From a virus (taxonomy: Duplodnaviria > Heunggongvirae > Uroviricota > Caudoviricetes), in the IMG/VR virus record IMGVR_UViG_2802429222_000003: a DNA stretch of 49,914 nt. The stretch is one strand, 5' to 3'. The translations under genes and the position numbers were made by a program. A model generated the notes under the pieces. That model made no database searches. It worked only from the letters and a program-made list of their open reading frames with translations, and was not told the DNA's origin. Positions within the stretch are counted from its first letter, which is position 1. Every line of letters begins with the position of its first letter. This document shows positions 1-49,914 of this stretch, one piece after another.

Positions 1-263
1 ATGGCACCGGACATTATCCTGCTGCGTACCGGGATCGACGTGAGGGCTGTCAAACAGGGAGATAATGCGTGGCACAAATTACGGCTCAGCGTCATTACCG
101 CTTCTGAAATTCACAACGTGATAGCAAAACCCCGTTCAGGAAATAAGTAGCCTGACATGAGAAGTACATGCCGAGTTTTGACGAGATGGTGCCGGAGTTC
201 ATCGAAAAAATGGACGAGACATTGGCTGAAATTGGTTTTGTATTTGGGGAGCAATGGCGATGA
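1..263 (+). pseudogene. lambda-type exonuclease remnant: first 49 codons ending in a premature TAG, joined by an internal ~420-bp deletion to the last ~100 bp of exo
   Basis: 1..160 matches 46222..46381 and 161..263 matches 46801..46902 of the intact exo in this window (about 11 mismatches in the first 120 nt by eye); TAG at 148..150 where the intact copy has TGG. Confidence 0.7.
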
Positions 264-537
264 AGCATACTCACGATAATATCCGCGTAGGCGCGATCAC
301 TTTCGTCAAACCGATCGTTATCATGATAATTGAGGTAAAGAATGGCGCAAAGTAGCGTTGTGAAAATTTAAACGTCTCAACGCCTCCTTGAATTTCTCAC
401 CCCACATGAAAAAGAACCAAACAGCCCGCTTTGAGCGAAAAACGAACTATGATATTAGCAAGAAAGCATCACTGTTAATATTCGAACAATTAATGCTCAG
501 CTATTTCTCTATTATTTACAATCAGAAAGGACGTGTA

Positions 538-948
538 ATGGGTAAGGTTGATGAACTAAAGATGAAATATCCGGACGCGAATGCCTGGCAAATGGGCGAC
601 AGCCCTGAACTGGCTAACGAGCTTGCAGCACTTATAGAAAAAGGGATTAAAACGGCCTCCTGTGGCTCTTATGCCTCTTATCAGAAGGAAGAATTTGCCC
701 CAAGGATTGGGAGCTATAACATCATCCTTGACGGCCAGGATGTACCGGTATGCGTGACCAGGCTGGTGTCGATGCAACTGGTGTGTTTTTGTGATGTTAC
801 TGCCGAGTTAGCTCGCAAGGAAGGTGAAGGCGATTTGAGCCTTGAATATTGGCAGAGAGAGCATCAACGATTTTTCACCCAGGAAGGTCATTTTTCTGAA
901 GATATGGAGTTGATTATGGAAGAGTTTGAAGTTGTTGAGGTTCTGTAA
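538..948 (+). CDS. ASCH-domain-like small protein (137 aa)
   Basis: ATG at 538 preceded by AAAGGA; GxKT-type motif (EKGIKTASCGS); the 388 start in the ORF track gives a low-complexity extension with no ribosome-binding site. Confidence 0.45.
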   Translation: MGKVDELKMKYPDANAWQMGDSPELANELAALIEKGIKTASCGSYASYQKEEFAPRIGSYNIILDGQDVPVCVTRLVSMQLVCFCDVTAELARKEGEGDLSLEYWQREHQRFFTQEGHFSEDMELIMEEFEVVEVL

Positions 949-1211
949 GATGAGATAAACGAGCTGACGTTATATCAATTGGCATTTATAACAATGTCCG
1001 CACCTGACACATAGCGGATCTAAATATTAACGAGCGTCCACCAAATAGAGGAATGTCTAATAGGAACCTGGCAGTAGAACTGTCATCTGACTGACCAACC
1101 GACCCCAAACAACTAAGAGGTTTTGATAACTTATTTTGATAACCGTTAGCAAACTAACATAAAACAACGGGCGTGTTATACGCCCGTTACAATATTTAAC
1201 ACATGTAGTAA

Positions 1212-1376
1212 TTACATGTTCTTGATGATCGCATCACCAAACTCTGAACATTTCAGCAGCTTAGCGCCTTCCATCAGACGTTCGAAGTCATAGGTTACGG
1301 TCTTAGCGTTAATTGCGCCTTCCATACCTTTAACAATCAGGTCTGCGGCTTCAGTCCAGCCCATATGGCGCAGCAG
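1212..1376 (-). pseudogene. icd: isocitrate dehydrogenase 3' fragment (54 codons + stop), icdC-like att-site duplication
   Basis: minus-strand translation [54 protein letters not shown] matches the recalled Icd C-terminus; similarity stops abruptly at about 1376, upstream is AT-rich non-icd sequence. Confidence 0.75.
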
Positions 1377-1914
1377 TATATAAAAACATTAAGTTCAATT
1401 CATTGATATTTAATGATAAAAATTATTTTATTGTCTTTTTATTAGCCAAAATCAACTTTATTCAACCGTTTGATTTCATTGACGTTCGTTTTTATTTTGG
1501 GGAAAGGTTTTATCTACCATTTATATCAAAATTACAAGCCTACATTTTATTAACATCTCAATACATGTGAGGCCTTGCAGACCTTTGTGAGGCCTTATGT
1601 GTCTCAGTTTTGTCCCTCTTTTTTGTACTAAAAAACATAGTAATTGAGGATAAACCTCATGCTATTTTCGCTTATATGCCTCTAAAGGCATGGCACTTAA
1701 ATAGATAAAAGCACCACAAAATCATAAAAAAACCACACAGTAAAACCGCAATATGAAACAATAACAGATAATTAAACCAAAAACAGATAGCGCATTGTGA
1801 TAATCATTCAATACTAAACAAAATATAAACAGTGGAGCAATATGTAATTGACTCATTAAGTTAGATATAAAAAATACATATTCAATCATTAAAACGATTG
1901 AATGGAGAACTTTT

Positions 1915-2868
1915 ATGCGGGCGAAACTTCTGGGAATAGTCCTGACAACCCCTATTGCGATCAACTCTTTTGCTTCTACCGAGACTTTATCGTTTACTCC
2001 TGACAACATAAATGCGGACATTAGTCTTGGAACTCTGAGCGGAAAAACAAAAGAGCGTGTTTATCTAGCCGAAGAAGGAAGCCGAAAAGTCAGTCAACTT
2101 GACTGGAAATTCAATAACGCTGCAATTATTAAAGGTGCAATTAATTGGGATTTGATGCCTCAGATATCTATCGGGGCTGCTGGTTGGACAACACTCGGCA
2201 GCCGAGGTGGCAATATGGTCGATCAGGACTGGATGGATTCCAGTAACCCCGGAACCTGGACGGATGAAAGTAGACATCCTGATACACAACTCAATTATGC
2301 CAACGAATTTGATCTGAATATCAAAGGCTGGCTCCTCAACGAACCCAATTACCGCCTGGGACTCATGGCCGGATATCAGGAAAGCCGTTATAGCTTTACA
2401 GCCAGAGGTGGTTCCTATATCTACAGTTCTGAGGAGGGATTCAGAGATGATATCGGCTCCTTCCCGAATGGAGAAAGAGCAATCGGCTACAAACAACGTT
2501 TTAAAATGCCCTACATTGGCTTGACTGGAAGTTATCGTTATGAAGATTTTGAGCTAGGTGGCACATTTAAATACAGCGGCTGGGTGGAATCATCTGATAA
2601 CGATGAACACTATGACCCGGGAAAAAGAATCACTTATCGCAGTAAGGTCAAAGACCAAAATTACTATTCTGTTGCAGTCAATGCAGGTTATTACGTCACA
2701 CCTAACGCAAAAGTTTATGTTGAAGGCGCATGGAATCGGGTTACGAATAAAAAAGGTAATACTTCACTTTATGATCACAATAATAACACTTCAGACTACA
2801 GCAAAAATGGAGCAGGCATAGAAAACTATAACTTCATCACTACTGCTGGTCTTAAGTACACATTTTAA
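1915..2868 (+). CDS. ompT: outer membrane protease OmpT (omptin), 317 aa
   Basis: full-length match to recalled E. coli OmpT sequence (MRAKLLGIVLTTPIAI...AGLKYTF). Confidence 0.95.
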   Translation: MRAKLLGIVLTTPIAINSFASTETLSFTPDNINADISLGTLSGKTKERVYLAEEGSRKVSQLDWKFNNAAIIKGAINWDLMPQISIGAAGWTTLGSRGGNMVDQDWMDSSNPGTWTDESRHPDTQLNYANEFDLNIKGWLLNEPNYRLGLMAGYQESRYSFTARGGSYIYSSEEGFRDDIGSFPNGERAIGYKQRFKMPYIGLTGSYRYEDFELGGTFKYSGWVESSDNDEHYDPGKRITYRSKVKDQNYYSVAVNAGYYVTPNAKVYVEGAWNRVTNKKGNTSLYDHNNNTSDYSKNGAGIENYNFITTAGLKYTF

Positions 2869-3117
2869 GAACGCCAACTAAAATTTCCCCGAGGTGAAAA
2901 TCGCCCCGGGGAATAACTAGCCATTTCAATGTAACAATTAACCCTTAAAATAAACCCAGAAGGTTATTAACTAAATCACATAGAAAACCATCAATTATAG
3001 TGTGTATAAAATAGGCGACAGCAACCCAATTACAAATTAATGGTTCCAGAATATCACATCAAAAAACACGCTATATAATATTATAATTAACATGTAGACA
3101 ACTTGTAATAAATATTA

Positions 3118-3867
3118 TCAGTCAATTGTTTTGTTTATTCCATCTGTGACGCCGATTATTTTCTCAAAATAATGAGATGGCGTGACACCATAATAATCTT
3201 TAAATGCACATATGAAATATGAAGTACTGTTATAGCCACATTTCTGGGCTACGACATTGATAGAATAAGAGTTTGAAGTTATGAGTTTTTTTGCATACCT
3301 CATCCTAGTATCTCTCAATATTTCAGTAAATGACGTTCCTTCATCCCTTAATCTTTTTTTTATTAAACTTTCACTCGTATAAATCAATTCCGCAATATCT
3401 TTTAAATGCCATTGCCGCTCAATATTAAAACTGATTATTCCAGTAATTTTACAGGTAAATGTATTTATATTTGTTAGTATAAATGAATTTACACTTTCGC
3501 GTTTTTTGAACATGGCAAGTAAGGATATACATAGTCTTTCTTTTAACCAAAGGGAGTGTGAGTCTGCTATTTTAATCCCTTCAAACAGAGAAAAAACAAG
3601 CGATAATGGAGGTTCCTCTTCAGCAATATAGCCATTCTTATCAAGAGTAAATTTGCCAGGCAACTCATTATTCACGTCGATAAAAAAGGATAAACATGTT
3701 TTCTTATCTATATCAACAATTCTTAGTTTAGAGGGGCATACTGGTAACTCTCTTCTAATTTTGTCGCTTACAATAAACAATGAATTTTTTTTGAACGAGA
3801 TAACTCTCCTGTTTATAATTAAATCAAATGATTGACAGATGAAAACTACGGAGCAAACATAATCCAT
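3118..3867 (-). CDS. appY: AraC-family transcriptional activator AppY, 249 aa
   Basis: matches recalled AppY sequence and length; adjacent to ompT as in the K-12 DLP12 region; C-terminal AraC HTH. Confidence 0.9.
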
Positions 3868-4543
3868 CTTGCACCTATCATAAAATTAAAACAAGTTGAT
3901 AGTAGTCAAATAACAACCAATTAAATACACAATCATAATCAGGATGATGTGCATTTATATTTTTATACACAAAATTATAGTTTGCAAATTTTAATAAATT
4001 TCATTTAAGATTAAATTATTATATGTATATTGTTTTTTATTCTAACGTATTTCAAAGTTACATTTTTTCAACGATTACTATGCTTTTTATTAACATAAAC
4101 TCACTACAACGCACCTGAAACCTCTTGCTATATATATGTCAACCGTTTGAATTTAAAATAAAAAGAGTATCATTTTTACTTGCATTTCTTATCAAGTCAC
4201 ATTCAACAACAGTAAAAAAACATTATTAGAACCATTCAATTAACAAAAAACCAACATTCAGCTTGCTTAATTTTTCTTTATTAAACGATATTGAAAATCA
4301 ATTGATAAAATACATCTAAACAACCTTTTGGGGCGCAAAAGCATAACATCAAACAAACAAATAACACACCGAAAAAACTCACAATTAATAACCTATGATA
4401 TACATACTGTTTATTATGGTTGAATAAGCCACTCGATATCTGGTGCTACGGAAGTGTCCACACGGTTTAGCAACACCCGATACTTTTTCCTGGCTTCCAG
4501 CAACGGGGTTTCTTCCTCCGTTGCATATACAGCTCACCTTTTT

Positions 4544-4837
4544 TCACCCACGATTAACCAACAGCCAGACCAGCAGACACGCCACCACCGGCACAGCAAA
4601 ATCCATCAGGCTTGCCACATCCCAAGCTCGCGGATCAAAACCGCCCCACCACGGCATATTCATACGCTTGCCATGTCCGAACATTTCAATCCAGCGATAT
4701 TCTGCCTGGGTGTGTTCACGCGCAATGAAGAACGTACAACCAGCTATCGCTCCGTAAGCCCAGTTTCCGGTAAAAAGACCAACCAGTATCTGCGCAGCCA
4801 CAGCACAAAGTGCATGAAGTAAGGGGCTTATATCCAT
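4544..4837 (-). CDS. small membrane protein with two predicted transmembrane helices (97 aa)
   Basis: AGGAGG 7 nt upstream of ATG; hydrophobic N- and C-terminal segments; 12 nt after the preceding gene. Confidence 0.55.
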   Translation of the reverse strand: MDISPLLHALCAVAAQILVGLFTGNWAYGAIAGCTFFIAREHTQAEYRWIEMFGHGKRMNMPWWGGFDPRAWDVASLMDFAVPVVACLLVWLLVNRG

Positions 4838-4849
4838 TATTTCCTCCTT

Positions 4850-5128
4850 TCAGCTCCATTCCCGAAGCGGTGTTTCCAGCTCCACGACATAATCAGAGAA
4901 TACAGAAACATCAAACAAGTCATCAAGAATGCGAATGTTGACAAAATAACCGTCATTCCGGATACAGACAGGTTCTCCCTCTTCAGTTACCCCTGTTTCT
5001 GTGTAGGTGAAACCAATTTCATCGACTAACAGTTTATTCTGGAGGTCTTCATCTTCCTCCCAGTCAAGAGATGACAGGAAGGATTTAAACTCTCTGTTTC
5101 CAGGAAATTTCAAAGTTAAATCTTTCAT
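4850..5128 (-). CDS. small acidic protein coupled to the side tail fibre (92 aa); possible fibre assembly factor
   Basis: ATGA start/stop overlap with stf, GGAGG ribosome-binding site; no resemblance to classical Tfa. Confidence 0.5.
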   Translation of the reverse strand: MKDLTLKFPGNREFKSFLSSLDWEEDEDLQNKLLVDEIGFTYTETGVTEEGEPVCIRNDGYFVNIRILDDLFDVSVFSDYVVELETPLREWS

Positions 5129-7146
5129 ACTGCCTCCTTGATTTGCCTGTCATTTAATTCTTTAAACCAGACTCTGAAATTTCTGATGTGTCCAAACAAA
5201 TGACGCGTTCCTGCTGCGGTCTGCCCACCAAACCGGTACGATGTTGCTGTAACTCCAAATATTTTACCATTAAGGTTTGTTGTATAATTACCATTGCATA
5301 TTGCATTTACTGATAAATCAGATTTAGCTCTCACACCCACAATGAACCTTTCTCCATCTGAGGCAATTTGTGGCTGAACCATTCCTACGTTGGCGCTTAT
5401 CTTTCCTGTTGAAACAAACCCCAGCGATAAATAATTATCATCAATACTGTGCCCTCCAACATCAAATATCCTTGGCGCAACATTGGGCGGTGTACTCCAG
5501 TTCCTGCTTACTTCGCACAATACCGTAAAAGGCCGTGTTGACAGGTTATTCTGCGATGGGATAGTAACCACATCACTTGCGCGTGTTGTTGGCATTGTAG
5601 TTACAATAAATGACGATGCCGTATTGCCCAGTTCAATTTGCGGCGTCGTCATGGTTAATGTTGAGTCATCATAGAATGGCTCATTACTTATTTTATTTGT
5701 CATATAAAAAGCACAGTTAACGGTATCAATGTCCGTATTAGCTGTATAAGTGGCCTCATAGTAGGTCCACTCGCCCTGTTGTTCAGCTTTGGCTGTTATA
5801 AGGGATGTATTACCGCTTACTGTTGCGATCCGGGTATCCAGATCAAGATAAGAGTCAGCAGAGAAGGTATCTGTTCCACCAATAATAACTGAAACTCTTA
5901 ACCTGCATCGTGCTTTAGCGCCTTTAACCCGGCACGAAAAAGTGAAACATTCACCACTTGCCAGCGGGAATCTGTCTGCTGCAACCACACCATGCACAGT
6001 ATAGCCACCTGTTGTTCCCACTATACTTTCCGTGGGTGTCACCGTGGCATAATTGAACCCCTGTTTATCAGTGCCAAATGTTTTATTCAGTGCGGAATGA
6101 ACAGTCCATGAGTCTGGTTTATTTGAGTTCCTCAGATAATTTGTCCTCTGTCCTTCAATCAATAAGCCATCGCGCTCAAATCGCGGTTCATCAACTTCAG
6201 CAAGCTTGAGTTGGCCGGACTTATTAATATACGTTGCTGTTGAAGCACGTTTAAACTTAACAATCTTGTCGCCTGGCATTGTTATTTCATCGTCACCAAT
6301 AACAATCTTTTTATATGATGGCGAAAACCCCGTAATCATATCCAGTGTATCGTTAAACGGTATCCATACATCAGGCAGCGGCGGCACTATATTCGCATAG
6401 GGCTCTGCAGTCACTTCCGCTGCGGCTTCTGCGCGGTCTGCCGCCTTTTCTGCTCGTGTCGCTGCCGACAGAGCCTCATCCTTTTTCTGCCCGGCCTTTG
6501 TTGCGTCTGCTGCGGCCTCCCGCGCTTTTGTGGTGGCGATTCCGGCATTTTCAGCGGCTGACTCTGCATTACGGCGGGAAGCCTCTTCACTGTCTGCGGA
6601 GGCTTCCTCTGACGCACGGGCATTTGTCTCTGAATGTTCTGCCGCTGTTGCTGCATTTTGTGCGGCTGTTTTTGAAGAAGCTGCCGCTTTCGCGCTGTTA
6701 CCTGCATTCGTCTCTGATGTTTTCGCCGCGTTCCTGGACGATGCCGCTGCTGTTTCTGATTTCTTTGCTGCCGCTGCGCTCTGAGAGGCGGCTTCAGCGT
6801 TGCGTGCCGCCTCTTCCACCATCTTTTCAAAACGATACAGTGCCTCCGGACGAACATCATCTTCTGTTGCAGCGCCCAGAAAATCATTCAATGTCCCCGG
6901 CTTAGAATCCTCATACACGGTGATGGTCCCGGCATGTGAAGGCGGAAAACCTTCAACCAGCAGGGCGACGCTGTACTGGCCATACTCAACATCCATGCTG
7001 TAACGTCCGGCTTCATCCGGATTTTCTGAGGCCACCGTGTTCACCACAACTGTGGTGCTGTTACGTTTTGCTTTGAGCTGAATGGTGCAGTTCTGTATCG
7101 GTTTTCCTGCACCGTCTTTCAGCACACCTGAAATCTGTACTGCCAT
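5125..7146 (-). CDS. stf: side tail fibre protein, lambda Stf-like N-terminus with divergent distal domain
   Basis: N-terminus MAVQISGVLKDGAGKPIQNCTIQLKA... resembles lambda Stf; Ala/Ser/Glu-rich repeat region; ATG at 7146 with GGAG 6 nt upstream (track start 7152 is GTG). Confidence 0.8.
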   Translation of the reverse strand: MAVQISGVLKDGAGKPIQNCTIQLKAKRNSTTVVVNTVASENPDEAGRYSMDVEYGQYSVALLVEGFPPSHAGTITVYEDSKPGTLNDFLGAATEDDVRPEALYRFEKMVEEAARNAEAASQSAAAAKKSETAAASSRNAAKTSETNAGNSAKAAASSKTAAQNAATAAEHSETNARASEEASADSEEASRRNAESAAENAGIATTKAREAAADATKAGQKKDEALSAATRAEKAADRAEAAAEVTAEPYANIVPPLPDVWIPFNDTLDMITGFSPSYKKIVIGDDEITMPGDKIVKFKRASTATYINKSGQLKLAEVDEPRFERDGLLIEGQRTNYLRNSNKPDSWTVHSALNKTFGTDKQGFNYATVTPTESIVGTTGGYTVHGVVAADRFPLASGECFTFSCRVKGAKARCRLRVSVIIGGTDTFSADSYLDLDTRIATVSGNTSLITAKAEQQGEWTYYEATYTANTDIDTVNCAFYMTNKISNEPFYDDSTLTMTTPQIELGNTASSFIVTTMPTTRASDVVTIPSQNNLSTRPFTVLCEVSRNWSTPPNVAPRIFDVGGHSIDDNYLSLGFVSTGKISANVGMVQPQIASDGERFIVGVRAKSDLSVNAICNGNYTTNLNGKIFGVTATSYRFGGQTAAGTRHLFGHIRNFRVWFKELNDRQIKEAV

Positions 7147-7204
7147 ATTCACTCCACAAATAAAAAAGGCACCATTTCTGGTGCCCGAATTTGGGTTTTA
7201 AAAT

Positions 7205-10200
7205 TCAACTGATACTGATGCCGGCTGTTGATTTCTTCATCACGACAACAAGAAGGTCGCTGATACTGGTCGTTGGCGTCCAGTTATTTGCACCATATGA
7301 AGAAACATTGAAAGTCAGGGTGACATGGCCGTGTCCGGCAGGCATATCAATGACTGATGAAAATACCCTGCTGACATCCGTCGCGGGTTGCTGAAAGATT
7401 TCCTGTCCGTTCTTCAGCACCTGCAGCTTACAGGTTGAATACCAGTATGACTGTTGGTTGTTGCTGTTGAAGTTTTCATGCTTACCACCGCGAAACAGAA
7501 CGGGGGGGATTACTATCTGACGGTCAAAAGCCTGGTCATCGTACACCGTGACCGTTATTGTACCGCTGGCATAACTGCTATTTCTCGGAAAGGCTTTTCC
7601 CACCGTTTTAACAATATCGCCTTCAATCTGGTTGGCTGACAGTTTTCCCAGAATCCGGCAGTTCTGATTAATCGTGACATTGTTGAGCGTCCCGGAGTTC
7701 GCGTTCACGTTACCGCTGATATCCGCATTTTTCGCCGTCAGCCGCCCGTCCGGTGTCAGGGAAAATGCCGGAGGATTACCGCCGCTGGTAATGGTGGGAG
7801 CCGTCAGATATTTCAGGAACACTTCATTCATAAATATCTGATCGCCCTGACCAACAAACATCGGCTTTGTATTGCCATTCGCAGGATTAATCATCGCAAT
7901 CCTGTCCGCCGCCAGCAGCACCTGACTCTGCATACCGTCAGGGGTATTCTCAATACCGGCACCAATACCCGCGATATAAAGGCGTCCGTCCTGCATCTGC
8001 TGCAGCTTCACAGCCCACATGCTGTTCAGGTTATTATTTGTATCAACCTGAACCTTCTGTATCTGCTGGATCGCTGCACTCTGGTCTTCCAGTTTCTTAT
8101 TGACGGTCTGCGTGATTTCATTGCTGACATCCGTAATGGACGTCCTGATTTCAGCCAGGTCAGGCGCAAGCTGACCGTTATCAATCTGCGTCCACAACTC
8201 CTGAGCCAGATGGGTTTTCCCTATCTCTCCTTTGAAAAAATCCAGATAGCCGGATGCATCATCACTCGGCTGGCCAACAGCCTCCACAAATGCCGATTTG
8301 CCAACGGTGTTCACACTGCGAATGTAAAAATAATAATCATGGCCCGGTTTGATATTGATACTAGCGGCTATCCAGTACAGCGCCGTACCAAGATAACGCG
8401 CGCTGGCTTCAACCTGCCTGATATCCGCAATCCGCTTTTCCGAGAACCAGAACTCAAACTGTACCGTCGGATCATAAACGGCAAGATGCGGCGTTGCGGT
8501 TATCTGAAAATAGCCCGGCGTCAGCTCAATCCGCGATGGCGCTGCCGGTGCGGCAATCCGGAACGATACCGACGCCGGATCCCCCTGCTGCCCCCACGCA
8601 TTTACCGCCCGGACTGTCAGCCTGTAGTTCCCCAGCGCCAGTTGCCTGAAGCGGTATGTGGTTTCCGTCGTCCTGGCCGTGCTGACCAGCCGCTCACTGC
8701 CGTCATCCGCTGCCACGGTCAGGCGAAGCATAAAGCTCCCCCCCTTCACCACCTTCGGCGTGTCCCAGCGCGCCAGCACCTGGTATTCCCCGCTGTCTGC
8801 GGTGACTTCTGCAGTCAGGTGCTGCACCGCGGGCGGCGTGACACCGTTCACCGTTCCGCTCTGGTCGCCGTCAAAGTACGCCCCGTTATCCACGATGGCT
8901 TCTTTCTCCGGTACATGCTGCACGGCAGTGATGGCATACGTGCCGTCATCGTTCTCACGGATACTCACACAGCGGAACAGGCGCTGGCGCAGCATCGGCA
9001 GCTTCAGCCCCCACACGCTGTATCCGGCAACGCCGTCAGGAACACGGCTCACTTTCACCTTCACACCGTCGGTGACGGACTGGACCTCCACGCTGACCGG
9101 ATTCCCCTGCCCGTCAACCAGGCTTATCAGCGTGGTGCCGGAGGATGGCAGCGTGATTTCACGGTCGAGCGTCAGCGTCCGGGTCTGGCTGTTCACCGCC
9201 AGCACACGCCCACCGATGCTGATACCGGCATAGTCATCATCGCAGATTTCAATGACATCCCCCGGTACATGGCGAAGCCCTTCAGCACCCACGCTGAAGT
9301 CCACGGTCTGCGTTTCCAGCAGCTCCGTTTTAATCAGCCACAGCCCGGCGCGGTGTGCCTGCCCCCGACTGGTACAGCCAAAGGCATCCATCTTCGTGAC
9401 GTTACGGCCGTAACGGGCAATGGCCTGCGTATCCTCCACGAGCTCTGTCGCCGTCTCCCAGCCGTTGTTCGGGTCAATCCAGTTCACCTCAACGGCATTA
9501 TGGCGGTCCTTCAGGGCGCTGAAGCTGTAGCGGAACGGCGCGCCATCATCCGGCATCACCACATTACTGCGGTTATAGGTCCACACCTTATCTGATGGTC
9601 GGTCCTGCACGAACGTCAGCGTCTGCCCGTTCCATACCGGCATACAGCGCATCGCCGAGCAGAAATCACTGAGCACATCCCACGCCTTGCGCTGTGTGGT
9701 CAGGTACGCATTACAGGTGATGCGCGGCTCCGTGCCGCCAAAGCCGTCCGGCACTGACTGGTCGCAGTACTGGCCGATGACATACAGCGCCCATTTATCC
9801 ACATCCGCCGCACCAAGACGTTTCCCCATGCCGTAGCGCGGATGGGTCAGCATATCCCACAGACACCAGGCCATGTTGTTGCTGTATGCCGGTTTAAACG
9901 TTCCGTCCCAGATACCGCTGTATTGCCGCGTCTGCGGGTTATAATTCGACGGCACCTGCAGAATACGCCCGCGCAGATGATAATTACGGCTCACCTGCTG
10001 ACTGCCGAACTGCTCCGAGTCCACCTGCACGCCGACCAGTGCCGTGTTCGGGTAGCACTGTTTCACATCGATAATTTCGGTGTATGACGACCAGAGCGTT
10101 TTGTTCTGCAGCTGGTCTGTGGTGCTGTCCGGCGTCATCCTGCGCATCCGGATACTGAACGGGCGCGGCGGCAGGTTATCCACCACCACCGAGGCCAGAT

Positions 10201-10687
10201 ACTGTGAAGTGGTTTTACCCTTAATGGTGATGTCTTTTTCCGTCACCCAGCCACCGTTACGTTGTATCTGAACCAGCAGGCGGACTTCCGATGGATTCCT
10301 GTCCCCCTTTGAGGTGGTTTCCACCAGTGCCTGCACGCCGAAAGTAAAACGCAGACGGTCAATGTTTGCCGACGTGATGGTCCGGGTGATCGGCGTGTCA
10401 TATTTCACTTCTGTACCGAGCACCGTCTCGGAGCCGGAGGATTCAAATCCCTCCGGCGGTGTCTGCTCCTGCTCACCGGCCCGGAACACCACCGTGACGC
10501 CGGATATATTGGTATTCCCCTCACTGTCCAGCACCGGCGTACTGTTCAGCAGCACGCTTTTTAATCCATCCACCGGACCTTCAACCGGCCCTTCGCTGAT
10601 GGCATCGATCACACTCAGCAGCTGCGTGGACTTCAGGTTGTCCTTCGCTTCGCGCGGGATATGCCCCTTACTGCTGCCTTTACCCAT
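7205..10687 (-). CDS. J: tail tip / host specificity protein J (1160 aa)
   Basis: lambda J-like over most of its length; last ~150 residues divergent from recalled lambda J. Confidence 0.93.
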
Positions 10688-10747
10688 TCGTCATGCTCCA
10701 TAAACGATAAAACCGCCCGGAGGCGGTTTCACATAAAACATTTTGCA

Positions 10748-11419
10748 TCAGCGACCAATCACCACAATCTGACCACCATCCCCTTCGTCTGCCGTGCTGA
10801 TCTCCTGAGAAACCACGCGTGACCCCACGCTCATTTCACCGTACAGAACCGGCAGAACATTGCCCAGGGCAACCATGTTATCCAGTGAGGAGAAATAGGT
10901 GTTCTGTTTGCCGTTATCCGTTGTCTGTGTACGGGGAGTTCTGGCTTTCGGTGCCAGCATCTGCGCCACACCACCGAGCACCATACTGGCACCGAGAGAA
11001 AACAAGATGCCGGTCATACCACCGGCCCCAATGGCTGCCCCCCATGCTGCAAGGGTGGCTCCGGCGGTAAAGAATGATCCGGCAATGGCGGCAGCCCCCA
11101 GGACAATCTGGAATACGCCACCTGACTTGGCCCCTGCGACTCTGGGAACAATATGAATCACAGCGCCATCAGGCAGAGTCTCATGTAACTGCGCCGTTAA
11201 CCCGGACGTGCTGACGTCCCGCCCGGCAATCCGTACCTGATACCAGCCGTCGCTCAGTTTCTGACGAAACACCGGGAGCTGTGTGGCCAGTGCGCGGATG
11301 GCTTCAGCCCCCGTTTTCACACGAAGGTCGATGCGGCGGCCAAATCGTTGTAAATCCCCGTAAAGGCAGATGCGTGCCATGCCCGGTGACGCCAGAGGGA
11401 GTGTGTGCGTCGCTGCCAT
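10748..11419 (-). CDS. I: tail tip assembly protein I
   Basis: 223 aa, lambda gene order and similarity. Confidence 0.9.
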   Translation of the reverse strand: MAATHTLPLASPGMARICLYGDLQRFGRRIDLRVKTGAEAIRALATQLPVFRQKLSDGWYQVRIAGRDVSTSGLTAQLHETLPDGAVIHIVPRVAGAKSGGVFQIVLGAAAIAGSFFTAGATLAAWGAAIGAGGMTGILFSLGASMVLGGVAQMLAPKARTPRTQTTDNGKQNTYFSSLDNMVALGNVLPVLYGEMSVGSRVVSQEISTADEGDGGQIVVIGR

Positions 11420-12060
11420 TTGTCGGTATACCTCTCTCGTTTGCTCAGTTGTTCAGGAATATGGTGCAACAGCTCGCCGTCGCCGCAGTAAATGGCGGCA
11501 TGATTCGGCACCGATGAACCAAAACAGCACAGCAGCACATCGCCCGGCTGCGCCGCTGACAACGGCACCTGATACAGCCCTGTGGCCTCCAGATTATCCA
11601 GATAGAGATTCTGACCGTTACGCCACCAGTCATCCTCGCGGTGAAAATCCGGCATCTCAATCCCCGCCAGATGGTAAGCGTCCCGGAACAGCGTGTAACA
11701 GTCCGTCACCCCGTGCTCAAAGCGCCGCCCGATGAGATACGGCACACAGCGGAATTTATGAATCTCCCCGCGGCAGACCAGCCACCACGGTAAATCACTC
11801 TGCACCTGCAGCCGCCGGTCGGCTTCACTCAGCCAGGGCAGACCACCGGGATGGCTGTGGACCAGCGCCACAATCTCACCCTGCATCTCTGCCTGCAGCC
11901 AGTCCTCCGGCGACATCCGGAAATACTCCTCCGGCTCACCGGAGATATTCACGCAGGGAAAATATCTTTCCCCCTCCGGCGTTCTCACCACGAAGCCGCA
12001 CGACTCCGCTGGCGCACATCGTCGGGCGTGCGCCAGAATCGCTGATTCTGTCTCTGTCAT
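11317..12060 (-). CDS. K: tail tip assembly protein K (MPN/JAMM + NlpC/P60 domains)
   Basis: lambda K-like N-terminus MTETESAILAHARR; Cys/His NlpC-type residues; overlaps I by ~100 nt; exact stop relative to lambda K not verified. Confidence 0.85.
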   Translation of the reverse strand: MTETESAILAHARRCAPAESCGFVVRTPEGERYFPCVNISGEPEEYFRMSPEDWLQAEMQGEIVALVHSHPGGLPWLSEADRRLQVQSDLPWWLVCRGEIHKFRCVPYLIGRRFEHGVTDCYTLFRDAYHLAGIEMPDFHREDDWWRNGQNLYLDNLEATGLYQVPLSAAQPGDVLLCCFGSSVPNHAAIYCGDGELLHHIPEQLSKRERYTDKWQRRTHSLWRHRAWHASAFTGIYNDLAAASTFV

Positions 12061-12065
12061 GGGAT

Positions 12066-12764
12066 TTACTGCGAAAGTTTGTTAATGGAAAGGAAGCCGC
12101 CAAAGTTGCCGACGTTATTGCGAAACTTACAGCCACTCAGGCATTTGCTGCATTTATCCTTCGTGATATCGGACGTCGGCTGGTCATATTCATCCGCGAC
12201 AGCCGGACCGTGATAACCGCACTCATCACCGCGATAGGTCCAGGTGCAGGTATTAGCCAGCATGATGCGCCCCGGAAAAACAGCACCATCCGTTTCAGTC
12301 GGCGTGGACAGTACAAAAGAGGCACTCACCGCGCTCAGTTCGCTGCACTGTTCGATGCGCCAGCGGCTGATCACCTCCTGCTCCGGATCGGCGTCGCTGT
12401 TTCCGTTAACGAAGTTCACCGCATCCAGAAAACGGGCGTAAACCTTACGCCGGACCACCGTTCCGCCGACCAGACTCTGCAGGTCTTCCGCCATACCGGT
12501 GACCATGCCGTGCAGGTTAGAGACCGTCAGCGTGGGGCGCGTACTGGTGCCTTTGCCATTCAGTTCAAAACCGCTCCCCTGAATGGGATACGGCTGATAC
12601 TGTCGCCCCTGCCAGGTGACCGGCTCACCTTTTTCGTTCTGCTCATTACAGAAAAAATAACGTTCTCCACCGACCTCTGTCAGATCGATTTCCCAGAGCA
12701 CCACGCTGGCCGACTGCTCCGCACGGGTGCATTCATTCAGTGTTTCCTGCCGGATATCCTGCAT
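12066..12764 (-). CDS. L: tail tip protein L
   Basis: 232 aa, lambda L similarity and position. Confidence 0.9.
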   Translation of the reverse strand: MQDIRQETLNECTRAEQSASVVLWEIDLTEVGGERYFFCNEQNEKGEPVTWQGRQYQPYPIQGSGFELNGKGTSTRPTLTVSNLHGMVTGMAEDLQSLVGGTVVRRKVYARFLDAVNFVNGNSDADPEQEVISRWRIEQCSELSAVSASFVLSTPTETDGAVFPGRIMLANTCTWTYRGDECGYHGPAVADEYDQPTSDITKDKCSKCLSGCKFRNNVGNFGGFLSINKLSQ

Positions 12765-13093
12765 CAGTTCACCACCTGTTCAAACTCTGCGCTGAACTCA
12801 ACACGCAGCATACTGACCCGCGACGACCATTTTGCGCAGGTCACCTTTATCTGCCGCCACTCATAAGGCGGCGTCCACAGAAAGGATTTCCAGCCCCCGT
12901 GCTCAGCCAGAAACGACTCAAGCGCCGTGGCCTCCCAACGGGGAACAGAAAGCGTCACGCTGTACGTTTTCAGGTCGGCATTCAGCCCGGCAGGCGCTCG
13001 CTGAGAATAGCCATCACCAAAGCGCACCTTTCTTACGGAAGGGGCCGAAGCCACATCCATACCGGGTTTCACTTTCCAGCGGAAGGTTTTCAT
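12764..13093 (-). CDS. M: tail tip protein M
   Basis: 109 aa, lambda M similarity and position. Confidence 0.9.
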   Translation of the reverse strand: MKTFRWKVKPGMDVASAPSVRKVRFGDGYSQRAPAGLNADLKTYSVTLSVPRWEATALESFLAEHGGWKSFLWTPPYEWRQIKVTCAKWSSRVSMLRVEFSAEFEQVVN

Positions 13094-15651
13094 CGTCCAC
13101 CTCCGGAGAACAGACCACCATCGCGCATCTGCCCGGTCACAACATCCATTGCCGCCTTACGGGCTACGTCATAAACCGCCTTCAGCGCCTGTGGCCCTAT
13201 CTGACCGTTCGTGCCGTCGTTGTTAATCACCACATGGTTATTCTGCTCAAACTTCCCGGACGCCTGCGAGCGGCTGTCCGCCATGCTGCCCGGTGTACCG
13301 ACATAACCGCCGGTGGCATAGCCGCGCATCAGCCGGTAGAGATTCCCCACGCCAATCCGGCTGGTTGCCTCCTTAGTGAAGACAAATTCACCACGGTGAA
13401 CAATCCCCGCTGGCTCATATTTGCCGCCGGTTCCCGTAAATCCTCCGGTCGCAAAATGGAATTTCGCCGCAGCTGCCTGAATGGCTGTACCGCCTGACGC
13501 TGATGCGCCGCCACCAACAGCCCCGCCAATGGCGCTGCCGATACTCCCGACAATCCCCACCATTGCCTGCTTAAGCAGAATTTCTGTCATCATGGACAGC
13601 ACGGAGCGGGTGAAGCTGCGCCAGTTCTGTTCACTGCCGGTCAGCATCGCCGCCATATTCTGCGCAATACCATCAAAGGTCTGCGTGGCTGCACTTTTAA
13701 CCTGCGACATACTGTCCGTGGCGCTCTCTTCCCACTCACTCCAGCCGGACTTGAGGCCTGCCATCCAGCTCCCGCGAAGCTGGTCTTCAGCCGCCCAGGT
13801 CTTTTTCTGCTCTGACATGACGTTATTCAGCGCCAGCGAATTATCGCCATACTGTTCCTTCAGGCGCTGTTCTGTGGCTTCCCGCGCTGCCTGCCGGTCA
13901 GTAAGCCCCCGGTTTTTCGCCTCAATGGCTGCCCGTTTTGCCCGTTGTTGCTGTGCGAACTTATCCGCCTGCTGCGCCAGCGCATTCAGGTGCTCCTGAT
14001 ACGTGACCTTATCGCCAAGTACAGCCAGCTGGCGTTTGTACTCCAGCGTCTCATCTTTATGCGCCAGCAGGGATTTCTCCTGTGCGGATAGCTGGCGACG
14101 TTGTGCCGCCTCCTCCAGTACCGCGAACTGATTTTCCGCCTTCCACAAATCCCGGCGCTGCTGGCTGATTTTCTCATTCGCTCCGGCATGCTTCTCCAGC
14201 GTCCGGAGTTCTGCCTGAAGCGTCAGCAGGGCAGCATGAGCACTGTCTTCCTGACGATCGCCCGCAGACACCTTCACGCCGGACTGTTTCGGCTTTTTCA
14301 GCGTCGCTTCATAATCCTTTTTCGCCGCCGCCATCAGCGTGTTGTAATCTGCCTGCAGGATTTTCCCGTCTTTCAGTGCCTTGTTCAGTTCTTCCTGACG
14401 GGCGGTATATTTCTCCAGCGGTGTCTGCAGCCGTTCGTAAGCCTTCTGCGCCTCTTCGGTATATTTCAGCCGTGACGCTTCGGTATCGCTCTGCTGCTGC
14501 GCATTTTTGTCCTGTTGACTCTGCTGTTCAGCCTTCTTTCGGGCGGCTTTAAGCGCAAGACGGGCCTTTTCACGGTCATCCCAGTAACGCGCCCGCGCTT
14601 CATCGTTAACAAAATAATCATCCTTGCGCAGATTCCAGATGTCGTCCGCTTTCTTAAACGCAGCCTCTGCCTTAATCAGCATCTCCTGAGCGGTATCAGG
14701 ACGACCAATATCCAGCACCGCATCCCACATGGATTTGAATGCCCGTGCTGTCCTGTCTGCCCAGGTTTCCAGCGTGCCCATGTTCTCTTTCAGGCGTCGG
14801 GTCTGGTCATCAAACCCTTTCGTTGCGGCCTCGTTCGCCGCCTGCAATGCCCCGGCTTCATCGCCGGAACGCTGCAACTGAGCAACATACGCAATCTGTT
14901 CCGCCGTCACGTTATGGAACTGGCGTGCCATCGCCGTCAACCCCGACGTCGGGTCTGTGGTCAGCTTCCCGAAGGCTTCAGCGACCTTGTCCACCTCCAC
15001 ACCGGATGCAGAGGAGAAACGCGCCACACTCTGGCTGATGGACGCAATCTGAGCCTCACCGCTTACCCCCGCCTTAACCAGTGCGCTGAGTGACTCGCTG
15101 GTCTGGTTAAACGTCAGCCCTGCCGCCTGCCCGGCTCTGGACAGGACCAGAATACGATCTGCCGTCAGTCCCGCCTGATTGCCGGAAAGGACCAGCGTTT
15201 TGTTGAAATCGGACAGGGTTGAGTTGCCCTGATACCAGGCATACGCCAGCGCACCGGTCGCCACCGCCAGCGAGGTGGCCCCGACCATCGGCAGGGTGAT
15301 CGCACCGGCAAGCCCCCTGAACATGGGGATCATCCCGCCGAAGGAGTCCTTAACCTGACCACCCTGTTGCAGCAGGATCAGCCACGGACTTTGCCCGCCT
15401 GCAAGCTGCGTGGCCACGTCGGTGAACTGTGCAGGAAGCATACGCATGGCGGCTTTATACTGTCCGACGGAAATCCCCGCTTTCTGTGCAGCCAGCGCCT
15501 GTCGGCTCAGCGACTGTTCAACGACTGCCGCTGTTTTTTTCGCATCAGTTTCCGTACCGGAAAAATGACGCCTGACTCTGGCCATCTGCTCGTCAAATCT
15601 GGCCGCATCCAGACTTAAATCAACGACCAGATCGCCTACCGGTTCAGCCAT
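13090..15651 (-). CDS. H: tail tape measure protein H (853 aa)
   Basis: near-identical to recalled lambda H, same length. Confidence 0.95.
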   Translation of the reverse strand: MAEPVGDLVVDLSLDAARFDEQMARVRRHFSGTETDAKKTAAVVEQSLSRQALAAQKAGISVGQYKAAMRMLPAQFTDVATQLAGGQSPWLILLQQGGQVKDSFGGMIPMFRGLAGAITLPMVGATSLAVATGALAYAWYQGNSTLSDFNKTLVLSGNQAGLTADRILVLSRAGQAAGLTFNQTSESLSALVKAGVSGEAQIASISQSVARFSSASGVEVDKVAEAFGKLTTDPTSGLTAMARQFHNVTAEQIAYVAQLQRSGDEAGALQAANEAATKGFDDQTRRLKENMGTLETWADRTARAFKSMWDAVLDIGRPDTAQEMLIKAEAAFKKADDIWNLRKDDYFVNDEARARYWDDREKARLALKAARKKAEQQSQQDKNAQQQSDTEASRLKYTEEAQKAYERLQTPLEKYTARQEELNKALKDGKILQADYNTLMAAAKKDYEATLKKPKQSGVKVSAGDRQEDSAHAALLTLQAELRTLEKHAGANEKISQQRRDLWKAENQFAVLEEAAQRRQLSAQEKSLLAHKDETLEYKRQLAVLGDKVTYQEHLNALAQQADKFAQQQRAKRAAIEAKNRGLTDRQAAREATEQRLKEQYGDNSLALNNVMSEQKKTWAAEDQLRGSWMAGLKSGWSEWEESATDSMSQVKSAATQTFDGIAQNMAAMLTGSEQNWRSFTRSVLSMMTEILLKQAMVGIVGSIGSAIGGAVGGGASASGGTAIQAAAAKFHFATGGFTGTGGKYEPAGIVHRGEFVFTKEATSRIGVGNLYRLMRGYATGGYVGTPGSMADSRSQASGKFEQNNHVVINNDGTNGQIGPQALKAVYDVARKAAMDVVTGQMRDGGLFSGGGR

Positions 15652-16482
15652 ACCGGACTCCTCCTGCGATCCCTTCTGATACTGTCATCAGCATTACGTC
15701 ATCCTCCGTCATGTCCGCCACATCCGGGGAAGCGGGGATAACTTCATTCCCGTCCGGGCCAAAACGAACGCCTCCGGCAAGCCCTGCCGCTTTCTGCATC
15801 AGCACATCATCTTCAGGCTCTTCGTCAGCCTCGCGCCGGTTCAGCAGACTGAAATCCAGCGGATGCATATCCGGATCGCTGAAAAACAGGCTGAGCACGG
15901 TGTACGTCAGCCCGGAAAAGTGCATATCCAGCAGAACATCATGAAAATAATGGGTACTGTAAAAGCGGTGCCAGTCGGCATACTCCGTGGATGACATCCC
16001 GGCAAGCATGGCACGCCAGTCGGGTCGCCCCATCTCACGCGCCAGTTTCAGGGCAAAACTCAGCTCACCGTCGAACACTTTCCCGCAGAAACAGGCTCTG
16101 CAGGCCCGGCGTCCTCTGTCTGTTCAGGGGTATTATTCACAACAAACTCATACATACCAGACAGCCGGTACACCACGTTTTCAGCATGAGAAATTGCCTC
16201 CGTGGGCCAGGTGGTAAGCACTTCCTGCTCAATCTGTTTAACGGCTTCATTCATGGACGGCATCTGCGTCTTCTGCGGATGGTTATGCCACAGGGACATC
16301 GCCACCAGAAACGCGCCGGTTCTGATGGCGTCTTCCACAGTAAACTTCCGGTTGCTGTCTGACTCCGCCTGTTCTGCCTGCCGTTTCATCAGGGCGAGAT
16401 GCTCAATACGCTGCAGGGCTGACAGTTCAGAAAGCGTGACGGTCACACCGTTATGTTCAAATGATTCGGTTTTCAGGAACAT
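15644..16482 (-). CDS. G-T: tail assembly chaperone G-T fusion made by programmed -1 frameshift (T-frame ORF 15644..16078)
   Basis: G and T ORFs overlap in the -1 relationship around the heptamer GGGAAAG at 16078..16084, as in lambda. Confidence 0.85.
16060..16482 (-). CDS. G: tail assembly chaperone G (140 aa)
   Basis: lambda G similarity; C-terminus ...SAGKCSTVS. Confidence 0.93.
   Translation of the reverse strand: MFLKTESFEHNGVTVTLSELSALQRIEHLALMKRQAEQAESDSNRKFTVEDAIRTGAFLVAMSLWHNHPQKTQMPSMNEAVKQIEQEVLTTWPTEAISHAENVVYRLSGMYEFVVNNTPEQTEDAGPAEPVSAGKCSTVS
16078..16084 (-). other. slippery heptanucleotide G GGA AAG for the G-T -1 frameshift
   Basis: plus-strand CTTTCCC at 16078..16084 is the reverse complement of GGGAAAG, in X XXY YYZ register with the G frame. 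Confidence 0.85.
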
Positions 16483-16497
16483 CTCTGACTCTCCGGA

Positions 16498-17238
16498 TTA
16501 ACTGGCGGTGACGGTGATTTCTGCAACCGCAGCAAACTCACCATTACCGGATACGACCGGAATGTTGACCTTACCTGCAGCAACGCCATTCACGGTGATG
16601 GTCATACCACTGACCGACACGGTGGCTTTTGTTTTATCCGCTGACACCGCACGGAAGCTCTTGTCGGTTGCGCCTTCCGGCTGGAATGCCACGGTCAGCG
16701 TGGTGCTCTTCCCTTTCACTACGGAAGCGCTGGCTGGCGTCACGGTCATACCGGTTGCCGCTGTTACCGTGCTGCGATCTTCTGCCATCGACGGACGTCC
16801 CACATTGGTGACTTTCACCGTACGGGTGATCACTTCCTTCGCCGTCACCGCCTTACCGATACTGCTGACCCAGCCACGGAACACATCGACCGTGCCGTTC
16901 GGGAAGCGGATTTTATAGGCACGGGTATCGCCTTCATTAAACCACGCCAGCAGCGCCTGCTGCCCCTGCTCTCCGGGCATCCACGCCAGCGTGAAGCTGG
17001 TATCTCCGGCAGATTTCTGCCCCTGCCCGGTCGCGGTCCAGTCTGCATCTTCATCATCGAGATAGCTGTCGTCATAGGACTCAGCGGTCAGTTCGCCGGG
17101 CGTCAGGTCTTTAACTTTAGCCAGACGCGACCAGTCAACGTCTGAAAGCGGGTTCGCATAAGGGTCACCGTTCCCCTTATAAACCCACAGGGTGGTCCCG
17201 GCCCCTTTCACCGGTATTGCTGGATTTGGTACAGGCAT
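16498..17238 (-). CDS. V: major tail tube protein V (246 aa)
   Basis: starts MPVPNP as in lambda V; track ORF has a 10-codon upstream extension. Confidence 0.93.
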
Positions 17239-17245
17239 ATCGTCC

Positions 17246-17641
17246 TCACATTTCATAGGTAATGACATAAGTCATATCGGCTGAACTCCACAGGCCCGCA
17301 TCATCGTCGCGCCGGTAGTCATAGCCGCTGGCCACCATACTGGTGATCAAATCTGACAGTGCCGGGATATCACTCATCACCGGATAAATCCGGGACTCCA
17401 TCCACGCATCCAGCTCTGAATCCGGCACCTGAGCAGGCAGGAAAACTTCGATATGCAGCTCCGCCTGCCAGGTATCGCTGTCCAGCTCTTCGCCCGTGTA
17501 TTCAGCGCCGGTGAGATAAACGGCAACTGCCGGAAAATCCGCCTCATCAAAAACAGCGGGGCGACCATCAAAAAACGTCGCCCCGGTGTCATGCTTCTCC
17601 AGTGCATCCAGTACGGCTGCACGGAGTTCAGTATGTTTCAT
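17246..17641 (-). CDS. U: tail terminator protein U
   Basis: 131 aa, lambda U similarity. Confidence 0.93.
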
Positions 17642-18216
17642 CGCTTTATTACCATTCTCAGTTGATGCTGCAGCGCATAGCCCAGCTCTTTCGGAAGACG
17701 TTCACGCCGTATCCGTTCAATATTCTGTTTAAACGCCGTGGTCAGCGGCACCGCCATCGGGATTTTCACTACATCAATGGGGTAACGGTTTTTCCCGGCC
17801 ACACGCTGCATAACATGCCACCGGCCGTTTTTCAGTTGCTGAATAAACGCGCCGGGAATACGACGGTTTCCCACCACAAGCACGCTGCCGCCACCTTTCA
17901 GGGCTGAACGCTGCCCCTTTTTACGACGCCTGCGTCGGGACAGGACAACCCGCGCGTTACCCAGCTTGATTACGGGCAAATCCCCCCGGTTAACTTTGAT
18001 TCTGGCCTGCGGATTTTTGACCGTGGCCCTTTTCAGCCTGGCCCTTTCCTTTACCAGTTTCCGGCGCACCTTTGTCTCACGGGCAACCTGTGACGCCGAC
18101 TGCGATATCGCGGATGAAGCAACGCGGTTAATGGCCATTGCGGCGGCACCAGGCACCGCCGTTTTGCTGATACGGCTGAGGTTTTCAACGGCCTGCTCAA
18201 GACCTTTTATGGCCAT
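17638..18216 (-). CDS. Z: tail completion protein Z
   Basis: 192 aa, lambda Z similarity. Confidence 0.93.
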   Translation of the reverse strand: MAIKGLEQAVENLSRISKTAVPGAAAMAINRVASSAISQSASQVARETKVRRKLVKERARLKRATVKNPQARIKVNRGDLPVIKLGNARVVLSRRRRRKKGQRSALKGGGSVLVVGNRRIPGAFIQQLKNGRWHVMQRVAGKNRYPIDVVKIPMAVPLTTAFKQNIERIRRERLPKELGYALQHQLRMVIKR

Positions 18217-18227
18217 ACATCCCCCTT

Positions 18228-18581
18228 TCAGCGGCGACGGTTAACGGCAGGCGGTACCCCCCGCCCAAGCCAGAGATGACAGCTTCCGCCATCATCCGGC
18301 GTAACCCGATCTACCCAGAAGTTTTCCTCACCGATGGTCAGCGTGTCTCCACGCCGCAGTTGCCGCACATCATCAGTCCGGACAAACAGGGACGGGCTGG
18401 AGCCTTCAACGCGCACGCCCTGTCCGGCATAGCTGATATTTTCAGGGTCATCAAAAACACCACGTATTACTGCGCCGGACTGCTCACCGGATGTCATGGT
18501 GGCTGACGTTCCCATGTACCCGCGTATCGTTTCATCGGCGCGGGCAATGGCAGCATCGAACAGGTTATCGAAATCAGCCAC
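18228..18581 (-). CDS. FII: head-tail connector protein FII
   Basis: 117 aa, lambda FII similarity. Confidence 0.93.
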   Translation of the reverse strand: MADFDNLFDAAIARADETIRGYMGTSATMTSGEQSGAVIRGVFDDPENISYAGQGVRVEGSSPSLFVRTDDVRQLRRGDTLTIGEENFWVDRVTPDDGGSCHLWLGRGVPPAVNRRR

Positions 18582-18592
18582 AGCGCCTCCCG

Positions 18593-18988
18593 TTATTGCA
18601 TTCTGGCCAGGCCACGTTCTGTCATTTCGGCTGCCACAACGACAGAGACACGAAACGCCGTTCCCGGCAGCACAAATGCCACAGCCTCATCCCGCGTGGC
18701 GTGAAGTGCATCAGTATGCAGCGTCACCAGTGCCACAACCGTGACCAGATCAGCCGTATCAGTCACGGTATCCGGCTGCGCTGATACAACCTCATTTTCA
18801 TGTCCGGTCAGCACATTTTCCGGGCTGAGAGGGGTATCCTGACCGGCAGTGTCGCCCGTGTCATCAAGCTCTTCTTCCAGCTCTGCCACACGGAGCGCCA
18901 GTTCTTCTTTCGTCCCCGTCAGGCTGACATCACGGTTCAGTTGCTCACCCAGCGACCGGAGACGGGCAATCAGTTCATCTTTCGTCAT
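18593..18988 (-). CDS. FI: DNA packaging protein FI
   Basis: starts MTKDELIARL as in lambda FI; GGAGG upstream; track ORF has a 13-codon extension. Confidence 0.9.
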   Translation of the reverse strand: MTKDELIARLRSLGEQLNRDVSLTGTKEELALRVAELEEELDDTGDTAGQDTPLSPENVLTGHENEVVSAQPDTVTDTADLVTVVALVTLHTDALHATRDEAVAFVLPGTAFRVSVVVAAEMTERGLARMQ

Positions 18989-19029
18989 GGACTCCTCCAC
19001 AGAGAGAAAATGGCCCCGAAGGGCCATGA

Positions 19030-20055
19030 TTACGCCAGTTGTACGGACACGAACGCATCAGGGTCAGCCAGCAGCATCAGCGGTGCTGACTGAATCATGG
19101 TGAACTCACGCGCCGGATCGCCGGTGGTCACCCAGTTTTTCGGGTAGCGGGCAGAGGCGTTAATACCTTCGCGCTGTGCGTCCGCATCCTGAATGCAGCC
19201 ATAGGTGCGCAGACCGCGTGCCTGAGTGTTCCCCAGCACCATCGTGTTGTCCGGAAGGAAGTTCTTTTTGACGTCGTTTTCCACGTACTGTCCGGAATAC
19301 ACGACGATCGCCGTATCGCCATACATCCCCTTATAGGACACCGCTTCGCCCAGGTCTTTTACCGCTGTCTCCAGCTCGGAATTAGAGCCGCGACGGGTAT
19401 CCAGCTTCTCCTTGACGGCTTTGAAGGAACGGAACAGCGCCCAGCCTTTCGGATCAAACACGATGATATTCACCACACCGCTGGCGTTCAGCGCGTAGGC
19501 TTCGATATCGTCGGTCGGGTCATACGTGGACTTGTCACGCTTGCTCCACTCCGTACCGCCGGACTGCGTGATGTTATTTGCCTCACTGCGCCCCATATCC
19601 ACTTCAACCGGATCGAAGGCTTCACCGGTCATGGTGTATTTGCCCTTAAGCACGGCAGAAACTGCCTGCATCTCTTCGACCTGAGCAATGGCCAGCTCTT
19701 CGTCTCGCATGTTCTGCAGGATGATGCGACGGCGGCGGTAAGCCGGGTCCGCCAGATTCTGTGGATCTTCATCCGGCAGGCGACGCAGGGTCATCTGCGG
19801 ATTCACCTCATGCTTGGGCTTGACATATCCCGGTGTAAATTCAGAGGTGGAGCCGCCACGGGAGCGGATAACCTCACCGGAAACAATCGGCGAAACGTAC
19901 AGCGCCATGTTTACCAGTCCCGGAATTTGTGAGAGATAGACTTTCTCCGTGGTGAAGGGATAGCTCTCACGGAAAAAGAGACGCAGAAACAGCGGATCAA
20001 ACTTAAATTTCTTCTCATTTGCCGCCAGCAGCTGGGCGGTTGTGTACATCGACAT
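19030..20055 (-). CDS. E: major capsid protein E (341 aa)
   Basis: starts MSMYTTAQLL as in lambda E. Confidence 0.95.
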   Translation of the reverse strand: MSMYTTAQLLAANEKKFKFDPLFLRLFFRESYPFTTEKVYLSQIPGLVNMALYVSPIVSGEVIRSRGGSTSEFTPGYVKPKHEVNPQMTLRRLPDEDPQNLADPAYRRRRIILQNMRDEELAIAQVEEMQAVSAVLKGKYTMTGEAFDPVEVDMGRSEANNITQSGGTEWSKRDKSTYDPTDDIEAYALNASGVVNIIVFDPKGWALFRSFKAVKEKLDTRRGSNSELETAVKDLGEAVSYKGMYGDTAIVVYSGQYVENDVKKNFLPDNTMVLGNTQARGLRTYGCIQDADAQREGINASARYPKNWVTTGDPAREFTMIQSAPLMLLADPDAFVSVQLA

Positions 20056-20110
20056 AAAAAAATCCCGTAAAAAAAGCCGCACAGGCGGCCTTTAGTGATG
20101 AAGGGTAAGG

Positions 20111-20443
20111 TTAAACGATGCTGATTGCCGTTCCGGCAAACGCGGTCCGTTTTTTCGTCTCGTCGCTGGCAGCCTCCGGCCAGAGCACATCCTCATAACG
20201 GAACGTGCCGGACTTGTAGAACGTCAGTGTGGTGCTGGTCTGGTCAGCAGCAACTGCAAGAATGCCAACGGCAGCACCGTCGGTGGTGCCATCCCACGCA
20301 ACCAGCTTACGGGTGGAGGTGTCCAGCATCAGCGGGGTCATTGCAGGCGCTTTCGCACTCAATCCGCCGGGCGCGGTTGCGGTATGAGCCGGGTCACTGT
20401 TGCCCAGCGGCTGGTAATGGGTAAAGGTTTCTTTGCTCGTCAT
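20111..20443 (-). CDS. D: capsid decoration protein D (110 aa)
   Basis: starts [12 protein letters not shown] as in lambda D. Confidence 0.95.
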
Positions 20444-20452
20444 AAACATCCC

Positions 20453-21058
20453 TTACACTGGTGTGTTCAGCAAATCGTTAACGGCATCAGATGCCGGGTT
20501 ACCTGCAGCCAGCGGTGCCGGTGCCCCCTGCATCAGACGATCCAGCGCAGTGTCACTGCGCGCCTGTGCACTCTGTGGTGCTGCGGCCAGAATGCGGCGG
20601 GCCGTTTCCACGGTCATACCGGGGGTTTCTGCCAGCACGCGGGCCTGTTCTTCGCGTCCGTGAGCCTCCTCACAGTTGAGGATCCCCATAATGCGGCTGT
20701 TTTCTGCCGCAACCGCAGCGGTGATCTGCGCGTTCACGTCCGGCTGCGCCGCGCTGGCGTTTTCGCCCTCCGTCGCTGGCACCACGTCAGTAACGTCAGC
20801 CTGCGAAGCAGTGGCTGAAACAGTTGTTGATTGAGTCTCTTTGGTCATTCGCCCTCCTGAGAGACGGGATTTACGCGCATCCAGTGCATCACGCATGACG
20901 GTGATCGCATCGGTGCTGTTAACAAGTTCATCAGCCAGTCCGGCATCAATGGCCTCCTGACCGCTGTACACTGCAGCCTCGGTATCCAGCACAGCCTGCA
21001 CAGACAGGCCGGTATATGCCGACACCTTCTGCGCAAACATCTGGCGGGTTGCGTCCAT
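20453..21058 (-). CDS. Nu3: capsid scaffolding protein Nu3 (in-frame C-terminal 201 codons of C)
   Basis: internal Met (MDATRQMFAQ...) 201 codons before the shared stop; based on lambda's nested C/Nu3 arrangement. Confidence 0.6.
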   Translation of the reverse strand: MDATRQMFAQKVSAYTGLSVQAVLDTEAAVYSGQEAIDAGLADELVNSTDAITVMRDALDARKSRLSGGRMTKETQSTTVSATASQADVTDVVPATEGENASAAQPDVNAQITAAVAAENSRIMGILNCEEAHGREEQARVLAETPGMTVETARRILAAAPQSAQARSDTALDRLMQGAPAPLAAGNPASDAVNDLLNTPV

Positions 21059-21752
21059 CCGGGACTGCAGTGTCTCCCGGACGTCATCCGGAAGATGGCT
21101 GTAGGGATTGCCATCCACCTTATGGCTGCCGCTGTAAATCAGCGTGATTTCCACACCCTGTTTCTCCAGGGCAGCACCGTAATTACTGTGAGCCATCATG
21201 ACGCCGATGGAGCCTGTCCGGGCGGTCTGCGTGACCAGACGCCGGGAGGCGGCGCTGGCAAGCAGCTGACCTGCACTGCAGTTCATGTCGTTGGCAAGCG
21301 CCCATACCGGTTTTATGTCACGCACACGGGCGATGATGTCAGCGCAGTCAAATGCCCCCGCCACCATTCCGCCTGGCGTGTCCATATCGAGCAGAATGCC
21401 GTCCACCATCGGGTCGCTGGCAGCCTGTTGCAGACGGGCGATAATGCCGTTGTAACCGGTCATCCCCGAGTACGGCTGCAGCGCCCGCGTCCGGCTGACC
21501 AGCGTGCCGGACACCGGCAGCACGGCGATGCCGTTCATGACCTGATAACTGCGGGCCTGTCGTGGTCCGTCATCATCACCGGATAATGCCAGCGTCGCGA
21601 GTGCCTCCTGGGCAGTCAGGCTGTCGCCGGACACCGCATCCGTCAGGCGGCTGATCCCAAGCTGGCCTGCAAGCGCACAAAAGAAAACCCGCGCATAGGC
21701 GGGTTCAAGCATCAGCGGCTCATTAAAGGCCATGCTGGCAATATGCGGGAGA

Positions 21753-21772
<20 letters not shown>
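20453..21772 (-). CDS. C: capsid assembly protease C (439 aa, GTG start)
   Basis: from GTG at 21772 the product reads (M)TAELRNLPHIASMAF... as recalled for lambda C; track ORF is extended upstream into B. Confidence 0.9.
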
Positions 21773-25453
<3,681 letters not shown>

Positions 25454-25479
<26 letters not shown>

Positions 25480-25999
25480 TCAGCAACCCCGGTATCAGTT
25501 CATCCAGCGCGGCTGCTTTGTTCATGGCTTTGATGATATCCCGTTTCAGGAAATCAACATGTCGGTTTTCCAGTTCCGGAAAACGCCGCTGCACCGACAG
25601 GGGGATCCCGTCGAGAATACTGGCAATTTCACCTGCGATCCGCGACAGCACGAAAGTACAGAATGCGGTTTCCACCACTTCAGCGGAGTCTCTGGCATTT
25701 TTCAGCTCCTGTGCGTCGGCCTGCGCACGCGTAAGTCGATGGCGTTCGTACTCAATAGTCCCTGGCTGCAGATCTGTCTCGCTGGCCTGCCGCAGTTCTT
25801 CAACCTCCCGGCGCAGCTTTTCGTTCTCAATTTCAGCATCCCTTTCGGCATACCATTTTATGACGGCGGCAGAGTCATAAAGCACCTCATTACCCTTCCC
25901 GCCACCTCGCAGAACGGGCATTCCCTGCTCCTGCCAGTTCTGAATGGTACGGATGCTCGCACCGAAAATGTCAGCCAGCTGCTTTTTGTTGACTTCCAT
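25454..25999 (-). CDS. Nu1: terminase small subunit Nu1 (181 aa)
   Basis: MEVNKKQLADIFGASIRTIQNWQEQGMPV... essentially identical to recalled lambda Nu1. Confidence 0.95.
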
Positions 26000-26260
26000 T
26001 GTTCATTCCACGGACAAAAACAGAGAAAGGAAACGACAGAGGCCCAAAAGTTCGTTTTCAGCACCTGTCGTTTCCTTTCTTTTCAGGGGGTATTTTAAAT
26101 AAAAACATTAAGTTACGACGAAGAAGAACGGAAACGCCTTAAACCGGAAAATTTTCATAAATAGCGAAAACCCGCGAGGTCGCCGCCCCGTAACCTGTCG
26201 GATCGCCGGAAAGGACCCGCAAAATGATAATAATTATCATCTACATGTCACAACGTGCAT
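26000..26260 (-). other. cos packaging site: cosN 12-nt cohesive-end sequence at 26177..26188 with cosB to the left and cosQ side to the right
   Basis: plus strand AGGTCGCCGCCC is the reverse complement of lambda GGGCGGCGACCT; flanks match recalled lambda left- and right-end sequences. Confidence 0.9.
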
Positions 26261-26387
26261 CTACGCCATCAAACCACGTCAAATAATCAATTATGACGCA
26301 GGTATCGTATTAATTGATCTGCATCAACTTAACGTAAAAACAACTTCAGACAATACAAATCAGCGACACTGAATACAGGGCAACCTC

Positions 26388-26621
26388 ATGTCAACGAAGA
26401 ACAGAACCCGCAGAACAACAACCCGCAACATCCGCTTTCCTAACCAAATGATTGAACAAATTAACATCGCTCTTGTTCAAAAAGGGTCCGGGAATTTCTC
26501 AGCCTGGGTCATTGAAGCCTGCCGCCGGAGACTGTGCTCAGAAAAAAGAGTTTCGCCTGAAGCAAACAAAGAAAAGAGTGACATTACTGAATTGCTCAGA
26601 AAACAGGTCAGACCAGATTGA
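26388..26621 (+). CDS. small basic protein with ribbon-helix-helix-like core (77 aa)
   Basis: RNIRFPNQMIEQINIALVQKGSGNFSAWVIEACRRRL resembles the RHH (CopG/Arc) pattern. Confidence 0.5.
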   Translation: MSTKNRTRRTTTRNIRFPNQMIEQINIALVQKGSGNFSAWVIEACRRRLCSEKRVSPEANKEKSDITELLRKQVRPD

Positions 26622-26663
26622 AGCAATTTAGATAATCGTGCAGACTACGCCCCATCATATCAC

Positions 26664-27089
26664 ATGGAAGGTACTACAATGGCTCAGGTTGCCATTTTTA
26701 AACAAATATTCGATAAAGTGCGAAATAATTTAAACTATCACTGGTTTTATTCTGAACTAAAACGTCACAATGTCTCACATTACATTTACTATTTAGCCAC
26801 AGAGAATATTCATCTTGTTCTTGAAAACGATAATACGGTTTTAATAAAAGGACAGGGTAAGGTTGTAAATGTAAGATTTTCAAAAAATAAATGCCTTATA
26901 GAAGCCACCTTAAAAGGATTCAAATCAGGAGAGTTATCATTTTACGAATACAGGAAAAATCTTGCTACAGCAGGGGTTTTCAGATGGATTACAAATATCC
27001 ACGAAAACAAAAGGTATTACTATACCTTTGATAATTCATTACTATTTACTGAGAACATTCAGAACACTACACAAATATTTCCGCACTAA
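26664..27089 (+). CDS. DUF1398-type protein, YbcV-like (141 aa)
   Basis: resembles recalled DLP12 YbcV ([12 protein letters not shown]...[10 protein letters not shown]...[13 protein letters not shown]); true start may be the internal Met at 26679. Confidence 0.6.
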
Positions 27090-27677
27090 ATCATAACGTC
27101 CGGTTTCTTCCGCGCCAGAACCGGACTCGCTGGCATGATGAAATATGTGTACCCGGTAACCCCGGTGTGCATCGTTTTTGATTATTCCCGCACACTCACG
27201 CAGAAGGAATTCCCCGTCGGGCTACGGTCTCTGTTAATACGGGAATACGGCGACGATACAGCGCATGATGTGTCAGGCTTGAATACCTTTATCCTTTAAA
27301 AGGGATATCAGTTAAGTTATCCCGTGTAGGGTATAAGCCATTATCAAAGCCACTCTGTAGGGAATGGCTTTTGTGATGGCATCACTTACTCTTTACGCTG
27401 CTATCCCACTCATCCCGGAATTTTGATGGGTTATTGAAACCTTCTGCTGACATAACAACTCCTTCAATGTTTGGCTGAAATTAGGATGTCTTTCCATCAG
27501 TCCGCCACCACAAAGAATCTTTTTTGCCATAAGGCAGGAGGTTCATCTTTCAGTGGCTGCCGGTGTTATTTCTCCACTTACTGGCTTGGGTTGTTTCGTG
27601 GTACTGCCGTTAACTGGTGGCCCAGAATAAATTCCGGTTTCATTATCAAGCCCACCCGTAAATGGGCTTTGTAATGG

Positions 27678-27953
27678 CTACTTCACTTTTGCTTTTGCTT
27701 TTGCTTTTGCTTCCGCTCGCTTACGCCGGCGCTCTTCTTTCCTCTCGGCTTTTGCCATGTCCATGAATGCCTGCATGATCGAGTTCCGCATCATGTAGCT
27801 AACAAAGTGATGATTGACACAGCCGTTGAGGCGCAGCTGCTCGCCAAACTCATCCACCGAGGCCAATGCTTCCATCATGCCCTTCTCGCCTTTCATGAAC
27901 TCTGAGAAGTCGCGCCCCGCTCTGGAGGCGCATTCAATAACCCGATCACTCAT
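27678..27953 (-). CDS. hypothetical protein with basic (AK)n C-terminal tail (91 aa)
   Basis: ATGA overlap with the upstream KilA-N gene; tail encoded by a perfect hexamer repeat. Confidence 0.5.
   Translation of the reverse strand: MSDRVIECASRAGRDFSEFMKGEKGMMEALASVDEFGEQLRLNGCVNHHFVSYMMRNSIMQAFMDMAKAERKEERRRKRAEAKAKAKAKVK
27686..27709. repeat. perfect tandem hexanucleotide repeat CTTTTG x4 (CAAAAG on the coding strand)
   Basis: read directly at 27686..27709. Confidence 0.9.
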
Positions 27954-28447
27954 CCCGGAAGCCCGGGGATCGTAATCTGCAGCTGGTTAGCCAGGGAGTT
28001 AATCTCAGCGACCAACACTGGCTTCGTATAGCGCCATGCTGCCAGCCCTTGTCCGCAGAAGCTCGCCATGTCTTTCTTCTGGTCAAACTCATGACATTTC
28101 ATGTTGAGCTGCGCACTTAAGCTGTTGCGATGCTGAAGTTCTCCGGTGAAGTAGTCATCGAGGACTTTATAGGCCGCGTACTTGAACCCGGGGTTTAACC
28201 AAGCCGCATAATCGTAAGCAACAAACTTCCCGCCATATGTTCCACCGTGTACACCGCGCTCAGTAAAAACCACAGATTCGTGGTTTTTCTCCAGCTCGGC
28301 TAAGAACTCTTTGGTCTGCTTGTTTCGCAGGTAGTGGTAAGGCGATTCAGATTCACTTTTACCACTGGCTTTCCACATATCAGTGAGGCAGATCATGCCA
28401 TCTTCACCGATACGAATTGGTTGATTGAAGAGGGTTAATGATTTCAT
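27950..28447 (-). CDS. KilA-N domain protein (165 aa)
   Basis: N-terminal pattern IRIGEDGMICLTDMWKASG....YHYLRNKQTKEFLAEL typical of KilA-N/antirepressor N-domains. Confidence 0.6.
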   Translation of the reverse strand: MKSLTLFNQPIRIGEDGMICLTDMWKASGKSESESPYHYLRNKQTKEFLAELEKNHESVVFTERGVHGGTYGGKFVAYDYAAWLNPGFKYAAYKVLDDYFTGELQHRNSLSAQLNMKCHEFDQKKDMASFCGQGLAAWRYTKPVLVAEINSLANQLQITIPGLPG

Positions 28448-28562
28448 AGCGTGTACCTACTCTTTGAAATGAACCTTTGCCGCACAGGAAACCAGCCCAC
28501 CGAGGCTCGCCAGCACTAACTGGTATCCTCAAAGGCCCATTCCAAAGGGGCAGGTTCGGTGT

Positions 28563-28619
28563 AAAAAACATGCGTTGCGGTACGCATTTATTGCAAAAAG
28601 CCCCGCATCGCGAGGCTCA
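28563..28619 (-). terminator. two candidate intrinsic terminators after Rz (hairpin 28570..28587 with T-tract; hairpin 28601..28619 with T-tract)
   Basis: minus-strand ATGCGT-ACCGCA-ACGCAT followed by GTTTTTT; GCCTCGCGATGCGGGGC followed by TTTTT. Confidence 0.5.
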
Positions 28620-28648
28620 TTAAATGGACTTTGTGATTTGCAAAAAAA

Positions 28649-29107
28649 TTATTTCAGGCATTGCGTCCTGATGTATTCCTGCAGGTAGTTAACCTGCGCG
28701 GTTATCTTGTCGATTCCACTTCGGAGACGGTAATAATTGAGTTCAGCATCTGCTGTAAGTCCTGGGCTTTCTCCATCGCCCATGCCGCTGGCTCCGGTCG
28801 TTGACTTTGCACAGGTGGCGGCGACTTGCAGGCGCTTACGCCCAGCAGAAACATCAGCACGGAGACTTTCGATAGTCGCGTTAGCATCAGCAAGCTCCTT
28901 TGTGTATCTTGCGTCGAGTTCTGCTACATCACGTTGACGCTTCCGCATGTCAGCGATGGTGGCGTTCGCCTTCTCCAGTTCACTGGCCTTGTTATCGCGC
29001 TGCTCTTTGTAGGCGATTGCGTTATCACGGTAATGATTAACAGCCAATGACAGGCAGACGATGATGCAGATAACCAGAGCGGAGATAATCGCGGTTACTC
29101 TGTTCAT
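28649..29107 (-). CDS. Rz: spanin inner-membrane subunit Rz (152 aa)
   Basis: ATGA overlap with endolysin stop; N-terminal transmembrane segment, coiled-coil-like remainder; Rz1 embedded in +1 frame. Confidence 0.85.
28702..28893 (-). CDS. Rz1: spanin outer-membrane lipoprotein Rz1 (embedded in Rz)
   Basis: signal peptide with lipobox-like VSAC followed by a Pro-rich stretch, entirely inside Rz in another frame. Confidence 0.75.
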
Positions 29108-29601
29108 TGCTGACCCCACAAACAGATTTCACGCTCAATCTCACGACGAGTCATGAGACCTTTCCATTGCTTACCGCCAGCATATGTCCAGCGACGTAGC
29201 TGATCACATGTGCCTTTGATATCGCCCTGGTTTATTTTGCGAAGAAGCGTCGATGTTCTGAAATTGCCAGCGCCCACGTTGTAAACGAACGAGTAAAGAG
29301 CGCCGCGCATTGTTTCCGGTATATCAACTTTTATGTACGGGTTAATTTGTCTGGCGACCGTGGCAAGGTCTTTATTCAGGAGGGCTTTGCATTCTGCTTT
29401 GGTATACGTTTTACCGAGCATGATGTCTTTTCCTGTATGCCCGTGACATACAGTCCATACACCAACAATATCTTTGTATGGTATGTAGCTGACACCTTCC
29501 AGACCATCGTTACCACTTGGGCCAGTGATTAACACTGATGCTATAGCAATTGCTCCGCCACCAATAGCAGCAGCAACGACTTTTCGTAATGATGGAGGCA
29601 T
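29104..29601 (-). CDS. R: SAR endolysin (phage 21 R-type lysozyme, 165 aa)
   Basis: Gly/Ala-rich N-terminal signal-anchor-release segment followed by a T4-lysozyme-like catalytic region; resembles recalled R21 / DLP12 RrrD. Confidence 0.9.
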
Positions 29602-29816
29602 TATTCACCTCTCGCAGCCTTGCGCTTATCTTCTTTAATCTTGAAATAAAGGTTTGTCAGGTACGTCAGCAGGCCAAATACCAGGCTACCCAGCACACCT
29701 ATTGCTGCCCACTGTGAGGGCGTGACTTTATCGAGCAGCTGTAAAAACCAGTAGCCAGCACTGCCTGCGGAGGTGCCGTAGGCAATGCCCGTTGTTAACT
29801 TATCCATGGATTTCAT
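29601..29816 (-). CDS. S: pinholin (phage 21 S-type class II holin, 71 aa, dual start MKSM)
   Basis: matches recalled S21 (...[17 protein letters not shown]...[11 protein letters not shown]...[13 protein letters not shown]). Confidence 0.9.
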
Positions 29817-30004
29817 AGCCTCACCTCCGCAAATAACGGATGGTGTACACGGTTCGGAACGAAGAGGAAAGGTATAGAAGTTACATTAGCGTAAGGCTTG
29901 AACATCTATTCAAAAAGAAAAACGCCAGCGATTATTCTGGCGTAGCTGAAAGCATCATACAATTATCAAATACGAAAATTACAAAATCATTAAAACGCAT
30001 CACG

Positions 30005-30745
30005 TTACATCATGTCTTTTTCTAAAAAAAATCTTGATGAATATTGATGGGGAGGAACACCAAAATATCTTCTGAAAACACTTACAAAATATGACGTGTT
30101 TTCATAACCGCATATCTCAGCAACTTTTCCAACAGAATATAAATTGTAGCTTAATAACCTTTCCGCCATCACCATTCGCTCTTCAAGAATTAATTTACTA
30201 AATGATAAGCCTTCGTGCTTTAATTTTCTTTTTAACAGACTTTCACTCAGATACAGTCTTGAAGATATATCACAAAGTCTCCATGTTGCAGATATATCCG
30301 TGTGAATAATAGCCTTAACTTTACTTCCTAAACTATTAAGACATCCAAATAAAAAACTTTGCACTATTTTCTCTGAAGATAAGATAGCAAGACATGCAAG
30401 TGATATTTGATTTCTAACAAAATCCACAGTTCTGCCATCACAATTCAAGCATGCAATCAAGTTCTTTAACAATGAAAAATCTTCACATTCCACCATCAAG
30501 TATGCCGGATAAAACCTTCTTACAGAAAAAGGTGAGAGTGTGTTGCTTTTAAAGAAATCATTAACTGTTTTCTCTTCAACATCTACGATCATTACATGAT
30601 CTATATTTGATGAAAAAAAATCTTTTAAATTGTAATCAATGAGAACAGCACTTCCTTTTTTAAACAAAATATCTTCTTTACCAATTCGGACATCAAACGA
30701 GTTCAACACCAAAATGATAGAACATATGTATGGCATATTATCCAC
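30005..30745 (-). CDS. AraC-family regulator, AppY/EnvY-like paralog (246 aa)
   Basis: about 40-45% identity by eye to AppY at 3118..3867 across both the N-terminal and HTH regions. Confidence 0.8.
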   Translation of the reverse strand: MDNMPYICSIILVLNSFDVRIGKEDILFKKGSAVLIDYNLKDFFSSNIDHVMIVDVEEKTVNDFFKSNTLSPFSVRRFYPAYLMVECEDFSLLKNLIACLNCDGRTVDFVRNQISLACLAILSSEKIVQSFLFGCLNSLGSKVKAIIHTDISATWRLCDISSRLYLSESLLKRKLKHEGLSFSKLILEERMVMAERLLSYNLYSVGKVAEICGYENTSYFVSVFRRYFGVPPHQYSSRFFLEKDMM

Positions 30746-31087
30746 CTGATATCATTGGGGTTACACCAGGTAAGTATAGGTGGAAAATCAATATTCGCCA
30801 GTTCAACAATAAGGAAAATCTCATTGCATCACAAGTATAAAATTATGTATTTAACTCACAAAGACAAATTATTAAACCAATCTGTTATATTATATATAGC
30901 TGCGTGGAATCATAATATCATATATTTTGACTGGCATGTTTACCAAATTTAAGTTGCATCTCAATGGTTTCTTCAGCGTAAACAGAGTTTTTATACAAAC
31001 TGACACTCTGGGTATCATAGTGTAGTTTTTACGATTGTAAATATCCTGTATGCAGGAACTCATCCTTTTGGATGATATCGCATACAA

Positions 31088-32047
31088 TTAATTTACCATC
31101 AGTCTTAGAGCCAGTTCGTCCGGATAGGGATCGAAGTAATTCTGTGTAAGCAAGTAATCATTAGGATACTCACCCAGATAATGCTTCAGCAGAGTCAACG
31201 GCGCAAGAAGAGGTAATGTGCCAGAACGATAGTTAAGTATAACCTCGCTCAACTCTTTACGCTGGCGTGTACTTAAGTAGTTACTAAAATACCCCTGTAT
31301 ATGCATCAGCACATTCGTGTGATTTTTACGTGATGCAGGTTTTCTGAGAATCGCCATCAGCTTATCACGATACACCTCAAAGTATGATTCAAGATCCGCC
31401 CACTCGTGTATTGCAGCCACAAATGGTCCCATATCTTTATAGCCTGTCTGACTATGCGCCAACAACTGAAGCTTATAACGACTATGAAAAGCCAATAACT
31501 CTCTTCTTGATAATTTCTCCTTGTAAAGGTGATTGAGCTCATGCAAAGCAAAAACTCTTTCAACAAAATTCTCACGAAGCACTGGATCATGTAATCGCCC
31601 ATCCTCTTCAACCGGTAGCCAGGAAAACTTTTCCATCAAAGTGCTCGTAAATAGTCCCACTCCATCTTTACGACCTCGATTACCATTTTCATCATAGACA
31701 CGCACGCGCTCCATGCCACAGCTGGGAGATTTAGCACAAACCACAAACCCCGATACATCCTTTAATTTGTCCATATAAGAACGACTAAACTCTGTCATTC
31801 TCTCTGTCACATCCTCATTCTGGTCGTGGCTGAAACACATCCGTATATTTCCTTGCGTCGAGCGCACAAGACGTAGAGCAGGACGCGGAACTGGCAGCCC
31901 TATAGCCATTTCCGGACATACTGGTCTGAATGTTACCCATTCCACTAATTTGTCCATTAAAAAGTCAGCTCTTTTGTGACCACCATCAAAACGAACAGCA
32001 GAACCGGCCAAACAACCGCTGATTCCAATCACAGGTTTTTTTATCAT
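31088..32047 (-). CDS. DUF523 (TudS-like) / DUF1722 (YbgA-like) fusion protein (319 aa)
   Basis: motifs GISGCLAG..VRFDGGHK, VCPEMAIGLPVPR, KSPSCG consistent with the Cys-containing DUF523 core; C-terminal half resembles YbgA-type domain. Confidence 0.6.
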   Translation of the reverse strand: MIKKPVIGISGCLAGSAVRFDGGHKRADFLMDKLVEWVTFRPVCPEMAIGLPVPRPALRLVRSTQGNIRMCFSHDQNEDVTERMTEFSRSYMDKLKDVSGFVVCAKSPSCGMERVRVYDENGNRGRKDGVGLFTSTLMEKFSWLPVEEDGRLHDPVLRENFVERVFALHELNHLYKEKLSRRELLAFHSRYKLQLLAHSQTGYKDMGPFVAAIHEWADLESYFEVYRDKLMAILRKPASRKNHTNVLMHIQGYFSNYLSTRQRKELSEVILNYRSGTLPLLAPLTLLKHYLGEYPNDYLLTQNYFDPYPDELALRLMVN

Positions 32048-32239
32048 ATCCTCCCCCTTGACTAATTCATTAACACATAAACTGTGTAGTGCACGGAATA
32101 AATTGCCTTTCTGGCGTCATCACTGACAATTTTTCTGTTATGGACTATTCCTAATATAGTATGAAAGTTCTTTAAGTGATCGGTCGTAATCATCTATCTT
32201 TCATACTTACTCTCAACTATCAAAAGTACAGGATTTATT

Positions 32240-32764
32240 ATGAAGTTATGGCCTGTGTTGACTGGCATTGCGCTCTCTTTCACTCTTATAGCATGTAAGG
32301 CCCCGACACCACCTAAAGGTGTGCAGCCGATTACAAATTTTGACGCCAACCGCTACCTCGGAAAATGGTATGAAATAGCTCGCCTCGAGAACCGGTTCGA
32401 ACGTGGTCTGGAACAGGTCAGCGCTACTTATGGAAAACGGAACGACGGAGGGATTCGTGTACTTAACCGTGGATACGATCCAACGAAAAATAAATGGAGC
32501 GAGAGCGAAGGTAAAGCATACTTTACTGGAGATACTAAAACTGCAGCGTTGAAGGTTTCGTTTTTTGGCCCCTTCTATGGTGGCTATAATGTAATCAAAC
32601 TGGATGATGAGTATAAGTATGCTCTTGTCAGTGGTCCGAACAGAGAATACCTATGGATTCTGGCAAGGACCTCAACTATTCCAGATAAAGTAAAAGCAGA
32701 CTATGTGCGAACCGCTCAAAAGTTGGGATTCAATGTCAATGAATTATTATGGGTTAAACAATAA
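32240..32764 (+). CDS. bacterial lipocalin (Blc-like) lipoprotein (174 aa)
   Basis: signal peptide with lipobox LIAC; roughly 60% identity by eye to recalled E. coli Blc (NFDANRYLGKWYEIARLENRFERGLE...KVSFFGPFYGGYNVI...YLWILARTSTI). Confidence 0.85.
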   Translation: MKLWPVLTGIALSFTLIACKAPTPPKGVQPITNFDANRYLGKWYEIARLENRFERGLEQVSATYGKRNDGGIRVLNRGYDPTKNKWSESEGKAYFTGDTKTAALKVSFFGPFYGGYNVIKLDDEYKYALVSGPNREYLWILARTSTIPDKVKADYVRTAQKLGFNVNELLWVKQ

Positions 32765-32792
32765 AATCCCTACCCGAAATGATACTTATTAG

Positions 32793-32819
32793 AAAAAAAC
32801 CAGCCTTTGGGGAGGCTGG
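32793..32819 (-). terminator. intrinsic terminator downstream of Q (candidate tR' of the late operon)
   Basis: minus-strand hairpin CCAGCCTCCCCAAAGGCTGG followed by TTTTTTT. Confidence 0.7.
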
Positions 32820-32919
32820 CTAAATCAGGAAACAAGCTGTTATATGATAATAACTACGTTGCGATTCCAACATTTAAAATGTTAGACTAATGACAATCAG
32901 ACAGCAACTTTTCCTTTAA

Positions 32920-33312
32920 TTATTTCGAACAATCAGCATCCATCTCCAATCGGAGATCCAACACCATCAGCATACCCTCCACTACGCCCTCAGCTTTCTG
33001 GAGCATCCTGCCAACCCAACAATCAGATCGCCCATGCTTACGTGCAAGCGCCATAAAAGTCATGCCGCCGACATAATAGTCCACCAATAAATCATGCAAA
33101 TCGCTGTTGTTCTTTTTCAGACGGGCCATGCACCCGCAAATGATCATCGCGTCATCGTCACAACATTGCGGGCGAGATTTTACTTTTGAAGGAATTAATC
33201 CCTTAAAACCGGCGGCAATGGACGACCAGGTCACATCTTCATGATTATTAGCCGCCCACGCTCCCCAACGCTCAAGAACCATCTGAATATCACGCATCAA
33301 CTTACTCCACAA
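32920..33312 (-). CDS. Q: late antiterminator Q (phage 82 / DLP12 QuuD-like)
   Basis: resembles recalled QuuD ([22 protein letters not shown]...[16 protein letters not shown]); position upstream of tR' and lysis genes; start may be an internal Met. Confidence 0.75.
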
Positions 33313-33519
33313 AACTCAGACCAGAACGCCAATTACAAGCAAAAATCAACAAAACAGTATTAGTTGATTGTTATCTCTGACTTCATACTCCTGCTCCTGT
33401 CAGTGTTTTGGCGTAATTCTTCAGTATTCGGTAATCGGTCAAAACAGAGCCGGGGAAACGATATAAGCGCAGACGCCCCCAGCGGTGGCGAAGAAGTTCT
33501 GCCATATTAAACTCAAACA

Positions 33520-33882
33520 TCATTCATTCCCCATTTCGGTGATGGTCAGTTCCAGCCTCCCACCTTTGGTAACAGGCATCTTCACAACGCGGTAATCAAC
33601 GACCTGAGCATCATCCAGCCAGAAACCTGCTTTAGTGAGTGCGTCAAAAGCGGCTTTTTGCAGATTATCCAGGTCACGGCTACGGCGATCCGGCATGTGG
33701 CACTCAATGCGGATTTTCACAGGCATAGCCAGGCCGATATCCAGCATTGCGTTTTTAATGATTCGGGCGACGTTATCGCGGTATGCCTGCCCCTCTGCAC
33801 TGACGTGCGTGCGCCCGCGATTATGGCGGTAATAGCGATTATTGCTCGGAGGCCAGGGTAATGTGATACTGTAGGTATTCAC
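33520..33882 (-). CDS. rusA: Holliday junction resolvase RusA (120 aa)
   Basis: matches recalled RusA ([23 protein letters not shown]...TITEMGNE). Confidence 0.93.
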
Positions 33883-34169
33883 GCCTTAATAACCCCCTCT
33901 TTCAGCCAGATAACCTGTGTTCTCGCCATACCTTCCAGCGCGCATTCTTTTGCATATGCAGCATCGACAAAATGTGTGCGGCGGTCGATTTCGTCGTGGC
34001 AGGCAGAACATGCAATGGTGGCAATCAGGTCTGGCGGTTTGATACCGGTACCGCACAATCCAGCCAGCCGGATATGTGCCAGTACAGACGTTTCAGAATT
34101 GCCATTACATACGCCAGGGATTCTTACCTGGCATTCCCGACCACGCGCTGCTTTTCTCAAATCAGCCAT
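33879..34169 (-). CDS. DUF1364 Cys-rich nin-region protein (YbcO-like, 96 aa from the internal Met)
   Basis: CxxxxxxC...CSACH pattern; ATGA-type overlap with rusA; DLP12-like gene order. Confidence 0.6.
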
Positions 34170-34331
34170 GATTCCTCCTTGCTGCCAGTCGCAACCATTT
34201 TTTATCAACCAGGCTAGCGGTATATCCGAGCAGTGTTGGTATTTCGGATGGCTTCAGCTCAGGCTTACGCTTACGACGATTTGATACTCTGTAGATGTGT
34301 CCGTTCATGACACGAATAAGCGGTGTAGCCA

Positions 34332-34787
34332 TTACGCCTCCTGCTTGTCGCGGAGCTGCTGGAACTCGCAGCTCTGCGGAATAGTCAGGTGGCAGCCAAT
34401 ATTCACCGCCCAGGCTTCAACCTTACACAGGAAGACATACATCTCTCCGGTATCAAGATCGGAGGTATGGCGTAACGACTGGATAGTGGTGATATCACCG
34501 GTTACGACATCAACCAGGTCTTTGGTTTCATAACCGAGATATGTGTGTTTGAGAGCATCTTTTACCCAAGCTGGAGTGGCGAACGTTTTACCCCTGCTGA
34601 TGAGGTGTTCACTGATTTCGCTGTACCACATGTGGCTGAGTGCATTCTGGGAAAGACTGCGTTTCTCACGCCACGGTTTAAGCACCATGCGAAAGCATTT
34701 GCCCTCCTCCAGATAAGGCTGGATCTGCCGACCGATAGCGGTGAAGTTGCCGCGATGTAATTTGATGCCGTCTTGTGAGAGGTTCAC
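34332..34787 (-). CDS. nin-region protein, YbcN-like (151 aa)
   Basis: length and position match DLP12 ybcN; no motif recognised. Confidence 0.55.
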
Positions 34788-35001
34788 GCTTCACCTCCGC
34801 AGAGGTCAAACGCTAGATGCAAAGAATTGCAGGTGCATTTCTGCATCTGTGAAGGGAGAAGAGAGTTTGGATTGTATGTGCGCATAAACGTCCCCGTTTA
34901 GCGCAGAAGTCACCGGAGTTGTTCAGGCTCCGGTGACATAATTATGCCGTGTTGATTTCCCAAAATCAAAATCGATAGAATTGCTCCTTCTTAAAACACT
35001 T

Positions 35002-35799
35002 TTACTCTCTGGAAGCTTTTCTTATCTCTCTTGGTGTTATATTAAAACGATTATGAAATCTTTCAGTAAAACGAGAAGGACACTTATAACCATTTTCTCT
35101 GGCAATCTCGCTTATAGGTTTTACCGTCGTTTGTATAGCAGACAACGCATTATTTAACCTCACATCGTCCAGTATACTTTGGAAACTTACCCCCTCGCTT
35201 GCTAGACGGCGATGTAATGTAGAAACAGAAATGTAGAGATATCGAGCAACCTTGTTTGCTGTCCATTTTGTGCCGGGTTCGGATAGCAGCAGGTTATAAC
35301 AACGACTTATCAATGATTGTTTACTATATGATAAAAGTAAATGATTAACATGATTCACTCCTAACGAAAGTAGAACGCCCATTGCTAAGTGCTCCTGAAT
35401 TTTAGTTGAGAAGCCTCGGGAAACAGATGTTTTTAGTTGCTCCCAACAATATATTAACTCAGGATTCTGAGGTAAAAAGAAACTTGTTTTGTTACGTATT
35501 TGATCAGTTACCGTATAAAGTTTTTGGAAACTCTCAATTAAATCAATGGGTAAGTAAAGCATTTCTGCAAGATAAAGCCCTGCTTCAGGATAATTCTCAA
35601 TATAAAATTCATAACCACAAGGAAATAATATTATTTGATTATTATCAACAGTTAAAGTATGCGTCTCCCAATTGATAACTTTCTTTCCCTGACGGATACG
35701 ACACAAAGCTGGCATAAGAGGCTTAACCCTATGAATCTCATGATGTTTATGCATCCGTATTTCTTCGATCTTTAAGTTAGTCTTACCTCTTGCCAGCAT
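35002..35799 (-). CDS. AraC-family regulator, YbcM-like (265 aa)
   Basis: C-terminal AraC HTH; AT-rich cargo block. Confidence 0.8.
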
Positions 35800-35808
35800 A
35801 CTCTCACC

Positions 35809-36360
35809 CTACTTTATCTCATAAACTGGTGTTATCTCAGCGGTTGCGATTTTATTAGCATTAAGCATATAACCAACTAACGCTCCGCTGGAGTTAGAAT
35901 CTACAGGAATCTTTTCAGTTTTTAGAGCCCATACTTTAAACTGGTAATGATGTGGTTTATCTCCTTTAGGAGGACATGCGCCACCAAACCCAGCATAGCC
36001 AAAATCATTTCGGCCTTGAACAGCACCAGTCGGCAGTTTTGTTCCATCACGTCTCCCTGCATCAACGGGCAAATATGTTATTGTTGCTGGAATATTAACA
36101 ACAGTCCAATGCCACCAACCACTGCCTGTAGGTGCATCTGGATCATATACAGTTACGGCAAAGCTTTTGGTACCTTCAGGAACACCAGACCAGGTTAATG
36201 AGGGCGATGTATTACCACCTTCACACCCAAATCCAGAAAAGACATGAGACGTTGTAAGTTGCTCTCCTGTTTTTATTTCATTACTAGTGACCTGAAATGC
36301 TGCAGCCTGCGCAGAAAATGTTATGAATGCCAATACAGTTGAAACGATAAGTGTTTTCAT
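35809..36360 (-). CDS. PEBP-family periplasmic protein, YbcL-like (183 aa)
   Basis: signal peptide; PEBP signatures DPDAP and HHY. Confidence 0.85.
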   Translation of the reverse strand: MKTLIVSTVLAFITFSAQAAAFQVTSNEIKTGEQLTTSHVFSGFGCEGGNTSPSLTWSGVPEGTKSFAVTVYDPDAPTGSGWWHWTVVNIPATITYLPVDAGRRDGTKLPTGAVQGRNDFGYAGFGGACPPKGDKPHHYQFKVWALKTEKIPVDSNSSGALVGYMLNANKIATAEITPVYEIK

Positions 36361-36577
36361 AAAAACCTCTTTGTTATGACCTATCGTTATTTTATTTGAT
36401 ATTCCTTTATCTCATTATGCATAAAGGCGCAATGTTTATGCAAAAGCAATCACAATTGTACCCCCAACCCAATTATTTGCCACAATATACACAAAGCACA
36501 TTGATACTATCTAAAAACTCTGCTTTATTATTAGTAATACCTACGAAAGTCGGTGTTATTTTTTAACCTACCATTCA

Positions 36578-36625
36578 AAATACGTGACATACACCATTTT
36601 GCTCATAATAATTTGTCACGTATTT
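36578..36625. repeat. perfect 12-bp inverted repeat AAATACGTGACA / TGTCACGTATTT with 24-bp spacer
   Basis: read directly at 36578..36589 and 36614..36625, between the recombinase and PEBP genes. Confidence 0.85.
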
Positions 36626-36824
36626 TCAGTATTTGAATCTGCGACCAAGAGTTCTCACCTAACAAATGATTAAGATTGTATAGCTCATTTACTACCCCAA
36701 TACAGCCGTACAAAACTCGCTTGTGGGAGCAAACAAAGTAATTACCCATTAAGTTTCGTCAAAGATAATTAATTCTGTCTTGCACTTTATCACCATAGCA
36801 TAACTTAAAATCCGAGATCATTAT

Positions 36825-38351
36825 TTAGAAATAAATCTCACCATCAACCATATATTTGAGAGCACTTATCGCCTGCTGGGCGGATATTACTTTCATTAAA
36901 GGATAGTGTTTAAAAACAATGCCATTCATAAAATAGATATCACAGGTTTTATTATCCGTATTAATTATGATTTTTTCGAATGTTTTATAGGCAAGTGTAC
37001 GGCATAACTCTCGTCCATTTTTACTGGTTAAGTCAATAGCATAAAAATCACTGAATGAATTTACACCTTTACTCTTCAAAGTTTTCAATGATACCGAAGC
37101 CCTTCGTAATTCCTTATCTAATAGTCTTATTTTCTCTGCTATAGCGGTAACTTCAGGCGCGACAGACAATGCAACGATTAAATTATTAATTTTCATCTGA
37201 AGCTCAATAATTTTTAACTCTAAAGTTTCATTAGCATCTTTCTTGTTTTCAACTGGTTGAATTTTGCTACAATTAAAAAGCAATTCATTAATGATATTAT
37301 AATCAACCAAATCTCTTTTTATTGATGGCCTGTCACATCGATGTAATCTTCTCATCGGACAAACATAATAGCCATGCAAACTTCCAGATACCGCATGAAC
37401 AATCATGGTATTACCACAAGCCTCACACTTCATAACTGTTCGAAGTAGATTTATTAGCATAGGATTCTTGCTACTATTGCTAATACCAAAAGGTGCCAAC
37501 CGAATTTCCTGTACAGCGTAAAACAAATCATCTGATATGACTCTGGGATAATAGCCAGCGATTTCACTTATCCCTTTCCCTCTTGCACGATATGAAGGTA
37601 CGCATATACCTATCAGAGCTTTATTCGCTAATAATTTTTCAATTACAGAAGGTCCCCATGCACTTTCTTTTCCTGAGAAATTCTTTACAGCATGATCATT
37701 TAAATACTTGGCTATTGCATTCAATGAGCGCCTTTCCATCCTGAGTTTAAAAATTAGCTCAATAGTTTTCACCCTGTCGGGGTCTGGAACAAAAGCCGTT
37801 CTTTTGTCATCTAAGGAGAGCCATCTCGGACAAGACGCCGTCATAATCGTACCTGATTCCAGTGCATCCTGCCGTTTTTTCTTCCATGATAATTTAACCC
37901 GACTTGACTTTATCTCGCTTTCTTCATTTGCCCTTTGTGCTATAAGTATGGCTTTTATTAATGAATATGGCTCATTCAAAGAGTCAATATTATAGACTGT
38001 ATTGTCGCAAAGAGTTATAACATCAATACCGTGATTCAAAATCAATTTCAGACGTTCAATCGCTTCACCGACTTTTTCTCTTGAAAGTCTGTCCAGACTT
38101 TCAACTAACAATGTAGTTCCTGGCAATATATAACCATGCTCTATAGCATCTAAAAATTCCGAAAAAGCTCCTGATTGTGCATGCTTTCCTTTGAATGCAC
38201 TTAATCCTAAATCTTCATATGTTATGGTATCAAGATAATAATCACTATTTACCTTTAACCATTCAGCAATAAGTCTTCTCTGTCGGTTTAATGAGTCACC
38301 AGACATCTGACCTGGTGATGAAAATCGCATATATGCTATGGCTTTTTTCAT
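36825..38351 (-). CDS. large serine recombinase, YbcK-like (508 aa)
   Basis: N-terminal resolvase-type domain (YMRFSSPGQ), C-terminal Cys cluster CEACGN...YYVCPMRRLHRC. Confidence 0.8.
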   Translation of the reverse strand: MKKAIAYMRFSSPGQMSGDSLNRQRRLIAEWLKVNSDYYLDTITYEDLGLSAFKGKHAQSGAFSEFLDAIEHGYILPGTTLLVESLDRLSREKVGEAIERLKLILNHGIDVITLCDNTVYNIDSLNEPYSLIKAILIAQRANEESEIKSSRVKLSWKKKRQDALESGTIMTASCPRWLSLDDKRTAFVPDPDRVKTIELIFKLRMERRSLNAIAKYLNDHAVKNFSGKESAWGPSVIEKLLANKALIGICVPSYRARGKGISEIAGYYPRVISDDLFYAVQEIRLAPFGISNSSKNPMLINLLRTVMKCEACGNTMIVHAVSGSLHGYYVCPMRRLHRCDRPSIKRDLVDYNIINELLFNCSKIQPVENKKDANETLELKIIELQMKINNLIVALSVAPEVTAIAEKIRLLDKELRRASVSLKTLKSKGVNSFSDFYAIDLTSKNGRELCRTLAYKTFEKIIINTDNKTCDIYFMNGIVFKHYPLMKVISAQQAISALKYMVDGEIYF

Positions 38352-38605
38352 GGTGACACCTGCTAACGTATGCTTTTATAAACCTTAGTGGTGGGATATA
38401 ATTTTTGTTTAATTTTTATTTAAAAAGACAATTAAGGTCACATTATCTTGAATATACAACAATAATCGTATTGCAATTTTCTTACGCCATAATCTTGAAA
38501 GCACAAAAGAATACATAAAAAATAAAGACATTAACAAAAAGCATAAAACGAGGCTCATATAAATATAAGAGCCTCCATATTTTAGTCGTTTAGAAACAAA
38601 TTATT

Positions 38606-38938
38606 TTAATGTGGTGTGCTTCGTGACAATAAATTAATAACCAACACACCGGCACAAATCAACATCATGCCTATAATGGCTGGCAGGTCCAGCCGTTGGC
38701 CGAAAAGTCCCCATGACAGTAAGCTAATCAGGACAATACCGACTCCTGACCAGATAGCATAAGCAATCCCTGTAGGAATATAAGCCAGCGTCTGAGCTAA
38801 TAACCAGAATGATGCACAATAACAAATAATTGTACCAACAGATGGCCATAACCGTGTAAAACCTTCTGAAAACTTCATTAAGGTTGTACCAATGACCTCT
38901 GCAAGTATTGCACCACCAAGATAAATATAAGGGTTCAT
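38606..38938 (-). CDS. emrE: small multidrug resistance efflux transporter EmrE (110 aa)
   Basis: from the internal Met the product MNPYIYLGGAILAEVIGTTLMKFSEGF... matches recalled EmrE; track ORF has an 18-codon extension. Confidence 0.9.
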   Translation of the reverse strand: MNPYIYLGGAILAEVIGTTLMKFSEGFTRLWPSVGTIICYCASFWLLAQTLAYIPTGIAYAIWSGVGIVLISLLSWGLFGQRLDLPAIIGMMLICAGVLVINLLSRSTPH

Positions 38939-39005
38939 AGCATATTCTTTCCTGTTCAAACTGGAGAGAATTGTACTACAGTTTGAACTCAACTCACCTG
39001 TTTCA

Positions 39006-39308
39006 TCATTGTGTACCCATTGATGTTCTTTTATATACCCTCAATACCCGTTTCATCGCGGCACTCTGGCGACACTCCTTAAAAATCAGATTCGTGCTCA
39101 CCTTTCCTTCCCGTTCTTCTCTGGTAGCGAACCGGTAATACACCGTTCGCCAGACCTTACCATCAACGACCAGGATTCCTGCCCGCGCCATTTTAGCCGC
39201 AGCCTGATTTATGCTGGTTACGGTTGCGCCTGTTACCGCGGCAACGTCCTGTGCACAGAAGCTCTTATGCGTCCCCAGGTAATGAATAATTGCCTCTTTG
39301 CCCGTCAT
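39006..39308 (-). CDS. ren: Ren exclusion protein
   Basis: MTGKEAIIHYLGTH... similar to recalled lambda Ren. Confidence 0.85.
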   Translation of the reverse strand: MTGKEAIIHYLGTHKSFCAQDVAAVTGATVTSINQAAAKMARAGILVVDGKVWRTVYYRFATREEREGKVSTNLIFKECRQSAAMKRVLRVYKRTSMGTQ

Positions 39309-40006
39309 ACACTTGCTCCTTTCAGCCCAAACTTAGCTTTGATTTCTGCGATCTTCGCCAGAGCCTGTGCACGATTTAGAGGTCTACCGCCCATGACAGG
39401 AAGTTGTTTTACTGGTTCAGGTATCGCCTCATCACGGTTAATTCGCGCTGTCATACAGGCCAGTTCATCGGCAGCCTTGCGCCGTAATTCCGCATCAGTC
39501 AGCGCATTGGCCCGCATGTTCTGATACAGGTTGGTAACCAGCCAGTAGTGCGCGTTTGATTTCCACGGATAAGACTCTGCATCCGGATACAGGCCACGTT
39601 TCCGGCAATACTCGTAAACCATATCAACCAGCTCGCTGGCGTTTGGCAGCCCGGCGGTAACGGATGCTTCTTCCCGGCACCAGGCAACAAACTGCCCGGG
39701 TGATGGCAGGAATGGTCGATTCTGCCGACGGGCTACGCGCATTCCTGCGTTAACCTGTTCCATCGTGGTGATCCCGTTTTCCCGGAAAGCCAGAACCCAC
39801 TGGCGGCGGATTTCGTTCAGTTCGTTCTGGTCCCGGTTAGCCAGGCTCGCCGGGAAAGTTGCCAGTAACTGGCTGAACACACCGTTGATGATCTGCGCTA
39901 CCTGTTGTACCTGCGGCTTTTCGTCGTACTGTTCCGGCATGTTGTTGGCGATCCGGCGCATCTGCTCACGGTCAAAGTTAACCATCTGTGCGGCGATGTT
40001 TTTCAT
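39305..40006 (-). CDS. P: replication protein P (233 aa)
   Basis: near-identical to recalled lambda P. Confidence 0.93.
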   Translation of the reverse strand: MKNIAAQMVNFDREQMRRIANNMPEQYDEKPQVQQVAQIINGVFSQLLATFPASLANRDQNELNEIRRQWVLAFRENGITTMEQVNAGMRVARRQNRPFLPSPGQFVAWCREEASVTAGLPNASELVDMVYEYCRKRGLYPDAESYPWKSNAHYWLVTNLYQNMRANALTDAELRRKAADELACMTARINRDEAIPEPVKQLPVMGGRPLNRAQALAKIAEIKAKFGLKGASV

Positions 40007-41022
40007 AAATCCACCCCGTAAATCCAGTCAGTGTTTGTCAGGTCGAGTTTTGATTTTCCGGCTGTCACGCCAGCCTGTTGCTTGTTACGGTTGATTTCGA
40101 GTTGGGTCCACTTGTCGCGGAGTTTGGCCGGACTTAGCACGTTACCGGACCAGAAGTTGTCCTGGCATGCCCAGCGGAACAGCACGCACATGTCGCGGTG
40201 GTTACGGCCGTCACGTTCACGCATCAGACGGATATCGTTAGCCCACCCTGCAAAATTCGGTTTTCTGGCTGATGGCGCGATGGTCTTCACCATGTCAAAC
40301 ATCCACTCTGCGGCGGTCAGGTCTTCTGCTGTCCCCCACTTGCTGCCGCTCTGAATCGCAGCATCCGCTTTCACCACAGGAAGGTCGTTTTCTGGCAGGT
40401 CAGAGGATTCGCCAGAATTCTCGGACGAATAAGGTTTTATATTGTCTTTTGTTAGTTTGTCTTTTGTGTTTACCTGATTCGGGTAAGTGCCTTTACCTGA
40501 TTTGGGTAAACTTTTCTTACCTGATTCAGGTAAATTTACCTCTTTCAGGTAAACTTTATTTTTCTTACCTGATTCGGGTAATGTTGACCATTCACTGACC
40601 ACATTATTAATGCCTATATTCCGCCCGCTCTGAATAAAAATCCCACGCTTTACCAGAGCACTTTTTGCAGCAGAACACTTGTGCGGCAATATCCCGGTTA
40701 ATTCGGAAAGTTGCTCGTTGCTAACCCAATCCAGTTTTTTATTAAAGCCATATGTTTTGCGCATGACAGCCAGAAAGACCAGAAGCTGGTGCTGTGTTAA
40801 TCCGGCCAGCATCACAGCTTCCAGCAACTCATTTGCAATGCGCGTATAACCATCATCGAGATCTGCCACGCGCGGCTCCTTTTGTGCCGCATCCGGCACT
40901 GGAAAATTGAATATCTCAGCAGTGTTTGCCATAATTCCTCCCGCAATGAGTGTGTTACGATTTGCACCTGAAAGTCGGTTCTGTTCCAGCAGACCGGCTT
41001 TCGCCATTTCTGAACCTGTCAT
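40003..41022 (-). CDS. O: replication initiator O (lambda-like C-terminal domain, non-lambda N-terminal domain)
   Basis: C-terminal ~150 aa match recalled lambda O; N-terminus differs; ATGA overlap with upstream gene; alternative start at Met31 (40932). Confidence 0.85.
   Translation of the reverse strand: MTGSEMAKAGLLEQNRLSGANRNTLIAGGIMANTAEIFNFPVPDAAQKEPRVADLDDGYTRIANELLEAVMLAGLTQHQLLVFLAVMRKTYGFNKKLDWVSNEQLSELTGILPHKCSAAKSALVKRGIFIQSGRNIGINNVVSEWSTLPESGKKNKVYLKEVNLPESGKKSLPKSGKGTYPNQVNTKDKLTKDNIKPYSSENSGESSDLPENDLPVVKADAAIQSGSKWGTAEDLTAAEWMFDMVKTIAPSARKPNFAGWANDIRLMRERDGRNHRDMCVLFRWACQDNFWSGNVLSPAKLRDKWTQLEINRNKQQAGVTAGKSKLDLTNTDWIYGVDL
40470..40581. repeat. replication origin iterons: five 17-bp TTACCTNNTTCNGGTAA repeats inside O
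   Basis: units at 40470..40486, 40493..40509, 40517..40533, 40536..40552, 40565..40581; AT-rich tract on the O-downstream side. Confidence 0.8.
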
Positions 41023-41564
41023 ATCGCCCCCAGCATGGTAGTAACCATCGCCATCAATGGACCAGCCAGATCTGGGTCCACACGAAACATCGACACAATA
41101 CCTTCACTAATTTCCTTCAGTTTCTGGTGGCGTGGTGCGTTGAGAATGACAGCCTGTTTTGCCTCACTGAGTTCCTTTTCCATTTCAGCCAACCTAACCA
41201 TGAAGCTATCCTGCTCAACCAGGTAACCGCGATATTCCAGCGGTAGTACCGCCAGAATTGCCGGGGTCAGTTCACGCACGTTATTTCGGTATTTTTCAGA
41301 ATCGAATTTGTTATCGAGGAAGCGGAACAGCTTCTGGCGTGCACGGCTGACATCATCAGGGAAATCGATGGTGCCGCCGCCCTGCTCCCGATACTCATTC
41401 ACAATGAGTGTGGCAACGACATCCTGATTATCTACAGCCGACCAGGCGCGGACGGCATCACGGATTTTTTCGTGGCCTGGCACCTGTTTTGTTTGAGAAC
41501 GATTTATCACCGCAGTCGGGCTAAATCCGCTAGTCTGTTGGTATGTAAGTGGTTGCATAGTCAT
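41019..41564 (-). CDS. hypothetical protein at the cII position (181 aa)
   Basis: lies between cro-like gene and O, coupled to O by ATGA overlap; not lambda CII-like. Confidence 0.5.
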   Translation of the reverse strand: MTMQPLTYQQTSGFSPTAVINRSQTKQVPGHEKIRDAVRAWSAVDNQDVVATLIVNEYREQGGGTIDFPDDVSRARQKLFRFLDNKFDSEKYRNNVRELTPAILAVLPLEYRGYLVEQDSFMVRLAEMEKELSEAKQAVILNAPRHQKLKEISEGIVSMFRVDPDLAGPLMAMVTTMLGAI

Positions 41565-41588
41565 TGCCTTATCAGTTCACGCCGCAGA

Positions 41589-41822
41589 TTAGGCGGCAGA
41601 ATTACTCGCGTTAAACAATGGTGCGAGGTCGGGACGAATATCTGCTGGTTTAATCTTTCCACCAGTGGCTGAGACAATTTTCATTACATAGCGGGCATCA
41701 ATTCCGCCACCGTGTAGCCAACGCCAAACAGTGGGTTGGGCTACACCGCATAGATCTGCCAGTCGTTTTTGACTACCTGTAATACTGATTGCGAGTTGAA
41801 TGGTTTTATTTGTCATTATCAA
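41589..41822 (-). CDS. Cro-like HTH regulator (77 aa)
   Basis: HTH pattern QKRLADLCGVAQPTVWRW; divergent from the repressor gene. Confidence 0.7.
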   Translation of the reverse strand: MIMTNKTIQLAISITGSQKRLADLCGVAQPTVWRWLHGGGIDARYVMKIVSATGGKIKPADIRPDLAPLFNASNSAA

Positions 41823-41927
41823 TTCCTATTGGTATTGAAATGAATGAATAATAGCAATGCGTATTAACCAAAATCAATAGCAAAACGTGTTTTGACCATC
41901 AATACGCAAGCGTATAAATTAAAACTT
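41823..41927. promoter_or_regulatory. immunity-region operator/promoter: dyads ATAGCAATGCGTAT (41851..41864), CAAAACGTGTTTTG (41881..41894), ATACGCAAGCGTAT (41902..41915); candidate divergent promoters
   Basis: plus strand TTGACC (41891..41896) and TATAAA (41912..41917) before the cI ATG; minus strand TTGATT-18-TATTAT toward cro. Confidence 0.55.
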
Positions 41928-42620
41928 ATGAAAAAAGAAACTCTTGCTGATCGCTTAAACCTAGCGATGGAACAATCTGGAATGTCTCAAGGCGCTCTTG
42001 CAAAGGCGTCTGGCGTAGCTCAACCCACTATCTGGAGACTGACAAGCGGCAACGCGCGCGGCTCAACAAAAATTGTTGAAATAGCTAATGCATTGGGTGT
42101 TCGAACAGAGTGGCTTTCATCAGGCATAGGCCCGATGAGAAATGACGGTCAACAATCAGGAAAGCCTGCTGTCAACCACTCCAAATACTTCAAGATTGAC
42201 GTTCTTGATATAGAAGTCAGTGCCGGGCCGGGAGTCATCAACCGTGAGTTTGTAGAAGTTCTACGCTCGGTTGAGTACTCGTTTGACGATGCTCGTCACA
42301 TGTTCGATGGTAGGAAGGCAGAAAATATCCGCATCATTAACGTACGCGGTGACAGCATGTCAGGAACGATTGAACCTGGTGATCTTCTATTCGTTGATAT
42401 CACGGTTAAATCTTTCGACGGTGATGGTATCTATGCGTTTCTGTACGACGACACAGCCCATGTAAAGCGCCTGCAAATGATGAAGGATAAGCTGCTGGTT
42501 ATCTCTGATAACAAAAGCTACTCACCGTGGGACCCGATCGAGAAAGATGAGATGAACCGGGTATTCATATTCGGTAAGGTTATTGGGAGCATGCCGCAGA
42601 CATACAGAAAGCATGGATGA
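41928..42620 (+). CDS. cI: CI-type prophage repressor (HTH + S24 LexA-like peptidase domain, 230 aa)
   Basis: N-terminal HTH (QGALAKASGVAQPTIWRL), C-terminal GDSM and KR motifs; ATG 41928 preferred over TTG 41892. Confidence 0.85.
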   Translation: MKKETLADRLNLAMEQSGMSQGALAKASGVAQPTIWRLTSGNARGSTKIVEIANALGVRTEWLSSGIGPMRNDGQQSGKPAVNHSKYFKIDVLDIEVSAGPGVINREFVEVLRSVEYSFDDARHMFDGRKAENIRIINVRGDSMSGTIEPGDLLFVDITVKSFDGDGIYAFLYDDTAHVKRLQMMKDKLLVISDNKSYSPWDPIEKDEMNRVFIFGKVIGSMPQTYRKHG

Positions 42621-42740
42621 AAATGTAATTCGCGATGGCTTAATTGAGCATGGACTGATAGATAGTTTTTTGAAAGCCCATAAAGGCAATGTTACAGAAT
42701 TTTTTGATACATTACGATAGATTGAGTTGAGGTAATATCC

Positions 42741-43505
42741 GTGATTAGAGTAGGAAGACTGCTTCCTGGCGGAATTGTTATTGAAGAAGGACACCATCGC
42801 CCAATTAAAGGTGCTGCAATTCTTCAGTCTGAGTCTGGAGATGTAGAAGAAGTCATTGTTTTTGCGAAGCAACTTTCAAACAGAGGTATCGCCACCGAAA
42901 TTACTTGTGCTGCACTTGGTAGGTTGCTCTCTCTTCCGATTCCAGAACCAGTATTACTATTTGATAATAACAACCAACCTTTTTTTGGGAGTATTGATAC
43001 CGCTTACCCCAGCTTTACGCAGTTCATCAGCAATTCATCTGATTCTGGAGTTCTTAAGGCACTGGAATCATGGCCTCTATTGCAAAAAGCAGCCTATTTT
43101 GATGAATGGATTGCAATGGATGATCGTCATAATGGAAATTTACTATTTAATGGTGACGACTTTATTCTGATTGATCACGAAACTGCAATCCCTCCTGGAT
43201 TATCTCCAGACCAAACTGGTATAGATTACTATTCAAATCAACTGCTTCAACTTGCAAATGACTTAATAGATCGCAACAATGAAATTGCTATCCAAATGGC
43301 AGCAAATGATGCTCGAGCATGGGCATCATCTTGTAAACAAGATTCTATCGAAAAATTAGATGAAGAGATTTATGCCAGTGTTCACACTAAACCCAAGAAC
43401 CAGATGTTATCATTCCTTTCTGCTAGAATAGAGGTACTTGGTGACATACTATATGAGCAGATAAAACCGAAACAGACACAGATAAATTACAATGCTAAAC
43501 CTTGA
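42741..43505 (+). CDS. protein-kinase-like protein (254 aa), candidate exclusion/abortive-infection kinase
   Basis: GTG start with GAGG ribosome-binding site; motifs VFAK, FDEWIAMDDRHNGNLLF and DDFILIDHE with 18-residue Asp-to-Asp spacing; AT-rich. Confidence 0.6.
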   Translation: MIRVGRLLPGGIVIEEGHHRPIKGAAILQSESGDVEEVIVFAKQLSNRGIATEITCAALGRLLSLPIPEPVLLFDNNNQPFFGSIDTAYPSFTQFISNSSDSGVLKALESWPLLQKAAYFDEWIAMDDRHNGNLLFNGDDFILIDHETAIPPGLSPDQTGIDYYSNQLLQLANDLIDRNNEIAIQMAANDARAWASSCKQDSIEKLDEEIYASVHTKPKNQMLSFLSARIEVLGDILYEQIKPKQTQINYNAKP

Positions 43506-44373
43506 TCAACTCTTGAAATCAGCACCAGCGATGCCAACCTCAACAGGTAGCTGGGCGTCTGTATATCTTGAGCCAATGGTAGGTTCGGGTGAAAGACTGA
43601 CTGTCATAGTCGCTGTGGTAACGTCCAACGGAGATGTTCTCGTAAAGCCAGCAATAAGGAAAGAAGTTATCGAAGCCATGTACGGATTCAGAGCGTCTTC
43701 TTTCAATCGCATGATTGAGGTTATTTCAAACAGCCTTCAATATCACCTTGAAAATAATAAAAATTTTTCCGGATGGGTTCCTCCTATCTCAGGCATTACA
43801 TTGAGCACTCCTCGACAAGCCGTGTCTGCTAGTGTTACAGGTATATTGCGACAGGCGGTTGCTCTATCATCTAGCTTATCCTCGCTTCTAGAAATTGAAA
43901 ATAATCATGTAAAAAAACGCTCTAGTAATTCGAGGGAAAAAGATCGATGGTCAACGCAACTACTCGATGCTGTCATAAATAAAGATAACAGAAGAAATAT
44001 ATTCTTCAATCGACAATTTAGTTTTAGCGATGGGCATCGACCTGCAAAGATATTTTATCTGAGCGACCATGCGGCCATCAACACTGGAAAATTACTTCCG
44101 CATAACTTAACCGAACAAGTAAAAGATGGAAAGGCAAAAATCTCTGATTTATCAATGATAAAAAAACATGGCGATATATTCCCTCGCGATACTCATAAAC
44201 TTATAATCTATAAACCTGAGGATGATAACCCTGCTTATACTGATAAAAACATTGCATCCATTAAGAGTGCTTTCTTAGCACTTCAAGATCTTGCTTATAC
44301 TTACGATATATCTATTACAGCTGTAAACTCTGTAGAACAAGCTGCAAGTATTATTTTAAACACAGCAGCCTAA
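43492..44373 (+). CDS. hypothetical partner protein of the kinase-like gene (293 aa)
   Basis: overlaps upstream gene by 14 nt; followed by a strong terminator; no recognisable domain. Confidence 0.55.
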   Translation: MLNLDQLLKSAPAMPTSTGSWASVYLEPMVGSGERLTVIVAVVTSNGDVLVKPAIRKEVIEAMYGFRASSFNRMIEVISNSLQYHLENNKNFSGWVPPISGITLSTPRQAVSASVTGILRQAVALSSSLSSLLEIENNHVKKRSSNSREKDRWSTQLLDAVINKDNRRNIFFNRQFSFSDGHRPAKIFYLSDHAAINTGKLLPHNLTEQVKDGKAKISDLSMIKKHGDIFPRDTHKLIIYKPEDDNPAYTDKNIASIKSAFLALQDLAYTYDISITAVNSVEQAASIILNTAA

Positions 44374-44386
44374 TGCTCACAACTAA

Positions 44387-44412
44387 CCCGGCCACCGTGC
44401 CGGGTTTTTTTT
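44387..44412 (+). terminator. intrinsic terminator ending the cI-linked operon
   Basis: CCCGGCCACCGTGCCGGG hairpin followed by TTTTTTTT. Confidence 0.85.
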
Positions 44413-44540
44413 GCCTCCCCTCATCACACACCGTTCAAAAAACCACCACAACCTCGCTTCAGTTATCGCTATGCGATGCAAGTCACAAAATAAATTCTTT
44501 TTGCTATCAAACATTTGATATCAAAACACATTAATTAATA

Positions 44541-44579
44541 GCAATAAGTATTGATGTCACCAATAGCAATAGCTATTAT
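44541..44579 (+). promoter_or_regulatory. candidate pL promoter with operator-like ATAGCAAT repeats
   Basis: TTGATG (44551..44556), 17-nt spacer, TATTAT (44574..44579); flanking ATAGCAAT-type half-sites like those in the cI-cro region. Confidence 0.6.
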
Positions 44580-44685
44580 TACCATATCGCAACAACACAA
44601 CGATACGGCAACCACCTGATTCACTGTTGCGATGACCGCTTAGATCCGCAGCTTGAATTTCAGCAGGCTCCGGGGAGTGCGAGGG

Positions 44686-45063
44686 GTGAAGCGGACGCGT
44701 GAACGTCGGTGTGACCAGCTGAAATCAACTCAACACTTTATACCTCAGTCGCTTCAACGAGGCGGCTTAGTTATGACAACCGGCGGCCATCCACCGCCTG
44801 AATACGCGCAGAAGTCTCTATATGTTCAGCAGCCCAGCTTACGGGCAGGAGTTTTTATGGTTCATCAACATTACGGAACGCAGACCGTTAATCGCGGTGC
44901 GGTCATGCCAGGCATGCTGGTCAAACACAAAGATGGTACCTGGACTGCATCAGCTAATTTACGCGGACGGCTTTATCTGCATCGCGGCATCGAGCGCACT
45001 TATACCCGTGATTTGCTCGTGGAAGTTTTTCTCGACGGACGCGGTAACGGCCTCAATCACTAA
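44686..45063 (+). CDS. first pL-operon ORF with arginine-rich N-terminus (candidate N-like antiterminator); alternative start ATG 44770
   Basis: GTG 44686 with GGGGAG 8 nt upstream; N-terminus (M)KRTRERR; ATG 44770 has a GAGG site. Confidence 0.4.
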
Positions 45064-45137
45064 TCCCCTTTCCTGTTTTCCTAATCAGCCTGGCATTTCG
45101 CGGGCGATATTTTCACAGCTATTTCAGGAGTTCAGCC

Positions 45138-45434
45138 ATGAACGCTTATTACATTCAGGATCGTCTTGAGGCTCAGAGCTGGGCGCGTCACTACCAGCAG
45201 ATCGCCCGAGAAGAGAAAGAGGCAGAACTGGCAGACGACATGGAAAAAGGCCTGCCCCAGCACCTATTTGAATCGCTATGCATCGATCATTTGCAACGCC
45301 ACGGGGCCAGCAAAAAAGCCATTACCCGTGCGTTTGATGACGATGTTGAGTTTCAGGAGCGCATGGCAGAACACATCCGGTACATGGTTGAAACCATTGC
45401 TCACCACCAGGTTGATATTGATTCAGAGGTATAA
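45138..45434 (+). CDS. gam: Gam host-nuclease inhibitor (short form, 98 aa)
   Basis: [21 protein letters not shown]... matches recalled lambda Gam. Confidence 0.93.
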
Positions 45435-45439
45435 AACGG

Positions 45440-46225
45440 ATGAGTACAGCACTCGCAACGCTGGCTGGGAAGCTGGCTGAACGAGTCGGCATGGATTCTG
45501 TCGACCCACAGGAACTGATCACCACTCTTCGCCAGACGGCATTTAAAGGTGATGCCAGCGATGCGCAGTTCATCGCATTGCTGATCGTCGCCAACCAGTA
45601 CGGTCTTAATCCGTGGACGAAAGAAATTTACGCCTTCCCTGATAAGCAGAACGGCATCGTTCCGGTGGTGGGCGTTGATGGCTGGTCCCGCATCATCAAC
45701 GAAAACCAGCAGTTTGACGGCATGGACTTTGAACAGGACAACGAATCCTGCACATGCCGGATTTACAGCAAAGACCGCAATCATCCGATCTGCGTTACCG
45801 AGTGGATGGATGAATGCCGCCGCGAACCATTCAAAACCCGCGAAGGCAGAGAAATCACCGGACCGTGGCAGTCGCATCCCAAACGGATGTTACGGCATAA
45901 AGCCATGATTCAGTGTGCCCGTCTGGCCTTCGGATTTGCTGGTATCTATGACAAGGATGAAGCCGAGCGCATTGTCGAAAATACTGCATACACTGCAGAA
46001 CGTCAGCCGGAACGCGACATCACTCCGGTTAACGATGAAACCATGCAGGAGATTAACACTCTGCTGATCGCCCTGGATAAAACATGGGATGACGACTTAT
46101 TGCCGCTCTGTTCCCAGATATTTCGCCGCGACATTCGCGCATCGTCAGAACTGACACAGGCCGAAGCAGTGAAAGCTCTTGGATTCCTGAAACAGAAAGC
46201 CACTGAGCAGAAGGTGGCAGCATGA
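45440..46225 (+). CDS. bet: Bet single-strand annealing protein (261 aa)
   Basis: matches recalled lambda Bet. Confidence 0.95.
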
Positions 46226-46902
46226 CACCGGACATTATCCTGCAGCGTACCGGGATCGACGTGAGAGCTGTCGAACAGGGGGATGATGCATGGCACAAAT
46301 TACGGCTCGGCGTCATCACCGCTTCAGAAGTTCACAACGTGATAGCAAAGCCCCGATCAGGAAAGAAATGGCCTGACATGAAAATGTCCTACTTCCACAC
46401 TCTGCTTGCTGAGGTTTGCACCGGTGTGGCTCCGGAAGTTAACGCTAAGGCGCTGGCCTGGGGAAAACAGTACGAGAACGACGCCAGAGCCCTGTTTGAG
46501 TTTACTTCCGGCGTGAATGTTACTGAATCCCCGATCATCTATCGCGACGAAAGTATGCGCACCGCCTGCTCTCCCGATGGTTTATGCAGTGACGGCAACG
46601 GCCTTGAGCTGAAATGCCCGTTTACCTCCCGGGATTTCATGAAGTTCCGGCTCGGTGGTTTCGAGGCCATAAAATCGGCTTACATGGCCCAGGTGCAGTA
46701 CAGCATGTGGGTGACGCGAAAAGATGCCTGGTACTTTGCCAACTATGACCCGCGTATGAAGCGTGAAGGACTGCATTATGTCGTGGTTGAGCGGGATGAA
46801 AAGTACATGGCGAGTTTTGACGAGATGGTGCCGGAGTTCATCGAAAAAATGGACGAGGCACTGGCTGAAATTGGTTTTGTATTTGGGGAGCAATGGCGAT
46901 GA
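46222..46902 (+). CDS. exo: lambda exonuclease Exo (226 aa)
   Basis: matches recalled lambda Exo. Confidence 0.95.
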
Positions 46903-47081
46903 CGCATCCTCACGATAATATCCGGGTAGGCGCGATCACTTTCGTCTACTCCGTTACAAAGCGAGGCTGGGTATTTCCCGGCCTTTCTGTTATCCAAAAT
47001 CCACTGAAAGCCCAGCGGCTGGCTGAGGAGATAAATAATAAACGAGGGGCTGTATGCACAAAGCATCTCCCGTTGAGTTAA
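46893..47081 (+). CDS. lambda orf60a-like small protein
   Basis: [24 protein letters not shown]... resembles recalled lambda orf60a. Confidence 0.6.
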
Positions 47082-47245
47082 GAACGAGTATCGAGATGGC
47101 ACATAGCCTCGCTCAAATTGGAGTCAGGTTTGTGCCAATACCAGTAGAAACAGACGAAGAATTTCATACGTTAGCCACATCCCTTTCACAAAAGCTGGAA
47201 ATGATGGTGGCGAAAGCAGAAGCAGATGAGAGAGACCAGGTATAA
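47054..47245 (+). CDS. lambda orf63-like small protein
   Basis: position and recalled similarity. Confidence 0.55.
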   Translation: MHKASPVELRTSIEMAHSLAQIGVRFVPIPVETDEEFHTLATSLSQKLEMMVAKAEADERDQV

Positions 47246-47255
47246 CAACCACTGA

Positions 47256-47537
47256 ATGCATTTTTCTGGCAGCGGGCTTCATATTCTGTGTGCTTATGCT
47301 TGCCGACATGGGACTTGTTCAATGACACCTCAGCAAGAAAACGCCCTTCGCAGTATTGCCCGTCAGGCTAACTATGAAATCAAAAAAGCCAGACAGCAGT
47401 TTCCGGATAAAAACGTCGATGACATTTGCCGTAGCGTACTGAAGAAGCACCGCGAAACGGTAACGCTGATGGGATTCACACCGACTCATTTAAGCCTGGC
47501 GATCGGCATGTTAAACGGCGTCTTTAAGGAACGGTGA
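47256..47537 (+). CDS. lambda orf61-like small protein (likely start at the internal Met, 47322)
   Basis: position in the exo-xis interval. Confidence 0.5.
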   Translation: MHFSGSGLHILCAYACRHGTCSMTPQQENALRSIARQANYEIKKARQQFPDKNVDDICRSVLKKHRETVTLMGFTPTHLSLAIGMLNGVFKER

Positions 47538-47635
47538 ACATGAAAAACAAAATCATCACGGAGCTACAGGCTCCTTTTTTATTATTCGCATTCGCCCTCA
47601 AGCGTATTAACCAACAGTTCAGGGATTAATGAAAG

Positions 47636-47857
47636 ATGGCAGACATCATTGATTCAGCATCAGAAATAGAAGAATTACAGCGCAACACAGCAATAAAAAT
47701 GCGCCGCCTGAACTACCTGGCTGTATCTGCCACTCATTGTTGTGAGTGTGGCGATCCGATAGATGAACGAAGACGACTGGCCGTTCAGGGTTGTCGTACT
47801 TGCGCCAGTTGCCAGCAAGATCTGGAGCTTATCCGCAAACAAAGGGGGATTAAGTGA
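47636..47857 (+). CDS. TraR/DksA-family C4 zinc-finger protein (73 aa, lambda Orf73-like)
   Basis: CxxC...CxxC pattern (CCECGDPIDERRRLAVQGCRTCASCQ). Confidence 0.7.
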   Translation: MADIIDSASEIEELQRNTAIKMRRLNYLAVSATHCCECGDPIDERRRLAVQGCRTCASCQQDLELIRKQRGIK

Positions 47858-48189
47858 TGGCTAACCTGCAACTTGCTGTTAAAAGTGAATACTTCGATGC
47901 CATGATTCGCGGAGAGAAAACAGAAGAGTATCGCTTGTGTAATGACTACTGGAATAAGCGAATTATGTTCCGGGAATATGACCGCCTGATTATCACAAAG
48001 GGATATCCGAAGCGCGACGATTCCAGTCGCAGAATTGATGTTCCGTATGACGGATATGAAGTGAAGACAATCACACATCCGCACTTTGGCGATAAACCGG
48101 TAAAGGTGTTCGCTATAAAGGTGAATATCAGCACTGAATATCAATCCGCACAACACAAGGTCAAGAATGTTCAGAGTGATTTACCCTAA
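47854..48189 (+). CDS. ASCH-domain protein (111 aa)
   Basis: GEKTEEYR motif typical of ASCH. Confidence 0.55.
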   Translation: MMANLQLAVKSEYFDAMIRGEKTEEYRLCNDYWNKRIMFREYDRLIITKGYPKRDDSSRRIDVPYDGYEVKTITHPHFGDKPVKVFAIKVNISTEYQSAQHKVKNVQSDLP

Positions 48190-48406
48190 CACCTGGTACG
48201 TCGACCACCACGGCACTCCCTGCAAAATCCTGCGTTCTACCCACAACAAAGTTCACTACATCCGAAAAGGCAGAACATGTATCGCCAGCATGTTCCGCTT
48301 TAATCATGACTTTGAACCTGTGAGTAAAGTGGAATCAGAGCGGATAGCCGAAGAGATCGATACAGCAGAACACATTAAGAAGTTACGTGCCATACGCAGG
48401 AAATAG
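48167..48406 (+). CDS. hypothetical early protein (79 aa)
   Basis: ORF in the exo-xis interval. Confidence 0.4.
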   Translation: MFRVIYPNTWYVDHHGTPCKILRSTHNKVHYIRKGRTCIASMFRFNHDFEPVSKVESERIAEEIDTAEHIKKLRAIRRK

Positions 48407-48545
48407 AAAAATTGATAAATTCAATACTGCATTTCTCAGCATTAAATTTATCTCTATGACCAGTCAAGAGATGTACCTGCCATGAGCTTAATATCATGTC
48501 AGATATATCGGTCACAAACTCCCTCAGCAGCTAAGAGGAGGACAA

Positions 48546-48782
48546 ATGTCTCGACTAATCACTTTACAGGACTGGGCTAAAGAAGAATTTGGGGACTTAG
48601 CACCAAGTGAGCGAGTTCTGAAAAAATACGCGCAAGGGAAAATGATGGCCCCACCCGCTATAAAAGTTGGTCGCTACTGGATGATTGACCGAAATTCCCG
48701 TTTTGTAGGAACGCTTGCAGAACCGCAACTCCCAATAAACGCAAACCCAAAACTCCAACGGATAATCGCTGATGGCTGCTAG
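48546..48782 (+). CDS. xis: excisionase Xis
   Basis: strong ribosome-binding site AAGAGGAGG; small basic protein immediately upstream of and overlapping int. Confidence 0.8.
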   Translation: MSRLITLQDWAKEEFGDLAPSERVLKKYAQGKMMAPPAIKVGRYWMIDRNSRFVGTLAEPQLPINANPKLQRIIADGC

Positions 48783-49914
48783 ACCCCGATCTCACAAAAT
48801 CTCTATACCCAATTTATATTGCAAATTAGATAAGCGAACCGGAAAGGTATATTGGCAATACAAACATCCACTATCCGGTCGTTTTCATAGCTTAGGAACT
48901 GATGAGAATGAAGCAAAACAAGTTGCTACTGAAGCAAATACCATTATTGCTGAACAACGTACCCGACAAATATTAAGCGTCAATGAGCGTCTGGAAAGAA
49001 TGAAAGGCAGGCGCTCAGACATTACGGTGACAGAATGGCTTGATAAATATATTTCTATCCAGGAGGACAGGCTGCAACATAATGAACTAAGACCCAACTC
49101 CTATCGGCAAAAAGGCAAACCCATTCGTCTTTTCCGTGAGCATTGTGGAATGCAACACCTCAAGGATATTACCGCACTTGATATTGCCGAAATAATTGAT
49201 GCTGTAAAGGCTGAAGGTCATAACAGGATGGCGCAAGTCGTGAGAATGGTGTTGATCGACGTCTTCAAAGAAGCACAACACGCAGGACATGTTCCGCCAG
49301 GATTTAACCCAGCGCAGGCAACAAAACAACCGCGAAATCGAGTAAACCGCCAAAGATTGTCACTGCCCGAATGGCAGGCAATATTTGAAAGCGTAAGCAG
49401 ACGGCAGCCCTATTTAAAATGCGGCATGCTACTTGCTCTTGTTACTGGACAACGTTTAGGCGATATCTGCAATTTGAAATTCTCTGATATATGGGACGAC
49501 ATGTTGCACATTACTCAGGAAAAAACCGGTTCAAAACTTGCTATTCCGCTTAACCTGAAATGCGATGCTCTGAATATTACCCTTCGTGAAGTTATATCTC
49601 AGTGCAGGGATGCTGTTGTTAGTAAATATCTGGTCCATTACCGTCACACTACCTCTCAAGCAAACAGAGGAGACCAGGTTTCTGCAAATACTCTGACAAC
49701 GGCTTTTAAAAAGGCCCGGGAAAAATGTGGCATAAAATGGGAGCAAGGAACTGCGCCCACATTTCATGAGCAGCGATCTCTGTCAGAACGGTTATATCGG
49801 GAACAGGGTCTGGATACGCAAAAGTTGTTAGGTCATAAATCCAGAAAAATGACCGACCGATACAATGATGATCGTGGTAAAGACTGGGTTATCGTAGATA
49901 TTAAAACAGCATAG
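48772..49914 (+). CDS. int: tyrosine integrase (lambda Int family, e14/phage 21-like, 380 aa)
   Basis: C-terminal catalytic region with R...HxxR...Y pattern (HEQRSLSERLY, LLGHKSRKMTDRY); N-terminus MAARPRSHKISIPNLY. Confidence 0.93.
   Translation: MAARPRSHKISIPNLYCKLDKRTGKVYWQYKHPLSGRFHSLGTDENEAKQVATEANTIIAEQRTRQILSVNERLERMKGRRSDITVTEWLDKYISIQEDRLQHNELRPNSYRQKGKPIRLFREHCGMQHLKDITALDIAEIIDAVKAEGHNRMAQVVRMVLIDVFKEAQHAGHVPPGFNPAQATKQPRNRVNRQRLSLPEWQAIFESVSRRQPYLKCGMLLALVTGQRLGDICNLKFSDIWDDMLHITQEKTGSKLAIPLNLKCDALNITLREVISQCRDAVVSKYLVHYRHTTSQANRGDQVSANTLTTAFKKAREKCGIKWEQGTAPTFHEQRSLSERLYREQGLDTQKLLGHKSRKMTDRYNDDRGKDWVIVDIKTA

Follow-up and report, generated by a model that had tools for sequence, protein, structure and literature searches.

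A long YdaT-family protein of the phi80 CII type in the cII position of a phage genome

Which regulator occupies the cII position of this phage genome, and does it take part in the decision between lysis and lysogeny? The question arises from a sequence-only reading of the window, that is, the whole 49,914-nt stretch of Caudoviricetes DNA analysed here (IMG/VR record IMGVR_UViG_2802429222_000003), which had noticed an ORF between a cro-like gene and O, about twice the size of lambda CII and not similar to it. These observations hold: the ORF is real, lies on the minus strand and encodes 181 aa in its longest, ATG-initiated form (41019..41564), compared to the 97 aa of lambda CII. The protein has no match to the lambda CII family (Phage_CII, PF05269) at E<=0.01, and BLASTP against lambda CII gave E=0.38. 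Translation is likely to start at the second ATG (Met3 at 41558), giving 179 aa, because an AAGG motif is found 8 nt upstream of this codon and merely 2 nt before the first ATG. In addition, Met3 is the start used in PGAP and RefSeq phage records, and the homologues are mostly 179–180 aa long. The gene order is cI / cro-like / cII-like / M3-like RNA / O / P / ren, in which the O-like gene is followed by lambda-P-like and Ren-like genes, and the cro-like ORF spans 41589..41822. The features at the immunity end are as follows:

41019..41558, minus strand: cII-like gene (phi80-type CII, YdaT family), 179 aa from Met3, based on PF06254, PHROG 163 and identity to phi80 CII
41570..41567: Shine-Dalgarno motif AAGG of the cII-like gene, the basis for the Met3 start
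41589..41816, minus strand: cro-like gene (YdaS family HTH; PF15943, E=1e-14; PGAP start at 41816)
41928..42620, plus strand: CI-like repressor (HTH and S24 peptidase), presumed target gene of a pRE-like transcript

The gene itself is an ordinary, already named phi80-type CII of the YdaT family. A profile and structure search, as the sequence-only reading had proposed, placed the protein in the YdaT/phi80-CII family by PF06254, PHROG 163 and Foldseek matches to 3c4r and 8bt1. The Pfam YdaT_toxin model (PF06254) matches with 103.6 bits (cut-off 21, E=7.9e-30), and PHROG 163, the 'CII-like transcriptional activator' family, matches residues 19-181 with E=6e-67, while no NCBIfam model was found for the protein. 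In tblastn comparisons it is 66% identical over its full length to phi80 cII, the gene bearing this name in the X13065 and NC_021190 annotations, and it reaches 95-99% identity with the annotated cII genes of 16 coliphages. The gene is present in 2214 of the 5426 complete E. coli genomes (~41%). The cII gene of phi80 was defined by clear-plaque mutants.

The AF2 model (pLDDT 73) contains five helices and a long helix (30-43, 45-58, then, after an 11-residue loop, 70-82, 88-104 and 107-110, followed by 119-138), that is, the POU-like five-helix HTH domain with a long alpha2-alpha3 loop and a subsequent long helix that is typical of YdaT. Foldseek ranks 3c4r and 8bt1, both YdaT structures, highest among the PDB entries (probability 1.0, target TM ~0.6, 26% identity, but E of only 0.02-0.1). 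Furthermore, the recognition-helix motif RxRQKLFRFLDN is unchanged across 32 homologues, its QKLFRF segment aligns to QKIFRW of CP-933P YdaT and QNIYHRW of Rac YdaT, and the recognition-helix Arg of these proteins (Arg60 in CP-933P, R57 in Rac) corresponds to R79, which is invariant in the 32 homologues. By homology, the protein may form a tetramer in which the C-terminal helices pack into an antiparallel four-helix bundle, as the predicted helix 119-138 lies at the equivalent place. The genomic slot is also that of YdaT, between YdaS/Cro-like and replication genes and opposite the repressor gene.

According to PMC8630535, PMC9986795 and PMC11879457, the YdaT proteins of CP-933P and Rac bind a TTGATT-N6-AATCAA box and form tetramers by their long C-terminal helix. 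They also activate a reverse, pRE-like promoter and thereby increase expression of the repressor. The idea of a functional analogue of CII that does not resemble lambda CII therefore stands, but for the YdaT/phi80-CII family this is established knowledge rather than an open question; an unrelated early regulator, or one without a known role, is not supported.

The names 'YdaT_toxin' in Pfam and 'toxin YdaT domain-containing protein' in PGAP invite the view that the protein is the toxin of a YdaS/YdaT toxin-antitoxin pair, and over-expressed Rac YdaT is toxic according to PMC11879457. This is extremely improbable, since CP-933P YdaT is non-toxic and the pair is not a toxin-antitoxin system (PMC8630535, PMC5917428), the protein has an HTH DNA-binding fold, and the gene occupies the cII slot of lambdoid phages, next to an oop-like RNA. 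RefSeq still uses the name 'toxin YdaT domain-containing protein', which misleads toxin-antitoxin and defence screens.

Taken together, the protein is likely a phi80-type CII, a long member of the YdaT family that acts as a lysogeny-promoting transcription factor, and the operator steps proposed below belong to this best overall explanation. By homology, it would be a tetrameric helix-turn-helix factor that is expressed early, from pR and immediately following the Cro-like protein, and that pushes the infected cell towards lysogeny. Its presumed operator and promoter lie within its own gene:

41493..41510, no strand assigned: YdaT-box-like inverted repeat GTGATAAATCGTTCTCAA (minus strand), predicted high-affinity operator, cII codons 17-22
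41531..41536, plus strand: predicted -10 TAGTCT of a pRE-like promoter, antisense to cII and cro and directed towards cI, based on conservation

In a strict search, TTGATT-N6-AATCAA had no match at the cro-cII junction, and this internal box, an inverted repeat of the TTGATT-N6-AATCAA type near the gene start as in other YdaT loci, emerged only when 45 homologous loci were compared. It is imperfect (8/12 matches, 4/6 symmetric pairs), and the -10 TAGTCT is weak. Conservation extends to synonymous sites among 41 non-redundant homologues: TGAT(A/T)...TCA of the box is kept; Ile18 is the rare codon ATA in 40/41, compared to 0/41 for Ile32; codon 21 has T as its third base in 98% while its amino acid varies; and third-position entropy across the box is the gene-wide minimum (0.51 vs a mean of 1.27). 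The box is followed by exactly 20 nt and the conserved antisense -10 (41531-41536), of which T-12, A-11 and T-7 are 100% conserved in the 41 genes, even where the amino acid varies. The same arrangement of box, 20 nt and -10 is found in Rac (TATGAT), in a CP-933P-type phage (TATGAT) and in a Klebsiella phage (TAGCAT). The conservation of codons 17-22 could partly reflect protein function. Moreover, the window contains one instance of box + 20 nt + TAnnnT, close to the number expected by chance, so that the weight of this pattern comes only from its conservation.

The geometry suggests class II activation, with the box centred at about -41.5 and a predicted start near 41543. In this model, the antisense promoter has its -10 TAGTCT in codons 8-10, the protein would bind 41493-41510 with the site centred at -41.5, and the resulting pRE-like transcript would run antisense through the cII ribosome-binding site and cro into cI. 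Activation of this promoter is predicted from the conserved antisense -10 at fixed spacing. In the homologous systems, Rac PracR4 has been placed ~190 bp from the box and the CP-933P box 'downstream of PRE933P', which differs from the geometry proposed here, yet both are predicted rather than mapped promoters. Two other elements near the cII start were rejected. A lambda-like TTGC-N7-TTGC across it (41553-41567, plus strand) is considered a chance match because it is not conserved in phi80, HK639 and mEp237, and a hairpin at the cro stop codon (41581-41597) was discarded as a nutR boxB, being unlike the annotated nutL core of phi80.

With a single box + 20 nt + TAnnnT in the window, and none found in box searches near int and inside Q, equivalents of pI and paQ appear to be missing; a search for short dyads or direct repeats common to the expected pRE, pI and paQ regions gave nothing useful either. 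This lack of pI-/paQ-like boxes in the window would suit an early regulator with another main task, for example on replication genes or on host operons, and no real part in the lysis-lysogeny decision, as would the tight attachment of the gene to the replication module and the M3 RNA, and the binding of Rac YdaT to the host rcsA promoter, described in PMC11879457. Such a protein is, however, highly improbable here, given that the phi80 counterpart is the gene named cII and that homologues raise repressor expression.

Further boxes, which may extend the reach of the phi80-type CII beyond its own gene, are found upstream of the nin region and at the cro start:

34952..34969, no strand assigned: perfect YdaT box TTGATTTCCCAAAATCAA, predicted second operator, 6.5 kb downstream of cII
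34946..34941: -10 CATAAT of the rightward nin-region promoter
34880..34937, minus strand: two conserved hairpins just downstream of the nin promoter (34909-34937 and 34880-34904), possibly a terminator or leader RNA
41805..41822, no strand assigned: site resembling the box, TTGATAATGACAAATAAA on the minus strand, whose spacer contains the cro ATG; candidate low-affinity operator at the start of cro translation

The nin box overlaps the -35 and the spacer of the rightward nin-region promoter. In 4A7, phi80, HK639, CobraSix and three sampled E. coli prophages (three spread-sampled genomes were inspected, and all three were positive), a perfect palindrome whose spacer varies is located 5 nt upstream of CATAAT. 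All 21 complete phage records with the nin-box module carry a phi80-type cII, while mEp237 has the same cII type without a nin box, and the module is found in 2825 genomes, compared to 2214 for cII, partly as DLP12-type remnants without an immunity region. The link between nin box and cII could reflect physical linkage in related phages rather than function. The hairpin stems downstream of the promoter show compensatory changes among phages, and Rfam gave no match for them. TTGATT-18-TAGAAT, a possible leftward promoter of the window that would share the nin box, was rejected because it is not conserved in phi80 or HK639. The near-box at cro matches in 11/12 positions here and in 12/12 in an E. 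coli Z887 prophage that has the same cro allele, and in Rac the YdaT footprint spans -60 to +40 around the ydaS ATG (PMC11879457).

It is conceivable that the protein mainly acts as a repressor or roadblock. Bound at the cro start, in the 5' part of its own coding sequence and at the nin promoter, it would reduce Cro, its own production and Q expression, and no pRE-like transcript would arise. The nin box covers a good promoter from -35 to -18, a placement suited to a repressor, the cro ATG falls within the near-box, the footprint of Rac YdaT covers PydaST and the ydaS RBS (PMC11879457), and YdaT is termed a 'repressor' in PMC9986795. We consider pure repression unlikely, as homologues activate the reverse promoter up to 29-fold in a box-dependent manner, and an antisense -10 at a fixed box spacing in four lineages is hard to explain by repression alone. 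In the preferred explanation of a lysogeny-promoting activator, the protein would also sit on the perfect box over the -35 of the promoter upstream of ninB...Q (34952-34969) and on the near-box at the cro start codon, and at the nin and cro sites either lytic and late expression would be damped, or the sites would be bridged by the second pair of DNA-binding domains. The disordered N-terminal extension of 27 residues, which Rac and CP-933P YdaT do not have, would largely be a read-through of promoter and operator DNA.

From these features a broader, tentative proposal can be drawn, which we hold with rather less than even confidence. YdaT and phi80-type CII proteins may be class II activators whose operator (-41.5) and -10, at a fixed 20-nt spacing, lie beside or inside their own 5' end; the phi80-type frame may have grown over this control DNA, giving the disordered tail; and a second perfect operator may lie upstream of ninB-Q, 5-8 kb away, in a large coliphage group. 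If this is true, the logic of lambda paQ would be replaced by direct repression or by DNA looping via the spare pair of DNA-binding domains, and the promoter assignments of Rac (PracR4, 190 bp away) and CP-933P would need re-mapping.

The sequence-only reading had also held that the cII-like gene is translationally coupled to O. The ATGA overlap with the longest O ORF does exist (TCAT at 41019-41022, plus strand), but the coupling is not supported, as O has its conserved start 87 nt further downstream and the gap carries the gene of an oop/M3-like antisense RNA whose terminator covaries:

40003..40932, minus strand: O-like replication initiator from the conserved start, Met31 of the long ORF, 309 aa
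40942..41010, plus strand: homologue of oop / phi80 'M3 RNA', antisense, ends approximate, based on alignment to phi80 and HK639 M3 RNA
40907-40935: promoter of the M3-like RNA, TTGAAT-17-(TG)CATAAT, its -10 overlapping the O start codon
40970-41002: terminator hairpin of the M3-like RNA, based on covariation

The ATG within ATGA is formed by the terminal Ile codon and stop of cII (ATA TGA). Most likely, O starts 87 nt downstream of cII, at the ATG 40932..40930, which is immediately preceded by GGGAGGA (Shine-Dalgarno GGAGG), and the alignments with lambda O, phi80 gene 15 and PHROG 277 all begin at this Met31 of the long ORF. Among 37 related loci, a Shine-Dalgarno motif and ATG at about +85 to +92 (up to +109) form the O start in 35, a stop codon lies within the cII-O gap in 21, and merely 4 have an in-frame overlap of the ATGA type; where the upstream frame is closed, PGAP places the O start 89 nt after cII. 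As the O start is conserved downstream, the coupling is probably an artefact of taking the longest O ORF.

The M3-like RNA can be aligned to its annotated counterparts (M3 RNA) in phi80 and HK639. Its terminator has 13 pairs, 9 of them with compensatory changes in 24 sequences, and a folding energy of -24.1 kcal/mol (z=-2.5) was obtained; the terminator scan missed it because its U-run is interrupted. The window has no Rfam match at gathering thresholds, and at E<=1 the M3-like and nin regions gave none except a chance miRNA match. Many records probably include 30 codons too many in O and thereby hide the gene of the oop/M3-like RNA.

The cII-like gene is routine: ~41% of the complete E. coli genomes carry it, and phage records already label it cII. 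Phi80-type CII is the commonest non-lambda CII type in E. coli prophages, including relatives of Stx phages. The spacing of box, 20 nt and -10 and the second operator near nin offer testable sites for lysogeny control.

Lambda CII (PF05269) occupies the same genome slot with an oop-type antisense RNA behind the gene, and carries the repressor-establishment operator and promoter inside the 5' end of its own gene, as is predicted here. It is a tetrameric HTH activator, whereas for the cII-like protein the tetramer has been shown only in homologues. It is also shorter (97 aa), without detectable sequence similarity, and binds a direct repeat, TTGC-N6-TTGC, flanking the -35, whereas the YdaT family binds an inverted repeat, with a predicted centre at -41.5 here. 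Lambda pI and paQ have no equivalents found in the window.

The YdaT proteins of CP-933P (PDB 8bt1, 3c4r) and Rac (E. coli K-12 b1358) share the Pfam family, the HTH fold, the long helix and the recognition-helix Arg with the cII-like protein. The slot between cro-like and replication genes is also common to them, as are the type of box close to the start of the gene and, on the antisense strand, the 20 nt between box and -10. However, they are merely ~26-33% identical, have 140-141 aa, and have no counterpart of the 24-residue N-terminal extension or of the ~38 C-terminal residues, which are predicted to form two helices. The box spacer contains their start codon, whereas the box is located at codons 17-22 here, and CP-933P reportedly has only one strong site, compared to the second perfect site near nin in the present phage group.

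The closest known system is phi80 (NC_021190 / X13065), whose CII is 66% identical over the full 179-180 aa and likewise has an N-terminal extension and two extra C-terminal helices. Its gene order is the same, with the cro-like gene 30, a 30-nt gap, cII, an M3/oop-like RNA and the O-like gene 15, although its immunity genes (cI/cro) differ from those here and, unlike in phi80, the reading frame downstream of cII in the window by chance has no stop before O. The alleles also differ in the box (GTGATA...TCTCAA) and in the repeats of codons 2-7 (ACCA rather than ATCA). Nevertheless, phi80 cII also contains an internal box (ATGATAAACCGCGCTCAA), and a perfect box lies upstream of ybcN/ninB.

The window holds a lambdoid prophage (DLP12/phage 82/4A7-like) in reverse orientation, with the following genes around the reported ORF:

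41892..42620, plus strand: CI-like HTH-S24 repressor
41589..41822, minus strand: YdaS/Cro-like HTH gene
41019..41564, minus strand: reported ORF (cII), 181 aa
minus strand, like the cro-like gene and cII: lambda-O-like, lambda-P-like and ren genes

The ORF is real and lies between the cro-like gene and O, as the sequence-only reading had it. The cII protein is most likely 179 aa long: the second ATG (41558) has an AAGG (41570..41567) at a distance of 8 nt, which stands just 2 nt from the first ATG, and homologues, RefSeq phage records and PGAP use the second one as start.

By every feature testable in the analysis, the gene belongs to the YdaT/phi80-CII family. A profile search matched the ORF to Pfam PF06254 (YdaT_toxin; 103.6 bits, cut-off 21), and it also matches PHROG 163 'CII-like transcriptional activator' (6e-67), while NCBIfam has no matching model. 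A set of 16 coliphages, among them 4A7 (Bievrevirus), the PhiR series, D2 and Perceval, carries genes with 95-99.8% DNA identity to it that are annotated as cII or 'CII-like transcriptional activator'. In tblastn, the window protein shares 66% identity with phi80 cII over the full length, 72% with the relative in Enterobacter phage CobraSix and 52% with those of HK639 and HK225. A protein search found 705 relatives across Enterobacteriaceae, almost all of 179-180 aa, and cII is present in 2214 of 5426 complete E. coli genomes; the PGAP name of these copies is 'toxin YdaT domain-containing protein'. Sequence similarity to the solved structures 8bt1 and 3c4r, labelled 'YdaT transcription regulator (CII functional analog)', is weak (E ~2e-3 to 5e-3), and the same two entries are the best Foldseek matches (probability 1.0, target TM ~0.6, 26% identity) of an AlphaFold2 model (32 homologues as input, pLDDT 73), which has a YdaT-like helix arrangement and disordered residues 1-27. 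All members of the subfamily share the recognition-helix motif SRARQKLFRFLDN unchanged, and QKIFRW is its aligned counterpart in CP-933P YdaT. The phi80 gene was defined by clear-plaque mutants, and phi80 records name it cII. Because public phage records already annotate the window gene as cII, this finding is already known; the earlier proposal of a functional analogue of CII was correct, though already established by published YdaT homologues and the phi80 name.

CP-933P YdaT is not a toxin and switches on a silent reverse promoter in the ydaS-ydaT interval (PMC8630535). In its crystal structure, a POU-like HTH domain is accompanied by a long helix forming a 222-symmetric tetramer, which is able to hold two DNA duplexes, and its footprint covers the inverted repeat TTGATT-N6-AATCAA, the YdaT box (PMC9986795). 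Rac YdaT binds a site (ATGATTCATGAAAATCAA) spanning its own start codon, footprints the racR-ydaS intergenic region and activates racR expression in a box-dependent manner (PMC11879457).

A comparable element lies inside the window gene:

41510..41493, cII codons 17-22: predicted operator, YdaT-box-like copy GTGATAAATCGTTCTCAA

Homologous loci were compared (45 loci from 46 genomes and 5 phages), and 41 non-redundant cII genes were aligned by codon. Across this alignment codons 17-22 carry nTGAT(A/T)-N6-nnTCA(A/G), which matches the published box, and third-position entropy reaches its whole-gene minimum there (0.51 against a mean of 1.27). The rare codon ATA encodes Ile18 in 40 of 41 genes and never Ile32, codon 21 keeps a third-base T in 98% while its amino acid varies (A/N/S/F), and the Gln22 codon is CAA in 73% of genes, against 95% CAG at Gln45. 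Exactly 20 nt beyond the box, the antisense strand carries TAnnnT (TAGTCT, 41531-41536 in the window), whose T-12, A-11 and T-7 are 100% conserved in the alignment, including one third and one first codon position with varying amino acids. With this spacing the box centre would lie at -41.5, where class II activators classically sit, and transcription is predicted to start near 41543. The transcript of this predicted pRE-like (reverse, establishment-type) promoter would cross the cII ribosome-binding site and cro in antisense orientation and head for cI. An identical spacing recurs in Rac (TTGATTTTCATGAATCAT, 20 nt, TATGAT), a CP-933P-type phage (TATGAT) and a Klebsiella phage (TAGCAT). The published Rac and CP-933P promoters were predicted, not mapped, and their reporter fragments would contain these -10 elements. 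A fixed class II geometry may be common to the whole YdaT family, possibly a new feature. Proteins of the phi80 type differ from the YdaT of Rac and CP-933P by an N-terminal extension of 24-27 residues that is predicted to be disordered. It spans exactly the predicted promoter and operator DNA, and may over-print this control DNA, which would possibly be new. Overlapping the predicted transcript start, a sense-strand direct repeat ACCA-N7-ACCA (41536-41555, plus; cII codons 2-7) is ATCA-N7-ATCA in most homologues, both copies being altered together in the window allele.

Downstream, the gap between cII and O contains two further elements:

40970-41002, plus strand: hairpin, -24.1 kcal/mol, z=-2.5
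40907-40935, plus strand: promoter-like TTGAAT-17-(TG)CATAAT; like that of lambda pO, its -10 overlaps the start codon of O

The letters of an ATGA overlap with the long O ORF are present (TCAT, 41019-41022), its ATG belonging to the last codon and stop codon of cII (ATA TGA). The lambda O, phi80 gene 15 and PHROG 277 alignments all begin at Met31 of that ORF (ATG 40932..40930), which has GGGAGGA just upstream. Among 37 related loci, an in-frame ATGA-type start occurs in only 4 and a stop codon in the gap in 21, while 35 have a Shine-Dalgarno sequence and ATG at about +85 to +92 (up to +109), regardless of the replication gene downstream; in a prophage with a closed upstream frame, PGAP begins O 89 nt after cII. 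We conclude from sequence comparison that O most likely starts at 40932 and that the overlap is incidental. The earlier observation is partly confirmed, in its ORF, slot and ATGA letters, and its interpretation is partly supported; the translational coupling to O is not supported, in view of the conserved start and the rarity of ATGA-type starts among relatives.

The 86 nt from the cII stop to ATG 40932 align with the phi80 'M3 RNA, homolog of lambda oop RNA' and with the HK639 'M3-like RNA'. In 24 diverse loci the hairpin has 13 pairs, of which 9 show compensatory changes, and a T-run comes after it. We conclude that cII makes up one module with the putative M3-like RNA; re-annotating this RNA and the start of O is possibly new. 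Public annotation, by PGAP and in several phage records, and RefSeq entries such as NZ_CP076264 begin the O-like gene (40003-41022, minus) at the cII-overlapping ATG, adding 30 codons that are antisense of the M3/oop-like RNA, and also name cII 'toxin YdaT domain-containing protein'.

Further boxes were found outside cII:

34952-34969, between ybcM and ylcH/ybcN (ninB-like): predicted second operator, perfect YdaT box (nin box)
34909-34937 and 34880-34904, minus strand: two hairpins directly after the nin promoter (34880-34946)
41822..41805: candidate operator, near-box TTGATAATGACAAATAAA, cro ATG in its spacer

The nin box is the single perfect TTGATT-N6-AATCAA in the window. It coincides in part with the -35 and spacer of a rightward promoter, TTGATT-17-CATAAT, which the phage 82 record X92588 already lists as putative. 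The arrangement is common to 4A7, phi80 (TTGATAAAACACTATCAA), HK639 and CobraSix, with unrelated DNA upstream, and its order is conserved: perfect palindrome with variable spacer, 5 nt, CATAAT and two hairpins with compensatory changes. A phi80-type cII accompanies this module in 21 of 21 complete phage records and in 3 of 3 spread-sampled E. coli prophages with different immunity and intervening genes; mEp237 has such a cII and lacks the module. A second operator at the nin promoter would possibly be new, and its position suggests a candidate role in repressing this nin/Q-proximal promoter or in looping by the tetramer. The hairpins, whose stems show compensatory changes among phi80, HK639, CobraSix and 4A7, have no Rfam match and could be a leader, terminator or small RNA upstream of ylcH/ybcN. 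One E. coli prophage that shares the cro allele has a perfect version of the near-box at the cro ATG; the site is reminiscent of the footprint that Rac YdaT leaves over the start of ydaS. No YdaT box was found near int/xis or inside Q in the window; TTTATTAGCCAAAATCAA (1438-1455, plus), at a large distance from the regulatory region, differs from the consensus by one mismatch.

Several other features were observed. Two genes directly 3' of cI (42741-44373, plus), in the rexAB position, encode a HipA_2-like kinase (PF20613, E=5e-7; weak PADLOC match PDC-M66A, E=2e-6) and an overlapping 293-aa protein without a Pfam family (phrog_21150), and may be a prophage-encoded defence or abortive-infection pair. 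DLP12-type cargo between ren and the nin region (35002-38992, minus) comprises emrE (SMR efflux pump), a 508-aa large serine recombinase (ybcK-like), a PEBP-family protein (ybcL-like) and an AraC-type regulator (ybcM-like), so that an apparently complete lambdoid phage carries a drug-efflux gene. The inverted repeat GCCGCAGATTAGGCGGC (41581-41597) across the cro stop codon is kept in phi80, HK639, CobraSix and several prophages with different cro genes, and does not resemble the nutL core annotated in phi80. Downstream of pL in the window, no N-like gene was observed, and the pL leader (44590-44790, plus) is weakly like an HK639 stretch that carries the annotation 'putL-like antiterminator RNA', a hint of antitermination by RNA (put-type). 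Repeats of type CTTACCTGATTCAGGTAAA within O (40480-40600), with LPESGKK repeated in the protein, are probably origin iterons.

Finally, the gene is outside the lambda CII family, with no PF05269 match and a BLASTP E of 0.38 to lambda CII. The two proteins are unrelated in sequence, but the window protein probably works in the slot of lambda CII and by the same logic, with an establishment promoter that is early and embedded in cis, plus an oop-type RNA.

Follow-up and report, generated by a model that had tools for sequence, protein, structure and literature searches.

In the stretch of phage DNA analysed here (the window, 49,914 nucleotides; IMG/VR record IMGVR_UViG_2802429222_000003), two overlapping genes, referred to below as A and B, lie between the cI repressor gene and a strong terminator within the OR-OL immunity region of an E. 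coli prophage. Judged by its sequence, its modelled fold and its catalytic residues, A is a minimal HipA-family (HipA_2) Ser/Thr-type kinase, and profile comparison links it, as a distant homologue, to DS-6A, which is the kinase of the validated HipAD/DS-6 system. The reading we lean towards is a lysogen-expressed abortive-infection module in which A is a kinase toxin of the HipA type and B its partner; to go by its relatives and its genomic context, the module probably makes lysogens resist other phages. Anti-phage systems based on HipA kinases were reportedly validated only in 2025-26, and the locus would represent a second, widespread branch of HipA-kinase defence.

Organisation and expression of the locus

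The features of the immunity region, in the order in which they occur along the window, are the following.

41877 to 41848, minus strand: PR-like promoter (consensus scan)
41850-41865 and 41876-41891, between cro and cI: two OR-type operators, copies of AATAGCAANNNNTNTT (motif search)
41892..41920, plus strand: putative PRM-like promoter, TTGACC-17-TAAATT (consensus scan)
41928..42620, plus strand: cI-type repressor, HTH_3 + Peptidase_S24 (Pfam S24 E = 1.5e-18, HTH_3 E = 1.5e-6; RefSeq WP_000712399.1)
42613..42720, plus strand: 35-aa ORF (ATGGATGA) overlapping the cI stop and spanning the gap to A (read from the sequence)
42741..43505, plus strand: gene A, 254 aa, GTG start, GAGG Shine-Dalgarno site 9 nt upstream
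43492..44373, plus strand: gene B, 293 aa
44385..44412, plus strand: intrinsic terminator that closes the cI-A-B unit
44537-44552 and 44562-44577: two OL-type operators, copies of AATAGCAANNNNTNTT, overlapping the PL-like promoter (motif search)
44551-44579, plus strand: PL-like promoter for kil-gam-bet-exo, which lie downstream of it

The position and GTG start of A, the lengths of both gene products, the GAGG site, the gap of 120 nt between the cI stop at 42620 and the start of A, and the 14-nt overlap of A with B are as the first-pass annotation had described them, and four E. coli genomes in RefSeq carry the same two coding sequences, each entered as 'hypothetical protein'. The pair had also rightly been called richer in AT than its neighbours, its GC content being 37-42% against 50-55% in the flanks. 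The cI frame is open from a TTG at 41892, and RefSeq places the start at the ATG at 41928. The 35-aa ORF in the gap was considered as a third component and rejected, as it is not conserved at other loci; the corresponding gap holds an unrelated 39-aa ORF in the Klebsiella loci and a DUF3024 gene in the Morganella loci, and the ORF probably lies outside the module.

The operator motif AATAGCAANNNNTNTT occurs four times in the window (chance expectation 0.05), twice at OR and twice at OL, and these operators flank the cI-A-B unit on both sides. A single terminator follows B; the claim of a strong terminator ahead of a pL-like promoter is borne out by an 8-bp stem with six GC pairs (44385-44406) followed by a T run, with a fold z of -3.1. 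A consensus scan of the cI-A gap matched no internal promoter for A and B, a result that is still compatible with a weak one of the lambda pLIT kind. Judging by the lack of consensus promoter and terminator signals, A and B appear to be co-transcribed with cI. Only 7 nt separate the -10 element of the PRM-like promoter from the cI ATG, and the transcript of cI, A and B therefore probably has no leader.

Gene A encodes a predicted HipA-family kinase

The initial reading of A as a kinase is upheld by a profile match, a modelled fold and invariant catalytic residues. The match to the Pfam profile HipA_2 (PF20613) covers residues 39-181 and scores 29.7 bits (E = 4.7e-7), just above the cut-off of 27, and the same profile is precomputed on most of the 67 clusters homologous to A, some of which are named 'HipA family kinase'; Pfam returned no Pkinase match. 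The AF2 model shows a confident bilobal kinase fold of the HipA/CtkA/PI3-4K type (pLDDT 81.7, pTM 0.82), for which Foldseek retrieved from the PDB, all at probability 1.00, CtkA (2e-6), the bacterial Ser/Thr kinases 7wcf and 7vkc, VPS34, HipA (3tpt) and HipT (8ezs), with 3dnt also among the matches. Searches of solved structures by sequence yielded only marginal matches to Bud32/RIO kinases.

The kinase-like motifs that had drawn attention to A are the most conserved positions of its family: K43 (VFAK), E53, D121/E122, D128-R129...N133 and I144-D145-H146 do not vary among 31 homologues, whose identity goes down to 28%. The ATP-binding Lys and its Glu partner, the catalytic D-x4-N loop and the Mg-binding Asp are all present, the predicted catalytic residues being K43, E53, D128, N133 and D145. 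A spacing of 18 residues between the two Asp positions, as given at first pass, holds if counted from D127; from D128 to D145 it is 17 residues.

HipAD is the DS-6 system of E. coli (DS-6A, WP_000389051.1, and DS-6B, WP_000210934.1), equivalent to the PADLOC candidate PDC-M66 and to the HipA/DUF3037 pair in the Retron-Sda1 operon; it was reportedly first described by Brenes and Laub in 2025. Comparison of the A family with DS-6A by hhalign gave a probability of 97.9 (E = 4.6e-13, 163 columns) and aligned D128 of A with D139 of DS-6A. The D139A mutation of DS-6A abolishes DS-6 defence (PMC13092281), and in the Retron-Sda1 HipA/DUF3037 pair deletion of the kinase abolishes defence while deletion of the partner is toxic (PMC12548924). 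The search with PADLOC, proposed at first pass as a check, gave a divided result, with A matching PDC-M66A (E = 1.9e-6) and B having no match. A second PADLOC match of A, to NsnC (Menshen), was judged to be noise (15.5 bits, E = 0.0026, partial coverage).

Gene B encodes a two-domain partner

B, in which no motif had been recognised at first pass, has no Pfam or PADLOC match at E <= 1 and none in NCBIfam. HTH, HipS, HIRAN and resolvase domains were looked for in the Pfam scan and none was found in B, and solved structures searched by sequence gave no match for either B or DS-6B. The family is nevertheless large, comprising 698 clusters at 50% identity across Gammaproteobacteria and their phages. 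B consists of an N-terminal domain (residues 1-127) with the conserved hairpin Y-x-E-P-x3-S-G-E-R, a disordered linker (128-149) and a C-terminal domain (150-293) with a restriction-endonuclease/ERCC1-like alpha/beta fold, as in the PD-(D/E)xK nuclease superfamily. In BFVD, B matches a DUF1828 protein, which recalls the DUF1829 assignment of DS-6B.

At the sequence level, membership of B among the DUF3037/PDC-M66B proteins was rejected after hmmscan, BLASTP, hhalign and a decoy-controlled HMM search had all been non-significant. DUF3037/DUF1829 was found by hmmscan in 0 of 51 diverse B-family members, BLASTP against the DUF3037 partner was blank, hhalign, run with small and large alignments, gave P = 0.068-0.078, and HMM scores lay below those of shuffled decoys; as a positive control, DS-6B matches DUF3037 at 7.6e-24 and PDC-M66B at 3.8e-16. 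The non-significant hhalign alignment is colinear over 235 columns, and P28-x3-S32-x-E34, nearly invariant in B, falls together with P14-x3-T18-x-E20, which is invariant in DUF3037. In domain-split hhalign runs with reversed and shuffled controls, the C-terminal domains alone scored 17.6 against a maximum of 15.2 in 20 column shuffles, a weak signal (P = 0.019), and the score of the N-terminal domains was not above shuffles.

We tentatively entertain the view that B belongs to an independent, previously undescribed sensor-regulator family, coupled throughout to a HipA_2 kinase clade of its own, and is not a diverged DUF3037 protein. Its C-terminal domain, ERCC1/restriction-endonuclease-like yet non-catalytic, would then read a phage nucleic-acid structure or protein and its hairpin would dock in the kinase active site, where S32, the equivalent of T18 in DUF3037, could serve as a pseudosubstrate or phospho-acceptor. 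If this is true, HipA-type defence kinases would have acquired two-domain partners of different kinds on two or more occasions, with the conserved Ser/Thr hairpin as a common switch. The shared Ser/Thr hairpin motif provides a testable handle on the restraint of such kinases.

It is unlikely that the roles are instead reversed, with B as a nuclease effector of restriction-endonuclease fold and A as the regulator or sensor of B, for instance through phosphorylation of B or of a phage protein. Column conservation over 175 sequences revealed no conserved catalytic D...(D/E)-x-K triad on the core strands of the C-terminal domain; the residues that are conserved there are W153, F172, N197, K214, K216, D219, L220, E236 and P242, with K214/K216/D219 sitting in helix 206-225.

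Conservation of the pair and its genomic slots

A and B were always found together. The kinase precedes its partner in all 13 distinct loci examined, down to 25% identity, and in all but one of them (12 of 13) the two genes overlap, stop codon to start codon, by 4-14 nt. The identities of A and B co-vary with r = 0.974, a value that was reached in 0 of 5000 Mantel permutations. The commonest setting of the pair is the prophage cargo slot just downstream of cI: it lies directly downstream of a cI-like repressor in seven independent lineages, found in E. coli (with two different cI genes), Klebsiella, Morganella, Pseudomonas, a metagenomic phage and Alteromonas phage P24. Other sites are moron slots among tail genes or at prophage ends, including the tail operons of virulent-looking phages, and an integrase/patatin island. 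Against phage genomes, megablast found no match to the locus; the pair was recovered only by tblastn, in two distant phages.

Of 5426 E. coli genomes, 718 have the same cI/cro and only 8 the A/B module. In sister E. coli prophages the cI slot carries SIR2/PDC-S25, PDC-M11A+B, a Panacea toxin-antitoxin pair, DUF7946/7947 or unknown pairs, and the cI-kil slot of this prophage family is a rich hot-spot for finding more defence cargo. DefensePredictor gives the cluster of B a log-odds of 6.87 against a strict cut-off of 4 and predicts it to be a novel defence gene, at an overall validation rate of 45% for the method; since genomic context is among its features, this score is not independent of the argument from location. 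The RefSeq accessions of A and B occur in the DefensePredictor supplementary table, as prediction only, and a full-text search, within whose reach the original HipAD description by Brenes and Laub (2025) did not fall, returned no paper on them.

Proposed function and alternatives

The earlier suggestion of a defence or exclusion role in the lysogen is supported because A is homologous to the kinase of a validated system, because the pair is strictly conserved and occupies a rexAB-equivalent slot in seven lineages, because the equivalent slot in sister prophages holds other defence or toxin-antitoxin cargo, and because the cluster of B is predicted by machine learning to be defensive; it is from these lines together that we infer the role.

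In the abortive-infection reading, A and B would be made in the lysogen from the far end of the cI (PRM) transcript, and the overlapping stop and start codons would keep B in fixed proportion to A. A would be an active minimal Ser/Thr-type kinase, toxic if its relatives and context are a guide, and B would bind it and keep it inactive. Infection by a second phage would lift this restraint, either through a phage trigger sensed by B or through the loss of B, and the ERCC1/restriction-endonuclease-like C-terminal domain of B may bind nucleic acid. Freed A would phosphorylate a factor that the host needs to live, or possibly one from the phage, growth would halt and the infection would abort. HipA and HipT phosphorylate aminoacyl-tRNA synthetases. 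The role of B as an antitoxin that neutralises A is drawn by analogy, since B has no detectable sequence relationship to the kinase-neutralising DUF3037 partner. Because it occupies the classical rexAB position in lambdoid prophages from several genera, the module is a natural system for studying kinase-toxin superinfection immunity.

An alternative is a plain toxin-antitoxin module for addiction or persistence, stabilising the prophage or modulating host dormancy in the manner of hipBA, with no anti-phage role. Tight two-gene co-inheritance and translational coupling are typical of toxin-antitoxin pairs, and the founding member of the HipA family is a persistence toxin (PMC8262856); however, the nearest characterised relatives of the pair, DS-6/HipAD and Retron-Sda1 HipA/DUF3037, are anti-phage, the slot is common to SIR2, PDC-M11 and Panacea cargo, and addiction makes little sense for a pair that is also found in tail operons of virulent-looking phages. 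We consider this explanation improbable in its pure form, and it overlaps the defence reading, since many toxin-antitoxin systems do both.

Least probable of the alternatives is a phosphorylation system akin to the Pf KKP kinase module, with which the prophage would steer its own choice between lysis and lysogeny, or the physiology of its host, instead of gaining immunity: although the genes lie inside the immunity region beside cI, and prophage kinase modules that control induction exist (PMC11341870), the occurrence of the pair with unrelated repressors and at non-immunity sites (tail operons, prophage ends, the integrase/patatin island), together with its absence from 710 of the 718 cI/cro-matched E. 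coli prophages, argues that it cannot belong to the switch.

Comparison with known systems

Lambda RexA/RexB, whose role is established, have the same position and expression logic as A and B, being an accessory pair between cI and OL/PL that ends at a terminator; A and B, too, are presumably expressed from PRM in the lysogen. The proposed rexAB equivalence holds for this position, from cI to OL/PL, but does not extend to homology: the Pfam matches of A and B at E <= 1 include no Rex families, and A and B were dismissed as RexAB homologues, there being no sequence relationship. RexAB consist of a sensor and a membrane ion channel, whereas A and B are a kinase and a soluble two-domain protein.

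The stk gene in the immunity region of Stx phage 933W likewise encodes a kinase and lies between cI and a PM terminator downstream, and its possible identity with A had initially been raised. Comparison of the immunity regions disposes of it, as neither Stk nor its neighbour L0083 is similar to A or B. Stk is a 348-aa Hanks-type protein with a eukaryotic-type kinase fold, unlike A, to which it gave a BLASTP E of 0.04 over 22 aa and an hhalign probability of 0.2, and L0083 has no relationship to B.

E. coli HipBA and HipBST share their kinase superfamily with A, and their structures (3tpt, 3dnt, 8ezs) are among those retrieved with the A model. Unlike HipA (~440 aa), A is without the ~100-aa N-subdomain, the Foldseek TM-scores normalised to the target being only ~0.32, and unlike hipBA the locus has no HTH HipB antitoxin and the reverse order, with the kinase first; a classical hipBA type II toxin-antitoxin identity was rejected, as both the upstream HTH antitoxin and a full-length HipA are missing. 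The hipIN, hipJS and hipMP systems likewise combine a short core kinase lacking HipA N-subdomain 1 with a putative antitoxin downstream; their kinases measure 279-321 aa against 254 aa for A, and no HipS, HIRAN or resolvase domain was detected in B. The HipN antitoxin has two domains, one kinase-neutralising and one a DNA-binding HIRAN domain, and a role for it as a sensor of phage DNA has been proposed (Gerdes et al. 2021, PMC8262856).

Compared with DS-6, A lies on a divergent branch, scoring 29.7 bits against HipA_2 where DS-6A scores 258 and matching PDC-M66A at 1.9e-6 where DS-6A does so at 6e-15, and the resemblance of B to DS-6B is limited to the P-x3-[S/T]-x-E hairpin motif and the weak signal in the C-terminal domain. 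Current defence annotators miss the locus because its kinase is recognisable but its partner family has no Pfam match, and it would go uncalled by PADLOC or DefenseFinder. What the locus has in common with DS-6 is a short (~250 aa) HipA_2 kinase as the first gene, an equivalent catalytic Asp, a two-part second protein of ~275-293 aa, overlapping genes and carriage on mobile elements.

Organisation of the locus and its immunity-region setting

Genes A, encoding a HipA-type kinase, and B, encoding its partner, follow the cI-type repressor gene of the prophage, whose stop codon lies 120 nt before the start of A. This gap, the GTG start, the GAGG site, the 14-nt overlap and the ORF positions are exactly those of the first-pass annotation, as checked against the sequence and the RefSeq coding sequences. 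RefSeq labels both genes "hypothetical protein" in four complete genomes, E. coli NADC1036 and three others, which are 99.9-100% identical across the region.

Features of the cI-A-B region (window coordinates)
41850 and 41876: two copies of an operator-like motif, 16 nt, in the cro-cI interval
42613-42720, + strand: 35-aa ORF (MDENVIRDGLIEHGLIDSFLKAHKGNVTEFFDTLR) with its start within the cI stop (ATGGATGA), leaving 20 nt to A
42741-43505, + strand: gene A, GTG start, 254 aa, GAGG nine bases upstream
43492-44373, + strand: gene B, 293 aa, 14-nt overlap with A
44385-44406, + strand: stem of the intrinsic terminator after B, followed by a T run (8-bp stem, 6 GC pairs, fold z-score -3.1)
44537 and 44562: two copies of the operator-like motif, 16 nt, just past the terminator and overlapping a PL-like promoter

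The operator-like motif has four copies in the entire 49.9-kb window, against a chance expectation of 0.05, and since these are confined to both flanks, cI-A-B occupies the space between the operators OR and OL. This is the position of the rexAB exclusion genes in phage lambda, as had been proposed along with the strong terminator, the pL-like promoter behind it and the AT-richness of the pair, which has 37-42% GC vs 50-55% in the flanks. Promoter-like consensus is absent from the cI-A gap, and A-B would be co-transcribed with cI. Only 7 nt separate the end of the PRM-like promoter's -10 element from the annotated cI ATG, which implies a leaderless cI mRNA (window 41892-41928); the cI mRNA of lambda is likewise leaderless. 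Read from a TTG at 41892, inside the -35 hexamer of the same promoter, the cI frame is open as well.

The 35-aa ORF spans the entire cI-A gap and has no RefSeq annotation; its counterpart elsewhere is an unrelated 39-aa hydrophobic ORF (Klebsiella) or a DUF3024 gene (Morganella). In two Klebsiella loci (L019/L023, positions 3700-4000), about 33 nt of the cI 3' end (..GCCGAAGACGTACAGGAAGCATGGGTAG) are repeated just 5' of the kinase gene, and the repeats bracket the 39-aa ORF, which looks like a cargo-insertion scar from recombination at the cI end. On the other side, no N-like antiterminator is annotated in the OL/PL-kil interval (window 44600-45063), which holds just unannotated ORFs (e.g., 44653-45063), and this is where Morganella relatives have a gene of the N_peptide family. 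Between ren and the nin region, on the minus strand, is a second AT-rich island (30-40% GC; window ~38494-38988; 3874-4368 in comparison locus L001). Its gene, named 'type VI secretion system-associated protein TagO' by RefSeq, is probably another moron, and in NADC1036 the neighbouring ren is a pseudogene with a frameshift.

Gene A encodes a minimal HipA-type kinase

Protein A scores barely above threshold against the Pfam family HipA_2 ("HipA-like kinase"; 29.7 bits, gathering score 27) and matches the PADLOC candidate PDC-M66A at 1.9e-6. A search of 5.8 billion proteins returned 67 homologous clusters from Enterobacterales, Pseudomonas, Shewanella and Grimontia, most of which carry PF20613 and some of which are named "HipA family kinase". 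The kinase-like motifs picked out by eye coincide with the positions that are invariant in an alignment of 31 sequences with identities down to 28%, namely K43 (VFAK), E53, D121/E122, D128-R129-x3-N133 and I144-D145-H146. A kinase fold, the check proposed for this reading, was predicted confidently by AlphaFold from the same alignment (pLDDT 81.7, pTM 0.82), and the top PDB matches of the model (H. pylori CtkA, the bacterial Ser/Thr kinases 7wcf/7vkc, VPS34, HipA and HipT) are all HipA/PI3-4K-type kinases. With its 254 residues, A is reduced to the minimal kinase core and lacks the N-subdomain of HipA.

Gene B represents a large partner family

The partner, in which no motif had been recognised, indeed has zero matches in Pfam, NCBIfam and PADLOC and matches a single PHROG, with function unassigned there. 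When 1.84 billion cluster representatives were searched with a profile, 698 relatives were detected at E <= 1e-3, 500 of them at E <= 1e-10; among the 150 listed, nearly all are full-length, at about 280-300 aa. As 51 diverse members scanned individually against Pfam likewise gave scattered noise only, B belongs to a large family without a Pfam match. The model (pLDDT 78) predicts two domains with a disordered linker between them (residues 128-149). Across 175 sequences, a conserved D...(D/E)xK triad is absent and conservation peaks in an N-terminal beta-hairpin, Y25-x-E27-P28-x3-S32-G33-E34-R35, with E34 present in 174. The C-terminal domain is therefore read as a scaffold for binding that is probably non-catalytic, in the manner of ERCC1 or FAAP24, and the hairpin as the functional core of B. 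Residue 236 (window 44197-44199), in the 'ELI' strand, is Glu in 131/175 family members and Lys in the window's B, as it is in the four identical E. coli copies.

A and B form an obligate pair carried as cargo

A B-family gene lies directly 3' of the kinase gene in all 13 distinct contexts examined, down to 25-30% identity, with a stop-start overlap of 4-14 nt in 12 of them. These contexts come from the following sources.

Sources of the A-B contexts
E. coli, two different prophages
Hafnia
Pseudomonas syringae group
Enterobacter-like
Grimontia
Metagenomic phages
Klebsiella
Morganella
Alteromonas phage P24
Acinetobacter phage qsb1

Across loci, the pairwise identities of A correlate with those of B at r = 0.974, a value reached in 0/5000 Mantel permutations; A and B are inherited together and diverge as one unit.

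The pair recurs in the rexAB slot of lambdoid prophages. It lies directly 3' of an HTH/S24 repressor gene and 5' of early-left recombination genes in E. coli, behind two unrelated cI genes, and likewise in Klebsiella (several cI variants), Morganella, Pseudomonas, one metagenomic phage and Alteromonas phage P24. Its other locations are classical sites for morons or cargo. In the Acinetobacter phage and in Enterobacter-like prophages it separates the tape-measure gene from tail-tube or chaperone genes; in Hafnia it is found at a prophage end beside tail fibres or integrase, and in Grimontia it adjoins a patatin gene on an integrase island.

The cI/cro genes of the window (96-97.5% nt identity) are found in 718 of 5426 complete E. 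coli genomes, and homology among these prophages ends at the cI stop codon. Only 8 E. coli genomes carry the module, which is missing from 710 of the 718 same-cI/cro prophages. Five sister prophages (L031-L035), sampled from cI to kil (equivalent to window 42621-44500), hold five different inserts.

Cargo of the cI-kil slot in five sister prophages
SIR2 protein (PADLOC PDC-S25, ThsA-like)
PDC-M11A+B (E = 1e-133; ASCH domain in the B protein)
DUF7946/7947 protein
Pair of 340 and 168 aa, no assigned identity
Panacea-domain toxin-antitoxin pair

The cI-kil slot is a defence and toxin-antitoxin hot-spot, and with 718 genomes sharing this cI/cro it could be mined systematically for cargo.

Proposed mode of action

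The most likely reading, which we regard as probable, is that A and B make up a kinase-toxin/partner module which, expressed in the lysogen, aborts infection by other phages. A would be the toxic effector, phosphorylating either a factor essential to the host or one from the phage, while B, made in a fixed ratio to A via translational coupling, would restrain and neutralise it; the phage signal would likely be read at B, by the ERCC1-like domain or the hairpin. Gene anatomy, kinase fold, catalytic residues, strict pairing and location in cargo slots are direct results here, while co-transcription with cI, the toxicity of A, its neutralisation, defence against phages and the kinase target are deduced. 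That the genes instead serve purely for addiction or persistence, as a toxin-antitoxin pair, seems unlikely. It is similarly improbable that B is a nuclease effector under kinase regulation, as its catalytic triad is missing and the genetics of sibling systems disfavour B as effector. A role as lysogeny or physiology regulator is very doubtful, because the module is found next to unrelated repressors as well as at sites outside immunity regions, and nearly all prophages with the same cI/cro lack it. More would be at stake if B were an independent sensor, or if the Ser/Thr hairpin shared with known partners were a kinase switch.

Relationship to known systems

PDC-M66 consists of a HipA-like kinase and a DUF3037 protein. 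Such a pair from the Retron-Sda1 operon defends by itself against phage Bas51; deletion of the kinase abolishes defence, while deletion of the DUF3037 gene is toxic (PMC12548924). An E. coli example, DS-6, renamed HipAD, was validated by DefensePredictor, which credits its first discovery to Brenes & Laub 2025 (PMC13092281). It comprises DS-6A, a 249-aa kinase whose D139A mutant loses defence, and DS-6B, a 275-aa DUF3037 (+DUF1829-like) protein (PMC13092281). In a comparison with the sequences from that study, the A family shows clear homology to DS-6A (hhalign probability 97.9, E = 4.6e-13), D139 aligning with D128 of A. However, DS-6A reaches 258 bits against HipA_2 vs 29.7 for A, which places A on a divergent branch.

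B could not be assigned by sequence as a DUF3037 partner, since its comparisons with DS-6B were non-significant (no BLASTP match, hhalign P = 0.07-0.08, HMM-versus-sequence scores under shuffled decoys); in a positive control, DS-6B matched DUF3037 and PDC-M66B strongly. Two hints of very remote kinship may nevertheless be seen. The hhalign alignment, with the same overall P, is colinear across 235 columns and superposes the near-invariant P28/S32/E34 of B on the invariant P14/T18/E20 of DUF3037, and the C-terminal domains, taken by themselves, outscore each of the 20 column shuffles (P = 0.019), whereas the N-terminal domains alone do not exceed theirs. The DefensePredictor E. coli table contains a 293-aa "predicted novel defense gene", cluster WP_000933177.1, with a log-odds of 6.87 vs a strict cut-off of 4, as predicted status only (PMC13092281); the window's B has this same accession in RefSeq.

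Downstream of other short Hip kinases lie putative antitoxins with two domains, e.g., in HipN (HipS-like + HIRAN), which Gerdes et al. proposed to sense phage DNA (PMC8262856); their architecture is analogous to that of A-B but the domains differ. The suggested likeness to Stk from the immunity region of Stx phage 933W did not withstand comparison of the two regions, as Stk is a 348-aa Hanks-type kinase without similarity to the HipA-type A. Apart from this point, the finding is real and the first-pass inference was essentially right. A-B is not categorically new, because two-gene HipA-kinase defence is an already known kind; new are its divergent kinase branch and its large partner family, which is uncharacterised and escapes current defence annotators.
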